In this document: piece after piece, positions 1 through 64,000 of the stretch
Position numbering within the stretch: position 1 is the stretch's first letter
Layout: every line of letters starts with the position of its first letter
Virus record (IMG/VR): IMGVR_UViG_3300032893_000029
Span: 1 to 64,000 of that record
Strand: one strand, 5' to 3'
DNA: 64,000 nucleotides
Origin: a virus
Position numbers and translations under genes: made by a program
Notes under the pieces: generated by a model
What the model saw: the letters and a program-made list of their open reading frames with translations, nothing else
Told to the model about the DNA's origin: nothing
The model's database searches: none

Positions 1-1
1 T

Positions 2-433
2 GTCGCGAAGCCGGAAGCCGTTCGGACCATAGATGCAGTAGGCGTTCGGATCGTCGGGTGCCGACCAATCCGCTGACGACACCGGCACCCAGACCAGAGC
101 GCCGAGATTGGACGGCATCTGCTTTGTCGGTGGCGTCGGCGAGCCCAATCCGGAGACGAAACCCATCAGCACGTCGAACGGGATGACGCCGCCGAGCTCG
201 CCGATCTGGATCGGCGGCCGGTTGTACTGGCAGAACATCATCGGCACCGTGACGTTCGGCAGTGTCAGCGGCTTCAGGTTCGCCTCGAACTGCACCGTTA
301 CGATCGAGCCGGAGATCGCGACAACGGACGCCGGCAGCGCAAGGCCGCGCTTGGCGAAGCCGTCGGCAACCTTCTGCTTGATCCAGCGTTCCATAGACTT
401 CGTGAAGGGTTTCTTCTGACTGTAGTTCGCCAT
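2..433 (-). CDS. Baseplate spike (Gp138/gpV-like N-terminal OB-fold), runs off the left edge
   Basis: ATG at 433, MANYSQKKPFTKSMERW...LPASVVAISGSIVTVQF...LPNVTVP...PIQIGELG; follows the hub gene in a myophage baseplate block. Confidence 0.75.
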   Translation of the reverse strand, partial: MANYSQKKPFTKSMERWIKQKVADGFAKRGLALPASVVAISGSIVTVQFEANLKPLTLPNVTVPMMFCQYNRPPIQIGELGGVIPFDVLMGFVSGLGSPTPPTKQMPSNLGALVWVPVSSADWSAPDDPNAYCIYGPNGFRLRD

Positions 434-434
434 G

Positions 435-1445
435 TCAGCCCGTCGTCGAAACCGGTGTCGTCGCCGCGTCGAACACCGTCACCCAGGCATCGGCCTGGTC
501 CGAACGGAAGTCGCCGACGTGGCGGACATTGATGAGCTCGAAAGTCCCCTTGAATGTCGCATTGGCATTGACCAGCGGCGAAACGGCACCGGCAGACGAT
601 GTCACCAGCGCCGGCGGCATCGTAATGAAGTCCGCGATACTGAGATCCGCCCGCATCGGGCATTTGAATTGCAGGGTCGACGGATCGAGCCAGGTCGGCT
701 GGCCGATGAGCTCCTGGAACAGGATCGGCTTCGGCGTCGTCGACACGGTGCCGTCACTGACGACGATCTGGTTGCCCTTCAGCGAGATATCGACGCCGCG
801 GTAATTCGGGCTGTTGATCAGCGCCGCCGTGGTCTCCTTCAGGTATTCGGCGAACTGCTGAAGATTGTTATAGGCCCAGGGCTGATCTTCGGTCGCGACC
901 AGGTTCGGACTGATGTTGATCACGGGATCGGCGAGACCGGGAAACGCGTTGGTCAGAACGATGGCAAGCACGCCGGCGAGTTGGGTTCCCTTCTGCCAGG
1001 TGCCGGTGATGTTGACCGGATTGCTGTCGCTGCCGAGCGGCGGCACGATGATGAGATCCAGCGTCTGCTCGACATCGATCCAGTTGCCGAACGCCGGAAA
1101 CACCGTGCCTTTCACCAGAAGGCCGGCCTGCTTCGGGTTTTCCAGCGGCAGGCCCGCGGTGAACCCGCCATAGACTTCGATGCCGGCGCCGTTGAGATTG
1201 TTGGCCTGACTGATTTCCGCCAGCGCCGGGCCCTCGAGCTGCACCCAGCCCTGGCCCGCCGGTTCGGCATAGGGCGCGACGGGAATATCGATGTTGATGT
1301 TCATCGCCCCGAGCAGCGGGGTCCCGCTGGAGAGCCCGTTTGACGTGCTGGTGTAGCTCGAGCCGGTGTTCAGTCCGGCGAGTGAGCGCGGCACGATCAA
1401 GGCGCCGGTGTCGGGATTGGTCAGCTTGACGCTGTAATACCTCAC
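435..1445 (-). CDS. Baseplate hub protein
   Basis: 336 aa; LIGQPTW...CPMRADL...GTFELINVRHVGDFR C-terminal pattern typical of gp44/gpD-like hubs; synteny. Confidence 0.7.
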   Translation of the reverse strand: MRYYSVKLTNPDTGALIVPRSLAGLNTGSSYTSTSNGLSSGTPLLGAMNINIDIPVAPYAEPAGQGWVQLEGPALAEISQANNLNGAGIEVYGGFTAGLPLENPKQAGLLVKGTVFPAFGNWIDVEQTLDLIIVPPLGSDSNPVNITGTWQKGTQLAGVLAIVLTNAFPGLADPVINISPNLVATEDQPWAYNNLQQFAEYLKETTAALINSPNYRGVDISLKGNQIVVSDGTVSTTPKPILFQELIGQPTWLDPSTLQFKCPMRADLSIADFITMPPALVTSSAGAVSPLVNANATFKGTFELINVRHVGDFRSDQADAWVTVFDAATTPVSTTG

Positions 1446-1933
1446 GGCGAAATCTCGAATTGCTGCGCGTCTTCGCGGAAGACCAGCGTCGATTCCTCGA
1501 AATATCCGCCGGCGATATTGATGTCGTAGCTCGCCGTCCCGGGTACCGATGTCGGGCCGGGATAAGGGATCAGGTCATAGATGAACGTCGACGGACCGGT
1601 GATGAAACACTCCTGAAGGCCGTTGTAGGCGTCGGGCGTCGCGCCGGAGATCGTCAAATCGACGACATCGCCGATGACATAGCCGTGCGGTTCCGATGTC
1701 GTCGCTTCGGCCTGGTTGCCGGACCAGGTCAGCGTCTCGATCGCGATACCTGTCGGCGAACCGATGAGCGGCAGATAGAAGATCGTCGTGCCGCTCAAGT
1801 CCTCGAGCTCGATGTACCAGCGCTGCCCGGCGCCGAGCCATTTCACCGATGCGGTGTAGACATTGCCGTCGAGCGTCGGCTGAAAGACGAAAGGGCCTGT
1901 GGGCGACGGCGTGAACCGGACGATCGTCGTCAT
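1442..1933 (-). CDS. Baseplate plug/assembly protein with an inserted FCCH-like beta domain
   Basis: MTTIVRFTPS..PFVFQPTLDGNVY..WYIELEDLSG; ATG 1933 overlaps the upstream stop. Confidence 0.65.
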   Translation of the reverse strand: MTTIVRFTPSPTGPFVFQPTLDGNVYTASVKWLGAGQRWYIELEDLSGTTIFYLPLIGSPTGIAIETLTWSGNQAEATTSEPHGYVIGDVVDLTISGATPDAYNGLQECFITGPSTFIYDLIPYPGPTSVPGTASYDINIAGGYFEESTLVFREDAQQFEISP

Positions 1934-2670
1934 AGCGGAGGTCCGGCCGGCGCCGATATCTGCGCCGCACCGGCGCCGCTCGCCGCCGGCACGACGCTCG
2001 ATGTGACGACGCTGCCGGGCTGTCCCTGTGTCGCCGAAAGACCGGACCACGGCAACATGCCGTTCTCGCTGAGCACCTGAGCGCCGGACTGATAGCGTGT
2101 CATCAGGCTGTTCGCCGCCTGGTCTGCCTGCGCCACGGTGAGCAGCGGTTGCCAGAATTCCCAGATGTAGATGTTCTGGACCTGCTTGTCGGCGCCTTCT
2201 GGACCCTGATCCCTGATCTCATTGAGAAGAAGGCTGTCGTAGATCAGCGCCGGCGACGAATAGATGAAGCTGCCGCCCAGGGCGACGTGCTGTTGCAGCG
2301 TCTGCTTCAGCGATGTCATCACGGCCTGCTTCGTCGTATAGCCGCCATTGGTCTTCGCCGGGCAGATCATCTTGACGCTCAGCGTCAACGGATCTGCGAT
2401 CGCTGCATTAGCCGCGACGTTCTGGTTGGCATAGGGGTATTGGCCATACCGGAATTTCAGCAATGTCGAGCCGGGCTCGATCTTGTAGGTCGCGAAGAAG
2501 TCGCTGGCATTCATCGGCGTTGTCGTCGCCGGGCTATAGACGCCGTTGGCGAAGCTGCCGGGCTCCGTCAGAGCGACGATCGGCATCATGCCGCCCTGCA
2601 TGATGTTGGCGACGCCGCCGACAAGCGTGATCGGGCAGATCGTATAGTTGTACTCGAAATCGGTGATCAT
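1930..2670 (-). CDS. Baseplate/tail tube initiator protein
   Basis: 246 aa immediately downstream of the tape measure gene; synteny. Confidence 0.6.
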   Translation of the reverse strand: MITDFEYNYTICPITLVGGVANIMQGGMMPIVALTEPGSFANGVYSPATTTPMNASDFFATYKIEPGSTLLKFRYGQYPYANQNVAANAAIADPLTLSVKMICPAKTNGGYTTKQAVMTSLKQTLQQHVALGGSFIYSSPALIYDSLLLNEIRDQGPEGADKQVQNIYIWEFWQPLLTVAQADQAANSLMTRYQSGAQVLSENGMLPWSGLSATQGQPGSVVTSSVVPAASGAGAAQISAPAGPPL

Positions 2671-4475
2671 CGCGGCAATTGGGTCGCGTTGACGCTGATG
2701 TTGCCGCCGGTCCTGTCATGGATCGTCACGGCGACCGCGGCGTGCTGTTTGGTCTTCATCGCAGCGACGATGCGGCGCGCCAGGCTGGCATCCGGATTCG
2801 CCGGGTTCTCATATTCCCGCTCGATGATGCGGACCTTTTCCGCCAGCGTCGTCGCCCGCCGGAGCTCGTCGCCGACCTTCTTGTAGGGGCCCTTTGTAAG
2901 TTCCCAATTCATGAAGGCGAGTTGCGTCAGTCTTTCGTCATAGGCGCCCTCGATCGTGACGCCGTGTTCCCGCTCGAATTTCTTCAGCGCGGCGAGCCGG
3001 GCGCCGTGCCACTGAAACAGGCCATACGATGTTCCTTTGTCGCCGACCTTGGTTGGATCTTCGCCGCTCTCCCACATCGCGTTGCCCTGGAGCGCCGCGG
3101 CGGTGTCGGCATCCCAGCCCATGCGGCGGATGTCGATGTTGGTTTCGAGACTGCCGAAGCCGCCGCGTCTGCTGAGCCAGGAGCCCGGATCGTACCAACG
3201 AAACGGCCGGTTCGGATCGGCGTCGAAAAGCCGGTTGTAATTGCCCTTCGGATCGGCCGCGTAATCTTCGCGCTGGCCCTTGATGTACCCCGCGGTACCG
3301 AAAGCAACGGCGCCGGCGGGACCGCCGGCGACGAAACCGACAGCGGCGTGAACTGCGGTTTCACGAAAGGTCTGCTTCCCCAGCGTCTTCAACGCATCGC
3401 TGACCGCGATCGACAGGTTCTTCACATCGACGATGAAGCCCTTTATGTCGGTCTTGAAGTCCGGACTGCCGAGATAGGTCGCGAGGGCCTCGAGCTCTTT
3501 CTTCACCTCCGGGCTTTTCAGGAATGCGGTGATCACGCCGGCCGCGGCCGTGCTCAACCGTCCCAGCGTCGGGATCAAAGGATGCAGGCCTTCGATCAGC
3601 GCGGTCTCGATGACGTTTTTTGAGGACTTCAGCGCCTTGTCGAAATCCTGCCAGTGCTCCAGCACGCTATCCTGAAGGCCAAGCGTCTTACGTTCGGTCT
3701 CGTATTGCCGGATCAGATCGTTGAGCTCGCCGGGGCGCTGTTTCAGCCGGCGGAGCTCTTCGACATCGATGCCGAGTTCGCTGAGCCCATAGATCTGTGC
3801 GGCCTGGCCAAGAAATTGCGTCGGCGTCTTCTGCGCGATGTCGGCGGCGTGACGCAGCAACGACACCGCCACGCTTGCGGTGTCGCCGGCGAGCTCCTGT
3901 TGCGACAGCCCGGCGCGGATCAGGTTGGACCGCTTCTGGATGTCGGTCAGCGCGGCGTTGACATTGCCGAGCACGCTGTCGGGATCGACGAAGCGGCTGA
4001 ACTCCAGACCAAAAGCCTGCTGTTCGCCGGCAGAGACGCCGAGCCCCATCGCCGATCGCCGGCGTGCCGATGCCGACTGCGCCAGGGCATCAAGACCAAA
4101 AAGGCCGGCACCCCCCAATCCGAGGATGCCGGCCGCGCCGATGCCGCCCCATTTCAGGAGCCGGCTTCCAATGGTTGTGACGGAGGAGACGATGCCTTTG
4201 AACTCGCTGCCGACCGCGGACCAGTATTCGCGGGAGCGACGGCCCTGTTCGACGATCCGCTCATTCTCTTCGCGGAAGGCCTTTGCCAGATCGACGACAC
4301 CGACCAGGCCGGCACCGAGATTGCCGAAATCGATCTTGTTGGCCGACACCGCGGCGTCATCGAAGGCCGCGGGAACCTGCTTTACATCCTCAAAAAAGCT
4401 CTGCCACTTCTTCAGAAAGTCGCCGAGTTTTCCCTTTGGGTCGATGTCGATGTCGAGGATCGGCTTGATTGTCAT
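2667..4475 (-). CDS. Tape measure protein with C-terminal phage tail lysozyme domain
   Basis: 602 aa, helical and Ala/Gly-rich; AAALQGNAMWESG..GDKGTSYGLFQWHGAR..QLAFMNWEL motif of the phage tail lysozyme family. Confidence 0.85.
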   Translation of the reverse strand: MTIKPILDIDIDPKGKLGDFLKKWQSFFEDVKQVPAAFDDAAVSANKIDFGNLGAGLVGVVDLAKAFREENERIVEQGRRSREYWSAVGSEFKGIVSSVTTIGSRLLKWGGIGAAGILGLGGAGLFGLDALAQSASARRRSAMGLGVSAGEQQAFGLEFSRFVDPDSVLGNVNAALTDIQKRSNLIRAGLSQQELAGDTASVAVSLLRHAADIAQKTPTQFLGQAAQIYGLSELGIDVEELRRLKQRPGELNDLIRQYETERKTLGLQDSVLEHWQDFDKALKSSKNVIETALIEGLHPLIPTLGRLSTAAAGVITAFLKSPEVKKELEALATYLGSPDFKTDIKGFIVDVKNLSIAVSDALKTLGKQTFRETAVHAAVGFVAGGPAGAVAFGTAGYIKGQREDYAADPKGNYNRLFDADPNRPFRWYDPGSWLSRRGGFGSLETNIDIRRMGWDADTAAALQGNAMWESGEDPTKVGDKGTSYGLFQWHGARLAALKKFEREHGVTIEGAYDERLTQLAFMNWELTKGPYKKVGDELRRATTLAEKVRIIEREYENPANPDASLARRIVAAMKTKQHAAVAVTIHDRTGGNISVNATQLPR

Positions 4476-4478
4476 GCC

Positions 4479-4709
4479 TCACCTCTTGTCCAAAGCGGCC
4501 AGCATGTAGCGATTGCGGAACTGGTGGGCGCTTTCATAGTCGAGCTCGTAGTGCTGCGCCAATTCGGCGAAGCCCTCATTCGCAGCCCAATCGAGAAGTC
4601 TTGCGACTAGGCCGCCGGCGTCTTCGCGGAAGAACTGTCTGTCGCGGTCGATATCGGCAATGAACTCTGGAACTCCATAGCCCTCGATGACGTAAGTTGC
4701 CCGTCCCAC
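4479..4709 (-). CDS. Tail assembly chaperone C-terminal part (probable -1 frameshift extension)
   Basis: In the -1 frame relative to 4607-5176; this frame is open from the T8 run at 4775-4782 to the stop at 4479, just before the tape measure gene. Confidence 0.5.
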   Translation of the reverse strand: MGRATYVIEGYGVPEFIADIDRDRQFFREDAGGLVARLLDWAANEGFAELAQHYELDYESAHQFRNRYMLAALDKR

Positions 4710-5176
4710 ACTTTCAAAAGCGGCCTGAATGTCTGTTCCAGCGTCTTCTTCGCCTCGATCGACGAGGCCAAGATAAAAAAAACGATGGCGTTCCGCGTCA
4801 GATCGCCGGCTTCTTCGTCGATGCGGCCCTGTTTCAGGGCGGTGTCCAGCGGCAGCATTTCCCAGCCGTTGTCGCCGGCGACAAAGACATTTGTCAGCCG
4901 GATCATTTCGTTGATCAAGCCGTTCTCGACGCCGTCGGGACCGTCCCAGACATTGTCCTGCTTCGCGATGTCCTCGATGGTCAGCGCGGCGGTGCGCCAG
5001 CCCGCGGTCCAGACATAGCGGAGACCTTCGCCCCAGATCTGCGAATAGGCCTTGGCGATGATCCTGTAGTAGCGGCGGAAGACATCGGCGGAGAGCGGCG
5101 CGGCATGGACAAAGATCTGCCCGTCGCCGCTGTCGACGGAGAATGTGAGATTGAGCTTCTTGTCGATCCGGATCAT
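4607..5176 (-). CDS. Tail assembly chaperone
   Basis: 189 aa between the tail tube and tape measure genes. Confidence 0.7.
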   Translation of the reverse strand: MIRIDKKLNLTFSVDSGDGQIFVHAAPLSADVFRRYYRIIAKAYSQIWGEGLRYVWTAGWRTAALTIEDIAKQDNVWDGPDGVENGLINEMIRLTNVFVAGDNGWEMLPLDTALKQGRIDEEAGDLTRNAIVFFILASSIEAKKTLEQTFRPLLKVWDGQLTSSRAMEFQSSLPISTATDSSSAKTPAA

Positions 5177-5640
5177 GAGCCGGCGCCGTTATAGAGATCG
5201 GAATTGATCGGATAGAAGCCCCTGATGCGGAGCCGGTAGCCGTTGTCGCGGCCGTTGAACGTCAACTGCTCGACGCCGCCGATAGAGCAGTTCCGCAGGA
5301 TGTACGGCGACAGCTTCGACGAATCCGGGCGGACCGTGATGTCGCCGAGATCGGAATTGGTCTCCATCTTCCGCTTGTAGCTGTCGGCGAAGGCCTGCGA
5401 AGTCAGAAGATGGCAGCGGAGCTCCGACATCAGATAGGGCTGCGGCGACTTCGTCGCCCCGGTCGCATTTTCGATGTATTCGACGGAATCGCCGGTGAAG
5501 GCCAATTGCAGCATTTCGCGGCCGAGATAGGGCGCCGTGATGTTGTAGGCCGTGAACAGCGGAATCGTCACGCTGCCGCGGACCCGATTGAGAAGACCCT
5601 GCGGCACATTCGGGTTCACGCCCGGAGAATTACCTGGCAT
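5173..5640 (-). CDS. Tail tube protein
   Basis: 155 aa beta-rich protein directly after the sheath; NPNVPQGLLNRVRGSV N-terminus. Confidence 0.75.
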   Translation of the reverse strand: MPGNSPGVNPNVPQGLLNRVRGSVTIPLFTAYNITAPYLGREMLQLAFTGDSVEYIENATGATKSPQPYLMSELRCHLLTSQAFADSYKRKMETNSDLGDITVRPDSSKLSPYILRNCSIGGVEQLTFNGRDNGYRLRIRGFYPINSDLYNGAGS

Positions 5641-5658
5641 TGAAGCATCTCCTCGAGA

Positions 5659-7053
5659 TTACGGGAATTGGACGGCGTTGAGATTGATGATGACCTGCTC
5701 AAAGCCGAGTTGCGGCGAGAACGCGACCTGGAGACCGCCGTATTTCCGGGCCTGATAGTTCGACGGGTTCAGCAAGACATACGTCGTGAACGGCACGGCG
5801 TTGATGGCGATGTTGCCGGCATAGACGCCGTTGGTGACGTTGTTGGCGAATGTCGTCGGATCGGTTTCGACCAGGATCGGATTTCCGAGCAGGAGACCAT
5901 AACTGACGCCGGTGGCGCAGACGCCCTCCTCGACGCTCTGCAAGGTGTTGATGCCGGCCTGGTCGTAGTACAGCGGCGCCAGCGGATCGTTTGAGCCATT
6001 GATCACGGCGTTGGTCAGCGCCAGATCGGATTGCAGGATCAGCCAGTCGATCGAGTACCAGTAATCGATGGCGTTGACATCCATCGTGGTGCCGTAGGCG
6101 AGCATGGCGTTTGAGATCCCGCCTTCCGCGGCGGATTTCACGATGTTGACGCCCGCGGCCTTGAGCTCAGCCAGGATCGTCGAGTTGCCGGCCTTCGGAT
6201 ACACCGTGACATCGAACTGGAAGTTGTAGCAGAACTGCGTCGCCTTGTTCGTCGCGCTTGGATTGCGGTTCAGCACGTTGAACATCGTGGCGACGACACT
6301 GAACTCCGTCGCCGGCGCCGCCGGCGCCTGGACTTCACCGATCACCGACTTGACGCCGGCAAAACTGGTGTAGTTCCCCGTCGTCATAGTGGTGTCGAAA
6401 TAAGTCATGTCGTTGGTCGCTTCGTATTCTTCGACCAGCGTCACGTATGTCGATTGCGAGGACCATTCCGGCGGGACGCAGTAATGATAGAAATATCCGA
6501 CATCGCCGTCCTCGTATTCGGTGTTCGGATATTTTTCGAGATAGGTCGCCAGCGCCGCGATGGCATTGACGCTCCCCAGCGCGCCGAGCTCGAGCACATA
6601 GACGGCAAGCGTCGAGCCCTGGGCCCACCACTCCGCATTCATGTCCGTGACTTCCGCGACGGACACCGAAACATAGGTGCCGAGCACGGTTTCCGAGCCG
6701 GGATTCCCTGCCAGCGGATAGGTGAAGGCCGACGCGCCGGTGATCGTACAGGGGAAGGTGCCGTTGTAGCCCGACGGTGTGCAGCCCGCGATCGTCAGAT
6801 TGACTATGTCGCCGATCTGGAACGGCAACGGCGCCTCTGTTGTCGCCGATACCGTACCGCCGGACCAGGACAGCGAGGCCAGCGCCGCGGCGGGGGTCAG
6901 GATCGATGCGAGATCGGTTTCCGCGGTGAGAAGCTGGATCGACCCGGCGGTCAGCGTCGTGCCGCCGTGGCTGACGAAGCAGCCGGTGTTCTGCAACGTC
7001 AGCGGTTCGGCGGCGACGCTCTGAGTTGCATTTACGACAGTGATGTCACCCAT
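5659..7053 (-). CDS. Tail sheath protein (DUF3383-like)
   Basis: 464 aa; DYWYSIDW..NAVINGSN..PLYYDQAGINTL sheath C-terminal pattern. Confidence 0.85.
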   Translation of the reverse strand: MGDITVVNATQSVAAEPLTLQNTGCFVSHGGTTLTAGSIQLLTAETDLASILTPAAALASLSWSGGTVSATTEAPLPFQIGDIVNLTIAGCTPSGYNGTFPCTITGASAFTYPLAGNPGSETVLGTYVSVSVAEVTDMNAEWWAQGSTLAVYVLELGALGSVNAIAALATYLEKYPNTEYEDGDVGYFYHYCVPPEWSSQSTYVTLVEEYEATNDMTYFDTTMTTGNYTSFAGVKSVIGEVQAPAAPATEFSVVATMFNVLNRNPSATNKATQFCYNFQFDVTVYPKAGNSTILAELKAAGVNIVKSAAEGGISNAMLAYGTTMDVNAIDYWYSIDWLILQSDLALTNAVINGSNDPLAPLYYDQAGINTLQSVEEGVCATGVSYGLLLGNPILVETDPTTFANNVTNGVYAGNIAINAVPFTTYVLLNPSNYQARKYGGLQVAFSPQLGFEQVIINLNAVQFP

Positions 7054-7079
7054 ACCGGGGTCCCCTCTCTAGAGCGCGC

Positions 7080-7544
7080 TTACTGCTGGAAGCCGTGCGC
7101 GTTGACCGCGGCGTTGGTGTTGCCGGAGCCCAGCGCCGGCAACGTCAAGACGATCGCGGTATCGACGGCCGATGCCGGAAGCGGCTTCGGGAAGTTGACG
7201 ACAAGCGGCGTCAATCCGGTGTTGACGCCGGCAGGCACCGCGATGATGAAGGTCATCGTACCGCCGAGAAGCCCGGTCAGCGTAGCCTCGACGACGCCGG
7301 CGGCAGTTGCGCCGGTACCGGTGATGACGAAGCCATCGATGTAGGTTGTCTTCCCCGCGACTGCGGCCAACGTTGCCACCGCGGCAGCATTGGCGACATT
7401 GCCGCTGGCACCGATGATCTGCGTCTGTTCCGCCGCCGGCGGTTCATCCGAAATGATGAGATAGCCGTTGCCATCGACCTGGACCGGCATCTGCTTACCG
7501 CTCGGGTTCTGCCCGAACATATTTCCCTGGATTCCGTTCTGCAT
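7080..7544 (-). CDS. Hypothetical virion decoration protein
   Basis: ATG 7544 with GAGGAG RBS; Ala/Gly/Thr-rich beta-sandwich-like sequence. Confidence 0.55.
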   Translation of the reverse strand: MQNGIQGNMFGQNPSGKQMPVQVDGNGYLIISDEPPAAEQTQIIGASGNVANAAAVATLAAVAGKTTYIDGFVITGTGATAAGVVEATLTGLLGGTMTFIIAVPAGVNTGLTPLVVNFPKPLPASAVDTAIVLTLPALGSGNTNAAVNAHGFQQ

Positions 7545-7557
7545 CGTCTGGTTCTCC

Positions 7558-8055
7558 TCAAGAAGCGGCGCAGAGCACGCCGACATTCGACAGATTTGCG
7601 GTGGCAACGCCGGTGTTCTGGATCGTCACGGCGAGCGCCTGAAACGGCACCCGATCGACGAAGCCGGTCCATGCCGGCTCATCGGCGAGCATGTTGATCG
7701 TCACAAGACCGCCGACTGGAATCCGCCCGGCCGTGTCGAGGTAGCGCTGTGCCGTCAAGATTCCGGTCAGCGACAACTCTGCGCCGATCGACACCAGCAA
7801 AAACCCTTCGCAGAGAATGAAGCCGCTGTCCCAGGTGTCATCCGCTGCGAGTGTCGACGGCGCCGGCATCGGGATCGTCGGGGTGAACAGCGGCGTCGCC
7901 GTCACCGGCAACGGATTGGAATCCGACACCGGCAGGCCGTTGATTTCGGGAACGGAATGCGGCGTCAGTTGACCGGCATCGTTCCTTTCGGCCTGAAGCG
8001 GGACCTTGTTCTTGAAGGCGTCAAGAACGGTGAGGGAGACAGTCTCGTCCGCCAT
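7558..8055 (-). CDS. Hypothetical virion protein, paralog of 17990-18361
   Basis: TLAADDTWDSG..QRYLDTAG..VTIQNTG aligns with TLAAGATWNSG..QRYGDTAG..VTFENTG. Confidence 0.6.
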   Translation of the reverse strand: MADETVSLTVLDAFKNKVPLQAERNDAGQLTPHSVPEINGLPVSDSNPLPVTATPLFTPTIPMPAPSTLAADDTWDSGFILCEGFLLVSIGAELSLTGILTAQRYLDTAGRIPVGGLVTINMLADEPAWTGFVDRVPFQALAVTIQNTGVATANLSNVGVLCAAS

Positions 8056-9174
8056 CTATACCCCCGCGAAAACGGCGAGATAGCCGCTGTTGTCCGGATC
8101 GGAAAAATCGAGCGACGGCTGTTCCACGATCGGCGGAATCGGGCCGGCGCCTGACGGGAAGAACTCCGGAATGCATTCCTCGATCAGCGCCCGCGCGATC
8201 TGGTTCATCCGCTGCTGGAAGTAATTGATCTCAAAAACGATCTCTTTCTTCTGCACGATGACGCCGAGCTCGGTCTGCACCCGATGCAGGTCCTTGATCA
8301 CGGGCATGTTCATGATGCCGAAGTCGTCGGGATTGTTCTCTGCCCATTGCTGGACGAAGTCGGCGAAATCCAGCGCGGCGTCGTTGTTCAGGCCGAACAG
8401 CGTGATGCGGACGGTTTCCTTGCAGATCTGCCAGCGGTTCATCTGGCTGTCGAAACTCGGGGCCGAAGCCAGGGCTTCCGTCGTTTCCGGCGAGATGAAG
8501 ACCGAACCCCACGGCGGCGTCAGATTGGCCGGAACCAGAAACGCCGGATAAAGCGGGATGTCGTTGCCGAAGGCCTCATAGAACGCCGGCGTGTAATAAT
8601 TCATCTTCAGCCACAACGGCAGGCTGTTCGACACGATCTGCTTGGTCTGAAGATCGCTGAGCTCGTCGACAAGCTGGATCGCGGTGTCGGGATAGACGGC
8701 GTCGCCTTCGTAGTGCCACAGCCCGGCGGCGCGATAGAGCAGGCCGTGCGAACCGAAGGCGAAAGTCAGATCCTTGTAGCGGCCGATCCAAAGCTGGTTC
8801 GGCCCGACCTGGTTGAGCTTTTCGATCGGGCCTTCCGACGTGAAGACCATCCGATTGACGGAGAAGTTCTGGTCTTCCCTCTGGTCGCGCCGCGAGGCGT
8901 AGTGCAGCGAGCCGCGTTGCGTGAAGGTCGACGCCGGCGCCGCCAGGGTCTGCGGCGTGTTCAACGGGACTTCGTTGAAGCCCATCACGTTGAACAAAGT
9001 GCTCTTGCTGACCAGATCGGACTTGACCCAGAAGACATAGCCGTCCAGCGGCAGTGCGACGCGGACGTAAAGCGTGAAGCAGACTTCTTGCTGTTCCGAG
9101 ATCGCCCGCTCGCCCTGCTTCAGGGCGGCGTCCAGCGGCGATGCTACATCGGCGCCTTCGTCAAGCGACGGCAT
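8056..9174 (-). CDS. Neck/tail completion protein
   Basis: 372 aa upstream of the sheath; YVRVALPLDGYVFWV..GIMNMPVI pattern. Confidence 0.6.
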   Translation of the reverse strand: MPSLDEGADVASPLDAALKQGERAISEQQEVCFTLYVRVALPLDGYVFWVKSDLVSKSTLFNVMGFNEVPLNTPQTLAAPASTFTQRGSLHYASRRDQREDQNFSVNRMVFTSEGPIEKLNQVGPNQLWIGRYKDLTFAFGSHGLLYRAAGLWHYEGDAVYPDTAIQLVDELSDLQTKQIVSNSLPLWLKMNYYTPAFYEAFGNDIPLYPAFLVPANLTPPWGSVFISPETTEALASAPSFDSQMNRWQICKETVRITLFGLNNDAALDFADFVQQWAENNPDDFGIMNMPVIKDLHRVQTELGVIVQKKEIVFEINYFQQRMNQIARALIEECIPEFFPSGAGPIPPIVEQPSLDFSDPDNSGYLAVFAGV

Positions 9175-9481
9175 TCAGATACGACCAGCCGTAATGCGCG
9201 AGATAGGACGCCTTGAAGGCCATCCTGATGCCGCCGCTCCGCGCCCAGGCCTTTTCGCGTTCGATCCACATCATGCGGATCGCCGCGCCGCCGGCGCCTC
9301 TGAGCATGTGGATCGAGCGGTCCGGTGTTCCCGTCGGGGGGAGACATGCTGCCTCCCCCGCGATCGGTGCCCCACGGCGTTCGGGTTCGACGCCGTAATC
9401 GACATAGCCGCCGCCGGGACGGAACCAGTGCGTCACCAGGCTCTTGCCGGCGCGTTGTGCGGTCGAGACTTCAATGCTCAA
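9161..9481 (-). CDS. Hypothetical protein
   Basis: 106-aa ORF overlapping both neighbours in the operon. Confidence 0.5.
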   Translation of the reverse strand: MSIEVSTAQRAGKSLVTHWFRPGGGYVDYGVEPERRGAPIAGEAACLPPTGTPDRSIHMLRGAGGAAIRMMWIEREKAWARSGGIRMAFKASYLAHYGWSYLNAVA

Positions 9482-10010
9482 CGATCACCTCCGCTACAGC
9501 GGCATTCTGGAACGTCGCGGTGTCGATCAGCGACGGCCGCGGCGGATTTGTTTTCGCATAGGGATGCCGGAGGCGGTGATTGATGCCGCCCTGCCGGTAC
9601 GGCGTCTTGCCCGATGCGATCGTCGGCAGGCCGCGCAATTCGGCGCCGGGATAGGTCTCGATTTCCGAATTGGCGAGAAACTGTTTGAACATCGTCGTGA
9701 TCCGAGACGACGGACCGCCGAACGGATCGAGTGTCAGCGGCGCCCCCATCATCAAGGCCTCGACGGTGTCGGCCAGCCCGGTCTCGATTTCGGCGACGAT
9801 TTCGGCCTCGTGCATTTCGAAGAAGACGGCGAAGACTTCGTAATTCCGCTCCAGCCATTCAGCGACTTCGCCGGTTGTCACCGGATCGGCCGCTTTCTGC
9901 ACCTTGGCCTTCTTCGATTTCTTCTTCGCCGGCCTTTTCGGCTTCTGACTGTGCGTATACGGCATGTCGATGACACCGAAGCGGAGCTTCAGCTTCACGA
10001 CAGACCCCAC
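9471..10010 (-). CDS. Neck protein (HK97 gp10-like)
   Basis: C-terminal PRPSLIDTATF motif; position after the head-tail adaptor. Confidence 0.65.
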   Translation of the reverse strand: MGSVVKLKLRFGVIDMPYTHSQKPKRPAKKKSKKAKVQKAADPVTTGEVAEWLERNYEVFAVFFEMHEAEIVAEIETGLADTVEALMMGAPLTLDPFGGPSSRITTMFKQFLANSEIETYPGAELRGLPTIASGKTPYRQGGINHRLRHPYAKTNPPRPSLIDTATFQNAAVAEVIVEH

Positions 10011-10465
10011 AGCGAGCCCTGCCGCTGCGCGAATTGCAGATAGACCCGCCCGAAGGGGTCCTTGAGATATTGCAAATCGGCGAGCGTGAGATCCTTCAAT
10101 GCCTGCGGTACTTCAAGACCGGCTGATGTGCCTTGATCGCCGGCGGACTGCACGACGCCGCTGACCGGACCCAGGATGTTGTACTTCTCCCGCATGTACT
10201 CGAAATACGGTTTGCCGTTCTTGTACTGCGGCGCATCCGGCGGGTCCTGTGCGAAGTTCAGAAGGTTCGACCCGGCGAGATTGTAGACCATCAGCACATA
10301 GATATCGCAGGAGACTTGGAGAAAGCGCGGGCTGACGATGTCGACGGCGACATTGAAGGCCCACCCCCAGAACGGTGAGTCCTGGGGGAGGATCGTAAAG
10401 CTGATGCCGTTTGTGTTCGCCCACGCCTGAAAGCCGGCGAGCGTTGCCGGATTAGGAGTTGGCAC
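9995..10465 (-). CDS. Head-tail adaptor (DUF4054-like)
   Basis: YVLMVYNLAG..GVVQSAGDQGTS..DPFGRVYL. Confidence 0.75.
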   Translation of the reverse strand: MPTPNPATLAGFQAWANTNGISFTILPQDSPFWGWAFNVAVDIVSPRFLQVSCDIYVLMVYNLAGSNLLNFAQDPPDAPQYKNGKPYFEYMREKYNILGPVSGVVQSAGDQGTSAGLEVPQALKDLTLADLQYLKDPFGRVYLQFAQRQGSLWGLS

Positions 10466-11039
10466 TTTGCGCCAATTGCTTCTGGCGGCGCTTGCTGATT
10501 TCCGGTTTCAGGCCGGTCTTGCCGCGCAGCGACGCGACTTCTTCGGCCGATCGCGTGCTGTCGACATCATAGCCTTCGGCCAGCATCGGCCCGTCTCGAT
10601 CGACGGTGCCCGTGGTGTCGAGTTGTTCCATCGACACCCTAGTCTCGTCGGCCTGCATGAGATCCTGGGTCGTGATGGCGGCGAGCTCGCGGCGCTTGCG
10701 GCCTTCGGCGGTCTTGAGACCGCTGTTGAACCGCAACGCCTTGTCGATGGCGTTCTTCGGCACCGGGCGGTCATAGCTGAAGACATAATCGGTATAGCGC
10801 ACCATCCGATTGACATCGCTGACATCGATCGCGCCGTAGCGCTTTAGCTGTCTGACGATGGAGTCGGCGACCATCTTATGGGCAAGATCGCCGCCGACTG
10901 GTTCCTGTCTTCCCGGCTTGATTTCGACCATGCGGGGCAGGACGCCCTTCTGGTCGACGGACTCGCCTTGCTTGTCGAAGTCCAGCCGGAAATAGAACTT
11001 CTTCGTCTGGCGAGTCGGGTTTGCGACGTACAGTTTCAT
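10452..11039 (-). CDS. Conserved hypothetical protein after the major capsid gene
   Basis: 195 aa, MKLYVANPTRQ; synteny. Confidence 0.6.
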   Translation of the reverse strand: MKLYVANPTRQTKKFYFRLDFDKQGESVDQKGVLPRMVEIKPGRQEPVGGDLAHKMVADSIVRQLKRYGAIDVSDVNRMVRYTDYVFSYDRPVPKNAIDKALRFNSGLKTAEGRKRRELAAITTQDLMQADETRVSMEQLDTTGTVDRDGPMLAEGYDVDSTRSAEEVASLRGKTGLKPEISKRRQKQLAQSANS

Positions 11040-11084
11040 GTTGAAGTCTCCGTTGCTTCTTGGGGCTAGAAACGCGGGGATCGG

Positions 11085-12110
11085 TTAGTCCGAATAGACC
11101 GCCGACAACAGCGTGATTACGGTGGAGCGGACGCCCCAGCCGGACGTGATGCGCCATTCCTGGAGCATGTCCGTCATGCCGCGAGGCGCCGGCGAGAGGA
11201 TTTCACGCGGTGCGGCCATGTCGGAATACTGGGTGACGCACGTCGGATTGTTGGGGTTGAGCTTCTGGAAGACGTTGGTGTCGATGACGCCCATCGGCTT
11301 CGGGTTCTCGACCTTCGGCATGTCGATGATGATCAGATCGGCGCCGCCCTGGCCCTGACCGATCAGGGTGTCGTCGTAGACCCAGTTCAGCTTGTCCTTA
11401 TTGGTCATAAGGATGTCGTCGATCGTGCCCTTCGTCGAAACCGTACCGGCGCCGGGACGCTGGTACTGCACGAGCTCGACGATGTTGTACTCGAACGGCC
11501 CGAGAGCGCGCTGAGGACCAAGGATCGTGAACTCGCGGCCGATTCCCATCTGGAACGTCCGGGTCTTCATCTGCTGGATCTGCTGCGCGATGAAGAACGC
11601 GAACTGGCCGTTGTCGTAGGTCACCAGCGTATCGTTGCCGAAGCTGTCCGGAGGCAGATTGAGCGAGATCGCGCCGGGGGCGTTGATGATGCCCTCGTTA
11701 AGCTGAGGGTTCATGCCGTAGAGGCAAGCGTCGCGGGCGAGAAGATAATGCGCCTGGCGCCCGCCGAGACGGTAGGCTTCCGGAACCGGGAAGCCCCAAT
11801 TGCTGCCGGCCCTGACGTCGTGGTGATTGTACTGGGCGGCGACCTGAAGCTGATAGGTCGCCGTCGAGATGTAATCGGCCACGATGTCGACGCCGGGCAG
11901 TTCGTTGAACGCGGTCTGTCCCGCCGCGGCCTTCGTTCTGACGTTCAACGTCTTCATGTAGACGTAGAGGTCATCTTCGGCGAGGCGGACCCGCATCGAG
12001 CTTCCCTCGAGCAGATCGATGAAGCCCGACGGCTGACTGATCTGCGTCAGCAACTCGGGTTCGATGAACGAGGGATGCGTGATGACAAAAGACGGTGCTT
12101 GGATGGTCAT
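11085..12110 (-). CDS. Major capsid protein (DUF2184-like)
   Basis: 341 aa after the cement gene; EWRITSGWGVRS..SAVY HK97-fold C-terminus. Confidence 0.85.
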   Translation of the reverse strand: MTIQAPSFVITHPSFIEPELLTQISQPSGFIDLLEGSSMRVRLAEDDLYVYMKTLNVRTKAAAGQTAFNELPGVDIVADYISTATYQLQVAAQYNHHDVRAGSNWGFPVPEAYRLGGRQAHYLLARDACLYGMNPQLNEGIINAPGAISLNLPPDSFGNDTLVTYDNGQFAFFIAQQIQQMKTRTFQMGIGREFTILGPQRALGPFEYNIVELVQYQRPGAGTVSTKGTIDDILMTNKDKLNWVYDDTLIGQGQGGADLIIIDMPKVENPKPMGVIDTNVFQKLNPNNPTCVTQYSDMAAPREILSPAPRGMTDMLQEWRITSGWGVRSTVITLLSAVYSD

Positions 12111-12125
12111 TGGCTCCTGGCCTCC

Positions 12126-12962
12126 TTAGATCTGGATGATGGCGGCCATGCCGTCGTAGTTCCACGTCGCATTGGTACCATCCCAATCGACGACCATGCA
12201 GTTCGTCGTGAGGATATCAAGGACGAGGACGTTCAGCGCGGCATTGCTGACGGTGCCACCAGTGATGGTGAGCGTGAGGCCTGTCGGGCCGGTGAAGTTC
12301 AGGGTTTCCCCCGTGGTGCCGGCGGTTGCGGTCTGTTCGCCGTCGAGTTCGGCGTAAGAATCGGTTCCGGTTACGGCGGAGAGCTCGAAAGTATCGCCGG
12401 GCTCGAGACCATGCGCCGCCGCCGTGGTCAACGAGACGGCGCCGGTTCCGGACGTGTAAGTGCCGGAAGAGACCGTCGTGTTGCTGTACGGCACAAGCTG
12501 CTGGTTGTTGTAGTCCCAGGAGACCTTGCTGTTGATCGGCGAGCCCTTCAGCGCGGCGATGCCCGGTGTTGCCTTGACGGCGATCCGCTGGCCGCTGCCG
12601 AGTTTGTAGAACTCGACCTGGCCATAGGACGGCGCCAGCGGCACCGGACTTTGCGGCGTGATGATCTGTGCATACGACCACACCGAGAAGCCGTTGATCA
12701 AAGCGACGGATGTCGCGCGCCCGACGGCACCGCCAAGAGCGGAGCGCGGGTTGGTGACACCGCCCAGCGGGATGTCGACATAGATGCCGACGCCGGCCCA
12801 CATCGGAAGGGTTTCCGAAGAGGACAGATAGCCGGAGGCCTTCTGGTAGACCTTTGCCGGTTCGGGATAGACCTGGCCTTGGACCAGTCCATACGAATCG
12901 GTGACGAAGGCGCCGCCGGCAACCGTCGTGCCGAGCGGGTTGAAAGGAACGTTCGCAGTCAT
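12126..12962 (-). CDS. Capsid cement/decoration protein with FCCH-like insertion
   Basis: PMWAGVGI..GFSVWS..TPQSPVP..FYKLGSGQRI; lies between scaffold and capsid genes. Confidence 0.75.
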   Translation of the reverse strand: MTANVPFNPLGTTVAGGAFVTDSYGLVQGQVYPEPAKVYQKASGYLSSSETLPMWAGVGIYVDIPLGGVTNPRSALGGAVGRATSVALINGFSVWSYAQIITPQSPVPLAPSYGQVEFYKLGSGQRIAVKATPGIAALKGSPINSKVSWDYNNQQLVPYSNTTVSSGTYTSGTGAVSLTTAAAHGLEPGDTFELSAVTGTDSYAELDGEQTATAGTTGETLNFTGPTGLTLTITGGTVSNAALNVLVLDILTTNCMVVDWDGTNATWNYDGMAAIIQI

Positions 12963-12964
12963 GG

Positions 12965-14938
12965 TTAGTTACCCCCGCGGCCGAGATTTTTGCCCTTCCA
13001 GTCGCCGACGGCACGTTGTCCGACGCCGGCGAATGGATCCATCCAGGCGCGCGTGTCGCCGAAGAACTCGACGACGGTGTGCCCGTTTTCCGTGCTGCGG
13101 ACCTCGCGGAGCCGCCCATCGGGATGCCCGCCGGGACGGCGTGCATGTGCCTTCGCCGCTTCGTAGACTTTCGTCTCGACTGCGGTGAAGGTCGCTTCGT
13201 CAGCGATCGGGAAGTCCGAGACATCGAACAGTTTCGTGTCCTTCCATTCCTCGCTGTACTGCTTCAGACCAGCGGCGAGCGAGCGCCGATAGTTTGCCAG
13301 ATCTTCGCCCGGCATCGGCGCTCTGGCCTGAGATCCATTCGCCAGATAGACGGCGTCGGCCCTGGCCTGCACCTGTGCGAAAGCCGCGCGCTCTTCCGGC
13401 GTCCGCGGTTTTGTCCGGTTGTCGATCGCATCGATGCGTGTCGCCAGACCGGCGATGGAATCATCGCGGGCGGCTTTGGCCGCTGCATCGGCCGCGGCTT
13501 TGGCGGCGTCGTCGCGGGCTTTCTTCGCCGCGTCGTCACGCTCTTTGCTCTCGCACTCTTCGGCGTCCTTGCGGGCGCGTTTGGCGCGATCGGCGGCCTT
13601 TTCCTTCGGTTCGCCTTCCTTCTCGAATTTGGCGGCGAGCTCGCCTTCTTCGGAATCGTGACGCGACTTGTATTTGTCGTCGTCGTCGTCATCGCGACGC
13701 TTCGAGAAATGCTTGGCGTCGTCGCGGGCCTTCGCGGCGTCGTCACGCGCCTTTTCGGCGTCGTCACGGGCCTTGTCTTTCTGCTCGACGGCGTCCATGC
13801 GCGCGTGCAGAGCATCCATGCGGCCAACCACACCGCCGACGGCATCAGCCACTTTGCTAATGGTGTCGGCGACCTTATCGAGCTTTGCGTCTCTTTCGGC
13901 GTCCTTCCGAGCCCGGTCTTCGGCCGCCTTCTTTTCCTCTTCCGTCATGACAGAGTCTCCACGAGTTTCATTCGGAACGCCTTCTGGATCGCCACCTTTG
14001 TCCCAAACGCCTTGCCCGCAGATGGCGATATGATCGAGCAAAACGGCTTTTCCTTCGACAAGCCAGGTACGGCCTTTGTCGTCATGAAAGCGCTGATCCG
14101 GATCGGCCTTGTTGCCGAGCAGCACGCTTGGCGATGTCGACCAGACCTCGTCGGGATCGGCAAGCCTGTTGCCGGCGTCGAGATCATGGATCTTGGCGAT
14201 GCCCCAGACTTCGTCGCCCTTCAGATAGGGCAACATGATGGCGCCGATGACGCGCTTTCGATATTCCTTCGTCGTCAATGTCGCGCCGGGCGGATGTTCC
14301 CAGATCACCGACAGCCCGTTGCAGCGCGCCAGGAACTCATCGTTGAGATAGAGCGTCGGATCGCGCCAGACGAATTCGTTGAACTTCGGACGGAAAGACT
14401 GCCCGGTTCCGGTGATCCGGATCGCGAACAGCCAGATGTTTTTGTAGCGCTGCGGGCTCGTCAGTTCGCCGGCGGCGATGGCCCTGGCGATGCCGAGCTC
14501 GTCCATCGTCATTCTGTCGAGCGCGATCTTGACGCCGGGATGCAGCGGTTCCGGCGGCTGATCCGCCGGCGCCCAGGCAAAGCCGACATGCTCGGCGTTC
14601 AGCTTCGGGACGAAGCCGGCATCCTTTTCGCTGACGACATCGACGAATGTCGTGAAGTCGACGGGATCAGGCGCGACCGGCGGCGGAGCATCGTCGATCG
14701 TCGGCGGGGGCAGCGGTTGCAGGATCGACCGCGCCAGAAACAACAACTGTCCTTTGGGCCGGCGCCCAATTTCCTCTTCGCATTCCCGCGCCGCGCATTC
14801 TTCCGCGGATTCGCCGTGCTCGATGGCGCCACCGGGCAGACACCAGAAGCCCGGGAAGTCGCTGGTCTGCGACCGCTTCAGAAAGAGAACCTTGTTGTCC
14901 GGCGCCAGGAACAGCACGCCGGCGCCGCGGACTGTCAA
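12965..14938 (-). CDS. NUDIX - DUF2213 prohead protease - scaffold fusion
   Basis: Nudix box GGAIEHGESAEECAARECEEEIG; central IWEHP..LDHIAIC..GVWDKG; KARDDA-repeat coiled-coil scaffold. Confidence 0.85.
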   Translation of the reverse strand: MTVRGAGVLFLAPDNKVLFLKRSQTSDFPGFWCLPGGAIEHGESAEECAARECEEEIGRRPKGQLLFLARSILQPLPPPTIDDAPPPVAPDPVDFTTFVDVVSEKDAGFVPKLNAEHVGFAWAPADQPPEPLHPGVKIALDRMTMDELGIARAIAAGELTSPQRYKNIWLFAIRITGTGQSFRPKFNEFVWRDPTLYLNDEFLARCNGLSVIWEHPPGATLTTKEYRKRVIGAIMLPYLKGDEVWGIAKIHDLDAGNRLADPDEVWSTSPSVLLGNKADPDQRFHDDKGRTWLVEGKAVLLDHIAICGQGVWDKGGDPEGVPNETRGDSVMTEEEKKAAEDRARKDAERDAKLDKVADTISKVADAVGGVVGRMDALHARMDAVEQKDKARDDAEKARDDAAKARDDAKHFSKRRDDDDDDKYKSRHDSEEGELAAKFEKEGEPKEKAADRAKRARKDAEECESKERDDAAKKARDDAAKAAADAAAKAARDDSIAGLATRIDAIDNRTKPRTPEERAAFAQVQARADAVYLANGSQARAPMPGEDLANYRRSLAAGLKQYSEEWKDTKLFDVSDFPIADEATFTAVETKVYEAAKAHARRPGGHPDGRLREVRSTENGHTVVEFFGDTRAWMDPFAGVGQRAVGDWKGKNLGRGGN

Positions 14939-15210
14939 CGCCGGATTTCCGTCGTCGTGTTGCCGCGCGCCGGGATCGTTCTGTCGCGGAACCGCCGCAT
15001 GAAATCCGGCCTGACGAACCCTGGTGCCGCCGCAACGGCATTGTTCCCGATCAGCGCCGTGTCTGCGATCAGCGTCTGCGCTTCGCCATAATCCCTGCCG
15101 TGCCTCCAGCCGGCTTCATAGCTGGTCTTCCATGTGATCAGCGCGACGGCGGCGCAGAGACAGAGGCAAGTCAGGATTTCGCGGCGATGCTTCACAATCG
15201 TTTCGGTCAT
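14935..15210 (-). CDS. Hypothetical membrane protein
   Basis: Hydrophobic ILTCLCLCAAVALITW segment. Confidence 0.5.
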   Translation of the reverse strand: MTETIVKHRREILTCLCLCAAVALITWKTSYEAGWRHGRDYGEAQTLIADTALIGNNAVAAAPGFVRPDFMRRFRDRTIPARGNTTTEIRR

Positions 15211-15211
15211 G

Positions 15212-17506
15212 TCAGGAGCCCTTGCAATCGTAGACGCCGGCATCGCTGCCGGTACCGGTCACGGTCGCCGCCGAACCGCTGGTCGGTACCATCTTTACGG
15301 GGTTCAGCGCCGTGGTGTCCTGGGCGAAGCAGCTATAGGTCGTGTTCGACGCGAACGGCAGGCCGGTGACGCTGACCGTCCCGCTGGAAAGCGTGAATGT
15401 CCCCGTGATTTCGTTTTGCACACCCGCCGCGGAACCCTGATGAAAGGTGACGGCCGTCGGGTACATCTTGTTCCACTCGACAACCGCGGCACTGGTCAGC
15501 GACGGACAGTTGATCGCCGCCGGCGTCGTGCTCGGCATCGTTATGACGTTTGCGGAGATCGACAGGCCGGCGCCGGTCTCGCTGCCGCACCGGATGCCGC
15601 CGGTCGTGTTGGACGCCGCCACCGAGGCATCGATGATGTTGCCCTTGATCGCGACGTTCGTGAACGAAGCGGGGCTTCCGACATCGATCGCCTGCCAGAC
15701 ATAGGTCGAGGAATTGTCGTTAAAAATGCTGTTGCCGGCCAACGATACGTTCGTCAGTGCGATCGAGCTCGCCAGGATTGCGGTGGCGTTCTGGTAGGAA
15801 CTGTTGTTGTTGGACTGGTCGACGAAGTTGTTGCCATTCGCCGTGATATCTGTCCCGCCGCTCAGATAGAGTCCGATCCAGCCGCCATAGACTTCATTGC
15901 CGGAGACCGTTACGTGTTCGGCATTCTGGAGGCGAATGTCGTCGAGCGCGTCGGTGATGTTGCCCTGCGGATTGACGAACGTATTTCCGATGATCGACGC
16001 GACGCCGCCGTAGGTGCTGGCATTTGAAAGCCAGAGCGCGGCGAGGATGTTCGTGTTTGTCGAGCGATGGGTATTCGACAGATCGACATCGTCAAAAAGA
16101 TTGCCAGCAACGGTCAGTTGTTGGGCATCGTTCACGAGGTTCAGAACGGAATCGTAGAACTCGTTACCCGTTATAACCGTGACCGCGGTGCCTGTGACCT
16201 TCGTGACTTCTTTGGCGCTTGTCACATACGGGGTGTCATGACCGCTCGATTGGACCAGGTTTCCGGTAACGACGGCGTAGCCACCGCCCGCAATGTCGAA
16301 GCCCCCCATATCGCAGTGATAAAAAACGTTCCCCGCGATGACATATTGAGTGTCATACGACGCCGAGACGGTGTTGAAGCAATACCCGGTCGACGTATCG
16401 ACGATGTTGTTTGAGATCACAGCCCGGGTCGCGCCGGTCGAGGTCGACATCGCGCCGGTCGCAAAGGTGTGGCCGTATTCCGCGACAGTCGGCAGCGTCG
16501 AGCCGGTGAACTGGTAGACCTTGTAGAAGTGGTTTCCCGACTCCTCGAAATCGACCATCGTGCCGTTGCCGCCGGGCCACGAGCCGTTTCCAGCGATGTT
16601 GGTGAAATAATTGTCGGCGACCCTGGCGTAGCTTGCGTTGTCGATTTCGAGCCCATTCACGCTCGAATTCTGAAAAATGTTGTGGTCGACGACGGCGCGG
16701 CCCGTGATGGAATTGATAAAGACCAGATTGCCGTAGGACCAGTTCTGCGACTGCGCCGAGCGGTTCGAGCTATTGCCGCCGAAGACGCCATTCGTGATCC
16801 GGATGTTTCCGGTCAGCGGCGAGCTCGGACCGCTTCCGAACTGAAGCGGAAGATCGACGCGCTCGATGACGGCGGAACCAGCAGCGGTCGGACCGCCTTG
16901 CGCAAAAGATACGCCATATTTGAGCGTCAGCGTGTCGCTGGTGCAGGGCGCGCCAGCGACGGACGTGCCGCACGCCGAAATTATGTCGGGATAGGTGTAA
17001 TCATTGTTGGCATAGCTGGCATCGCGGATGAAGACGTTGTCGCCGACACAGAACAGCGTATGGCCGCCACTGACCAGATTGACCGTCGTATCGCCGGAAT
17101 GGACGATACCGGTCGAACCGGAGGCCGTTGTCGTCGTCGCGACGGAGCCGGTCAACTTCAGTGTGCTTCCCCTGAGATCCAGAAGCGCCGGCAGAACTGT
17201 CGTGCTGCCCGGAATGCCGACACCGCAACCGCCGATCGTGTAGGTCTGGTTTGCCGGGAAAAACACCGCGCCAGCGTTCCCAGCCGCGATGACGGCGTTG
17301 TCGATATTGGTGACGTCCGTCACGCCGCTGCCAGTCGACATCTGGACGTAAACGATATTGGCGTTCCAGACCGGGCCGTTGTAATCGGCCATCATCACTG
17401 AAGCGGCGACGATCGCGGAAGCCAGCACGCCGGCGGAGCGCCAGGCGCCGAGGCCTTTGGTCAGTGCATCGAGCGAGCGACGGCCGAATTCGAGGATCTG
17501 TCTCAC
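15212..17506 (-). CDS. Right-handed beta-helix (pectate-lyase-like) tailspike/depolymerase
   Basis: 764 aa with repeated (V/I)xGNxF/(I)xxN motifs and N-terminal NIDNAVIAAG..VFFPA. Confidence 0.8.
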   Translation of the reverse strand: MRQILEFGRRSLDALTKGLGAWRSAGVLASAIVAASVMMADYNGPVWNANIVYVQMSTGSGVTDVTNIDNAVIAAGNAGAVFFPANQTYTIGGCGVGIPGSTTVLPALLDLRGSTLKLTGSVATTTTASGSTGIVHSGDTTVNLVSGGHTLFCVGDNVFIRDASYANNDYTYPDIISACGTSVAGAPCTSDTLTLKYGVSFAQGGPTAAGSAVIERVDLPLQFGSGPSSPLTGNIRITNGVFGGNSSNRSAQSQNWSYGNLVFINSITGRAVVDHNIFQNSSVNGLEIDNASYARVADNYFTNIAGNGSWPGGNGTMVDFEESGNHFYKVYQFTGSTLPTVAEYGHTFATGAMSTSTGATRAVISNNIVDTSTGYCFNTVSASYDTQYVIAGNVFYHCDMGGFDIAGGGYAVVTGNLVQSSGHDTPYVTSAKEVTKVTGTAVTVITGNEFYDSVLNLVNDAQQLTVAGNLFDDVDLSNTHRSTNTNILAALWLSNASTYGGVASIIGNTFVNPQGNITDALDDIRLQNAEHVTVSGNEVYGGWIGLYLSGGTDITANGNNFVDQSNNNSSYQNATAILASSIALTNVSLAGNSIFNDNSSTYVWQAIDVGSPASFTNVAIKGNIIDASVAASNTTGGIRCGSETGAGLSISANVITMPSTTPAAINCPSLTSAAVVEWNKMYPTAVTFHQGSAAGVQNEITGTFTLSSGTVSVTGLPFASNTTYSCFAQDTTALNPVKMVPTSGSAATVTGTGSDAGVYDCKGS

Positions 17507-17507
17507 G

Positions 17508-17978
17508 TTATTTTGCTCCTACGGCGCCGGGTGTGCTGCTCGAGCTCGCAATCGCGGAGATCGCATCGGACGGGACATAGCTGCCTTCCCAGGACCGGTG
17601 CCAAAGCGGCGGGATCGTGATTTCGCCGGCGGCGCAGGCACTGCCGGTAATGGTCGCCGTTGAGCCGACGGAAATGCAGATCGTCGCCGTCGGACTGTCG
17701 TTGACGATGTCGCAAAAGACCTTGCAGGCCCCGGCCGTGATGATGGTCGAGGCCGTCGTTCCGATCGTCACCGCGGAATAGGCACCCGATGAATTCGTCG
17801 GCAAGAAGGTCCCGCCACCGCCGCTCATATTGACCTTGAGCGAGCCGTCGGAATTGACCGTCGCGGATTTCAGTGTCGACGGGTCCTGGATCTGGACCGG
17901 CGATCCGGCGACCTGCGCATCGGCGAACGAGGGCGCGAGCAGGCACGCCGCAAGTGCGGCGAGAAAAAGTCTTTTCAT
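17508..17978 (-). CDS. Hypothetical protein with signal peptide
   Basis: MKRLFLAALAACLLAPSFADA is a Sec signal-like N-terminus. Confidence 0.6.
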   Translation of the reverse strand: MKRLFLAALAACLLAPSFADAQVAGSPVQIQDPSTLKSATVNSDGSLKVNMSGGGGTFLPTNSSGAYSAVTIGTTASTIITAGACKVFCDIVNDSPTATICISVGSTATITGSACAAGEITIPPLWHRSWEGSYVPSDAISAIASSSSTPGAVGAK

Positions 17979-17989
17979 GTCATGCTCCC

Positions 17990-18361
17990 TCAGTGTGGGC
18001 CGGCGAGAAGGACGCAGTTCGAAATGTTCGCCGCGACCCCTCCGGTATTTTCGAAGGTGACTATGAAGGTCTGGTACGGCGCGCCGTCCGTCACCGACAG
18101 CGATGCCGGCTCATTGGCGACGACGTTCAGCGGAATCGCCGGGCCGACCGGTGCCAGCCCAGCGGTGTCGCCGTAACGCTGGATCGATGCGGTGCCATTC
18201 TGATCGCTCGTGATGCAGAACGTCAGATTCGGGTTCAGCGTGCGATTGCGGAGCAACCCGCTGTTCCAGGTCGCGCCCGCGGCGAGTGTTGTTGGGAACG
18301 GCGTCGGCGGTGTCAGCGGGTACGTGATGTTGCGCACACCGACGGAAGTGTTTTGCGGCAT
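17990..18361 (-). CDS. Hypothetical virion protein, paralog of 7558-8055
   Basis: See 7558-8055. Confidence 0.6.
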   Translation of the reverse strand: MPQNTSVGVRNITYPLTPPTPFPTTLAAGATWNSGLLRNRTLNPNLTFCITSDQNGTASIQRYGDTAGLAPVGPAIPLNVVANEPASLSVTDGAPYQTFIVTFENTGGVAANISNCVLLAGPH

Positions 18362-18364
18362 CGG

Positions 18365-18667
18365 CTATCCCTTCGTTATTTCGAGCATGACCGCATCGAG
18401 GCGACGATGCGCGGAGTCCAGCCTGGCAAAACTATCTTCGCGGTGTTCGGTCTCCCGCTCTTCTTCCGAGAAAAACTTGTCCAGGAGACCCCGAAGCTCC
18501 TTCCAGTCCCCGTCGCTCATGTCGTCGCGCACGGGTTCCGAATCGTCGACACCAGTGATCAGCCCCTTGTTTCTCGATGCATAGAAGACCCGCTCGCCTT
18601 TTTCGGCGCCGTATTTCTTCTGCATCGCGGCCATGATCGTTTCGCCTTTGGCCGTCAGAGGCATCAA
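18365..18667 (-). CDS. Small head-associated hypothetical protein
   Basis: MPLTAKGETIMAAMQKKYGAEKGERVFYAS motif; C-terminal RLD..RRLDA. Confidence 0.65.
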   Translation of the reverse strand: MMPLTAKGETIMAAMQKKYGAEKGERVFYASRNKGLITGVDDSEPVRDDMSDGDWKELRGLLDKFFSEEERETEHREDSFARLDSAHRRLDAVMLEITKG

Positions 18668-19167
18668 ATCGTCTCCATCAATTTCAGCAGCGATTCGACT
18701 TCTGCCTGAATGCCGTCAAGTCGGCTGTCGAGATCGTCCGCCGGCGGCGCGCCGGCGGTGTCTGGCCGGCGGGCAACGAGCTCGCAGAAATCGATCATGT
18801 TGGACTCCAACAGGATCGTAGAACTGTAGTGCTCTTTCCCCGGGTTGCCGGCGTTCGGATCGAACACCTTGGTTGCGCCGGCGCGGCCGTCGAGAAGGAT
18901 CGCGTGTTCGCCGCCCTTGTCGTTCAGCGATATGACGCCGAGCACGTAAAGCCCGGATGTCAGCGGCTCGCCTCTATCGCCAATCCGAAGCCAGATTCCG
19001 CGTTCGGCGAGCCAGGGCCCGAATTGCTCCGGCTCGAAATCCTGCTCGAGATTGATCCCGAGCTCTTCGACAGGAATGCCGAGTGCCATCGCGAAGCATG
19101 TCGCGAGACAGCACCGGTCTGTCGGCTGGCGCTGATGGACGATCGGATCGGCGAGGCGAAGGATCAT
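18664..19167 (-). CDS. C39-like cysteine peptidase
   Basis: Q..CCLATCFAM, HAILLD, VFDPN: Cys/His/Asp motifs in C39 order. Confidence 0.65.
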   Translation of the reverse strand: MILRLADPIVHQRQPTDRCCLATCFAMALGIPVEELGINLEQDFEPEQFGPWLAERGIWLRIGDRGEPLTSGLYVLGVISLNDKGGEHAILLDGRAGATKVFDPNAGNPGKEHYSSTILLESNMIDFCELVARRPDTAGAPPADDLDSRLDGIQAEVESLLKLMETI

Positions 19168-19472
19168 CTTTCGACGCCGTCTTCAAGAAAGCCGTGCCAA
19201 TGATATCTGCCGGTTACCTCGTCTTTCCCGATTCCGATCGATGGCGACAGCGTCGCCTGCGGAAACGGTTTGACGATCTTCCACTCCGGACCGCCGGCGT
19301 CGGCAAGGCCTTCGAACCACATCGCGCTTTGCATCCCGCAGCCGCAGGGACAGGCGTGGCCGATTCCCATCTTGATGTCGGCCTGGTTGCGCATGAACCA
19401 ATAGGCGCGGGGGCGATGAGCGTCGGCGTTGTCCTGGCTCGAGACTTCAAAGGCGACGGCGTTTCGTGGCAT
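19164..19472 (-). CDS. DUF6527-like small Cys/His protein
   Basis: CPCGCG...TLSPSI...WHGFLEDG. Confidence 0.7.
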   Translation of the reverse strand: MPRNAVAFEVSSQDNADAHRPRAYWFMRNQADIKMGIGHACPCGCGMQSAMWFEGLADAGGPEWKIVKPFPQATLSPSIGIGKDEVTGRYHWHGFLEDGVER

Positions 19473-19484
19473 CGGCGTTCCCTT

Positions 19485-19522
19485 AAAAAGGCCATGCCGG
19501 CGTCGTTACCCGCCGGCATGGC
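19485..19522 (-). terminator. Rho-independent terminator
   Basis: GCCATGCCGGCG/CGCCGGCATGGC 12-bp inverted repeat followed by a T-run on the minus strand. Confidence 0.7.
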
Positions 19523-19608
19523 ATCAAGTCGGGGAGTACCCAGCTAAGGGCAACATCGGCCCGGAACTGTCCGGAACCGGCCGATGCATCGGACGCCTCG
19601 CGGCGAAT

Positions 19609-19686
19609 TCAGTGTATGTGCGCCAGCGCGGCACCGATCACAGTCAGGTGCGCCGCCAGCATGTAGATCAGGGCTAGCACCTTCAT
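19609..19686 (-). CDS. 25-aa hydrophobic peptide
   Basis: MKVLALIYMLAAHLTVIGAALAHIH; ATGA overlap with the upstream stop; not in the ORF track. Confidence 0.5.
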   Translation of the reverse strand: MKVLALIYMLAAHLTVIGAALAHIH

Positions 19687-19850
19687 GCCGCGAGCTCCCC
19701 GGATTTTTTCTCGGCCTTCAGCCGATACAGCTTTCCGGCGACTGCATTACGCGATTTTCCGATCGCGCGGCCGATCGTGCTGAAGCTCTTGTCCTCGGCG
19801 TGCAGCGCCTTCAGCACGGTAAGCTGCTCGTCGCTCCATCTCTCATTCAT
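19683..19850 (-). CDS. GcrA-like HTH (N-terminal domain only)
   Basis: WSDEQLTVLKALHAEDKSFSTIGRAIGKSRNAVAGKLYRL matches the GcrA N-terminal signature (W..S.NAV.GK..RL). Confidence 0.75.
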   Translation of the reverse strand: MNERWSDEQLTVLKALHAEDKSFSTIGRAIGKSRNAVAGKLYRLKAEKKSGELAA

Positions 19851-20683
19851 CTCGACAGTTCCTTTCTGACCGCTTCGAGGGATTCGAGTCCCTTCTTTGT
19901 CAGCATGTCCGGCGCCGCGCGGTAAAGCGCCGATACCGTATAGAACCACTGCATCCAGCAGCGGCAGAAAATCTCTTCACCGACCGCGGTGTATTGATCG
20001 TAGAAACCCATCGGACCCGGTTTCACCAGCCCGCGTGCCAGGGCCCAATTCCCGCGGAGCATGAAGATCTGCTCGTCGCGTTCCTTGTGGTCCTCGCGGT
20101 AATTGTAGTGCGGCGTCCGCCAGTTCGAATGCCACATCCCGGCAATGGCGCCGCCGTCTCTGGCGAGGATGTCGGAAATCGCGGCCGTCATCTTGTGCGA
20201 CTGGTCGATGAGCACGCGGCGCTCTTCGAACTTCACCAGCCCAAGCGGTTTGGCGATCTGCGCCCTGGTCTCGGCGCGTTTCGCCACATCGGTTCCGCCG
20301 GCGGGGATCGATGTCGCCCAGCCTTGGAAGCGCTGTAGCGTCTTCGCCATCATCTGGTCGCGGTTCAGTCGGATCAGACCGGCCGATGCCATGATGCGGC
20401 GATCGACTTCGGCCCGAAGTGCCGGGCGGACCCGCTCGATGGTGAAGCGCTCGATTCCGCGATGCATCGCCAGGATGCCGCCGCGATCGATGAGCTTGCG
20501 ATAGGTCTCCTCGAGCACCATTCGAAGCTGCCGCTCGAGCTCGTATTCCGGTGTCAGCGTCCTTTCCGCTGCTTCTTTGATTGCCTTCAGCCAGCGATCG
20601 ACGCGCTCCTGGCTGTCGAAGCCGTGCTCGACAAGATCGTTGATCGCCGCGCGGAGAACATCGGAATAGCTCCGGGCAACCAT
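19847..20683 (-). CDS. Head morphogenesis protein (MuF/SPP1 gp7-like)
   Basis: REDHKERD..GEEIFCRC motif; follows the portal gene. Confidence 0.85.
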   Translation of the reverse strand: MVARSYSDVLRAAINDLVEHGFDSQERVDRWLKAIKEAAERTLTPEYELERQLRMVLEETYRKLIDRGGILAMHRGIERFTIERVRPALRAEVDRRIMASAGLIRLNRDQMMAKTLQRFQGWATSIPAGGTDVAKRAETRAQIAKPLGLVKFEERRVLIDQSHKMTAAISDILARDGGAIAGMWHSNWRTPHYNYREDHKERDEQIFMLRGNWALARGLVKPGPMGFYDQYTAVGEEIFCRCWMQWFYTVSALYRAAPDMLTKKGLESLEAVRKELSR

Positions 20684-22167
20684 CAGGGCCTGGCCGGAAG
20701 CTTCCTGATTTCGGCGACGACGTGCGGCCAGCGATCACTGCTGTCGGCGTGCGAATACGGCGTCGCCTTCGGTTCGCCGGGTTCGGTCATCTGCGTCGGC
20801 GGTTCATAGGTCGCGATGTCCGCGATTTCCAGATGGAGCTCAGCCGGGAAGAATTCCTTCTGCTCGTTGATAACCGACTGGACCCACTCGACGACGGTCG
20901 CTTTGTTCGGCTGATCGCACGCCGGCATGATGACTTCGGCCGCGGCGAGCGTCGACCGCATCAGGAAGTCGTGCTTCTTTGCCTTCTCGCTGTCCGGCTC
21001 CGTCAGGAGATTCGGCCATTTCGTCTTGAAGGAATTCTTCGCCTCATAGAAGAACGTCGTGTAATCGACGCCGCCGTACTGCTCCGGGAACTTCGCCTGA
21101 AGCGACTTATAGAACTGCTTGTTCCAGGCGCGGTGCATGACGATCAGATCGAACCAGGCGAACAGCGATTCCATTTCCTCGCGCTTGTCGTCGATGTAGT
21201 GCGCGACATATTTCGCATCCTCTGACCCCGTCGAGAACGCGTGCGCGAAGGTCTCGTTGTTCAGCATCACCGCCGGCATGTCGTCGCCGGACGCGATGTT
21301 TTCGAGGATGTTGCGGCGCGAATTGCCGAAGGCGCCGTCGAGATTCTGCATGTTCAGCGTCTCGACCTTATCCTTCTCGCCGACTTGCAGAACGTTCTCT
21401 GTCTCCGCTTCCTTCAGGAGATTGCGCTTGATCGAGCCGAACTTCTCCGCGATCCAGTCGACGGCCGATGAGACCGTCTGCATCATGACGACGAGCAGGC
21501 CGGCCTTCTTGACCACCATGTCATCCGTCACCATCGAACTGATGAAGGACTTCAGCGGATAGAGACAGGGCTGGTAGACGCTTCGGCCGGTGAAGCCGTA
21601 AGCCGACGGCGTGTAGCTGATATAGATCGGGTCGCCGTGCATGACGACATGGGCGCGGGAGCGGTGATAGGCCGTCCCGGCGATCGCGATGCCGTCGACC
21701 TTCTGGAAATCGACGGAGTTCGGGTCCTGGTTCAAGACCAGCGAGCCCGCAGTATTCAGCGCGTCGAGGATGTTGAAGCTGATGGCGAGCTCGGCGAGCC
21801 TGTCATAGGGCAGCGGTTCCATCGGATCGATGCCGTTTGCCATCAGGCAGACCGATGAAATGCCGTACACCCGCGACATCGTCTTGACGTTCAGGATGTG
21901 CTTCTTGACCTCGAGCGCCTTCCATTCCTTTTCGAAGGCCTCTTTGAGATCCTGTTCCGGGCCGCCGGTGATCGAGATTTCGCGGGCCTGCGACAGCGCC
22001 AGCTTGATCGGGAAGCGCGCGATCTTCGCACCCAGCGGGTGATATTCGAATATCACCTTGCACATTTCGTAGGACGGTTGCGCTCCGGGCTGGAGCTCGT
22101 CGGTGCAGATGAAACTTTGGAGCGAGGTCCCGAGATTTGCGGGACCGATGACGGACGTTTTCGACAT
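20683..22167 (-). CDS. Portal protein (DUF1073-like)
   Basis: 494 aa after the terminase; SRVYG, YHRSR, GFTGRSVYQ motifs. Confidence 0.85.
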   Translation of the reverse strand: MSKTSVIGPANLGTSLQSFICTDELQPGAQPSYEMCKVIFEYHPLGAKIARFPIKLALSQAREISITGGPEQDLKEAFEKEWKALEVKKHILNVKTMSRVYGISSVCLMANGIDPMEPLPYDRLAELAISFNILDALNTAGSLVLNQDPNSVDFQKVDGIAIAGTAYHRSRAHVVMHGDPIYISYTPSAYGFTGRSVYQPCLYPLKSFISSMVTDDMVVKKAGLLVVMMQTVSSAVDWIAEKFGSIKRNLLKEAETENVLQVGEKDKVETLNMQNLDGAFGNSRRNILENIASGDDMPAVMLNNETFAHAFSTGSEDAKYVAHYIDDKREEMESLFAWFDLIVMHRAWNKQFYKSLQAKFPEQYGGVDYTTFFYEAKNSFKTKWPNLLTEPDSEKAKKHDFLMRSTLAAAEVIMPACDQPNKATVVEWVQSVINEQKEFFPAELHLEIADIATYEPPTQMTEPGEPKATPYSHADSSDRWPHVVAEIRKLPARP

Positions 22168-22430
22168 CAGCCCGGAACGATTCCGGCAAGACCGAAGCCA
22201 GGCGTTTCAGGCCCGACGCGCTCGTGCTCGCACCGCGCATGATAGGCAAGCCAGCGCCCCCACTCGTCGCCACGCCGGTATTGAAAGTTCACCAGCGCAT
22301 CGCGACCACTGAGGCATTTGCGCTTGGTCGGGAAATAGGCGAACTCGATGCTGCACTGATGGACCCGCGGCAGCACGTCCGGAACGCGGCAGTTCGCGAC
22401 CATCACAAGGGCATAGACCCAAATCAGCAT
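22167..22430 (-). CDS. Hypothetical protein
   Basis: 87-aa ORF in the operon. Confidence 0.5.
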   Translation of the reverse strand: MLIWVYALVMVANCRVPDVLPRVHQCSIEFAYFPTKRKCLSGRDALVNFQYRRGDEWGRWLAYHARCEHERVGPETPGFGLAGIVPG

Positions 22431-22573
22431 CGTGTCGCCTTTCTGAGAGACCGAAGCGGGCGATGTTGTGCTCGCCCGCCATTCCAGATCATGCGATCGG
22501 AATTTTCATGCCTCTGGATCTCTGCCGGCACAACCCGGGTTAAAGCTTCGATCCTTCGGCCTCTTGCTCTCAT

Positions 22574-22858
22574 CTATCCGATACCGACCGCGACGTTGTT
22601 CGCGTCGGCTTTGATCTTTTCCCAGACTTCGTTCTCGACGCGGTAGAGATATCGCAAGGCGACTTCGCTGTTCCGCGCGCGGGCCTTTTTGATCAGACGC
22701 CAGCAACGCCGGTACCGCGACCTCAGATGCTTGTTGACCATCCGCCAATGCGGACCGCAGATAATCTCGGTGTTGTTGCCGGCCCATTCCTTCGACGCCG
22801 TCCTTCCGCATCCGATGACGCAGCACGGGATTCGGTCTGGCTTCAGCGGCCGGATCAA
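22574..22858 (-). CDS. Small Cys/His zinc-finger-like protein
   Basis: TTG start overlapping the TerL stop; CCVIGC..ICGPHW. Confidence 0.55.
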   Translation of the reverse strand: MIRPLKPDRIPCCVIGCGRTASKEWAGNNTEIICGPHWRMVNKHLRSRYRRCWRLIKKARARNSEVALRYLYRVENEVWEKIKADANNVAVGIG

Positions 22859-24987
22859 TAGCCCTCCGGATTCCCAAGTGCGAGCACGACGCCGAGCAGG
22901 AAGGCGCAAAGCAAATCGCCGGGCTCCTTGCTGTCCTTCTTTTCGTCGATCCGGAATGTCTCGATGTGGTCGAGCAGGAAATTCCGGGTCTGTCCGCCGA
23001 AATCGATGACCTTGTCGTCGGCCGGCTGCGCGATCTTTATCAGGTCGCGCTCGAGATAGGCCGCAACCGCGGTGGCACGTTCGGCAATACCGATGTTCGC
23101 GATCGCGTCGTTGATCGGCAGGATCGGCAGGCGCCAGCGGGCGCCATGCTGATAGACGACGGCGCCGGTCTCCTTGTTGATGACGAAGATACCGAGCGGC
23201 CTTGTCTGCGCCGGCCTTGCGAGTTCGACGAGTCTGCCGACGGCACGCTTCAGCCATTGTTCCGACAGTGCTGTTCCGACCGGTGCGAGATCCCAATCAA
23301 GGATTGTCAGCGCGTTCCCGCCGACCTTGCGGCGACCGAAATAGACGATGCCGGCGCTATCGTTGTCCCTGCCGGTCTTCACGCCGGAAAACATCACGGC
23401 GAACACACTGTCGAGCAGCCGCGGCGGTGTGACGGGCTGGCCGCGGAAGCGCAGCTTTTCGATGTCGAAGAAGCCGTCCGATGCGCGCGAGCTCAAATAG
23501 TTGAACGCTCCGGCGCCGCCGTCGACTTGGTCATCGTGTCCTTTTGGGAACGCGCAGAGCTCATCGATGAATTCCTCGTTCCAGGCGCCGCGGACCAGGT
23601 AGACATTGCCGGCCTCGCATTGATCGGCGAAGGGTTCGGCCCGGGTGCCTTTGTCGCCGGTTTCCCGATCGGCTCTGACGCGCCAGCCGGCGAGCATCGC
23701 GATGTAGCTCTGTGCCTGTTCCTTGCCGGCCTGGCCGGGGTCCTCGTTCAGATGGATGTGGGTTTCTTTGCCGTCGATCTCGGCCGTCGCTTTGACTTCC
23801 TTTCGGACTTCATGCGCCGACTTCTGAAACCGGTTGACGTTCTCGATGTAGTAGCTGGTGTCGTCGGTCGACATCTTCAGCCCGACGGTGAAATCCGGAT
23901 CGGTGCTGTCCGACGGCGCCGAGGCGGCGAGGTCCCATTTCCGGACACGGCGCGTGATCTTCGCATCCGCGGGAACGCGATCGATGATCTTGCCGTCGAA
24001 CCATTTGCGCTGAAACATCCCGCCTTCGCGGGCCGTCGGGCGCTGCTGATACTGTGCGGCGTAGGCGTGCGGGCCCAAGCCCTTCTTCTGCGCTTCGACC
24101 GCTTCCCGGGGGAAGCGTATCGGTTCCAGAAGCTCGCCTTCCTCCTTGCGCCAATCGGCGCCCCATCTGGTGACGCAGCGGCGCGACTTCTCGAATGTCA
24201 TCGGCAGCATGACAACCACGGTATCCGGCACGACTTCGCGCCAGACCCTGCCGATGTCTCGCGGTCCGGTGCATTGCCAGATACCGACCATTGCCGACTT
24301 CGTCAGGCTGTTCAGTCGGCTCAACGCGCCTTCGCGGAAGAGACGCGTCACTTCGGCAAGCTGGTTCTTGTATTCGACCGTCTTCACCGACAGCGGATCG
24401 TCGATGATGAGACGGTCGCCGCGTTTTCCCATCAGCGAAGCAAACGGTGCGCCGAGGCGCCAGCCCGTTGCAGTGTTCTGGAACGAATAGACGCCGGCGG
24501 TCGTTAATTCGATGAGCGGCCAGCGCTCCTGGTACCAGTCCGACTCGATTAGCGCCTTGCAGCGATCGTTGTCGCGATCGGTCAGGGTCTTTTCGTAGGA
24601 CGTGCAGAGATAGCGATAGGTCGAATAGCCCATCGCCCATTCCCATGCCGGCCAGAACACCGACACGATCAGGCTCTTCATGCAGCCCGGCGGAATCTCG
24701 ATGATCAGTCTCGTGATCTCGCCGCGCGTCACCGCCTCGAGGTGTGCGCAGATCAGTTCGATGTGCGGCGACAGGATGAATTCGGCGCGGGGCTCGAGGA
24801 CATGCCAGGCCTCGCGGATAAACCCGACCAGTGTTTTGCAGCGGTCGCGGCTTTCCTGAAGAAGCTCCTCACGCGTCCTGTTGTGCTGGTCCCTCTTCAG
24901 AGCCTCGCGACGCTGCCTCTCCAGCATCACGCGGGATAGCAAGGCCGATTGAGCGGAGAAGGTCCTGGAGGGTGGCGAACTGTTCAT
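22855..24987 (-). CDS. terL: Terminase large subunit with extra C-terminal nuclease-like domain
   Basis: Walker A PPGCMKS, Walker B LIIDDP, YQQRP, nuclease WDLA..DFT..HDDQVD; about 210 extra aa at the C-terminus. Confidence 0.92.
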   Translation of the reverse strand: MNSSPPSRTFSAQSALLSRVMLERQRREALKRDQHNRTREELLQESRDRCKTLVGFIREAWHVLEPRAEFILSPHIELICAHLEAVTRGEITRLIIEIPPGCMKSLIVSVFWPAWEWAMGYSTYRYLCTSYEKTLTDRDNDRCKALIESDWYQERWPLIELTTAGVYSFQNTATGWRLGAPFASLMGKRGDRLIIDDPLSVKTVEYKNQLAEVTRLFREGALSRLNSLTKSAMVGIWQCTGPRDIGRVWREVVPDTVVVMLPMTFEKSRRCVTRWGADWRKEEGELLEPIRFPREAVEAQKKGLGPHAYAAQYQQRPTAREGGMFQRKWFDGKIIDRVPADAKITRRVRKWDLAASAPSDSTDPDFTVGLKMSTDDTSYYIENVNRFQKSAHEVRKEVKATAEIDGKETHIHLNEDPGQAGKEQAQSYIAMLAGWRVRADRETGDKGTRAEPFADQCEAGNVYLVRGAWNEEFIDELCAFPKGHDDQVDGGAGAFNYLSSRASDGFFDIEKLRFRGQPVTPPRLLDSVFAVMFSGVKTGRDNDSAGIVYFGRRKVGGNALTILDWDLAPVGTALSEQWLKRAVGRLVELARPAQTRPLGIFVINKETGAVVYQHGARWRLPILPINDAIANIGIAERATAVAAYLERDLIKIAQPADDKVIDFGGQTRNFLLDHIETFRIDEKKDSKEPGDLLCAFLLGVVLALGNPEGY

Positions 24988-25456
24988 CCGACAACTTCGT
25001 CAGGTCGAGATTGTCGAACAGGCCCCGTCCATCTGGTCCGGTCAAGGCGAGACGATCGTCCCAAGGGTCTTCGAAGTCCTTGCCGCGGCCGAGCATCCGA
25101 AGTGCGAACTCGATCGCCTTCTGCTCGCCCTTCAGGATGTTGAGATAGAGGGCATCTGCCGCCGACTTCAGAAGCTTGCCCTTCGCCATCCGCAACTGCG
25201 GACCGTAGTGCTTGGCGAGAGTGTCTTCGTCGATGTCGAGGAAGTCCGCGATCACCGATCGCTTGTACTTCAACTGCACATAACGCTCGACGGCAGCGAT
25301 GGTCTCTTCCGTCGGCTGGTGCGGCGGGCGTCCCGTCGTACCCTTTTTGCCTCTGAGCTTCGGCGCTCGTTTCTTGCGATAGGGACCCCGACGTTTCTTC
25401 GGCTCATCAGGGGATCTGGTCCCGCTTTGGCCTTCGCTTGTCGCGTCCTTGCTCAC
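24869..25456 (-). CDS. terS: Terminase small subunit
   Basis: GRPPHQPT, HTH IADFLDIDEDTLAKHY, LTGPDG..DLTKLSDEQ; directly upstream of TerL. Confidence 0.85.
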   Translation of the reverse strand: MSKDATSEGQSGTRSPDEPKKRRGPYRKKRAPKLRGKKGTTGRPPHQPTEETIAAVERYVQLKYKRSVIADFLDIDEDTLAKHYGPQLRMAKGKLLKSAADALYLNILKGEQKAIEFALRMLGRGKDFEDPWDDRLALTGPDGRGLFDNLDLTKLSDEQFATLQDLLRSIGLAIPRDAGEAASRGSEEGPAQQDA

Positions 25457-25516
25457 AATTCACGTCGAACCGAAAAAATCCTCTGACGGAGGCAAAAATC
25501 CGTGATGGCAGAATCG

Positions 25517-26206
25517 CTAAAGCTTTTCTGCGGAATCTGTCAAGCGTCTCGGTTTTGTTCGGCCCTGCTTCTTGCGACCGGCCGAACGCTTTTTCGGTTT
25601 TCCGGCGAGCGCGTCCAGCGCATCACAAACGCGCGCCGTTACGCGGTTTTTGTCGAAGCGAATACGTGCCGCACGTACCGCCTCAACCATCGTGTAACCC
25701 TCACCACAAAATTTTCTGCAAATCGTGTAATCGGCTCGGGAGAGACGCTGTTTGATCCTTCCGATTTCCTGTGCTGATTCGGCTTGCGCCCGCGACCACG
25801 GCGTCTGTTGTCCGCCGCCTCTGACACGCTCGAGATCTGTGCTGTCGCGTCCGCTGCTGTTCAGGCGTTCGCATAAGGTTCGCAGGTGTTCGCCGGCGCA
25901 GAACTGTTCGAAGGTAATCCGGCCCTGGTGATAGGCCAGGGTCAGCGGGTGCTCGCCGGAGTTCACCCAGCGTAGCGATCGGCCAACGGAGTATTCGGCA
26001 AAATCCTCAATGACGGGATCGACGCCGGGACCGCGGGGCGCTTCTGTCAGCGCCTTCAATTCCTGTTCGGTCAGGCCGCGCGCCATGCGGAGGGTGCCGC
26101 GGGGATTGAGCTCCCCTCGCAGTTTCGCGTGATGCGGTTTCGGTAACTCCTCGCGCTCGAGCTCGACACGCGAGATTTTCTTGCCGCCTAACGGCTGCTT
26201 ACCCAT
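25517..26206 (-). CDS. Late regulator/antiterminator Q-like (DUF6456-like)
   Basis: GRITFEQFCAGE..C-terminal HTH ending ALDALA; upstream of the late operon. Confidence 0.6.
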   Translation of the reverse strand: MGKQPLGGKKISRVELEREELPKPHHAKLRGELNPRGTLRMARGLTEQELKALTEAPRGPGVDPVIEDFAEYSVGRSLRWVNSGEHPLTLAYHQGRITFEQFCAGEHLRTLCERLNSSGRDSTDLERVRGGGQQTPWSRAQAESAQEIGRIKQRLSRADYTICRKFCGEGYTMVEAVRAARIRFDKNRVTARVCDALDALAGKPKKRSAGRKKQGRTKPRRLTDSAEKL

Positions 26207-26393
26207 TCGACAAGGGTCCGGACAGTCCCCGATCCGGAATCGCCCGTTGAATCTGACGGGTCAAGGGTTTAGAGCAGTTCTGCGCAGGCTGGCGGGGTTC
26301 GGTTCCCGAAACATCCGTAAATCTCGCCTTCCCCTTCTAACGCTGGTCGACCGTTAGGCGCACGTCGACCGTTGCAGCTTGGGGGAGCATCCT

Positions 26394-26612
26394 GTGAGAG
26401 ACCGAACCGTCTTCATCATGCTCGATGCGCTTGCCGTCGATCTGGCGCGATGCAACACGATCGACCGAGCTCAATTTCTGATCGATGAGGCCAAGGCTGC
26501 GGCGGAGCGCAAGATACCGCCGGCACCGCGGGAACTGCCGAAGCTCGGCAAGCTCGAGCCTACCAATCGGAAGGCGCGGCGGGCTAAGGCGAAACGAGAG
26601 CGGGCGCGTTGA
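26394..26612 (+). CDS. Hypothetical protein with Arg-rich tail
   Basis: GGAG RBS and GTG start; C-terminus NRKARRAKAKRERAR. Confidence 0.5.
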   Translation: MRDRTVFIMLDALAVDLARCNTIDRAQFLIDEAKAAAERKIPPAPRELPKLGKLEPTNRKARRAKAKRERAR

Positions 26613-27046
26613 GCCGGCCGAAGCGGAAACCGGTGCCGATCGCGACGCGTCGGGCGGTGTGTCGCCGACAAAACGGGACCTGTAAGTGCGGCTGCGGGGA
26701 GCCGGTGTTTGTCGAGCGGGGGCGGCGGACGCATTTCGATCACGAGCCCGCGTTGATCCTTCGGGACATCAATGCCGACGGCAGCGATTACGATCCGCCA
26801 CAGCATTCCGTCGACCACCTCGATGCTTATGCACACATTTCTCACGCCAGGCGGAAGACTTCGGGGCTCGGTGCGACGACGGCGGGATCTGATATCGGGA
26901 AGCGGAAAAAGGAGCGACGGCGCGCCAAAGGCCAGAAGCCGAAACAATGGTGGATGTCGAGACCGATGCCGAAACGCAAAACGGTCTGGCCGAAACGGAA
27001 ACTGGCGAAGGGTCGCGGTCTTGCGCGTCGGCCGCATCCGCGGTAG
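26609..27046 (+). CDS. HNH-like endonuclease
   Basis: RQNGTCKCGCG..HFDHEPAL..HARRKT. Confidence 0.65.
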   Translation: MSRPKRKPVPIATRRAVCRRQNGTCKCGCGEPVFVERGRRTHFDHEPALILRDINADGSDYDPPQHSVDHLDAYAHISHARRKTSGLGATTAGSDIGKRKKERRRAKGQKPKQWWMSRPMPKRKTVWPKRKLAKGRGLARRPHPR

Positions 27047-27074
27047 GCCGGACAAACCGATTTGCTTACACCCC

Positions 27075-27378
27075 GGAAGGGCGGGGCCGGCGATAGCGAG
27101 CCAGAGAGATTCCGGAGCTCTGGTGTTGCAGTCCGGTCCCGCCCGTAGCGGGGATCGCAGTGGGAAACGGATGATGTCCGTAGCGACCCACCGAAGGGGC
27201 GGCGCTCTTCCGACTATGCCGGCTCCCGGTACGATTCTCGGAAGCGTTGCAGGCAGACGAAACGGTCGAGTAGGCAGAGGTCGCGGGTGCGGGTCCCGCT
27301 TGGCGCCGGCGGAAGACGCGACGCCAATAGCTCAGAACCCGGGTAAGAGAGAGCGCTGCCGAAAGACCGGCCTTCCCC
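27075..27378 (+). ncRNA. Putative structured ncRNA with circularly permuted tRNA-like (YrlA-like) module
   Basis: Intergenic with multiple long helices; T-arm (27283-27299), acceptor-like stem (27300-27327) and D-arm (27330-27354) closed by GGCAG/CTGCC and CGGTC/GACCG helices. Confidence 0.6.
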
Positions 27379-27444
27379 ACCTCACCAAGAAATGTTAATG
27401 CCGGAACTGCCACGCGTCGCAGCGCGAGCTCAGGAGAACGCCCG

Positions 27445-27669
27445 ATGAAACACATCTTCATCCTCATGCTGATCTTCAACCGGGAACCGATGGTTCGGGT
27501 CGGAAGCTTCGACACCAAAAAGGCGTGCGATGCCGCCGGCTTCCCTCTGACCTACGGCGGAGTGGTGGAGGAAATGAGGAGCAAAGGCTGGATCAGGGAG
27601 GGCCAGTTAGTCAGCATCAGCGGAAGATATGCTGACGATTACACATGCGTTATGGCCAACGGCAGATGA
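27445..27669 (+). CDS. Hypothetical protein
   Basis: AGGAG RBS; FDTKKACDAAG motif. Confidence 0.6.
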   Translation: MKHIFILMLIFNREPMVRVGSFDTKKACDAAGFPLTYGGVVEEMRSKGWIREGQLVSISGRYADDYTCVMANGR

Positions 27670-27884
27670 GGCCCGCCATGCGGATTCGGCCCGACAGCGC
27701 CTTCATGCATTTCCATCGAGAGAACGTAAGCGGCGCCCTTATGCGCCGACTCTTGCGGATCAGATCGGTCTTCCGATCCTACAAACGGCTGATCTATCCC
27801 AACATGCCGTGGATCGGCGATGTGCCACGCGAGAACGTCGCGCTGATCCGGATGCGGGTGCAGGCGGCGAGGAAGCGTCGATGA
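27666..27884 (+). CDS. Hypothetical protein
   Basis: ATGA-coupled ORF. Confidence 0.45.
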   Translation: MRPAMRIRPDSAFMHFHRENVSGALMRRLLRIRSVFRSYKRLIYPNMPWIGDVPRENVALIRMRVQAARKRR

Positions 27885-28153
27885 AACTCGGACTGTTCTA
27901 TGTCGACAACAACCGCCGGTGCCGCGAGGCCAGATATCCGGGATATCGACGTATGCCGATTTCTGGCTATGAGGAATCGGTCAGCTTCCCGACGTGCAAT
28001 GCCGACTTCGAAGTCACGGCGACCGGGATTTTCTTCATCGACGACGCCGGGAATGTCATGCGGTCCGCAGAGCTCGTGCCGACTATCCGAATCCAGAAAT
28101 GCGTCACGCCGGTAATCATCACTGTCTGCAACTATGGGAAGAGGGTCGGGTGA
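27881..28153 (+). CDS. Hypothetical protein
   Basis: ATGA-coupled ORF MKLGLFYVDNN. Confidence 0.5.
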   Translation: MKLGLFYVDNNRRCREARYPGYRRMPISGYEESVSFPTCNADFEVTATGIFFIDDAGNVMRSAELVPTIRIQKCVTPVIITVCNYGKRVG

Positions 28154-28431
28154 TGCCGGGCTATCGCGCGGAATTTCCTGATGGTGTCCAGCGGCGCATC
28201 CGGAGGAGCAAACGGGTCTTCACCCATGCCTGGCGCGTCAAGGGTCTCTTCGGCGCCGAAAAGAAAAACATCGCGGAGTACGGCTTTGCCGGTTCGCGGT
28301 TTCTTGCTGAAGCCGCGGCGCACACCGTCGCCTCACGTTTCGCCAAGTACGGCAACGGCGATTATTCCGACATCGATCCGATATCCGATATCGTTACCGA
28401 GATCGTCACCGTGGTCGAAACCGATGGCTAA
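28153..28431 (+). CDS. Hypothetical protein
   Basis: TGATG-coupled ORF. Confidence 0.55.
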   Translation: MPGYRAEFPDGVQRRIRRSKRVFTHAWRVKGLFGAEKKNIAEYGFAGSRFLAEAAAHTVASRFAKYGNGDYSDIDPISDIVTEIVTVVETDG

Positions 28432-28768
28432 GGTCGATCCCTGTTATTCGGTTCAGTGTCCGGCGTGCGGGGCGCCGAAACATCATCGCTGCAAAAGCGC
28501 GAACGGGAAAAAGACTGCCGATCCGCATATCGATCGCCGGCGCGATTTCCAGAACGGCACAACAACACCGCCGCGGGTTCCGTGGTCGGCACCGGATGTC
28601 GCGACGACGCGCATGAAGTCGCCGCTGCTCGAGCTCATCAAGGATCGTAATCGCGCCATCATCGAAAATCTCGCCAAAGGACTTTCCGTCACGCTGATGT
28701 TCGGCGCCGTCCCGCTGACGACGTTCTATCCCGATGGTCGCGTCGAGCATCACGAGGATATGTTCTGA
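28424..28768 (+). CDS. Zinc-finger protein
   Basis: CPACGA....C..PHIDR motif. Confidence 0.6.
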   Translation: MAKVDPCYSVQCPACGAPKHHRCKSANGKKTADPHIDRRRDFQNGTTTPPRVPWSAPDVATTRMKSPLLELIKDRNRAIIENLAKGLSVTLMFGAVPLTTFYPDGRVEHHEDMF

Positions 28769-28992
28769 TGACGGACAGGAGCATTCATCCGAGGGCGGTG
28801 TCCTGGCAGCGCGACGGCGATACCGGCTATTCGTCGTCGGTCGGTGTTGTCTGGCGCGGGCCGGACAATCGCTGGTACGCGCAACCGGGTTCGAACATGC
28901 TTGAAGAAGACTTCTCGAACTGGCGAGCCGCAGCGCGTGCATGTGAGGAATGGCACGGGCGGCGCAGCAAGGCAACGGAACGTCTCCGCTAG
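28768..28992 (+). CDS. Hypothetical protein
   Basis: Coupled 74-aa ORF. Confidence 0.55.
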   Translation: MTDRSIHPRAVSWQRDGDTGYSSSVGVVWRGPDNRWYAQPGSNMLEEDFSNWRAAARACEEWHGRRSKATERLR

Positions 28993-29018
28993 ACCCGCTA
29001 CGGCCTTATCCCCAGCAA

Positions 29019-29034
29019 TGTTTCACGTGAAACA
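29019..29034. promoter_or_regulatory. parS: parS site (chromosomal ParB consensus)
   Basis: Exact TGTTTCACGTGAAACA palindrome in an intergenic region. Confidence 0.85.
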
Positions 29035-29105
29035 TTCATGCTTGGAGGCCGAAAAGTGATTTATAAACGGTCGCTTACTAGGCCGAAAATCAAGCAAAAA
29101 TAGTG

Positions 29106-29165
29106 CTTTACAGCCCCGGGCTTGGTGCCTGAACCTCTTCCCATCAAGACCGGTCGCAGCCGGTC
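29106..29165 (+). promoter_or_regulatory. Phage promoter motif plus UCGCAG hairpin (copy 1)
   Basis: CTTTACAG-N12-TGCCTGA then ATCAA and GACCGG-TCGCAG-CCGGTC. Confidence 0.65.
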
Positions 29166-29183
29166 GCGCATCAGGAGGACAAA

Positions 29184-29351
29184 ATGCCGGTATCCGAAAA
29201 GACAGTCCGCGTCCCGGTCGGCGGAAACGACACCGACGAGCTCGAGAAGCTGGTCGACGAGATTCTTTCCCGTCCGGAAAACGCGGACTACGAATTGGTC
29301 GACATATCGTCCGACGATGCAGTGACCGAGCTCACGCTTCGGCACATCTGA
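29184..29351 (+). CDS. Small acidic hypothetical protein
   Basis: AGGAGG RBS; MPVSEKTVRV..TLRHI, 55 aa; not in the ORF track. Confidence 0.6.
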   Translation: MPVSEKTVRVPVGGNDTDELEKLVDEILSRPENADYELVDISSDDAVTELTLRHI

Positions 29352-29374
29352 AACGACAAACGGAGGCGGATTCA

Positions 29375-29803
29375 ATGGCTCGGCTCAAATCAAACGGCGA
29401 AGTCGTCGGCACGATCGAAGGGATTCACGGTTCGAAGCGCTATATGTCGAACCGCGTCATCCTGAAGAACACCGGACACGGTTGGAAAAAATACGGCCGG
29501 TTGTCACCCGACATCGATCCGCGCACGGCGTTCGCCGAAGCGGTCGCAAAACAGAACAAGATGCTGGAACAGCGTCCGGCATACGCCGCATTCCGCAACG
29601 CGATTCATCGGGCCTGCGGTCTCTCGAAACGCTGGAGGCTCTATTCGGCAATCCAGTTGATGCCCGACGACGCCGACGGCGTCTGGTCGGAGGCCTGCGA
29701 CGGATACGACGCGGTCCACCTCGATCTGGACGAAGTCGTCGAGCTCTGCCGGCTCTACAAGGCAGCTATGAAAGAGAATTCCGAAGTCGACGCCGCGGCG
29801 TGA
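29375..29803 (+). CDS. Hypothetical early protein
   Basis: GGAGG RBS; 142 aa. Confidence 0.65.
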   Translation: MARLKSNGEVVGTIEGIHGSKRYMSNRVILKNTGHGWKKYGRLSPDIDPRTAFAEAVAKQNKMLEQRPAYAAFRNAIHRACGLSKRWRLYSAIQLMPDDADGVWSEACDGYDAVHLDLDEVVELCRLYKAAMKENSEVDAAA

Positions 29804-29862
29804 CTTTACAGGGGCCCGCTGGGTGCCTGACCATCACGACATCAAGAGCGTTCGCAGCGCTC
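29804..29862 (+). promoter_or_regulatory. Phage promoter motif plus UCGCAG hairpin (copy 2)
   Basis: CTTTACAG-N12-TGCCTGA, ATCAA, GAGCG-TTCGCAG-CGCTC. Confidence 0.65.
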
Positions 29863-29880
29863 GCACTTAGGAGGACAGCA

Positions 29881-30111
29881 ATGCTTAAGATCGAATTCAA
29901 TACCCGCGAATATGAATTCTCGCACGGCCACAAGCCGCGCGGGCGCGGATCATGGGCGTTCTTTCCCAATCGCAAGACGCTCATCGAGCAAGCGATGTGG
30001 ACGCCGTCGATGACCTACGGCGAGGCCAAGCGCTGGATCGCCGCCAAGCTCCGTTCGGCACATTGTCCCGATACGGATCACGACAGCATCGAACTCTTTG
30101 TCGGGAGCTAG
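29881..30111 (+). CDS. Hypothetical early protein
   Basis: AGGAGG RBS; HGHKPRGRGSWAF motif. Confidence 0.65.
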   Translation: MLKIEFNTREYEFSHGHKPRGRGSWAFFPNRKTLIEQAMWTPSMTYGEAKRWIAAKLRSAHCPDTDHDSIELFVGS

Positions 30112-30115
30112 ACCG

Positions 30116-30598
30116 ATGGCCCGCATCAATGAGAGTGCGACCTACGTCGGCACGATCGAGTGGCTCGAGAGCGGCAACCGTGTCGCGCTGTACTTCGGCG
30201 AAAACCGCAACACCGGCGAGGCGATTGTCTGGCAGAGCCTTCTAGGACGTTCCGGCAATCCCGGCGCCGATCGCCGCAGTGGCCCCGGTATCAGTCGACA
30301 CACCGGCCGCAACATCACGAAGCTGCTCGCCGAACTCAATCGGTATCTTAACGGCGGCGAACTCGTGTGGGCCGATCGCAGCGACAAGGTGTTCGACGCG
30401 CTGCTTCGGCGCGTCGATTTCGTCGCCACGAAAGACGAAGCGATCGAGCTGCGCGGCAAGCTTCTCTCGGAACGCGTCGACGCGTTGCGCCAGCTCCGAT
30501 TCGAGGCGTGCAAGCGATCCGGTGTCGGCCTCTACATTGAAAAGCTGGATGCTAGGATCAAGGCGCTCGACGAAGCCATCGCGGAGTTCGGGCCATGA
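30116..30598 (+). CDS. Hypothetical protein
   Basis: GGAG RBS; ORF in operon. Confidence 0.6.
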   Translation: MARINESATYVGTIEWLESGNRVALYFGENRNTGEAIVWQSLLGRSGNPGADRRSGPGISRHTGRNITKLLAELNRYLNGGELVWADRSDKVFDALLRRVDFVATKDEAIELRGKLLSERVDALRQLRFEACKRSGVGLYIEKLDARIKALDEAIAEFGP

Positions 30599-30759
30599 CC
30601 GACGACAGACTCGACCTCAACGATCTGCGCCGCGCCCATGCCCGCGAAAAGCTTCGTGTGCAGAGACAGCGCGAACGCGACAGGCGTGCCCGGGAACAGC
30701 GTGAACACCGCAACCGCAAACAGTACAACCGGTTTCTCCGTCAGCACGGCGAAGCCTGA
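30595..30759 (+). CDS. 54-aa Arg-rich helical protein
   Basis: MTDDRLDLNDLRRAHAREKLRVQRQRERDRRAREQREHRNRKQYNRFLRQHGEA; ATGA coupling; not in the ORF track. Confidence 0.55.
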   Translation: MTDDRLDLNDLRRAHAREKLRVQRQRERDRRAREQREHRNRKQYNRFLRQHGEA

Positions 30760-30770
30760 AAGGAACAGCC

Positions 30771-31094
30771 ATGATCACGAAAACCAATGCCAGCGCCTAC
30801 GTCCGCCCGCTTGAGAACTGGCGAGCGGTTTGGGACAAGGTCCGGCCGTCTTCTGCCGCAGAGCTCGGCAAACATATTCTCGGTGATGTCACCGGGTATC
30901 GATCTCCGACCCATCAAGACGACGACGCCGAACAAGTCGGCCGCGCCGTCATCGCCTACCAACAACCGCTTGTAGATCTGCTCAGCGAGGCGGAAAGCTT
31001 CATCGCCGGATTTGAGGGCGACACGACGCAGAAAGGTGTCGACGATCTGCTCGACCGCCTCCGCAACGCGATCCTGAGGGCGACGGTGTCATGA
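30771..31094 (+). CDS. Hypothetical protein
   Basis: 107-aa ORF with RBS. Confidence 0.6.
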   Translation: MITKTNASAYVRPLENWRAVWDKVRPSSAAELGKHILGDVTGYRSPTHQDDDAEQVGRAVIAYQQPLVDLLSEAESFIAGFEGDTTQKGVDDLLDRLRNAILRATVS

Positions 31095-31660
31095 CCACGA
31101 TCGAATTCGAACGCGTCATCCGCGACTGCAAGGCCAATGACCGCTGCAACGATCCGCGCTTCCTGATCGCCGATTATGATGTCGTCATCGACGGTACGGT
31201 TCGGGCGACGTTTTCCAGGAATGCCGGCTCCAAGGGCTACCGGCTCTATGCGCCGGACGGTTTCCCGATCACGGCGGAACCGATGAAGTGGAACGAGGAC
31301 CCGAACTGGCGAATCGTTTCGGCGGAAACCAAGAGCGAATTCGGCTCCATCCTCGCCGAACTTCTGCTGGCGCAACGCATCCCGACGCCGGCGGATGTCG
31401 AACAGCGGATCGCCGGCGAAGCCCGGGCGCGTGAAATCGCGATCGAGCTCCATGTTGAGGCCGGTCGGGAACGGGTCGTGAAGAAGCACGCGATGGAACT
31501 TTATCGGCACATGATTGATGACCGCCGGGTCAACGGTGCCGCAGCGGTTGCCGTCGGGCCGCTCCTAGCGAAGATCGACGCGGAGCTCGCCGAACACGAA
31601 GCCTGGGTCAGAGAAGCCTGCGAAACCGGCGCGATCAGCATCTGGAGTCTGCCGTCATGA
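31091..31660 (+). CDS. Hypothetical protein
   Basis: 189 aa, coupled. Confidence 0.6.
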   Translation: MTTIEFERVIRDCKANDRCNDPRFLIADYDVVIDGTVRATFSRNAGSKGYRLYAPDGFPITAEPMKWNEDPNWRIVSAETKSEFGSILAELLLAQRIPTPADVEQRIAGEARAREIAIELHVEAGRERVVKKHAMELYRHMIDDRRVNGAAAVAVGPLLAKIDAELAEHEAWVREACETGAISIWSLPS

Positions 31661-32274
31661 AAAATCGATTCCCACGCGAATTCTACATCCCCGCCGGCAG
31701 CGTCAAAGTTGCCGACAAGAACTCGACCGCGGTCGCATATCTGTACGACACGAAGAGCAGCAAGCCCGGCGCGGTCTGTTTCGCCGGGAAGGCTGACAAG
31801 CCGGCGGCGAAGTTCTATTTCAACGGACCGAAACAGCGGGAGCAGTTCGTGAAAAACTTTTTCGAGCGCCAGCGCGCGATCGAGGCCAACCGTGTTGCTG
31901 CTAGGCAGAACCGGAAGGCCTTCGTGCATTCCGTTCAGGTCGGCGACATCTACAGGACGTGCTGGGGCTACGACCAGACCAATGTGGAATTCTTCGAAGT
32001 CGTCGAAGTGAATGGCAAATACGCCCTGCTTCGCGAGATCGCCGCGGAATCGATCAGCAACGGCCACGGCCAAGACACGCTGATGCCGCTATCCGGCGCC
32101 TTCCTGACGCCGCGATATAAGGGCGACGATCGCGGCCTGCCGATCCGGCGGCTGATACAGCCTCACGGGATCAAGATCGATGATGTCCGCACGGCACGGG
32201 CATGGGGCAAGCGCGTCGCCGGCGTCGTCATCGGACAACCGGCAACGGCAACATCTTCGGGATGGGGGCACTGA
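31657..32274 (+). CDS. Conserved hypothetical mobile-element protein
   Basis: VGDIYRTCWGYDQTNVEFFEVV motif. Confidence 0.7.
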   Translation: MKNRFPREFYIPAGSVKVADKNSTAVAYLYDTKSSKPGAVCFAGKADKPAAKFYFNGPKQREQFVKNFFERQRAIEANRVAARQNRKAFVHSVQVGDIYRTCWGYDQTNVEFFEVVEVNGKYALLREIAAESISNGHGQDTLMPLSGAFLTPRYKGDDRGLPIRRLIQPHGIKIDDVRTARAWGKRVAGVVIGQPATATSSGWGH

Positions 32275-32356
32275 TGACCAAGGCGCTGTGGTTGCTGCTT
32301 CTCGGAAGCTGTTCGCTGTGGGCGCTTGTCATCGGCGCCGCCTGGCTGGTGTCGCC

Positions 32357-33208
32357 ATGATATCTGACGCGAAAGGCACCGAACTGATCAAGCGCGCCAG
32401 CATTGACGAGTTGATCGGCCATCGAAACCGTGCGCTCGAGCTCTACAAGACGGCGTTCGACATGATCGTGTCCGGCAACGAGGCGTTTTCCAGGGCGGTG
32501 CCATCGAAGATCGGATACGCCCATATCGGCCGCGAGGAAGTCGACCGTCTTAACTTCATCAGCGAACCCTATGTCGAGCGGACCCGTGACGACTTCGTCG
32601 AGCGGTGCCGCAAGCACATCGATCGGATGTTGTGGGAGCATCTTCTGCTCGCCACCGGGATCGGCGATGTCATGGACGCCGCGCAAAAGGAACAGTTCCG
32701 CAAGCAGGTCAGCGATAACCCGCCGGTCTGTTCCGCGGAAACCTGCGCGGCGACCTGTCTGACGCTCGCCGGCAGGGCGCCGGAGCTCTTCGACCGCTCC
32801 GTTATCACGGTGTTCGAAAGTCTATGCCGCCGGCGCTACAAGTCGCATGATGGCTGGGAAATCGGGCCAAGGATCATCATGACCTATACGGTGTCGTTCT
32901 GGTCCGGTTCGTTTTCCTGGTCCTACAGTTCCTATGCCAACGGCCGCGACAGGGTCCGCGATATGGATCGCATCTTCCACATCCTCGACGGCAAGACACC
33001 GCCGGGACAGGAAGCCGATTGCACCAATCTAGTCGCGCAGGCGATGACGGACCGGAATCAGAAACAGTTCTCGACGCCGTATTTCCGGTTCCGCTGGTTC
33101 GAAAACGGCAACCTTCATGTCTACATTCTCCGCGACGATCTGCGGGAGAAGGCGAACCGCATCGTGGCGCGTCACCACGAAAACACTCTCGCCGATACGA
33201 GGATCTGA
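32357..33208 (+). CDS. DUF4942-like protein
   Basis: YKSHDGW..RIIM..DMDRIFHILDGK..YFRFRWFENGNLH. Confidence 0.75.
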   Translation: MISDAKGTELIKRASIDELIGHRNRALELYKTAFDMIVSGNEAFSRAVPSKIGYAHIGREEVDRLNFISEPYVERTRDDFVERCRKHIDRMLWEHLLLATGIGDVMDAAQKEQFRKQVSDNPPVCSAETCAATCLTLAGRAPELFDRSVITVFESLCRRRYKSHDGWEIGPRIIMTYTVSFWSGSFSWSYSSYANGRDRVRDMDRIFHILDGKTPPGQEADCTNLVAQAMTDRNQKQFSTPYFRFRWFENGNLHVYILRDDLREKANRIVARHHENTLADTRI

Positions 33209-33211
33209 TCG

Positions 33212-33436
33212 ATGACAACCACTGAGGACAAAAAGAACGGAGAATTTGTTATGGAAACTTTTGTCGATGTTGACGGATCGACGCGCTGCAAAGCATGTGC
33301 TCTCCACCCGGATGAATGCACTTGCCGTCCAGATCATCCAATCCGCCGGATTGTGAATACCGCGTTTGAGCGCGAAGCCGCGATGCAGAAGTTCTTACGC
33401 GTCTGCGGTCGAAACGTATTCGTTGGCTCTGACTAG
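33212..33436 (+). CDS. Hypothetical protein
   Basis: CKAC..ECTC. Confidence 0.45.
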   Translation: MTTTEDKKNGEFVMETFVDVDGSTRCKACALHPDECTCRPDHPIRRIVNTAFEREAAMQKFLRVCGRNVFVGSD

Positions 33437-33447
33437 AAAATTAACCG

Positions 33448-33900
33448 ATGACGAAATTCGAAACTCCGGCGTTGCAACGAGCCTACGATGTCGCGGTCAA
33501 AGCGTTCCACGATAAGCAAAGCTATCTCTATGCTGACGGGAAGCCATTGCGCGGATCATCGGACCGTCACTCATTCTGGAATGGATTCAACGGTCATCCG
33601 CCGCGGCACGCGAAAACGTCGATTGCTTACGCGACATGGGCGGCTGGCCGCGACATGCGCGAGCAAGCACGACGCCCGACTGACCAGGACGTGCTCGAGC
33701 TCTTGACGGCCGCGGAAAACGGCCTTGCATCGATGATGACCGAGCTATCCATGATCCTCGAAAGTCACTGCAAGCTTGACCGGAACTACAAGCCGCGACG
33801 CGCCACGCTCGATCCTGGTGTCAAACGGTTTGTCGAGACGCTTGAAGAAAAAATCTCGCAGGCGCGTAAAGCGATCGCGAACTGCAGGAAACCATCTTGA
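33448..33900 (+). CDS. Hypothetical protein
   Basis: 150-aa ORF. Confidence 0.6.
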   Translation: MTKFETPALQRAYDVAVKAFHDKQSYLYADGKPLRGSSDRHSFWNGFNGHPPRHAKTSIAYATWAAGRDMREQARRPTDQDVLELLTAAENGLASMMTELSMILESHCKLDRNYKPRRATLDPGVKRFVETLEEKISQARKAIANCRKPS

Positions 33901-34210
33901 CGCGCCCGCCGGCGATCGTCTCGGTCCTGATGCGCGGGATATTCATCGGCGGGTTTCTCGCGGTGCTGCTATGGGCATTTTGCCTTCTGCCGCCTCGTCG
34001 GATGGGTCTAGGCCGGGCCCCCGGGCGGGACCCTTCGCAGGGGCCCCGCCAGACCTAACCAGGGCGCTTAGGAGACGGTGGGAACCATCAATCCCTAGTC
34101 AGGCCTCCCCTTTCGGGGCCCGGCCCGTATAGCACGAATCAGGGCCCGGAAAAGACCCCGCCGCCGGTCAAAAATGGCGGAATTCCGGGGAAAAAATCGT
34201 CCGGTGGTGG

Positions 34211-34270
34211 CTTTACAGCTCCGGGCTGACTGCCTGAAACTCGAATCATCAAAGGGGATCGCAGTCCCCC
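34211..34270 (+). promoter_or_regulatory. Phage promoter motif plus UCGCAG hairpin (copy 3)
   Basis: CTTTACAG-N12-TGCCTGA, ATCAA, GGGGA-TCGCAG-TCCCC, then AGGAG. Confidence 0.65.
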
Positions 34271-34284
34271 GCTAGGAGTCCGAA

Positions 34285-34905
34285 ATGACCTACGACGAAA
34301 ACCCCTACGGAAACCTTTCCGATGTCGAGCTCGTCGAATTCGTGCTCGGCCCCAAGGCCAAGGAAGGCATCGCGGAAACGCTGGTCCAGTCCTTCGGCAA
34401 TTTTCAGGAAGTTGTCGCGGCGACTCCGGTCCGTCTTTCCGAACACGGGCTTTCCGACCATGCCGTTACGCGGCTGAAGAAATTCCACACCGCGGCGACG
34501 CGGATGCACGCCCTTAAGGTTCTCAATCGGCCAGCGATGTCGAGTTGGGCGGATGTCACCGAATATCTCACGGTGAAGATCGCCAGACTGGAGCACGAGG
34601 AATTTCATGTGCTGTTTGTCGACCGCAAAAACAACCTGATCGCCGACGAAAGGATGAGCCGCGGCACGATCGACCACGCCCCGGTGTATCCGCGCGAAGT
34701 GGTGAAGCGGGCGCTCGAACTCAATGCCGCCAGCATCATCCTCTCGCACAATCACCCCAGCGGCGACCCGACACCCAGCCGCGCCGATATCGACATCACG
34801 CGAAAGATCGTCGACGCCTGCAAGGCCATCGACATCCGGGTGCTCGATCACGTCATTGTTGGCCGCAATGGCACGGCCAGCATGAAGGCCTTAGGGCTGA
34901 TCTGA
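34285..34905 (+). CDS. radC: RadC (JAB/MPN domain) protein
   Basis: EHEEF..GTIDHAPVYPREVVKRAL..HNHPSGDPTPSRAD..VLDHVIVG. Confidence 0.92.
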   Translation: MTYDENPYGNLSDVELVEFVLGPKAKEGIAETLVQSFGNFQEVVAATPVRLSEHGLSDHAVTRLKKFHTAATRMHALKVLNRPAMSSWADVTEYLTVKIARLEHEEFHVLFVDRKNNLIADERMSRGTIDHAPVYPREVVKRALELNAASIILSHNHPSGDPTPSRADIDITRKIVDACKAIDIRVLDHVIVGRNGTASMKALGLI

Positions 34906-34927
34906 AAATCAAAGGAGAGACCGGACC

Positions 34928-35161
34928 ATGCGTTACGGACAAAAAAACGGCGACGGCCCGACAGCCGGCAAAAAGGCAACCGTCTATGAAATCGCCATGC
35001 CGGACGGGTCGATCGTGAAGAAGCGGGTATTCCGAGACGATATGGGCGACACGCTTATAGCCACGGCTCTCCGGCACAACGGCAAAATCTTGGCCGTTGT
35101 CTGGCCGGGAGTTCCGGAATGGGAAGGCGACTTTGGGCAGCTTGTCGCGAGGAAGGTCTGA
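34928..35161 (+). CDS. Hypothetical protein
   Basis: AGGAG RBS. Confidence 0.6.
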   Translation: MRYGQKNGDGPTAGKKATVYEIAMPDGSIVKKRVFRDDMGDTLIATALRHNGKILAVVWPGVPEWEGDFGQLVARKV

Positions 35162-35162
35162 C

Positions 35163-35336
35163 ATGAAAAAGCTCACCAGAGCCCATCAAAAAATCCTGTC
35201 GCAAGCGCTCGACATCGCGGTGTCGATCTGGTCGAGCAACGCGACGTGCCCGACATTTCCGAAGCCGGTCCGGCAGGCCTATCGTCGCCGCGTCGATAAT
35301 GTTGCCGCGCTTCGGAAGAAACTCGACTTTCACTGA
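35163..35336 (+). CDS. Hypothetical protein
   Basis: MKKLTRAHQK, 57 aa. Confidence 0.45.
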   Translation: MKKLTRAHQKILSQALDIAVSIWSSNATCPTFPKPVRQAYRRRVDNVAALRKKLDFH

Positions 35337-35348
35337 AGGAGATATTGT

Positions 35349-35882
35349 ATGGGGACTAAACGCGAAATTATTCCATTCTCGCCGCTTCCCGGCAAAGAGT
35401 GGCGCGCCATCGAGGAATGGATGGGATACGAAGTTAGCAATTTTGGCCGGGTTCGGCGCGTATCTCTGATGGTCGCGCGACCAAATTCAGATGGCTATCC
35501 AATGGTTCATCTCAGTTTCGGCAAACGAGGCAAAGCCAGACTTCGGGCAGTGCATATATTGGTGACGCAGGCGTTTCACGGTCCACGGCCATCGCCACGG
35601 CATACCGCATCGCATGAAGACGGCGTCAGAAGCAATTGTCGTTCAGACAATCTCTTATGGGAAACACACTCGGAAAATCTGGCTCGCCGAAGGGACCACG
35701 GGACACATATTGTCGGTGAGCGCAACGGCACGGCCAAGCTCACCACCAACCAGGTATTGGAAATTCGAGCGAAACGCGCAGCCGGGCCGCGCGGAATAGT
35801 CAAAGCCCTAGCGCTAGAATACGGCATGTCGGAGTCAACAATCAGCCGTATCTGTCTTCGGCAAGGATGGTCTCATGTCTAA
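35349..35882 (+). CDS. NUMOD4-HNH homing endonuclease
   Basis: EWRAI..YEVSNFGRVR; VHILV..AFHG..HEDG..NCRSDNL.W.T.SEN. Confidence 0.85.
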   Translation: MGTKREIIPFSPLPGKEWRAIEEWMGYEVSNFGRVRRVSLMVARPNSDGYPMVHLSFGKRGKARLRAVHILVTQAFHGPRPSPRHTASHEDGVRSNCRSDNLLWETHSENLARRRDHGTHIVGERNGTAKLTTNQVLEIRAKRAAGPRGIVKALALEYGMSESTISRICLRQGWSHV

Positions 35883-36774
35883 AATTCGAGTGGACCGTAT
35901 CAAACCCGATCCGGGCCAGCCTAGAAAACTCTTTGATCTTGCGGACCTTCAAGAGCTCGCCGCGTCGATCAAAGCCAACGGATTGCTGCAGCCGATCCTG
36001 GTCCGGCCGGCAGAGAAAAAAGGCGAGTTCTACATCGTCGCCGGCGAGCGGCGCTGGCGCGCCCAAAAGCTGCTGATCGACGCCGGCGAGAAGGGCTTCA
36101 CCCAAATCGAATGCTCGCTCGCCGGACTGCCGGGCAAGCCGATGAAGGAAGTCACCCTCCGGGTGAAGCAGATCGTCGAGAACGTCGTCCGTGCCGACAT
36201 GACGCCCCTCGAGGAAGCCCACGCCTTCCAGAACCTGCTCGAGCTCGGTCTTGATGAGCAGAAAGCGGCGAGCCACATCGGCATTCCGCTGAGCAAGTTC
36301 CAGCGCAGTGTGTCACTGCTCCGGCTCGAGCCGCAGATTGCGAAGCTGCTCGCGGCGAAACAGATCGATGTCCCGCAGGCCTATCAGCTTGCCAGGCTCC
36401 CCCGCCACGAAGACCAGATGCAGATCCTTCGCCTGCTGAACCGCGGCGAGCTCGGCAAGTGGAAATCCTTCGAAGCCGCGATCGATGCGAAGCTTGAAGG
36501 CGTCACCCAGGAAGATTTCTTCGGACCCGGTGCGCCGGCGGCAACCGAAAAGGAAGTCGCCGAACTCAACGCGATGGAGCAGAAGATCGAGCGGGTTGCC
36601 GGGCTTCTGTCGGCCGGCTGGTCCAAGGGCGCCTGTATCGTCGCCAACAAGGTCTCCCCCGATCGCGCCCGACACATGGCCGACAGGCTCGCCGCGATCC
36701 GGCTTACCGTCCGCACGATGGAAGCAGAATTGCGAGCTATTAACGCTCAAGCGAAAATTGCCCTGGAGACATGA
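35875..36774 (+). CDS. parB: ParB/Spo0J-family protein
   Basis: QPRKLF..GLLQPILVRP..IVAGERRWRA..ENVVRADMTPLEEA plus HTH. Confidence 0.88.
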   Translation: MSKIRVDRIKPDPGQPRKLFDLADLQELAASIKANGLLQPILVRPAEKKGEFYIVAGERRWRAQKLLIDAGEKGFTQIECSLAGLPGKPMKEVTLRVKQIVENVVRADMTPLEEAHAFQNLLELGLDEQKAASHIGIPLSKFQRSVSLLRLEPQIAKLLAAKQIDVPQAYQLARLPRHEDQMQILRLLNRGELGKWKSFEAAIDAKLEGVTQEDFFGPGAPAATEKEVAELNAMEQKIERVAGLLSAGWSKGACIVANKVSPDRARHMADRLAAIRLTVRTMEAELRAINAQAKIALET

Positions 36775-37266
36775 GTGCTCACGAAAGCGGTCGTTAGGAG
36801 GCTTTTCGATTACAACCCTGTCACCGGTTCGCTCACCTGGCGCATCAGCCCCGCCAACAGAGTGAAAGTCGGAGACGAGGCCGGGACGGTTAGTTGTGGA
36901 TACCGAAGAGTCCGGATCAAGAATAAGCCATATCTCGCGCACATCATCATCTGGATCTGGATGAAGGGCAGGCTACCGAAACGAAAAATCGACCATCGCG
37001 ACGGAAATGGTTCGAACAACAAATGGTCGAATCTTCGGATGGCAACATCTACAGAAAACCAGCGGAACACAAAGCTTAGAAAAGATAATTCCTCAGGCGT
37101 CAAAGGTGTTTCATTTCATAAACGATACGGGAAGTGGGCGGCCTACATCACCATCAACAAAAAGACGATCACAATAGGCTTTTTCGACAGCGTCGAAGCA
37201 GCGGCAGAAGCAAGACGCAATGCCGCGCTGAAACACTTTGGCGAGTTCGCTCGCGAAGTGGCATGA
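36775..37266 (+). CDS. HNH endonuclease with AP2 domain
   Basis: IDHRDGNGSNNKWSNLR; NSSGVKGV..KWAAYI..IGFFDSVEAAAEAR. Confidence 0.88.
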   Translation: MLTKAVVRRLFDYNPVTGSLTWRISPANRVKVGDEAGTVSCGYRRVRIKNKPYLAHIIIWIWMKGRLPKRKIDHRDGNGSNNKWSNLRMATSTENQRNTKLRKDNSSGVKGVSFHKRYGKWAAYITINKKTITIGFFDSVEAAAEARRNAALKHFGEFAREVA

Positions 37267-37292
37267 TTCACAATCAGTTATAGGAGAATTAA

Positions 37293-37907
37293 ATGCCAAT
37301 TCCACCGACAAAACACGGTCTACCAGCTATGGCCTGCGTCTCCGCGCTCCAGAAATGCATCCGCCGCGGCCTCGAGCGCGAGGCGATGGAGTTCGCCGTC
37401 GAACTCCATGAAACATCGAAGGGCTTCAATACAATGCTCTGCAATCGCCTAGAAATAATTAGTCATGAGGACATCTGCATTTTTTCGAGCCCGCACATCG
37501 TTCCTTTCGTCAAGGCGTGCTGCGATCAGGCTAGGGAGTGGTACGACCCGAAGATGCTGAAGCCCGGCAAATCCAGGATGGCGATCGGCAACGCGATCCG
37601 CATGATGGCGCGGGCACCGAAGAGCCGGGAAGGCGATCATTTTCACGTCGCCGTCGGGCTGCGCGCCGCGCTCGAACACTACGTCCCGGAAATCCCGGAT
37701 TGGGCGAACGACGGTCACACTCTCGTCGGCAAGCGCATGGGCCGCGGCCTCGACTTCTTCCGGGAAGTCTCGACGCAGCTATATCCGGCGCCGGCCGTCG
37801 CAGACCCTTACGAGGAAGAGTTTTACCGCCTTCTCGCGCTCAAAGCGCGACAGCCTAAGACGGCGACACCGGGAGACTTTCTTGGCGCGGAAGATCAAGA
37901 CGAGTAG
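37293..37907 (+). CDS. Stand-alone RarA/MgsA C-terminal-like domain
   Basis: VSALQKCIRRG..RLEIISHEDI..ARAPKSR..IPDWANDGHT..G; no ATPase domain. Confidence 0.7.
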   Translation: MPIPPTKHGLPAMACVSALQKCIRRGLEREAMEFAVELHETSKGFNTMLCNRLEIISHEDICIFSSPHIVPFVKACCDQAREWYDPKMLKPGKSRMAIGNAIRMMARAPKSREGDHFHVAVGLRAALEHYVPEIPDWANDGHTLVGKRMGRGLDFFREVSTQLYPAPAVADPYEEEFYRLLALKARQPKTATPGDFLGAEDQDE

Positions 37908-38547
37908 CCACGATATCGGCGACAAGCTGTTTGACGTCTAGGCCGTCCTGGTCACAGGTACTTTTCAGGGCCCACGTCAGGAAGTCCTGCATCGCTTCAC
38001 TGCTCTTGCGGAAGAGATCGTGGTGCCAAATCACCGGCACCGCGTTCTCGGCCGCTTTGAAGCGCAGATGTTCCGACATAAAGGTGTGTGCCGCGATCGC
38101 CCGCTGCCGGACACTGTGATGCTCGCCGACGCCGTACCCGCGGTTGTGCAGGGCCCAATAGGCGTGCTCATAGAAAGACCACACCCTGGCACGCGTCGGC
38201 GGGAACGACAGATCTGCCGGCCGCAGGAAGACGAAGCAGCGGAAGTGCCGCATGAAGAGCTCGAGCTTCATCGGCGAGAAGACTTCCTTGGTGAAGGTAA
38301 AGCCTTCCGTCCCCCACGTCTCCTTGATGCAGCGATCGGCCCGGAAATCGCCGGGATCGGCGATTTTGTCGTAGCACTCGACGAGCTCGCAGCCGAAGTG
38401 CTGCACCAGGGCCCGTTCGTGCTTGAAGTTCCGGATTGGATTAAAGAACTCCGGGGCACAGCGACAGCCCTCGATGTTCCTGGCGATCTGCTCGCCGAAC
38501 CAGGTCGACCCGCTGTTCGGCAGGCTCAGCATAAGAAGTGGTTTCAC
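37855..38547 (-). CDS. Sulfotransferase-like P-loop protein
   Basis: N-terminal LLMLSLPNSGSTWF (PAPS-binding loop-like), EFFNP, FVFLRP. Confidence 0.65.
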   Translation of the reverse strand: MKPLLMLSLPNSGSTWFGEQIARNIEGCRCAPEFFNPIRNFKHERALVQHFGCELVECYDKIADPGDFRADRCIKETWGTEGFTFTKEVFSPMKLELFMRHFRCFVFLRPADLSFPPTRARVWSFYEHAYWALHNRGYGVGEHHSVRQRAIAAHTFMSEHLRFKAAENAVPVIWHHDLFRKSSEAMQDFLTWALKSTCDQDGLDVKQLVADIVATRLDLPRQESLPVSPS

Positions 38548-38555
38548 TGGCGCCC

Positions 38556-39320
38556 CTATTTCTGTGCGGTCTTGTTCGTCCTCTTCACCGCGATGCGAAT
38601 CGCGGCGACATCCCGATTTTTAGCAAATGCCGGCGGCTTGAACGAAACGGCGTCGCCCCAGGTGTGCCGCAGAGCTCGCGACGCCTTCTCGAACTGCTCC
38701 GGGGTCACCAGACCGACATTGCCGCCGCGGCCGGAAAAGACGCGGCCACAATCGAAATAGAACCGGATGTCGGCATAGACGCAGCGGTCCTCGAGCAGCG
38801 TTTGCAGCGTCCAGTCGACATCGGCGCGACCGAAGTACTCCGGCCGGTAGTGCCGCCGGCGGGCCCGTCCCATGACGCCGAAGGCGTTGCAGACCGATTG
38901 CGTCGGCACGATCGGGCGGACATCCGGTTTGATGACTGTGGTGTTCGGCGTCCTGGAGAAGCAGAACGTCGTCAGACCGAGGTCTTTCGTGTTGCGGGCG
39001 GAGTTTTCGAGGATGGCGAGGATTTCGTCGGGACTGTGGATGTAGCGCTGAGATCCCGTCGTCACCTTGACGCCGCGGAAATCGTCATCGATTTCGATGA
39101 GAATATCCGCGCTGACGTTATCCATCATCCAGTTGATCACATAGGGCAGGCCTTCCATCGGCGGGTGGAGCAGAAGCTTGTCCTTCGGGACTTCCGACGC
39201 GTAATCCTTGGCCTCGCGCTCGTCGACGCAGATCACAGCGGAGGGAAGCAGATGCCGCAGCAGCGGCATGTTGTGGGCGCGCCGGCGGGACGGGACCACG
39301 ATCCGGTAATCGAGCTTCAT
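38556..39320 (-). CDS. GT-A glycosyltransferase (GREB1/TET-associated type)
   Basis: IVVPSRRR..ILIEIDDDF..ADVDWTLQ..GGN. Confidence 0.8.
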   Translation of the reverse strand: MKLDYRIVVPSRRRAHNMPLLRHLLPSAVICVDEREAKDYASEVPKDKLLLHPPMEGLPYVINWMMDNVSADILIEIDDDFRGVKVTTGSQRYIHSPDEILAILENSARNTKDLGLTTFCFSRTPNTTVIKPDVRPIVPTQSVCNAFGVMGRARRRHYRPEYFGRADVDWTLQTLLEDRCVYADIRFYFDCGRVFSGRGGNVGLVTPEQFEKASRALRHTWGDAVSFKPPAFAKNRDVAAIRIAVKRTNKTAQK

Positions 39321-39474
39321 TTTGCTATCATAACCAAAACATTCGCCATCAGCGTTGTTGCCGCGGTCGCGAGGCAGGTAAGCAACAGTCGGTCGAATCC
39401 GCGCCAACCGAACCCATTAAAAACATCGGACCAGAAGGCGCCGAGCAGGAACAGGCAGATATACGATTCGGCTG

Positions 39475-40146
39475 TCATTTCTTCGGCTCCAGCAGCTTCA
39501 GCAATGTTTCGGCGCGGATCGCGCGCGATGTCCCCATCCGGCCGCGGCGCTTCTCCGGCTTCAAGCCGAACTTGTCGCAGAGCACGTTGAACTCGTGCGT
39601 CGTCGACGCCAGGACAACGAAGAAGTCGTAATGCTCGTGCGGTTGCAGCGCCATTCCAGGGACTTCAACGGACTCTTCGTCTTCTTCGTCTTCCTCTTCC
39701 TTCGCCAGCTTGTGACCGATGTCGGCGAGCAGCCGGCGGATTTCGGCGTTGGTTTCGTCGCGGGCCTTCTCGAGCAGAGCGGCAAGCTTTTCCTTGTTGC
39801 CCTTCGCCATCTGCGAGATCGGATCGTAGGTCAGCAAAATCTTGTCGGCCTCTTCGTCGTTAAGATCGACGATGAGAACCGGAACCTCCTGGTCATCGAG
39901 GATGTCGCTTCTGAGATGCCCGTCGAGCAGTTCGAACCCATCGTCGACTTTGCGGGCGACAACGGCGCCGACGATGCCGATTTCCTTCAGGATTCCGGTC
40001 AACGCGCCTTTCTGGCTTTCCGGATGGACGCGCCAGTTCTTCTTGTTGCGCTTGAGCTCTTTGCCTTTGATGCGGCGGAAATCGACGATGCGGTCACGAA
40101 AGGCCGTGCTGACTTCGGGAGCGGGTTTCGGTTTCGGCTTTGTCAT
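39475..40146 (-). CDS. ParB/Srx N-terminal domain protein (modification-associated type)
   Basis: NWRVHP..EIGIVGAVV..LLDGHLR; acidic linker. Confidence 0.8.
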   Translation of the reverse strand: MTKPKPKPAPEVSTAFRDRIVDFRRIKGKELKRNKKNWRVHPESQKGALTGILKEIGIVGAVVARKVDDGFELLDGHLRSDILDDQEVPVLIVDLNDEEADKILLTYDPISQMAKGNKEKLAALLEKARDETNAEIRRLLADIGHKLAKEEEDEEDEESVEVPGMALQPHEHYDFFVVLASTTHEFNVLCDKFGLKPEKRRGRMGTSRAIRAETLLKLLEPKK

Positions 40147-40157
40147 TGCATGGCCCC

Positions 40158-40712
40158 TCAGATGGAAATCTCGCTTCGAAAACGCTTGTAATCACCGCCG
40201 CATGGCTCGACGAAAGACGCCCACGGCATTCGCTTCATCATCGAGGAATCGTCGACGCGCAGAACGCCGGCGCGCCGCGCGTCTGGTCTGAGCGCAAAAA
40301 CCCATCGATCCTTCGTCGCTTGCTGCTTGCCCTCCGTCCATGAACCGTTGCCGGTTGGGGGGGGGCGGAGACGATGCCATGTCGGCGCCCACGCCCAATT
40401 GCAGGCTCGATAGAGCGCGCCGGTATGGCCTTGCGACGGATCTGAATAGCTGACCACAGTCGTCGCTTCGACGTGAGAGCGCGCCCACTTCGCAAAGCGA
40501 GACCATTGACGCGATCCTGCATTCGGTTCGCCGAGCAGGCACCATCTGACCAGCTCGAGCCAATCACCAGGAAGCTTGCGCGATCGCGGAGACGAAAACA
40601 GCATGACGCCAAATTCGTCTTTCCATCCGAATGTCGCTGTCTTCGTCGGACCGAGATAGTGACGCCCGACCAGGACACGATTGCACTCTTCAACGCTCGC
40701 CAGCACTTGCAT
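40158..40712 (-). CDS. mom: Mom-like GNAT-fold DNA modification protein
   Basis: HYLG..LELVRW..VVSYSD..GHTGALYRACNW. Confidence 0.75.
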   Translation of the reverse strand: MQVLASVEECNRVLVGRHYLGPTKTATFGWKDEFGVMLFSSPRSRKLPGDWLELVRWCLLGEPNAGSRQWSRFAKWARSHVEATTVVSYSDPSQGHTGALYRACNWAWAPTWHRLRPPPTGNGSWTEGKQQATKDRWVFALRPDARRAGVLRVDDSSMMKRMPWASFVEPCGGDYKRFRSEISI

Positions 40713-40726
40713 CCCTCGTCATTCTC

Positions 40727-40762
40727 AAAAAAGAAAAGGACCGGCGGTTATCCCGCCGGTCC
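40727..40762 (-). terminator. Rho-independent terminator upstream of the mom cluster
   Basis: GGACCGGCGG/CCGCCGGTCC hairpin followed by a T-rich tract on the minus strand. Confidence 0.65.
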
Positions 40763-40879
40763 CTCTGGAAGATGCGTTTCGTTCGCGAGAATCGCGATGT
40801 GAGAACCGTGCCTACATGACGTTCTCCTTTCGCTCTAGCTTCTGGGACCGGCGCACCGGTCCTTGGGTGCCTGGAAAGA

Positions 40880-41119
40880 CTAGGCCAGGTGATCGTCGAA
40901 ACCAAGCACGGCATCGACGAGCTCGGCGCCATAGATGTAGATAAGCCGTTTCCTCGACATACCGCCGCGGCGGTAGTGGTTAATCGAGGCGATGTCCTTG
41001 TTGCGGCGTTCCAAGCTGGCATTGAGAAGAAATTCCTCTTCGCGTCGGCGTTCTTCGGCGGACATCGGCTCCGGACGCCGGTGACGGGCGATCTTTGCCG
41101 CGGAAACCTCAGACGCCAT
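40880..41119 (-). CDS. Hypothetical protein
   Basis: ORF in operon. Confidence 0.5.
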   Translation of the reverse strand: MASEVSAAKIARHRRPEPMSAEERRREEEFLLNASLERRNKDIASINHYRRGGMSRKRLIYIYGAELVDAVLGFDDHLA

Positions 41120-41555
41120 CACCTTGCTCGACAGCACTGCCGGCGTTCGGCTCGACTTCTCCTGGCAGGAATTCGCCGGCGGCAGGATCGGCCGCGGCGC
41201 CGTTGACAGCGGCGAGCGGCGGGATCTGCGGGGCATCGACGATGTCTTCCGGTTTTGGTTGCCATTGAGCCAGTGCGGCCTGAAGAGCCGGGTGGCGCCA
41301 GCAGAGATCGTTGGTCTTGTGAACCTGTGGATAGACCGTGCGTAACTGCGTCGACTGCTTGCCGTTCGGCAGCGCGAGCGGAAGCAGCATGACGCGCGGC
41401 GGATCGGCTCGGCAGATCCGATTGGTGAAGTCGACGACGCCGCCGGGTCGTATTCCGGGATTCGACATCGGGCAATTGCCGCAGTTTGCGGCGTAGTGTT
41501 TCTGCGGCGCGCCAGCGGCGGCTTTCTCGGCTTCGACGTTCTGCTCTTCGGTCAT
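41109..41555 (-). CDS. Hypothetical Cys-rich protein
   Basis: CGNC..CRADPP..YPQV..CWRH. Confidence 0.6.
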   Translation of the reverse strand: MTEEQNVEAEKAAAGAPQKHYAANCGNCPMSNPGIRPGGVVDFTNRICRADPPRVMLLPLALPNGKQSTQLRTVYPQVHKTNDLCWRHPALQAALAQWQPKPEDIVDAPQIPPLAAVNGAAADPAAGEFLPGEVEPNAGSAVEQGDGV

Positions 41556-41608
41556 TCGTGCTCTCCTCTTTCTGTCTCTGACGTACTTCGGGACGAAACG
41601 CGGCATGG

Positions 41609-42691
41609 TTATTTTTCCTCCGCAAGCCGGATGACGACATCCTGGCCGTATTCGCGATCGAGCCTGGTCCGGTAATTATTCCGGACCCAACTGGCGCGAA
41701 ACGCTTTGGTGTAGACGAACTCGACGGACTTGCCATCCTCGACGACTTCGCAATCGGCGAACCAACTCAGGATTTCTGCGCTTTCGATTCCGGCGTGAAG
41801 CAGCCGGCCGACGTGATGGCCGATGCGGGCCCGCAGCCGATCGAGCTCGATGTCGATGTCATGCTTCGGCGCCATCTGTTCGAGATAGCCCTTGTAGGCG
41901 CCTTCGCGGAGCCAGGTCCGCGGATGCTGGACGAGAAGCGGGCCCGCCGATGACGGCCGGCGCTCGTTCTCCTCTTCGATCCAGCGGCCGTGCGCGTCGA
42001 TCGCGGCGATCATTTCTGCCGGCGTCGGCGGCGACTTCGAAAGCTGGATCGACTGGTAGGCCTGTTTCGCCGCCTCTTCGGATGAATCCCTCCGGAAGCC
42101 CGGCCAGCGCCGGAAGGCCGCCCAGATCTGGTCCCATGTCGGGACCGGTGGCGATGCTGTCTTTTCCGTCCCGAAAAGCGGCATCTCACTCTCTCCCCCT
42201 AGAGAGTTAAGGGACGGTTCTTCTGACGGTTCTCTATATGCGCTGTCGGATTCTGCACCCTTTCGTGTCGGCATCTGCACCGTTTGGGTCGGACTACGGT
42301 GCAGATTCTGCATCCTTTTTTTCCTTCGTTTCTGGAACCTACAGGCGTCGCAGTCGGGATTTTCCTGCTCGTGCAAACCCTGCAATTCCTGCACCCTTTC
42401 TAAGTCTATGACGTAGTGAACGAATCGGCTCCGGCCACCGAGATTGACCCCCTCCCCGATTGGCATCCCGTCCTCGTCGACCCGGATGATGATGCCGTCT
42501 TCCCGAAGCCGTTTCAGGGCATCCTGGGTCGCCCGAACGGATTGGCGGCACTTCGCAGCGAGATATTCGACACTTGGGAAGATGTTCTCGCCGTTATGGT
42601 CGCCAGCATCGGCGAGTGCGAGAAGGACGAGAAGCTGTCCCCCCTGGTAAAGGCATGTCCTCCAGATATCGGTCATGACCTGGATGCTCAT
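41609..42691 (-). CDS. Replication initiator (winged-HTH, lambda O-like organisation)
   Basis: LLVLLALAD..FPSVEYLAAKC..SVRATQDAL; HPRTWL; internal iteron-like repeats. Confidence 0.8.
   Translation of the reverse strand: MSIQVMTDIWRTCLYQGGQLLVLLALADAGDHNGENIFPSVEYLAAKCRQSVRATQDALKRLREDGIIIRVDEDGMPIGEGVNLGGRSRFVHYVIDLERVQELQGLHEQENPDCDACRFQKRRKKRMQNLHRSPTQTVQMPTRKGAESDSAYREPSEEPSLNSLGGESEMPLFGTEKTASPPVPTWDQIWAAFRRWPGFRRDSSEEAAKQAYQSIQLSKSPPTPAEMIAAIDAHGRWIEEENERRPSSAGPLLVQHPRTWLREGAYKGYLEQMAPKHDIDIELDRLRARIGHHVGRLLHAGIESAEILSWFADCEVVEDGKSVEFVYTKAFRASWVRNNYRTRLDREYGQDVVIRLAEEK
42251..42400. repeat. Iteron-like repeats (putative origin)
   Basis: CTGCACCCTTT-like units at 42251, 42273, 42306 and 42387, plus an inverted copy near 42297. 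Confidence 0.55.
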
Positions 42692-43038
42692 GGGCGATCG
42701 ACCTTCCAGGAAAGTCGATAAGTGTGCGCAGAAAACGGGTGCCAACTGATTCGGCCGCCAATCTTCGTTCTATTCTTTCGAATGACGTAACCGGCTCTGA
42801 CCAGACGATTGATTGAGCGCGCGATAGTGGCGCGATCTACACAGACAGCAGCAGCCATTTTTGTTTGGCTAACCCGGCACCAGTTTTTCTTTCGAGCCAA
42901 CAGGATCAAAAAACAGAGCACCCGCAGATCGTTGCGTTTTAGCGTCGGATCACTGCAAGCACCGAATGGCACCGCGATCTGCGCAGGCGGACGGCCAAAA
43001 AATTTCGGATCGGTTCTGAATTTTGCGGCGCGGGTCAC
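42688..43038 (-). CDS. Winged-HTH protein
   Basis: SQTKMAAAVCVDRATIARSINRLVRAGY. Confidence 0.7.
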   Translation of the reverse strand: MTRAAKFRTDPKFFGRPPAQIAVPFGACSDPTLKRNDLRVLCFLILLARKKNWCRVSQTKMAAAVCVDRATIARSINRLVRAGYVIRKNRTKIGGRISWHPFSAHTYRLSWKVDRP

Positions 43039-43823
43039 AGCATCGACCCCTGGCGTTTCGGGTCCGGTGTGACCGCTTCCGCCGGCATCCACTTAGCCGA
43101 TTTGTCCTTGATCTCGGCATAGACCCGGGGATGCTGCGCGCGGAATCGCGGCATCTGCCGGCCTTCGAAAAGCTTGCCGTCCTCGACGCGAAGCCATTCC
43201 TGCGCGATCCAGCGGCGGACATCGATGTTGAGCGCCTTGAAATCGGCACGGGTCACATGACCTCTGAGCTCGAGGATGACCGCGATCTTCAGTGCGCGGA
43301 CTTTCCAGTCCGTCAATTGCACCGGCGCTTTGCTGCCGGCGATGACATCCGGCACGAAATCCGGAAGTCTGCACCGCCGATACGGCGCCCGCTCGTGCCA
43401 GGCCTCCGACCAGATTCCGGTGTCGTCGATCGCTGGGAGCACGGGATCGAAAGCACCGCTGTAGCGGAATTTCAGATCGCCGTGCCCTTCCGGCCAGCAC
43501 CGCAGAATTGTCAGACCGAGATATTCGCAGATGCGTTCGAGCTTTTGCAGCCCAACATACGCCGGGACCAGAACGGCACGGCAATCCGGACCGTTGCGGT
43601 CGAAATAGCTGTTTCCCAGCGCCTGGTTGATGACATCGAGATTCATCGCCATCTTGGCCTGAATCCCGATCTGGAATCCGTCAACTTTCCTGACCAGAAG
43701 GATGTCCCAGCCGGCGGTTTCGTTGTAGGCGATCCAGGCCTCGCCGATGAGCGATGTGAAGCGGGCGCACAACGCGGCCTCGCTTTCGAACTTCGGCTCT
43801 TCGGTCCTGACCCCCTTTCGCAT
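43035..43823 (-). CDS. PD-(D/E)XK-like hypothetical protein
   Basis: YNETAGWDILL..IGIQAK. Confidence 0.55.
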   Translation of the reverse strand: MRKGVRTEEPKFESEAALCARFTSLIGEAWIAYNETAGWDILLVRKVDGFQIGIQAKMAMNLDVINQALGNSYFDRNGPDCRAVLVPAYVGLQKLERICEYLGLTILRCWPEGHGDLKFRYSGAFDPVLPAIDDTGIWSEAWHERAPYRRCRLPDFVPDVIAGSKAPVQLTDWKVRALKIAVILELRGHVTRADFKALNIDVRRWIAQEWLRVEDGKLFEGRQMPRFRAQHPRVYAEIKDKSAKWMPAEAVTPDPKRQGSML

Positions 43824-43827
43824 CCCG

Positions 43828-44028
43828 TCAGCTCCGATAGATGCGGCGATTGCGTTTCGGTCTCGGCACGCCGGCGTCGTCAAGAATCTTTGCGATGGTC
43901 ATCATGCCGCGCCCCATGCGTGTGGCGATGGTCGACACGGCGAGATCGTGCGGCGGCTTCGCCAGCGCGATGATGCGATCGCGTTCTTTCTCGTCGATCG
44001 GTGGCAATGTCCGATAGGCGCCGCTCAT
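43828..44028 (-). CDS. Small HTH protein
   Basis: STIATRMGRGMMTIAKILDDAGV. Confidence 0.55.
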   Translation of the reverse strand: MSGAYRTLPPIDEKERDRIIALAKPPHDLAVSTIATRMGRGMMTIAKILDDAGVPRPKRNRRIYRS

Positions 44029-44600
44029 CAGACCGCTCCCTGATCGAAGAGCCCGACCTGGTCGCCCCAGTTGTCCCAGCCGGCGCGATCCGTTCTGGTG
44101 AACAGATCGGCGCGATTGACCAAGTTCCAGCAATGGGCGTCGACCATCGCGTAAAATTCTTCGGGCTTGCGGGAATGCTCGCGGGCCAGACCTTCGAATG
44201 TCGACGGAAACGGCTTGTGCTGCGGCGAGCCCGTGGTTGCGAGAAGAATCGGCTCGTGCATCGTCCGGACGCGATAGCCGGTCCCCATTCGGTTCTTGTT
44301 GTTGACGGTCTTTTTGAGCCAGACGATCTCGCTCTTCGGCACAAAGCCCCATGTCCGCACGATGTCCGTCGCGATGCCTTCGGCCATCGCCCAGCCCGTG
44401 GTCCAGAACAGCAGGAGGCAGTCCTTGCTGGCGAGCTCGCCAACCGGAAGGGCCTTGATGTCGGCCAGCGGCATGACCTTGTAATGGGGATCGGCACCCT
44501 TGGCGGTACCGGCGTCGGAATAGTTTTTGAAATCCAGCGGAACATCGGCAACAATCAACTCGTAGCCGAACATCCGCAGTCCGCCGAACTGCCAACTCAT
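44028..44600 (-). CDS. MT-A70-family methyltransferase (motif IV variant DVPL)
   Basis: HYKVM..IKALPV..LFWTT..WGF..W.K..GTGY..E..REHSRKP. Confidence 0.85.
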   Translation of the reverse strand: MSWQFGGLRMFGYELIVADVPLDFKNYSDAGTAKGADPHYKVMPLADIKALPVGELASKDCLLLFWTTGWAMAEGIATDIVRTWGFVPKSEIVWLKKTVNNKNRMGTGYRVRTMHEPILLATTGSPQHKPFPSTFEGLAREHSRKPEEFYAMVDAHCWNLVNRADLFTRTDRAGWDNWGDQVGLFDQGAV

Positions 44601-44772
44601 CGCACACGCTCCTTCGCGAGCGCTGCCATCTGTCCGTGATTCGCCGGACCCACGGCAAGGGGGTCCATCGCGTTTCGTTCCGGAAAAATTTCTAGCTGGC
44701 CTACGCAAAACAAAGGGGCGCCTCCCGGCTGATCCCGGGAAGACACCCCAGCATTACCCCCGACGCTGCTTC

Positions 44773-44976
44773 TTAAGCGGCAGCGATTCGTTCGTATTCG
44801 ACTGGCTTCCGGCGCAGGCCGAGCGGCTCGAGGACGCTGTCCCCGGGCTCGGATTTTTCGTTGAGGACATCGGAAACGTACTGCTTGGAGACGCCGTTCT
44901 TGGTCGCCCAGGCCGTGAGCGATCCTTCCGCTTCGACCGCCCGCCGGAGGATTCTTCGCACTTCCGCAGCTTTCAT
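44773..44976 (-). CDS. Cro-like HTH regulator
   Basis: SLTAWATKNGVSKQYVSDVLNEK.EPG; divergent from 45073. Confidence 0.75.
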   Translation of the reverse strand: MKAAEVRRILRRAVEAEGSLTAWATKNGVSKQYVSDVLNEKSEPGDSVLEPLGLRRKPVEYERIAAA

Positions 44977-45072
44977 CGCCTATCCGTCCGTAACCGTATT
45001 GACATTGGCTAGCCGAAATCGGTACTGAAATCAACAGGGCGATTCCCGCAGAGCAGGAAAAGGGGCGAGCCG

Positions 45073-45312
45073 ATGTCAGACAAGACCGTCCGGCTGGATC
45101 AATTCAGGCAGAAACGCCTGCGGGAAACCACGCGGGCCCGCTTCATCGATGAGGCCATCGAGGAGGTCGACATGCTAAAACGGCACCTCGAGACGATTCG
45201 CTCTGGCAAGACCAAGGAAATCGACCGCCAGATCACGCTGATCCAGGCCAAGCTGTCTGCGGCCTCGATCGAAGGGCTGCTCGATGCCGCCCGCGCGATG
45301 GGCAAGCCTTAA
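45073..45312 (+). CDS. Hypothetical protein
   Basis: First gene after a TTGACA-containing divergent intergenic region. Confidence 0.6.
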   Translation: MSDKTVRLDQFRQKRLRETTRARFIDEAIEEVDMLKRHLETIRSGKTKEIDRQITLIQAKLSAASIEGLLDAARAMGKP

Positions 45313-45680
45313 TGACGACGAGGGGAACCATGCTTGACACCGACGACATCTTCACGGCGCAAAAGGCGCTGTACTACGGCCATATCACGCAAGACGAATT
45401 CTGCGAACTTCTCGATGCCGGCGGTCTCGGCGCCGCTGCGATCGGGGAATATCTCGATGCCGTCAGGCTCGCCATCCGGGACAAATATGCCCTGCGCCGG
45501 CCGGCTCCGACGCGGCAAGGCGACATCGATTACGACCTCGTGCTTGCCGGGTCATGTTCAGATCCGCTCCGGCGGCAGGGAAGCCTCTTCGCCAGATCGG
45601 TCCGGCTTGTCATGGAGGCCGTTGTCATCACCGCGATCGTGCTGGCGGCGCTGGCCTATATCTGCTTCGGCGGGCGCTGA
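45312..45680 (+). CDS. Hypothetical membrane protein
   Basis: C-terminal transmembrane helix. Confidence 0.55.
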   Translation: MTTRGTMLDTDDIFTAQKALYYGHITQDEFCELLDAGGLGAAAIGEYLDAVRLAIRDKYALRRPAPTRQGDIDYDLVLAGSCSDPLRRQGSLFARSVRLVMEAVVITAIVLAALAYICFGGR

Positions 45681-45895
45681 TGGCGGATGTCGATAAAATC
45701 GAAGCCGGCTGGCGCGAATACGCCGAAAACGTTCTGCCGGCAGAGGTCGGCGAAGAACAGAGAATCACGATGAAGATGGCTTACTTCGCCGGAAGCCTGC
45801 GAATGGCCCGGCTGATCAGCGAAGGCTTTACGAAAGAAGAAATCATCGCGTCGCATCTTAAGCATCTTGAAGATTGCCGCACAGGGAAACTCTGA
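45680..45895 (+). CDS. Hypothetical protein
   Basis: TGATG coupling; QRITMKMAYFAG. Confidence 0.6.
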   Translation: MADVDKIEAGWREYAENVLPAEVGEEQRITMKMAYFAGSLRMARLISEGFTKEEIIASHLKHLEDCRTGKL

Positions 45896-46821
45896 TGGCC
45901 GAGAACTCGGATATCTCCTGGTGTGACCACACGTTCAACCCGTGGATCGGCTGCACAAAAGTCGGACCTGGCTGCGATCACTGCTACGCCGAAAAGCTGG
46001 CGACGACGCGTCTCAAGGTCGGATGGGGCAAAGGCGCGCCGCGCCGGCGGACAAAACCGCAGAACTGGTCGAAGCTCCTGAAGTGGGACCGCGAGGCCGA
46101 TGCCTTCTATGCCGCCAACGGCCGCTGGCCGCGGGTCTTCTGCGCCTCGCTGGCCGACATCTTCGACAACGAAATCGATTCCGGCTGGCGATCGGATTTC
46201 TTCGACCACATCCGCAAGACCAGGAACATGGAAATCCTGATCGTCACCAAGCGGATCAGCAACGTCGAACGGATGCTGCCGCGGGATTTCGGGGAACACG
46301 ATGCCGATCGCCGCGTCATCCTGATCATCACCGTTGTCAACCAGCCAGAAGCCGATCGCGATGTTCCGCGGCTCCTCAAGCTGAAGCACAAGTTTCCCTG
46401 GCTTCGCGTCGGGCTCTCGATCGAGCCGATGCTGGGACCGATCCACCTTTATCCGTACTGGCTCGACCGCAATTTTGATGGTCGCCAGCAGCGCGGGCTC
46501 GGACCGACGCCGACAATTGATTGGGTCATCACCGGCGGGGAAAGCAAACAGCTTGACGGCATCCGTCCGCTGGTGGAGCTCGAGACGCAATGGGTCAGGG
46601 ATATCGATAGGGTCTGCGTGCGCTATCGTGTGCCGCACCATTTCAAGCAATGGGGATACACGATTCCGGCCGATCAACTTCTGCACACGACCGCAGCGGA
46701 CGATGCCGTCATCTATCGAGACAAGCGTGGAGCTCCAAGGCTTATCTGGCGCGAGGAATTCGGCAACGCGCTCTACGGCCATGAAGTCCGGCAATTCCCG
46801 GAACAGAGGATAGCAGCATGA
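45895..46821 (+). CDS. DUF5131 (Gp37/Gp68) family protein
   Basis: ISWCDHTFNPWIGCTKVGPGCDHCYA..VFCASLADIF..SIEPMLG..WVITGGES..FKQWG. Confidence 0.92.
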   Translation: MAENSDISWCDHTFNPWIGCTKVGPGCDHCYAEKLATTRLKVGWGKGAPRRRTKPQNWSKLLKWDREADAFYAANGRWPRVFCASLADIFDNEIDSGWRSDFFDHIRKTRNMEILIVTKRISNVERMLPRDFGEHDADRRVILIITVVNQPEADRDVPRLLKLKHKFPWLRVGLSIEPMLGPIHLYPYWLDRNFDGRQQRGLGPTPTIDWVITGGESKQLDGIRPLVELETQWVRDIDRVCVRYRVPHHFKQWGYTIPADQLLHTTAADDAVIYRDKRGAPRLIWREEFGNALYGHEVRQFPEQRIAA

Positions 46822-46994
46822 CCCGCAGAGACCTATTTGAAGAGAAACGCCGCGCCGCGCTGAAAGCCATGTCGTTGCGGGTTTTCACCGCGGTCGTGAT
46901 GCTGATCTGGATCGTCATCGTCGCCGGCGTCATCGAGGTTGTCTGGCATTTCGCCGCGAAATACTGGTAGCGCCGTTATCTCGAGAAAGGAAAG

Positions 46995-47321
46995 ATGGGG
47001 AACATGAGCCACGAAGAGCCTGAGGATTTCACGAAATTGCGGAAGCAGCGGATCGAGGATTTCCGCGAAGTCGCGTCCGATCCGAACCAGGCATTCTGGT
47101 TCTGCGGTGTGCAGATCGAAGGCAGCGATGTCGTGTCGGCAGGCCTGATGGGGACGGCAGCGGCGCGTTATGTCTTCGGCGTCCTCTGCGAAGATGTCAG
47201 CCAGATGCATCGGTTCGGAAGATGCCCGTCTTGCGACCGTGTCGCGATGGCCTTCATCGCGGCGAAGGAAGCATTCGACAAAGTCATGTCCGCCGGACAA
47301 CAACTGGCGCACAAACACTAG
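46995..47321 (+). CDS. Hypothetical protein
   Basis: 108 aa; CPSC. Confidence 0.55.
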   Translation: MGNMSHEEPEDFTKLRKQRIEDFREVASDPNQAFWFCGVQIEGSDVVSAGLMGTAAARYVFGVLCEDVSQMHRFGRCPSCDRVAMAFIAAKEAFDKVMSAGQQLAHKH

Positions 47322-47331
47322 GAGTCCGACG

Positions 47332-47691
47332 ATGCAAATCGACAACGACACACTCAAGGTTGCGCTCGCCAAGGCCGTTCTCGACACGATGACGGCGGAG
47401 AAGCGCGAAGAAATCATCACGAACGCCGTTGCCTCGCTGCTCAATACCAAATCGAGCGACAGATACGATGCGCCGAGCGTGCTTCAACACGAGTTCAACA
47501 CTGCTGTCCGGGATCTCGCCCGCAAGATCGCGACGGAAGAGCTCGAAAGCAACGAAGAAGTAAAGGCCGCGGTCCGGAAGCTCATCACTGACGCCTGGAT
47601 CAAGCTCACCGGGCCGGACAATTATTCGAATATCGTCGGCAAGATCGCCGACGCGATGGCTGCTGGTCTCGCCGGTCGCGATCGTTTTTGA
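47332..47691 (+). CDS. Hypothetical protein
   Basis: AGGAG RBS. Confidence 0.6.
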   Translation: MQIDNDTLKVALAKAVLDTMTAEKREEIITNAVASLLNTKSSDRYDAPSVLQHEFNTAVRDLARKIATEELESNEEVKAAVRKLITDAWIKLTGPDNYSNIVGKIADAMAAGLAGRDRF

Positions 47692-48974
47692 TGTCGGACC
47701 ACCTTCTCCTGATCGACGCCTCCGGGCTGGCCTATCGGGCGCTTTACACCGGCCCGAAGTTCGAGCGCCCGAGTGACGGCGCGGCGATCGGCGGCGTGCT
47801 GGCCTTCATCAAGATCGTCTGGAAGCTGCTCGGTGCCGCCCGTTCCGACATGCCGACACACGCCTGCGCGGTGTTCGATCTTCCAGGCCCGACCTTCCGG
47901 CACAAGCTGTTTCCGGACTACAAAGGCAACCGCGGACCGCGGCCGACGAAGCTGCGCGGCGAGTTCTCGCTGATGATGGAGGCGATCCGGGCCTTTGGCT
48001 TCCATCACGCCGGGATGTCGGGCTACGAAGCCGATGACATCATCGCCACGCTGGCGCATGTCGCCGATCGCGACGGCGCCCGCGTCACCATCGTCTCATC
48101 GGACAAGGACATGATGCAGCTTGTCCGCAAGGGGTGTGTCGAGATCGTCGATCCCCGCCGCAAGGCCCGCATCACCGAAGACGATGTCCTGAAGAAATTT
48201 GGCGTGCTGCCGGAATACGTCGCCGATGTCCAGGCGCTCGCCGGCGATCCCGTCGACAACATCCCCGGGATTCCGGGGCTTGGGCTCACCGGAGCCGGCA
48301 GGATCATCGGACAACACGGCTGTCACGTCGAAGGCCTGATCACATGGGCGAAGACGGCAACCGGCAATGATGCTGCCTTGATCCGCAAACACGTCGATGC
48401 GATCGAGCTCTGCGCCGGCCTGACCAGGCTTAAGACCGATGTCCCGGTGTTCACCGGCTGGGACCAGCTTACCGTCACCCCGACCAGGATCGAAGAAATC
48501 GAAGCGCTGCTCACCCGGCTGGAATGCCCAATGAAGCTCGACGCGCTGTTCAAGATCAATTTCGAGACGGCCCGTGAGGTCTCGGCCGATGTCGACCCGC
48601 TGGAATGGTGGAAGGAAGAAATCGATTTCCCCGGGCAGAAAATCCCGCTGGAGCCGCAATGCGGGTTTTACGAGCGCCGCTATGTCAAGGACGGCCCCTG
48701 GGTGCCGGCGCGCATCTTTGCCGTTCCCGTCCGCGATCCCGTTCAGGCCTCACTCGGCAAGATGACGATGCGGTGCGAAGTCGGGGGAGAACCCAAAGAC
48801 GCCGTTCAGGAATGGGACGCCTTGTGCTCTCATCCGATCAGCCAGGGCCGCTACAACGACATGATGGCGAAGGTCCACCGCCAGGGACGGCGGGGTTTCC
48901 ACAAGCCGGTGGATCTGTTGTCGGCGCCGGCACCGACAAATCCGAGACCGAAACAACGAAAGGCGAAACGATGA
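47691..48974 (+). CDS. 5'-3' exonuclease/flap endonuclease (PolI N-terminal type) with extra C-terminal domain
   Basis: LLIDASGL..YKGNR..EADDIIA..SSDKD..LAGDPVDNIPGIPG.G. Confidence 0.9.
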   Translation: MSDHLLLIDASGLAYRALYTGPKFERPSDGAAIGGVLAFIKIVWKLLGAARSDMPTHACAVFDLPGPTFRHKLFPDYKGNRGPRPTKLRGEFSLMMEAIRAFGFHHAGMSGYEADDIIATLAHVADRDGARVTIVSSDKDMMQLVRKGCVEIVDPRRKARITEDDVLKKFGVLPEYVADVQALAGDPVDNIPGIPGLGLTGAGRIIGQHGCHVEGLITWAKTATGNDAALIRKHVDAIELCAGLTRLKTDVPVFTGWDQLTVTPTRIEEIEALLTRLECPMKLDALFKINFETAREVSADVDPLEWWKEEIDFPGQKIPLEPQCGFYERRYVKDGPWVPARIFAVPVRDPVQASLGKMTMRCEVGGEPKDAVQEWDALCSHPISQGRYNDMMAKVHRQGRRGFHKPVDLLSAPAPTNPRPKQRKAKR

Positions 48975-49174
48975 TCGATGTTCATAAAAAAGCGCTCGAG
49001 GCGGCAAGGCAACTTCTCCCGGATGGCTTTGTCATTGTCCCGAAAGTCCCGACCGAAGCTATGCTCGCCGCGGCGAACAAGGCTTCGCTTTCAAACGCGG
49101 TGCTAATGGACGATACGCGCTTTGCCTGCGAGCGCGCGACATACGAAGCCGCAATCGCGGCTTACACCATCTAA
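48971..49174 (+). CDS. Hypothetical protein
   Basis: VPKVPTEAML motif. Confidence 0.6.
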   Translation: MIDVHKKALEAARQLLPDGFVIVPKVPTEAMLAAANKASLSNAVLMDDTRFACERATYEAAIAAYTI

Positions 49175-49191
49175 CCAAAAAGAGAAAAACG

Positions 49192-50733
49192 ATGACTGAC
49201 GGAACTGTCCTAGAACCCGGCATCGGGCACAACGCACCCCCGGAGCCAATCCGCTATCCCAGCGATGTTGCCATCCTTGAAGATCTGAAGCGGCGATATC
49301 CGGAGCTCGAGACGCGACCGGTCGAATGGGAAGCCGCGCTCGCCACCTTCCCGGAGAGCTTCACGCTTGAAGACGCCGATCGCGCCGCGGCGCTGCAAGA
49401 TCTGCTCGGTCAGATGGACAAGACAAAGAAGGTCTGGAAAGGCACGCTCGATGCCGAGACAGACGAGCTCGATACCAAGATCAAGATCATCCGCAATTTC
49501 TTCAAAAAGGGGATTGAGTGGATCGGCGGCGGTGCCAAGGAAAACGGTGTGCTCAACATCTGGCGCCCGCGCCATCAGGCCTTTCTCGATCTGAAGGCGG
49601 AAGACAACCGCCGCAAGGCCGAAGAGGAAGCGGAGCGCCAGCGGCAAGCTGCTGAGGAAGCCCGGCAGAAAGCCGAACACGACAAGCAACTCGCCTTCTG
49701 GCGCAGCTTCGATGCCGAAATGGCGCGGGCGCGGAAAGAAGCCGCGGAGCAGGCGGCGCGCGATGCCGAAGAAGACAAGATGTGGGCGGAGGCCCGCGCT
49801 GAGCTCGCCGCCTACGATGCCAGACAGGCGGAGAAACAGCGCCGTGAGGACGAGCGCCACGGCCGGGAACAGAATGTCGAGCATATCCGCGCGATGAAAC
49901 AACTGCATCGCGAGGCGAAGACGCTGGCCGACAGCGAGAACCAGATGATCATCGGCGAGCAATACAAAAGCGACGCCCGGCTCGACGCTCTTGTGCTTGA
50001 GGATGGCGAAATCGCGAAGCTCGCCCGCGAACTCCTGCACTCGCCCTATCTCGACGATGACCAGAAACAAACCGTTGAAGGCATCCGCGCCGATCTTGTG
50101 ATCTGGCGCGAACAGCGTCTCGCCCGCTTCGGCGATGCGGAACGTCTCGTGCATGAACGCCGGGCCCGCGAGGCGCGGGAACGCGAACAGCGCGAAGCCG
50201 AACAGGCCAGGATGCGGCGTCTCGGTGTCTGCCTTCTCCAGATCGGCGCCGAAGCGACGCGGCGCGCCAGGATCGAAGCGGAAGAGGCGGCGCAAGCGGC
50301 GAAGCAAATCGTCAAGGACGCCAAGACCGATGTGAAAGACGCCGAGAAGGCGGAGACGCTGGCAAACCGCGATGCCCGCACGGCGACACGCGAGGCCGGT
50401 TATTCCGAACGCGAAGCCGACAAGACGGAAAACCGTGCCGATCGGCTGGAACGCCGTGTCGAGACCGCAACGGATGCCGACTTCGGGCGCCATCGCGGCG
50501 AACTCGGTACCGTTGGCACGCTGACCGGCCACTACGCCGCGGACATCTTCGACTTCGAAGCCCTTCGGAAAACCTGTGGCGAGCTCGGACCCTACTTCAC
50601 CGATGACGCGCTGAACGGCGCCGTTTATCGCTGGATGACGGAGCGCCGCGGCACCTGGACCGAAGAGCGCAAGGAAGGGCTTCTGCCCGGCGTGACATTC
50701 ATGTGGATCGTCGACTCGAGGATCACGACATGA
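49192..50733 (+). CDS. Long coiled-coil protein (recombination region)
   Basis: GIGHNAPP N-terminus, EAEKR-rich helices, LPGV C-terminus; upstream of bet. Confidence 0.7.
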   Translation: MTDGTVLEPGIGHNAPPEPIRYPSDVAILEDLKRRYPELETRPVEWEAALATFPESFTLEDADRAAALQDLLGQMDKTKKVWKGTLDAETDELDTKIKIIRNFFKKGIEWIGGGAKENGVLNIWRPRHQAFLDLKAEDNRRKAEEEAERQRQAAEEARQKAEHDKQLAFWRSFDAEMARARKEAAEQAARDAEEDKMWAEARAELAAYDARQAEKQRREDERHGREQNVEHIRAMKQLHREAKTLADSENQMIIGEQYKSDARLDALVLEDGEIAKLARELLHSPYLDDDQKQTVEGIRADLVIWREQRLARFGDAERLVHERRAREAREREQREAEQARMRRLGVCLLQIGAEATRRARIEAEEAAQAAKQIVKDAKTDVKDAEKAETLANRDARTATREAGYSEREADKTENRADRLERRVETATDADFGRHRGELGTVGTLTGHYAADIFDFEALRKTCGELGPYFTDDALNGAVYRWMTERRGTWTEERKEGLLPGVTFMWIVDSRITT

Positions 50734-51971
50734 CCGAAGTCAAAGAAAAGACAGCCCTTGAAACCGAACTGCCGCCGACCGCCGAAATGAAAGCCGGCCA
50801 GGAACTCGTCGCCGTCGCGAACAAGCTTCCGCTTCGGCTCCCCTATCCCCGCAACGCGCTCGATCTTTTCGGTGTCGATCCCTTCATGTGGAAGGCGATC
50901 ATCGATGTCGTCTATCCGCTGGCGCGATCGGTCGAGTCGATCATGCTGGCGATGTCATACTGCAAGGCCCGCAATCTCGACATCATGAAGCGAGTTGTCC
51001 ACATCGTTCCGATGTGGTCGCGCGCCGCCAATGACGGCAGAGGCGGACTGGTCGACACGCTCTGGCCCGGGATTGCCGAAGTCCGCATCACCGCGGCGCG
51101 GACACTTAACTACGCCGGCAAGGACTCCGAAATCGAAGGCCCGATGATGACAGCCGCGTTTGAACACGGCAAAGAGCGAGTCGAGCTCGAATTCCCGGAA
51201 TGGTGTCAGGTCACGGTCTACAAGATGATCCAGGGCGTCCGCTGCGCCTTTGTTGGACCCAAGGTCTACTGGCTCGAGGCCTATGGCACCGAAGCGCACG
51301 ACAGCGAAATCCCGAACGATATGTGGCGGACCAGGACGCGCGGCCAGCTTGCGAAGTGTGCCGAAGCCGCGGCGTTGCGTGCGGCCTTCCCCGAAGAGCT
51401 CGGCAACGAGTACGTCGCCGAAGAAATGGAAGGCAAGATCATCGAAGGTGTTGCCGTCCGCGTCGGTGAGATCCTGAAGGAACGCGTCGTCAACCCCGAC
51501 GGCACGATGAACCCCCCGAAACAGACCGGCACCGGCTTTGAGCGTCAGGAAACCCCGGCCCGGGCGGAGCCGGAAAGCCGCCAAACCGACGCCCCAGCCG
51601 CGGCCGGAGCCGCCGAATCCGGGTCTGCCGGTACTACCGGGCCCGGCGGGCGGGAAGCCGCCCCTAGCCCCTCAGAATCGCCCCGGGAAGAGCCCAAACC
51701 GGCCGAAAAGCCAGCGGCCGATCAAGCCGCCCTTCCCCTCCAGCCCGCGGCCGAACTGACCCCGGAACAGCGTCGGGAACAGGAATGGCAGGATTACCGA
51801 CAGGACCTTCACCGCCAGATCGTGTCCCTGCAAACCGGCATGGATGTCGATCTGTTCGAGGATCGGCATCTGCCGGAATTCGACGGCAGGCCCGCTGAGG
51901 AGCGCCAGCAATTCAAGGAGGCCTGTGCGCGGCGCTTCAACGAAATCCGTTCGCAGAGAAAGAGCCGCTGA
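50730..51971 (+). CDS. bet: Bet/RecT-family single-strand annealing protein
   Basis: YCKARNLDIMK..HIVPM..GIAEVRITAART..MW..QLAKCAEAAALRAAFPE..Y.AEEM. Confidence 0.88.
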   Translation: MTEVKEKTALETELPPTAEMKAGQELVAVANKLPLRLPYPRNALDLFGVDPFMWKAIIDVVYPLARSVESIMLAMSYCKARNLDIMKRVVHIVPMWSRAANDGRGGLVDTLWPGIAEVRITAARTLNYAGKDSEIEGPMMTAAFEHGKERVELEFPEWCQVTVYKMIQGVRCAFVGPKVYWLEAYGTEAHDSEIPNDMWRTRTRGQLAKCAEAAALRAAFPEELGNEYVAEEMEGKIIEGVAVRVGEILKERVVNPDGTMNPPKQTGTGFERQETPARAEPESRQTDAPAAAGAAESGSAGTTGPGGREAAPSPSESPREEPKPAEKPAADQAALPLQPAAELTPEQRREQEWQDYRQDLHRQIVSLQTGMDVDLFEDRHLPEFDGRPAEERQQFKEACARRFNEIRSQRKSR

Positions 51972-52159
51972 TGCTGCGCAATGCCGTCATCGGGACGATC
52001 GGCTGTTTCGGCGGCTTCGTCGGGATCTGTATCTCGGTCATCATCGCCTCGAGCGTCGATCCTAATGCCAAGCATCTTAATGTTTGGCGCGTCTTGCTGC
52101 CGGCTTCTGTTTTGATCGGTGCGGTAAGCTTCGGCGTCGTCGGCGGATTGCTGCCATGA
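51971..52159 (+). CDS. Small membrane protein
   Basis: Two hydrophobic segments. Confidence 0.5.
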   Translation: MLRNAVIGTIGCFGGFVGICISVIIASSVDPNAKHLNVWRVLLPASVLIGAVSFGVVGGLLP

Positions 52160-52479
52160 CGGAGGGTTTCAAGATCACGTGGCTCGATTCCGGACTGGAG
52201 CCGCGGTGTGCGCCGAATCCAAACTATCCCAACGGTATCGATGTCGATGTCAGTGACGGCGCGTTGAAAACCTGCCGCGTCGAGCTCCCTTATCCGGCGA
52301 AGCGCATCGGTCGTTATCGCGTCGAATGCGAGAAGTGCGGGATCAAGGCCGAATGCACGACAGCCGGCAGGCCGGATGATCCGACGAGCATCACCATCGG
52401 CTGCTACACCCAAAAACTCTTTCCCGGTGTGACCAGGATCACAATCGGGCCAAGCCCCGTAAAGGAGAAAAAGCCGTGA
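52156..52479 (+). CDS. Hypothetical Cys-rich protein
   Basis: PNPNYPNG..CEKCG..TAGRPDDP. Confidence 0.6.
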   Translation: MTEGFKITWLDSGLEPRCAPNPNYPNGIDVDVSDGALKTCRVELPYPAKRIGRYRVECEKCGIKAECTTAGRPDDPTSITIGCYTQKLFPGVTRITIGPSPVKEKKP

Positions 52480-53300
52480 GAACACAAGATGAAATCCTCG
52501 CCGAAGCCCGGCGATCGATTCGTGTCAGAGAAGATCCTTTCGGCACCTATCTCGGCGAACTTATCATGCGCTTGCCCTTCGATGTCGCCAATGAATTCCT
52601 CACGGTCGAAGCGACGGCGGAAAAATTCGGCGATCCAAAACCATGCGATGACGAAACCGTCATCGGCGAGCTCAGGGAGTACATGGCATTCGCCTGGGAC
52701 AAAGCCAACAATTGTCGCGGTCTTTCCGCGGTGCGATCGCTCTATCACATGAAGGCCTGGCTGTGGCTGCTCGGAGAAGATGACGCCGCGACACATCTGT
52801 TCGACGACTATCGTTTCTACGGCAAGCCGCAACTCGCCGCGATTTGCGAGCATTACGCGATCGACTGGAAAGCGCTCGATGACGGCAACTGGACCAACGA
52901 CGAAAGCTGCAACGGACCTGTTGGCTGTCCGGAACCGCTCAAATGGAACCAGCCGGCGCTTTCCGTCGAGACGCCGCCGGCGCCGGACAAGATCACCGCA
53001 GAAGAAATGCGCACGGTGTTCGGCACCGACATGCCGATCGAGGCGGTCAAGCTGCTCTGGGAAACGCCAGACGACTGGACCGTTGGTCAGGTCCGCGCCG
53101 AGCTCCGTCGCATCATGGAAGAGCGCAAGAAGGCAAGAACCATCACGATACATATAAAAGTCCCGCCGGAACCGCGGCTGGAAACCCCGACGACGGCGCT
53201 GCGCTGGAACGGCGGCGTGCTGGAACAGGCCTTCGTGCATCATGTCCCGCCGTCCTACACCGAAGAAATCGAGTGGCGCCGCGTTCCAGACGCCGAATAG
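52476..53300 (+). CDS. Hypothetical protein
   Basis: YMAFAWDKANNCRGLSA..YGKPQL. Confidence 0.65.
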   Translation: MRTQDEILAEARRSIRVREDPFGTYLGELIMRLPFDVANEFLTVEATAEKFGDPKPCDDETVIGELREYMAFAWDKANNCRGLSAVRSLYHMKAWLWLLGEDDAATHLFDDYRFYGKPQLAAICEHYAIDWKALDDGNWTNDESCNGPVGCPEPLKWNQPALSVETPPAPDKITAEEMRTVFGTDMPIEAVKLLWETPDDWTVGQVRAELRRIMEERKKARTITIHIKVPPEPRLETPTTALRWNGGVLEQAFVHHVPPSYTEEIEWRRVPDAE

Positions 53301-53310
53301 AGGGGGAGCC

Positions 53311-53595
53311 ATGACATACAAAATCGTGGCTGGCGCCGTCGTCGTTTTCGGTCTTGTCGTGTCGGTCTTCGCGATAGTTTCGCGCGTGCTGCCGCAACCG
53401 GCGCCAGGGCGCACGGTTGTTTGCGGCAACGATTTCTTCTTGCTGGAAAAGGGGTCGCAGCCCCTTGTCGGCACCGACGGCAATGTGCTGTGGCCGTCGG
53501 ACTGGTCGACAGAACAGGCGCGTCAGTACCGCGACAAGCATCACATCCCCGGCGGCTGGCGCCCGACGGACAGAACAGAAGAGAGAAAGCCGTGA
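53311..53595 (+). CDS. Hypothetical membrane-anchored protein
   Basis: N-terminal transmembrane segment. Confidence 0.5.
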   Translation: MTYKIVAGAVVVFGLVVSVFAIVSRVLPQPAPGRTVVCGNDFFLLEKGSQPLVGTDGNVLWPSDWSTEQARQYRDKHHIPGGWRPTDRTEERKP

Positions 53596-53769
53596 ACACC
53601 GGAGTCGTAACGCTGTCGCTGTACTGCATCTTGTGGGGCATCTAGTCGATCAACCCGCGATTTCCGCCGGCCTGGCAATCCGGCATGTTCCTGCTTGCTA
53701 TTGTATTCGGATTCTTCGCCGGCATTTCCGTATCGACATCACCGTGAAACTCAAAAAGAAAGGCAAACC

Positions 53770-55317
53770 ATGACTGACATCGCTGTTTCGAAACTGAAGT
53801 TCGGCCAGGACTACCCGCCGGGCTGCATCAACATCCGTTCCGTCGATCGCGACGCCGATCTTCCCGAGCTCACCGCGTCGATCAAAGCCGAAGGTCTGCT
53901 TCAGCCGCTGGTCGGTGTCGAGCATAACGGCGATTTCTACATCGCCGACGGCAACCGCCGGCTCGCCGCGCTTAAGAAGCTGAAGCTCGAAACGATTCAC
54001 GAAAGCAATCTCTGGCTGATCGACGGCACATCCGTCGAGGACATCAAGACCAAGGCGCTTGCCGCCAATATCCAGCGGGTGCCAATGCATGAAGTCGACC
54101 GCTACGAAGCCTTCGCCGCGCTGAACCTTCCGCCGGAGAAGATCGCGGAACGCTTCGGTGTCGATATCAAAGTCGTCAAGCGGGCGCTGGCACTCGGCAA
54201 CCTCTGCGATGTCATCCGCAAGGACTGGAAAGCCGGCAAGCTGAGATCGGATGTCGCTAGGGCCTTCACGCTCCAGCCGGATCTGAAGCTTCAGGAACAG
54301 GTCTACAACCGGCTTAAGAAATCGCACCAGATACATTCCGATTGGGTGGTCCGCCGCGAGATCACCGGCAATGTCGATGCGGAGCGTGTCGCCGATCTTC
54401 TGGCCTATGTCGGAGAGCCCGAATATCTCGCCGCCGGCGGCGTCATCGTCCATGACCTTTTTTTCGTCGAGAACGAGACGAGGTCCGTCGTCGGCAATTA
54501 CGAGCTTCTGGTCAAATGCGCGAAGGACAAGGCCGAAGCGTTTATCGCGAAGCTTAAGGAAGAAGGCTGGTCCTGGGTGGCGTTCGATTTCGAGCTCCCA
54601 ATGTACTGGCATCACGACATGCAGATCATCGGCAAAAAAGCCGACAAGGCCAAAACCGGCTGTGTCGTCGCGATCAAGAACGGGAAGCTCGATATCACTG
54701 TCGGCGTGTCGAAGACGAAAGCCAAGGTCGCCGGCGAGAAGCGGACTGAGGCAAAGAGGGCAAATCCGAATAAGATATCGAACGCCCTGATGCGCCGCAT
54801 CGACCGCTGGAACGCGGTGGCGACGAAGAAGGCGCTGACGATGATCGCGACACACAATGCCACCAACAATCCGCTAATGGCGGTCCTTGCGGAAACCGTT
54901 GCGAGGATCATCTTTCCGGATCGTGCCGGTTTCACTCCGGACCCTGTTACGAAGGCCTTGCCGGACATCCGCAATGCCACGCTCGAGATCACGATCGCGT
55001 CGGAACTTGTGAAGGCCTTCGACCGCAAGGACTATTTCTCCAACGCGCCGAAACTGGTTGTGCTGAAGGCGGTAGAGGAGTGCTTCGGCAAGGAAACGGT
55101 GACGAAGCTCGCCGCAAAATCGAAGCCTGACATCTGGAAGTTCGCGCTCGCCAATCTGCCGTCGACCTATCTGCCGCCGGCGATGCGGACGAAACGCTAC
55201 ACCGTTGCGAAAGCGAAGGATGGGACCAGACTGGCGGCTGAAGGCACGCTTGAGAAGGCCAAAGGCAAGAAAGGCCCGGCGAAGAAAAAGGCGCCGGCGC
55301 GGAGGAAGGCGGCATGA
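53770..55317 (+). CDS. ParB-like protein (second full-length copy)
   Basis: LTASIKAEGLLQPL..IADGNRRLAAL..ANIQRVPMHEVDRYEAF plus HTH. Confidence 0.85.
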   Translation: MTDIAVSKLKFGQDYPPGCINIRSVDRDADLPELTASIKAEGLLQPLVGVEHNGDFYIADGNRRLAALKKLKLETIHESNLWLIDGTSVEDIKTKALAANIQRVPMHEVDRYEAFAALNLPPEKIAERFGVDIKVVKRALALGNLCDVIRKDWKAGKLRSDVARAFTLQPDLKLQEQVYNRLKKSHQIHSDWVVRREITGNVDAERVADLLAYVGEPEYLAAGGVIVHDLFFVENETRSVVGNYELLVKCAKDKAEAFIAKLKEEGWSWVAFDFELPMYWHHDMQIIGKKADKAKTGCVVAIKNGKLDITVGVSKTKAKVAGEKRTEAKRANPNKISNALMRRIDRWNAVATKKALTMIATHNATNNPLMAVLAETVARIIFPDRAGFTPDPVTKALPDIRNATLEITIASELVKAFDRKDYFSNAPKLVVLKAVEECFGKETVTKLAAKSKPDIWKFALANLPSTYLPPAMRTKRYTVAKAKDGTRLAAEGTLEKAKGKKGPAKKKAPARRKAA

Positions 55318-56144
55318 AGATCCTTGTCATCGATCTGGAAACCATCGGCGAAGGCCCCGCCGATGGTGGCGTCGTCGAGCTCGGCTGGTGTGAAGTGCTG
55401 CAATTCAAGGTCTACAAATCTCCCCTCAGCACCGGTCCGGAAATAATCGATTACACCATCGGGGAATCCGGCGCGCACTTCATCGATCCCGGGATGCCGA
55501 TCCCGCCGGAATCCTCGATGCATCATCACATCATCGATTCCGATGTCGTCGGTGCCCGGCCGTTCGCGCTCGAGCTCGGCAACCTGCTGAAGGTCCGCGA
55601 GCCGACGGTGCTGGCGGCGCATTCGGCGAAGTTCGAACAGCGCTTCATCACGCCGGACATGACCGGCGGCTTGCCCTGGATCTGCACCTACAAATGCGGC
55701 CTCAGGCTCTACCCCGATGCGCCGTCCCATTCGAACCAGGGGCTACGCTACTACAACAAGCCCCAAGGCCTGATCCGGGAGAAAGGTCTGCCGGCACATC
55801 GCGCCGAACCCGACGCCTATGTGACGGCGTTTCACGTCCGCGACATGCTCTCGCTCGCATCGGTTGAGGATCTGGTAAAATGGAGTTCGGAGCCAGCGTT
55901 GCAGCGGACATGCCATATCGGCAGCTATCGCGGCGAGAAATGGGTCAACATCGAAAGCTCTTTTCTGCGCTGGGTCGCCGATCGGGACTTCGATGAAGAT
56001 GTCCACTACACCGTCAACCGCCTCTTGTTGCAGCGGCAGGGTCTTGACGGCGAAGAACTCGAGGCGGCACTTCACAAAATCCTGCACGGCGAAGAGGATC
56101 AAGACGATGTCGAGTTCGAGGAAATCGTCGACGAAAGCCGGTAG
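55314..56144 (+). CDS. DnaQ/ExoX-like 3'-5' exonuclease
   Basis: IDLET, AAHSAKFE, WICTYK, AHRAEPDA. Confidence 0.88.
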   Translation: MKILVIDLETIGEGPADGGVVELGWCEVLQFKVYKSPLSTGPEIIDYTIGESGAHFIDPGMPIPPESSMHHHIIDSDVVGARPFALELGNLLKVREPTVLAAHSAKFEQRFITPDMTGGLPWICTYKCGLRLYPDAPSHSNQGLRYYNKPQGLIREKGLPAHRAEPDAYVTAFHVRDMLSLASVEDLVKWSSEPALQRTCHIGSYRGEKWVNIESSFLRWVADRDFDEDVHYTVNRLLLQRQGLDGEELEAALHKILHGEEDQDDVEFEEIVDESR

Positions 56145-56369
56145 TGCCAGCGGCACGATTGACGCCGCGAAGGCCGCGGCAGAAGCGCTCAAGGACTTGA
56201 ATATGTTCTATGCGATCATCGCTCTATGCGAGCACAGTCTTTTCAGTGCCGACAGCCATCGCGGCGAGGCGGAAATCATCCGCATCTGCAAACGCCACTC
56301 CGCGGCGTGCCTAGACCGCTACGACAGCGCGATGAAAAAACTTCAGGACAAACAGAAGGAGCAGACATC

Positions 56370-56651
56370 ATGACACCGACAGCAACAGCTTTTGCCATCC
56401 TCACCCAGCTTATGGTGATGCACGGCGCGACGCCGCTCGATGCGCCACACCGTGCGACGGACGCCGTTCTTCAGGTCCGGCTGCGTCCGGTTACAGCCAA
56501 AGGCGTCGCACTTAAGGACGCGCCCTGGACCGATGTCGCCTATTGTGCGCCGAAAGATTGCGCCGGCGCGATGTGGCAGCAATCGAACGCCCGCAAGATC
56601 ACCGATGCCATCGCGGTTCTGGTCCCGCTGGCACTGAGGAGGAAAACATGA
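56370..56651 (+). CDS. Hypothetical protein
   Basis: AGGAG RBS. Confidence 0.5.
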   Translation: MTPTATAFAILTQLMVMHGATPLDAPHRATDAVLQVRLRPVTAKGVALKDAPWTDVAYCAPKDCAGAMWQQSNARKITDAIAVLVPLALRRKT

Positions 56652-57292
56652 CTTATCTCAAACCCGGATTTCCTGAACTGCCGGTGCGGATGCGGAGCCG
56701 GCCGATCGACGATCGCGGTTATCCGGTGCCGTGGTTTGTCGGGAAAACTGACGCCGGCTGGGACTTCCGCGTCATCCGGCCGGATGGGATCGCGCTCGCC
56801 ATCCTGCGCGACACATGCTGGCTCTGTGGCGACCGGCTCGGCCGACACAAGGTTTTCTGCATCGGACCGATGTGCGCCATCACGCGGACAACATCGGAAC
56901 CGCCAAGCCATCTTGATTGTGCCGAGTTCGCGGTCAAAGCCTGCCCATTCCTTTCCAACCCCGACATGCGTCGCAGCCCGCGGCCGATGCCGGAAGGATC
57001 GAGTGATCCAGCGGGCATTCACATTCCCCGCAATCCCGGCGTGACATGCCTTTGGACGACGGAGACCTACAAAACGTTCCCTGTCGCCGGCGGCAGGCTG
57101 ATCAAGCTAGGCGATCCAAGTCATATCGCGTGGTGGGCGCGCGGACGGACGGCGACGCGCGAGGAAGTCGAGGAAAGTGTCAACACCGGACTGCCGCTTC
57201 TCCAGAAGCAGGCGATGGAAGACAGCGCAGAAGCCGTTGTCGACCTCGCCAAAAGGGCGGGCTGGTTTCGCGCAAATCTTCTACCGGCCTGA
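56648..57292 (+). CDS. Conserved hypothetical Cys/His protein
   Basis: RGYPVPWF..CWLCG..EPPSHLDCAEFAVKACPFL. Confidence 0.7.
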   Translation: MTYLKPGFPELPVRMRSRPIDDRGYPVPWFVGKTDAGWDFRVIRPDGIALAILRDTCWLCGDRLGRHKVFCIGPMCAITRTTSEPPSHLDCAEFAVKACPFLSNPDMRRSPRPMPEGSSDPAGIHIPRNPGVTCLWTTETYKTFPVAGGRLIKLGDPSHIAWWARGRTATREEVEESVNTGLPLLQKQAMEDSAEAVVDLAKRAGWFRANLLPA

Positions 57293-57294
57293 CG

Positions 57295-57561
57295 ATGGCG
57301 CTTTCACCCCATGACACCGCCAGGATCGTCGGCACGCTGACTCTGTTCCTCCGACACGAAGTCACTGACGCCGGCGGGACCCCGGAAGACGGCGCCGCCG
57401 TTCTGCGATTGATGTATGTCTCGGCGTTTTGCCTGCTGGCTCAACACGACGGCGTCAAGCGCGATGTCGCCACGGCCGCCCTTTTGAAAACCACCTATGA
57501 CGCTTTCGTGCCGGCGTGGCATATCGCGATCGATATCGCGAATGGAAAGAGACCGCGATGA
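57295..57561 (+). CDS. Hypothetical protein
   Basis: ORF in operon. Confidence 0.5.
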   Translation: MALSPHDTARIVGTLTLFLRHEVTDAGGTPEDGAAVLRLMYVSAFCLLAQHDGVKRDVATAALLKTTYDAFVPAWHIAIDIANGKRPR

Positions 57562-59312
57562 CCAGCTTCCCAATCCCTGACGCCGTTCTAGCCCGTCACA
57601 TCGCGGTGCTGGGACAGACCGAGTCCGGAAAGACCTACGACAGCAAAAGCATTGTCGAGCACCTTGTCGGCGAGGGCTACCGCGTCTGCATCCTCGATAC
57701 CGTCAAGTCGGACTGGTGGGGCCTGACATCTTCCGCCAGCGGCAAGCGGCCCGGTCTGCCATTCAAAATCCTTGGCGGTCCGCGCGGGCATGTGCCGCTG
57801 CACGCCGGTGCCGGCAAGCCGATCGGCGAGCTCGTCGCCCGGGGCAAGTTGCCGCTGTCGATCATCGACATGCAGGATTTCGACATGGGCGAGCCGCAGG
57901 CCTTCTTTGTCGACTTCGCCAAGGCGCTGTTCAGGAACGTCAAGGGTGTAGTCTATCTCGTCATCGAGGAAGCCCATGAACTCGCGCCGAAAGAACGTGT
58001 CGGCGCCGACAAAGAGAACATGGCGGTGTATTGGGCGAAGAAGCTCGCCACGGCGAGCCGGACGAAAGGCATCCGGCTTCTCATCGCGTCGCAGCGGACC
58101 CAGGCCGTCCACAACGCGCTGCTGGGTAGCTGCGGGACGATGATTGCGCACTGTCTGCAACTGCCGGCCGATCAGAAACCGGTGAAAGACTGGCTTAAGG
58201 CCAACGTCGCCGACAAGGAGCTCTATCAGAAGATCGAGGGTGATCTTGCCTTTCTGCAAAGCGGCCACGCCTGGGTGTGTTCAGCAAAGGCCGGTTATTT
58301 TGAGAAGGTCCACTTCCCGAAGATCGCGACGTTTGACAACACCGCAACCCCGGACAAGGACAGCGGTGACTTCGATGTCGCCACGGCGCCGGTCGATGCC
58401 GATGAACTCAGGGCCATCATCGGCGATGCGATCAAGCAAGCCGAAGCCAATGATCCGGTGTTCCTGAAGAAGCGGATTGCCGAGCTCGAGCAAAAGCTGC
58501 GGAATCCGGTCTCGCTGGCGCCGCTGGTTCCGGCGGTCTCGACCGCTGATCTTACGGCCGCGACATGGAAGGGGTTCCGGGAAGGCTTTGAGAAAGGCAA
58601 GATCGCCGGCGATGCGGAGGCGCGTGTCCGCATCTACCGCGAATTGGTGGATCTGTTCGGCAAGAACATGGCGCAATTCGACGGTGCGCTGGCGACCGCG
58701 GCGAGCGATCTTGCCAAAGCGAGCTCCGGCCTCGAGCCAACGCTGAACGCGCCGCCGATGGTAAAGCCGCCGGAATCGGCCGGCAAAGCGCCTGATGCCG
58801 TCATCCGGACCGTTGAACCGCCTAGCGATCTGCCGAAGGCTATGCGCCGCGTGCTCGATGCAATCGCATGGTGGCGCAACATGGGGATCGAGCCTGTCGA
58901 GAAGAAGCGCGCCTGCATTGCCTGCGGTCTGTCGACGAAGGCTTCGACATTCGGCGTCTATCTTTCGAAGCTGAAAGAGCTCGGCTACATCGAAGTCGAA
59001 TCGCCAATGGTGAAGCTGACGCCGGCGGGCTTGGCGCTTGCCAATCCGCCGTTCGCGACGACGAATGAAGGCCTTTATCGCGTCGCCAGGGACATCCTGG
59101 ACAGCCAGCCGCAAAAGGTGTTCGAGCTCGTCTACAGTCGGCATCCGATCGCGGTCGACAAGGCGTGGCTCGCCGAAAGGATGAATCTCAGCCTCACCGC
59201 CAGCACGCTTGGCGTCTACATCAGCAAGGCGGCAAGCGTCGGGCTGCTCGAGACCCACAAGGGCGGCTTGGTATCGGTTCCGGCGTGGCTGTTCCCTGAA
59301 GGTGGCGCATGA
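57558..59312 (+). CDS. HerA/FtsK-like (DUF87) ATPase with C-terminal wHTH
   Basis: HIAVLGQTESGKT, VIEEAHELAP, IASQR. Confidence 0.82.
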   Translation: MTSFPIPDAVLARHIAVLGQTESGKTYDSKSIVEHLVGEGYRVCILDTVKSDWWGLTSSASGKRPGLPFKILGGPRGHVPLHAGAGKPIGELVARGKLPLSIIDMQDFDMGEPQAFFVDFAKALFRNVKGVVYLVIEEAHELAPKERVGADKENMAVYWAKKLATASRTKGIRLLIASQRTQAVHNALLGSCGTMIAHCLQLPADQKPVKDWLKANVADKELYQKIEGDLAFLQSGHAWVCSAKAGYFEKVHFPKIATFDNTATPDKDSGDFDVATAPVDADELRAIIGDAIKQAEANDPVFLKKRIAELEQKLRNPVSLAPLVPAVSTADLTAATWKGFREGFEKGKIAGDAEARVRIYRELVDLFGKNMAQFDGALATAASDLAKASSGLEPTLNAPPMVKPPESAGKAPDAVIRTVEPPSDLPKAMRRVLDAIAWWRNMGIEPVEKKRACIACGLSTKASTFGVYLSKLKELGYIEVESPMVKLTPAGLALANPPFATTNEGLYRVARDILDSQPQKVFELVYSRHPIAVDKAWLAERMNLSLTASTLGVYISKAASVGLLETHKGGLVSVPAWLFPEGGA

Positions 59313-59515
59313 TCTTCCGCCGCGACAACGGCAGGGTGTCCTTCCGCTGCAATCTCACCGGCTGCGAGACGACGATCGACACCGACCAGACCGATATCTG
59401 GCTCGCCGCCGATGTGCCGGAGAAGGCCGGATGGATCTGTATGAAGCGCGGGAAATACTGGACGCATTTCTGCTGTGCAGCGCATAGCGAAGCCCATTAC
59501 GGAGCCATCCTATGA
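59309..59515 (+). CDS. Hypothetical protein
   Basis: CNLTGC..GW..HFC. Confidence 0.55.
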   Translation: MIFRRDNGRVSFRCNLTGCETTIDTDQTDIWLAADVPEKAGWICMKRGKYWTHFCCAAHSEAHYGAIL

Positions 59516-59784
59516 AATGCCAGATCGTCAAGGGACCCGGCGGATCGGCCATGATCATCTGCGGCTCGCGCCGGCAGAACGCGCTGACATGCGCGTTCTG
59601 TTCGGCAAAGGCGACACGGCTCTGCGATTTTGTCGTCGAACCACGCGTCGGGCATGTGCCACCGAAAACCTGTGACAAGCCGCTCTGCACGGCTTGCGCT
59701 GTCAGGTTCGGCACCGACAGCGATTCCTGCCCGGACCATCCGATTCCCGATGGCGCCGGCGAACAGCTTAAACTTGAGATCTGA
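59512..59784 (+). CDS. Cys-rich hypothetical protein
   Basis: C..C..LCD..TCDKPLC..C..CPDH. Confidence 0.65.
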   Translation: MKCQIVKGPGGSAMIICGSRRQNALTCAFCSAKATRLCDFVVEPRVGHVPPKTCDKPLCTACAVRFGTDSDSCPDHPIPDGAGEQLKLEI

Positions 59785-59934
59785 AAGGAGCATCGTGTGA
59801 TTGATAAGTTTGAGCCACAGAGGCCGCAGTACACCGCTCACATCGTCGATTGGATGCTATGGCAATTTCGTTTCCGCGTGCTAGTGCGGCCAGAGAGCCT
59901 CGTAAACCTGAACGTCCTCTAAGGAGAAAAAGCG

Positions 59935-60309
59935 ATGTTTGACGAAAACGATGTCGTCGAGGTCCGCCGCTGCGTCGGCTGCGGCTGCACCGATCGCCGT
60001 GCCTGCCCGGAGGGCTGCTACTGGATCAAGCCGGATCTGTGCAGCACATGCTGGGCCGCGGAAGTCGATCCTCTCATCGAGGCTGCACTGGACTGGTCGA
60101 ACAGCGTGGCGGAGCGCGGCAACAGCCAGTCCGACACGTTTGCCGGCCGGATCGGCGACAGGCCTTGCCGGATAGAGGCCACGCCGAGCGCGATCCGGGT
60201 GTTCGATCACTTGCAGGTTGAAATCTTCTCTGTCGAGGCCGACGGCTGGCGGATGCTGCCGGCGTACCATCCGCGGGAACTGATGCCGCTGTTCGAGACC
60301 GCGCGATGA
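59935..60309 (+). CDS. Hypothetical protein with zinc-ribbon
   Basis: CVGCGCTDRRACPEGCYW..LCSTC; AGGAG RBS. Confidence 0.7.
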   Translation: MFDENDVVEVRRCVGCGCTDRRACPEGCYWIKPDLCSTCWAAEVDPLIEAALDWSNSVAERGNSQSDTFAGRIGDRPCRIEATPSAIRVFDHLQVEIFSVEADGWRMLPAYHPRELMPLFETAR

Positions 60310-60761
60310 ACCCGTTCGAAGCCCTTCTTGTCAGCACCGCCGGCGCAATCGCCGGGGCGATCGTTCTCGAGCTCCAATGGCGGCTCGCATTCCAGAAGGG
60401 GCTTAAGGCCGGCAGCACGATTAAGGTCGCATTCGAAAAGCTGCTGCCGGCGCCGCCATCGGAGCTCTATGTCGATGTCATCGATCCGGAGGGCGCCGTG
60501 CTTGGGACGAAGAAGGCCGGCTTCTACATCGATGACGACGGCAATCTCTGCAACGCCGCCGATGTTGAAATCTTCGTCGGCGCCATTCCGTCGGCCCTTT
60601 TCTTCGTCATCCGGGCGGAATCCGCCCGCTGCATCATGCGGGCCACGCCGGCGACGTTTGACAATAAGGACGTGATCGGCAAAAACACCGTTGTCATACG
60701 GCGCGACGAAATATCGCTTCACATCGTTCCGCCGAAGAAGTCGGAAAGCCGAGTGTCATGA
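60306..60761 (+). CDS. Hypothetical protein
   Basis: Coupled ORF. Confidence 0.55.
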   Translation: MNPFEALLVSTAGAIAGAIVLELQWRLAFQKGLKAGSTIKVAFEKLLPAPPSELYVDVIDPEGAVLGTKKAGFYIDDDGNLCNAADVEIFVGAIPSALFFVIRAESARCIMRATPATFDNKDVIGKNTVVIRRDEISLHIVPPKKSESRVS

Positions 60762-60961
60762 ACGCCTACATCGTGGTTTCCAATCTGCTCGAGATCGCCA
60801 GGCAGCGCGAACATCAGGCGCACGCCCGGCGCTTCGAAGCGCAGGAATCGGCAATGGTGGAGGTCGGCGACATCCGCGGCCGCGCCGCTGTGCTCACCAG
60901 GGCATTGACCGGCGGCTACGCCGCGAGTCTTCCGGCGTCGCTGATCCACCGCGCTGCCTAA
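60758..60961 (+). CDS. Hypothetical protein
   Basis: Last gene before the terminator. Confidence 0.5.
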   Translation: MNAYIVVSNLLEIARQREHQAHARRFEAQESAMVEVGDIRGRAAVLTRALTGGYAASLPASLIHRAA

Positions 60962-60963
60962 AC

Positions 60964-60993
60964 AAAAAGACCCCCGGATTTCTCCGGGGGTCT
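60964..60993. terminator. Terminator hairpin at the convergence point
   Basis: AGACCCCCGGA/TCCGGGGGTCT with T-run on the minus strand. Confidence 0.75.
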
Positions 60994-61145
60994 CTAGAGC
61001 ACCGGCTTTCGCCGTCTGCCTTCACCATAGGATGCCCTACATCAGAACTGCAGGAGCATCAGCTTTCTTCGTCTTTCAGCCACCAGGACCGTTGTCGTGT
61101 TTGTCATGAAAACGACTCCTCTGTTTCGACTCGCACCCTGCCATA

Positions 61146-61179
61146 GAAAAAGGGCCCGGAGCTATGGCGCCCGGGCCCT
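61146..61179 (-). terminator. Terminator after the tmRNA coding piece
   Basis: GGGCCCGG/CCGGGCCC followed by TTTT on the minus strand. Confidence 0.65.
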
Positions 61180-61184
61180 CTCCT

Positions 61185-61500
61185 TCTGTTGCCAGGGCCC
61201 CTTAAGGGGCCCCCGGAGCTCAGGCCGCTACGCGGTCCGCTCCAGCGAACGTATTGTCGTTCGCATCTATGTTGCCCGCGGGTCTCCTGTGAGGCCTTCC
61301 CGCCCGTCGATCCTGTTTCGTCCCCTTATCGCCCACCGGCCAGACTGGTTACTGGGGCAATTCTGCCGCAAGCGGCGCGACCGTCGGTCCCCCGAGCGGA
61401 CTCGCGATGGGCGTTTCGGTGCCAACCGAAACTGGTGGAGACGCCGGGTACCGCCCCCGGGTCCGGCTCGATCCGTCCTCACGATCACTGATTTGCGAGC
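61185..61500 (-). ncRNA. ssrA: Two-piece (circularly permuted) tmRNA; outer ends approximate
   Basis: Acceptor piece ends CCCGGCGTCTCCACCA at 61433; coding piece starts GGGGACGAAACAGGATCGAC at 61325; G3-U70 pair; tag ANDNTFAGADRVAA* at 61264-61220; GGCAACAGAA near the 3' end. Confidence 0.92.
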
Positions 61501-61528
61501 GGCGGGACCATAGCGCCGGCGCGGACAA

Positions 61529-61557
61529 GAAAAAAGCCCCGGCCGGAGCCGGGGCTG
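61529..61557 (-). terminator. Terminator after the lysis genes
   Basis: AGCCCCGGC/GCCGGGGCT followed by a T-run on the minus strand. Confidence 0.75.
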
Positions 61558-61613
61558 AAGTCTGAAGCGTACTCTGATGTCCCGCGAATCGGCGAAGCGA
61601 TTCGAAGCCCGAT

Positions 61614-61919
61614 TTATCGATGACCCCGCAGTTCTGTCAATTGCCGTCGCTGTCGGCCGCGGGCGAGATAGGGTCTCAAAAAGAACATGACACCGACGAC
61701 GAGAACGCAGGCGTGCATTCCGAGGATGCACCATCTGGCGCCCCCGATCGCAATCGGAAATTCTGCAAGATGGCTTACAGCCAGCACGAGCGAGCAATAC
61801 AGCCAGATTGCAACCGTCACTCTCATCCATATCGGATGATCGGCATAATCGCGCAAAAACACTGCAACCACGAAGAATGTACCGATCAAAAGAAGGATGG
61901 CGTCGAGACGCAGGAACAT
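61614..61919 (-). CDS. Membrane protein (3 TM; holin/antiholin-like)
   Basis: Three hydrophobic helices and a basic C-terminal tail. Confidence 0.55.
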   Translation of the reverse strand: MFLRLDAILLLIGTFFVVAVFLRDYADHPIWMRVTVAIWLYCSLVLAVSHLAEFPIAIGGARWCILGMHACVLVVGVMFFLRPYLARGRQRRQLTELRGHR

Positions 61920-62233
61920 TACTGCTCTCCTTTACTGATGCCTCTTAAACGTTTCAGCACACCGATGGGGTCTTGCCTTATAGCGTTCACGCCGGCGATG
62001 GCGCCGCCGCAAAGACCCATGCCGGTCAGCCCGAAGAAAAATCCGAACGCACCGATCCACTCGTTGTCCCAATGCAACCACTGTACCAGCGGCACCGGCA
62101 GAAGGATCGACAGCGCGGAACCGCAGAGCACGATCGACAAACCGCTAAGCCAGGTGATCCTTCCCTGAAACAGGAAGGCAATCGCGACGCCGAACATCCC
62201 CCATTCGGCACCGCCGACAGACATCTTGTCCAT
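61919..62233 (-). CDS. Putative holin
   Basis: Three TM segments; GFFFGLTGMGL..DPIGVLKRLRG. Confidence 0.65.
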   Translation of the reverse strand: MDKMSVGGAEWGMFGVAIAFLFQGRITWLSGLSIVLCGSALSILLPVPLVQWLHWDNEWIGAFGFFFGLTGMGLCGGAIAGVNAIRQDPIGVLKRLRGISKGEQ

Positions 62234-62245
62234 GACGCAAAACCT

Positions 62246-63034
62246 TTATGCCGTGACCGCTGCCAGGTCGGATTGCAGTTGTGCGAGATCGAAGCCGCTT
62301 GGTGCAGTGCCGGATGTCCTGATCCAGTCCGGCGACAACACGGCGTAGGCTTCATCGGCGTATGCGGCGAGCCACGCCCATGTCAGCCGCTTCGGCGCTC
62401 CCCACGTGATGCAGGTCAGCCCGTTGGCATCATAGGCGACGAGCGGCACGGCATGACCGCCCCAGGAGTCCGGTTCCCATTCGCCGGTGAGCGTGAAGCC
62501 CGGCGAAAATCCCGGTGGCACATCCCAGACATCCTGCGACTGCGCCGACAGCGGCAGAGCGACACCGATGTAGGCGGCGCCGAACAACATCAGCGTCGCC
62601 TTAACGTCGGTCTGGTTCGTGAAATCGATCGAGGCGTAGGCGTTGATTTTGTGGCCGGCGATTCCGGTCTGTCGCCAATAGTTCAGAACGTCGAGCTCGA
62701 CGCAGCCGTTGTCGGTTGAGGCGTCACCGGGGACATAGCCGCCAAGAGTTTCGTAGGCGGCGAGGATCTGTGGATCTGGCGCGATGAACTCCGTTCCGGC
62801 ATCCGCGGTCCAGAGCTCGATGCAGTGCCCGACCGCGGCGATCGTGCAATCGCCCAAGCTGTCGTTCAGCATCATCGGCCAGTTGTTCTTGACCGCGGCA
62901 GTGTAATCCACCATCGCCGGCAGCGGCGGCAGCGCTTCCGGCTTCAGATATTTCGCCAGCTTCAGCGTTCGGCTGTCGTGCCGTGGTTTCGCTTTTCCGA
63001 GTCTGCAACGGGCAGGATCGTGAAACATCGTCAT
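62246..63034 (-). CDS. Papain-like cysteine peptidase
   Basis: MLNDSLGDCTIAA, GGHAVPLVAYD, ITWG. Confidence 0.75.
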   Translation of the reverse strand: MTMFHDPARCRLGKAKPRHDSRTLKLAKYLKPEALPPLPAMVDYTAAVKNNWPMMLNDSLGDCTIAAVGHCIELWTADAGTEFIAPDPQILAAYETLGGYVPGDASTDNGCVELDVLNYWRQTGIAGHKINAYASIDFTNQTDVKATLMLFGAAYIGVALPLSAQSQDVWDVPPGFSPGFTLTGEWEPDSWGGHAVPLVAYDANGLTCITWGAPKRLTWAWLAAYADEAYAVLSPDWIRTSGTAPSGFDLAQLQSDLAAVTA

Positions 63035-63056
63035 TCCCCCTTTTTCAGATTTTACA

Positions 63057-63668
63057 TCACGTCGGTTCTAGACACAGAAGAGCGTCGCAATCCGGCGCCG
63101 GGATGAATTGCATCCCGGCAAGCCGTTTCGTTAATCTCGGATTCATTCCGATATTTTTGCTGTAGCCGTACTTCGCATAGTGGCAGCGCTTACAGAGCCC
63201 AAGCGAGTAATGCTTTCGCTCAGGGTGACATTCGGCCGGCAGATGTGCCTCGCGCCTTTTGTTCGGCCTCTCGTCCCAGCGACGGAGACAGTCCTTTATT
63301 TTTTCTGATCTTCGCGCGCCCATATAGGGCAATACCTGCCGCATTATCCGAGCAGCCGCATAGCCGCCAACTTGAGCGCGCAAAAATGGCTTCGTTCCGA
63401 GTCCATTTTTTCTTATCGGCTGACCGCTCACTCGACAATTTTCCATCAGCAGTGCTGCTCGACGGATCACATCTTCGTCTGTCATTTCGATACTAATTGC
63501 GATCGAGATACCGACGCAGTTTCGGTGTGGTCGCCAGACAAAGCTTCCTTCACCTTCAAGCAGGCCGGCGAGCCAAGCTGCTTCCAGATCGGTCAGCGCG
63601 CGTCCTTGATATATGCCTCGATTCCTTGGAGATAGAGTGTCCATCGGTGCCTCGCAAAGACCCCCCAA
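63057..63668 (-). CDS. LAGLIDADG homing endonuclease (start uncertain)
   Basis: AWLAGLLEGEGSF; C-terminal CHP..GLCKRC; lower GC. Confidence 0.8.
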   Translation of the reverse strand: MGGLCEAPMDTLSPRNRGIYQGRALTDLEAAWLAGLLEGEGSFVWRPHRNCVGISIAISIEMTDEDVIRRAALLMENCRVSGQPIRKNGLGTKPFLRAQVGGYAAARIMRQVLPYMGARRSEKIKDCLRRWDERPNKRREAHLPAECHPERKHYSLGLCKRCHYAKYGYSKNIGMNPRLTKRLAGMQFIPAPDCDALLCLEPT

Positions 63669-64000
63669 GAGTCTCCGAGTTCCGGCGCTACATCAAGCGG
63701 AATGAAATCGCGCGGCGGCACATATGGCCAACTCGGCAGTGTCGGCGGCACCATCGTTACCGGATCGTCGCCGTTCTTGTACGACGCGATTGACACCGGG
63801 CCGAGAAGATCAGCGAGCTTCTGAAAGCCGGGGCGAGGCGAACCCATTACGACGACGCGTTGCGGCCGCTTCGATCTTACTTCGTGACGTGCCGCATGAA
63901 GCAGTGCATGCGCCGCACCGAGACTATGACCGCTGATTATGACTTTTGCGCCCAAGGTCGCGTCGACCTGGTCCCAAACGGCGCTGACGCCCTTCAGAAA
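63593..64000 (-). CDS. Lipase class 3 alpha/beta-hydrolase, 5' end outside the window
   Basis: ISGHSLGAA, MGSPRPG, NGDDPVTMVP, final His in RHRW. Confidence 0.85.
   Translation of the reverse strand, partial: FLKGVSAVWDQVDATLGAKVIISGHSLGAAHALLHAARHEVRSKRPQRVVVMGSPRPGFQKLADLLGPVSIASYKNGDDPVTMVPPTLPSWPYVPPRDFIPLDVAPELGDSWGVFARHRWTLYLQGIEAYIKDAR

Follow-up and report, generated by a model that had tools for sequence, protein, structure and literature searches.

A phage-encoded two-piece tmRNA with a long intervening segment in a GC-rich wetland myovirus

The Caulobacter-type two-piece tmRNA, reportedly described by Keiler, Shapiro and Williams in 2000, is the alphaproteobacterial form to which the gene analysed here belongs by its covariance-model matches. 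In phages, the two-piece tmRNA is a real and already published kind of gene. The available part of Buchholz et al. (2022; PMC9004378) reports one in the OM43 phage Melnitz, as well as in pelagimyophages and other aquatic phages, finds 402 of 18,146 phage genomes to carry a tmRNA gene, and assigns 53 of 133 unique phage tmRNA structures to the two-piece form by ARAGORN, 50 of these 53 being from aquatic phages. An earlier note on the present DNA, made from the sequence alone, had described phage tmRNAs as mostly one-piece, which understates the record as given in that part of the paper. The phage examples listed in the accessible sections of Hudson et al. (2014; PMC4131195) are all one-piece, and those of a 2025 database paper (PMC11915505), whose database comprises 11,946 permuted sequences, cover 79 unique phage sequences, mention spacers that contain a tRNA gene or a repeat, and are silent on how spacer length differs between phages and bacteria. 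A literature search over the main text of openly available papers returned no contrast of phage with bacterial spacer lengths and no study that tested the function of a phage tmRNA.

The viral record carrying the present gene is 73,635 bp long, has 127-bp direct terminal repeats and a G+C content of 60.7%; the window, i.e. the whole 64,000-nucleotide stretch that was analysed, comprises its bases 1-64000. The record encodes a myovirus gene set (sheath, baseplate, tape measure, portal and large terminase), together with a 5'-3' exonuclease, RecT, ParB-like proteins and a replication initiator. The phage is lytic-looking, and its host is most likely an alphaproteobacterium. At the junction of a plus-strand gene block, which ends at 60961, and a minus-strand block lies a complete, circularly permuted alpha-type ssrA, at about 61145-61525 on the minus strand. 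The earlier note had placed it at 61185-61500, where the gene is indeed found, extending past both limits. The features of the locus are listed below in minus-strand order, from 5' to 3', with sources in brackets.

61614..62233, minus strand: two small membrane-protein genes (101 and 104 aa), directly upstream of the tmRNA
61535..61556, minus strand: intrinsic terminator, 9-bp stem with 8 G-C pairs followed by TTTTTT, which ends the upstream lysis-type genes (terminator scan)
61472..61525, minus strand: leader, or 5' region of the acceptor piece (ARAGORN gene start, RF04321 alignment)
61433..61471, minus strand: 3' half of the tRNA-like domain, with T-arm CCCGG-GGGCGGUA-CCCGG, then CGUCUCC and ACCA (ARAGORN, RF01849)
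61326..61432, minus strand: intervening segment (spacer) of 107 nt, which would be removed at maturation (pairing script)
61413..61432, minus strand: extra 8-bp hairpin GUUUCGGU-UGGC-ACCGAAAC, directly 3' of CCA (fold)
61331..61412, minus strand: branched domain closed by GCCCAUCG/CGGUGGGC (fold)
61298..61325, minus strand: 5' half of the tRNA-like domain, which opens the coding piece with GGGGACG followed by GAAACAGGAUCGACG (ARAGORN, Rfam)
61220..61264, minus strand: tag frame, with GCG as the resume codon and 14 codons closed by UGA, for the tag ANDNTFAGADRVAA and stop (ARAGORN, RF04321)
61184..61193, minus strand: 3' loop motif GGCAACAGAA, near the 3' end of the alpha-type coding piece (motif scan)
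61147..61178, minus strand: hairpin GGGCCCGG...CCGGGCCC, then UUUUU (sequence and fold)
60966..60995, minus strand: second terminator, where the plus-strand gene block meets the locus (terminator scan, ORFs)

Three independent detectors agree on the identity of the gene, bearing out the original claim of a complete permuted ssrA. The ARAGORN call is a permuted tmRNA spanning minus-strand positions 61129-61525; it carries the tag ANDNTFAGADRVAA and stop, and is the sole RNA gene that the program found on the whole 73,635-bp record. Rfam matched the region to alpha_tmRNA (RF01849; 65.5 bits, E 1e-15, 61301-61470, minus strand) and, over the full model, to tmRNA_permuted (RF04321; 64.9 bits, E 3e-10, 61220-61481, minus strand), both scores exceeding the gathering scores of 50 and 47, respectively. 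The permuted order is seen in the ARAGORN assignment of the 3' tRNA domain to gene positions 55-93 and of the 5' domain to positions 201-228, and our own pairing script agrees. The ORFs that overlap the tmRNA show no bias in GC by codon position (0.63/0.64/0.68), so that the region is not protein-coding.

The tRNA-like domain follows the alpha consensus nearly base for base and is, in the Rfam alignment, the best conserved part of the RNA. Its acceptor stem is the alanine stem that had been read from the sequence (GGGGACG/CGUCUCC-ACCA), with 7 bp, a G:U as the third pair and A as the discriminator; a G3:U pair is an alanine identity element. The 3' half matches the RF01849 consensus except at one acceptor-stem pair, which covaries with its partner, and the 5-nt leader GAUAA before G1 is kept at the usual length. 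The leader of the acceptor piece contains a GCGCC/GGCGC hairpin followed by CUAUGG, similar to the alpha consensus 'UGccg..cggCUAUgG', and a GUGAGG strand, predicted to form the P2 equivalent together with the coding piece. In the coding piece, the consensus-like resume context CAUAGAU precedes the GCG codon, and the tag frame is intact, starting with ANDN and ending with VAA-stop (GCG GCC UGA). The 3' motif GGCAACAGAA, which the motif scan located in 195 of the 219 bacterial loci and in 20 of the 91 viral ones, has a single occurrence in the 73.6-kb phage genome, counting both strands, and lies at +132 from G1 compared to a bacterial median of +191. The hairpin and U-run at 61147-61178 are a probable terminator and would form the 3' end of the coding piece; the terminator scan, with a loop limit of 8 nt, missed this hairpin.

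Since the resume context, the tag frame, GGCAACAGAA and the gene's own terminator are intact, function is favoured, and we consider it likely that the locus gives rise to a functional two-piece tmRNA, adding rescue capacity through host factors in this lytic-looking myovirus. The proposed steps of processing, charging, tagging and benefit are modelled on the Caulobacter-type RNA. In the folded precursor, the 3' acceptor strand in the upstream piece would form a stem with G1-G7, the first bases of the downstream piece, host RNase P would cut at G1, and host 3'-end trimming to CCA would release the 107-nt spacer, leaving two pieces held together by the acceptor stem and a shortened P2. The RNA would then be charged by host AlaRS through G3:U70 and delivered to stalled ribosomes by host SmpB and EF-Tu, where translation would resume at GCG and append ANDNTFAGADRVAA, a degron-like tag ending in AA. 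The phage would gain extra ribosome rescue during degradation of host and phage mRNA.

Several features count against the reading as a functional tmRNA. The RF01849 alignment is local, covering only model positions 82-172 of 355, and its score is below those of all 20 of the other long-spacer viral copies examined (83-160 bits). The P2 region is about 24 nt short relative to 13 aligned homologues (8 bacterial and 5 phage-borne), and no convincing PK1 pseudoknot could be drawn from the alignments. In the predicted fold, the first seven tag codons lie inside a 7-bp hairpin, and a scan for sigma-70-type promoters found none for the tmRNA. The RF04321 alignment shows how P2 is reduced: five of the six pairs of the inner helix are kept and the outer UGAGG/CCUCA helix aligns, while the middle helix is deleted. 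The stretch before the resume codon is likewise shorter than in the 13 homologues. Cofolding the two predicted pieces reproduces the acceptor stem and T-arm, the remainder varying with the assumed 5' end.

The low Rfam scores, the lowest among the viral copies examined, together with the shortened P2, the PK1 that cannot be drawn, the missing promoter in the scan and the isolated occurrence of the gene (no sampled relative of the phage carries a tmRNA, as detailed below), would fit a recently captured ssrA that has lost its use or has yet to gain one, as an inert passenger or a decaying relic. Such a relic is unlikely given that the acceptor stem with its G:U, the T-arm, the resume context, the tag frame, the 3' motif and the terminator are all intact, and compact tmRNAs are common in small genomes. 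The RNA is instead seen as a compact version, and its pristine tRNA-like domain together with the intact tag frame suggests function rather than decay. The conservation of the tRNA-like domain, which binds SmpB, also bears on another possibility, namely that the phage RNA is a decoy for SmpB that inhibits host trans-translation. A precedent is found in mycobacteriophage DS6A, whose RNA consists of a tRNA-like domain only and is proposed to act as an SmpB decoy in the available parts of PMC4131195 and PMC11915505. The wetland phage keeps the tag frame, the resume context and the 3' motif, none of which a decoy would need, making this explanation extremely improbable.

The phage genes and terminators that the earlier note described on both sides of the tmRNA were found, and the reported lack of smpB and integrase genes nearby extends to the entire 73.6-kb record, which has no match to SmpB (PF01668) or tyrosine integrase (PF00589) even at E <= 1. 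The tmRNA forms a transcription unit alone between terminators, just downstream of the lysis-type genes. One of the two small membrane proteins is holin-like (phrog_2359 holin, E 6e-5), and the first of their genes has a clear ribosome-binding site with AAAGGAGAG upstream; the pair is likely a lysis cassette. Comparison by eye with a Caulobacter-type promoter consensus gave a match too weak to claim; transcription of the tmRNA may start at an unrecognised promoter, or may occur by read-through from the lysis genes.

The earlier note had also paired the tmRNA with a tRNA-mimic RNA as a possible RNA-based counter-defence set. No second member of such a set was detectable: ARAGORN found no tRNA or tRNA-like RNA on the whole record, Rfam found none in the 64-kb window at E <= 0.05, and no other Rfam family besides tmRNA was matched in the window at that threshold or above cut-off near the gene (E <= 1). 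Counter-defence by the tmRNA itself, in which the phage copy replaces or outnumbers host tmRNA when RNase or tRNase defences, or the mRNA interferases of toxin-antitoxin systems, fill the cell with non-stop mRNAs or cut host tmRNA, gains from the fact that the phage ssrA is unlike sampled bacterial ssrA outside the core, such that a sequence-specific nuclease could miss it, and from its lineage-specific occurrence, as is often the case for accessory counter-defence genes. We know of no defence system that targets tmRNA. Besides the missing partner RNA, no known anti-defence gene is present in the tmRNA neighbourhood, and counter-defence is a special case of added rescue capacity rather than a separate mechanism; as an explanation in its own right, it is judged improbable. 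With the tmRNA as the only translation-related RNA of the phage, any gain would be attributable to trans-translation alone, and not to tRNA supplementation.

The tag itself is rare. ARAGORN reports it as 'Tag not identified', and a pattern search with its opening ANDNTFA over about 185,000 species genomes of bacteria and archaea produced 22 matches, of which the 5 scanned by ARAGORN (3 titled Alphaproteobacteria and 2 Gammaproteobacteria) yielded one tmRNA, with a tag that diverges after residue 7 and a gene unrelated beyond the core. Among viral contigs, the same pattern gave 11 matches and no tmRNA, and the longer ANDNTFAGA pattern gave no metagenome match. This rarity is a point in favour of ANDNTFAGADRVAA giving rescued polypeptides another fate than the host tag would, for example through weaker adaptor binding or use of another protease. 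Both ends of the tag, ANDN and VAA, are nonetheless conventional, and AVAA and RLAA endings exist among other alpha-type tags, so that reprogramming is considered highly unlikely, and a conventional role in ribosome rescue is preferred.

The origin of the gene was assessed by comparison with host and viral ssrA. BLASTN against alpha-type ssrA loci, 96 of them viral and 105 bacterial, matched the conserved core alone (query 66-103 and 203-230), with no match for the tag, P2 or spacer, and the tRNA-like core is the sole matching part among all of the roughly 320 bacterial and viral ssrA loci fetched. The concern raised at the outset, that the sequence might be a host ssrA at a prophage boundary, is thus answered by a resemblance to sampled bacterial ssrA that is confined to the core and by the lack of an integrase. 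As the gene also lies inside a contig bounded by terminal repeats, it is a phage-encoded gene and not a host copy.

No close relative of the phage was found in the collections searched. Nor was a close homologue of the gene, which counts against the reading as a functional tmRNA. The named-phage collection contained no DNA relative of the 24-kb region and only 32-nt core matches to the tmRNA, and the best named relative in a capsid search had 44.6% identity (enterobacterial myoviruses). A neighbouring 262-aa gene is shared with 14 viral records, 7 of them at least 90% complete, and with 80 metagenome loci, none of which has a tmRNA (permuted tmRNA in the case of the viral records); these loci have that one gene in common and zero synteny, and have little bearing on the phage lineage. 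Terminase relatives with 35-55% identity (36 of 80 kept loci, contigs under about 20 kb being left out) include none with a tmRNA over the cut-off, and two proviruses with sub-threshold scores of 44.8 and 40 bits. Because these relatives are distant, the negatives show only that the tmRNA is not a general trait of the wider group. The gene is probably a singleton, horizontally acquired as a lineage-specific addition.

The locus was also compared with sequencing runs from wetlands. DNA run X1, which may be the source sample, matched the whole compared stretch with 0 differences. The same run contains a second alpha-type ssrA, with a 29-nt spacer and a similar depth, as a candidate for the host gene. 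Runs X2 and X3 contain identical pieces, of which only that of X3 enters the tmRNA gene and neither covers the spacer or coding piece; the missing X2 contig over 61184-61403 is a low-depth gap. No tmRNA variants were seen in the compared wetland contigs, and no RNA run is listed as holding the tmRNA locus among public sequencing runs.

The spacer was measured by a script that locates CCA and G1, requiring 7-bp acceptor pairing and ACCA, and its length of 107 nt and position at 61326-61432 match the earlier description exactly. The same script was applied to viral and bacterial loci, with full flanks fetched for 80 loci per scan, giving the following distributions.

Viral contigs, seed GGGGNCGAAANAGGATCGACG: acceptor found in 93 of 96 loci; 65 unique spacers, 5-293 nt, median 85 nt, 15 of at least 107 nt
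Viral contigs, commonest viral 21-mer: acceptor found in 71 of 73 loci; 50 unique spacers, 27-293 nt, median 85.5 nt, 12 of at least 107 nt
Bacterial genomes, the phage's own 21-mer: acceptor found in 103 of 105 loci; 76 unique spacers, 2-232 nt, median 24 nt, 4 of at least 107 nt
Bacterial genomes, commonest viral 21-mer, among the matches listed: acceptor found in 100 of 120 loci; 99 unique spacers, 3-174 nt, median 36 nt, 2 of at least 107 nt

With the same seed, the commonest viral 21-mer, the median is 85.5 nt for viral contigs and 36 nt for bacterial genomes among the matches listed (Mann-Whitney p 2.4e-17), a comparison in which many viral spacers have common closing-stem sequences and may represent one clade, and in which host flanks of proviruses may account for some of the 'viral' loci with short spacers. 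The spacer of the wetland phage, singled out as notably long, is so relative to the bacterial medians of 24 and 36 nt, but not relative to viral contigs, in which 15 of the 65 unique spacers are at least as long. Twenty long-spacer viral loci checked by Rfam are all alpha tmRNAs (83-160 bits), 19 of them full length, with no other Rfam family inside their spacers. The ARAGORN tmRNA calls covered 63 of the 96 viral loci and missed several with long spacers.

Viral spacers also share a layout. Among the 64 unique viral spacers with a length of 20 nt or more, the minimum-free-energy fold of 63 has a closing stem (median 10 bp), which starts 0-3 nt past CCA and stops 2-5 nt short of G1, while 109 of 154 bacterial spacers are closed likewise, with 5' offsets of 0-16 nt. 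The 0-3 nt offset after CCA is a feature derived here, not a published one. In the wetland phage, the closing stem GCCCAUCG/CGGUGGGC starts 20 nt past CCA, beyond both the viral and bacterial ranges, because the extra 8-bp hairpin sits in between. This CCA-adjacent hairpin, found in none of the 172 other stem-closed spacers scored, is the architectural oddity of the spacer. The description of the spacer as structured holds in that both hairpins (GUUUCGGU/ACCGAAAC and GCCCAUCG/CGGUGGGC, the latter with one G:U) are present in the minimum-free-energy fold; the fold as a whole is not significant, with z -1.60 and 11 of 200 shuffles folding as well. No ORF starting with ATG or GTG is present in the spacer.

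The greater length of viral spacers, their fixed stem-closed slot, the small ORFs present in some of the long ones and the extra hairpin of the wetland phage raise the possibility that the spacer is itself a selected product, a 107-nt structured RNA that the permuted gene, acting as a processing cassette, would set free as a passenger small RNA. Weighing on the other side, the fold is not significant against shuffles, the spacer matches no Rfam family, lacks a paralogue in the genome and resembles none of the fetched loci, and a pattern of CCA and first hairpin has no match among viral contigs; selection on the spacer is accordingly rated as doubtful. The proposed form of such a system is a cargo slot between CCA and G1, from which host tRNA-processing enzymes would release a cargo made up of the CCA-adjacent hairpin and the stem-closed branched domain, and a role of this 107-nt RNA as a regulator, decoy or processing modulator is a tentative suggestion of low probability. 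A selected spacer is compatible with added rescue capacity, as the tmRNA may also work. If true, the cargo slot would extend past AT-rich marine and freshwater phages to a GC-rich wetland phage. The survey outcome, that spacers in viral contigs are more than twice the bacterial length with the same seed and form a fixed stem-closed slot, is the more useful output of this report.

Several known systems can be set beside this locus. It resembles the ssrA attachment sites of temperate phages and islands in being ssrA-derived sequence in a mobile element. An attachment site of a temperate element was ruled out, since the gene is whole, lies far from the contig ends, is accompanied by no PF00589 protein, and matches bacterial sequence in the core only. 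The alphaproteobacterial Caulobacter-type tmRNA (RF01849, RF04321) shares with it the piece order of acceptor, spacer and coding piece, a tRNA-like domain near consensus, an ANDN...AA tag, the GGCAACAGAA loop motif and the 5-nt leader before G1. The wetland phage RNA differs from this type in being phage-encoded without SmpB, in having a 107-nt spacer compared to bacterial medians of 24 and 36 nt, in lacking about 24 nt of P2, in the position of its 3' motif (+132 vs +191) and in aligning to RF01849 at positions 82-172 only.

Like the Melnitz-type genes, as far as these are covered in the available text of PMC9004378, the gene is a complete alpha-type ssrA between terminators in a phage without integrase, and like the viral copies surveyed here it has a long, stem-closed spacer. 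The Melnitz-type phages are described there as large, AT-rich and marine, with tRNA genes and, in Melnitz, a glutamine riboswitch, whereas the present phage is a 73.6-kb, 60.7% GC wetland phage with no tRNA and no riboswitch match. It further differs from the viral copies in the acceptor variant GGGGACG, which is seen in 0 of 96 viral loci, and in the closing stem displaced by the extra hairpin. What is distinctive is thus a singleton in a GC-rich wetland myovirus without tRNA genes, with a unique tag, a compact body and a displaced closing stem, by which a wetland or soil, GC-rich, mid-sized phage joins the viruses with their own ribosome-rescue RNA.

The best BLAST match of the wetland tmRNA in the phage collection is Rhodobacter phage RcRudolph (OP009285.1), a GC-rich phage of about 65 kb with an alphaproteobacterial host, an alpha two-piece tmRNA that is unannotated in its record, where it lies at about 49,042-49,456, and a spacer of about 98 nt. 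Unlike the present myovirus, RcRudolph is a siphovirus of cluster RcG, with no relation at the DNA level, and its tmRNA matches RF01849 over the full length (94.8 bits) and encodes the tag ANDNVRMDAQALAA. RcRudolph thereby provides a tractable cultured system in which the function of a phage tmRNA and its spacer can be measured.

Across alpha-type two-piece tmRNA genes, the spacer between the CCA of the acceptor piece and G1 of the coding piece is far longer in viral contigs than in bacterial genomes. The viral loci (L005-L100) have a median of 85 nt and reach 293 nt, against medians of 24 nt in one bacterial set (L101-L205) and 36 nt, among the matches listed, in the other (L300-L419). In predicted folds, nearly all viral spacers are enclosed by a stem, which starts 0-3 nt past CCA and ends 4-5 nt short of G1.

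Several of the long viral spacers also contain small ORFs that begin with ATG, in the following loci:

L010 and L052, spacers of 264 nt
L041 and L074, spacers of 159 nt
L009; L024 and L060; L067

One such ORF encodes a 77-residue hydrophobic protein preceded by an AGGAG site, with two residue differences between L010 and L052, and another, for a 38-residue membrane-like peptide, is open in both of two diverged copies. Some of the spacer ORFs extend into the mature tmRNA.

A second alpha-type ssrA is present in the same sample as the phage, the wetland DNA run X1. Record 4 of this run (93 nt) aligns to window positions 61304-61325 and 61433-61460, and the tRNA-like domain differs from that of the phage by one letter on each side; the spacer is of bacterial type, at 29 nt. 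The depth in X1 is 49 for this gene versus 41.9 for the phage contig. It could be the gene of a candidate host or that of an unrelated bacterium.

The surroundings of the window tmRNA include two reading frames:

61042-61107, minus strand, 21-codon ORF MTNTTTVLVAERRKLMLLQF, read from the sequence
62246-63034, minus strand, gene whose 262-aa product belongs to phrog_19005, an unannotated family

The shorter has a GAGGAG site 9 nt 5' of its ATG, and is flanked by the terminator hairpin of the tmRNA itself and by a second terminator at 60995-60966. The longer adjoins holin-like genes, and its product, which may be an endolysin, has more than 566 relatives among metagenome contigs; no conserved neighbours were found around these relatives in the compared loci, and the gene behaves like a mobile, stand-alone lysis-region gene. 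Two viral contigs that carry a homologue, L215 and L208, encode further RNAs:

L215 5087-8179, seven tRNA genes (Ser, Tyr, Pro, His, Ile, Val, Leu)
L208 8311-8573, minus strand, HEARO RNA (RF02033, 115.2 bits)

The tRNA genes lie within 1-4 kb after the homologue, and therefore RNAs of translation follow this gene in a second phage as well.

Elsewhere in the window there is a cluster of DNA-modification genes, which suggests that the DNA of the phage genome is modified:

38556-44708, one glucosyltransferase-like and one Mom-like gene, ParB/methyltransferase-like genes and a DNA methyltransferase

An alpha-type two-piece tmRNA also occurs in a cultured phage, Rhodobacter phage RcRudolph, as detected by ARAGORN and Rfam:

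OP009285.1, about 49,042-49,456 (L003 2437-2851), minus strand, RcRudolph tmRNA

In OP009285.1 this gene is left unannotated, and the site is covered by RCRUDOLPH_61, a CDS labelled 'hypothetical protein'; the portions consulted of the genome announcement (PMC9753621) do not mention a tmRNA. The RcRudolph gene encodes the tag ANDNVRMDAQALAA (ARAGORN), scores 94.8 bits against the alpha_tmRNA model RF01849, with a match spanning the full model, and 103.6 bits against the permuted tmRNA model RF04321, and has a spacer of ~98 nt.
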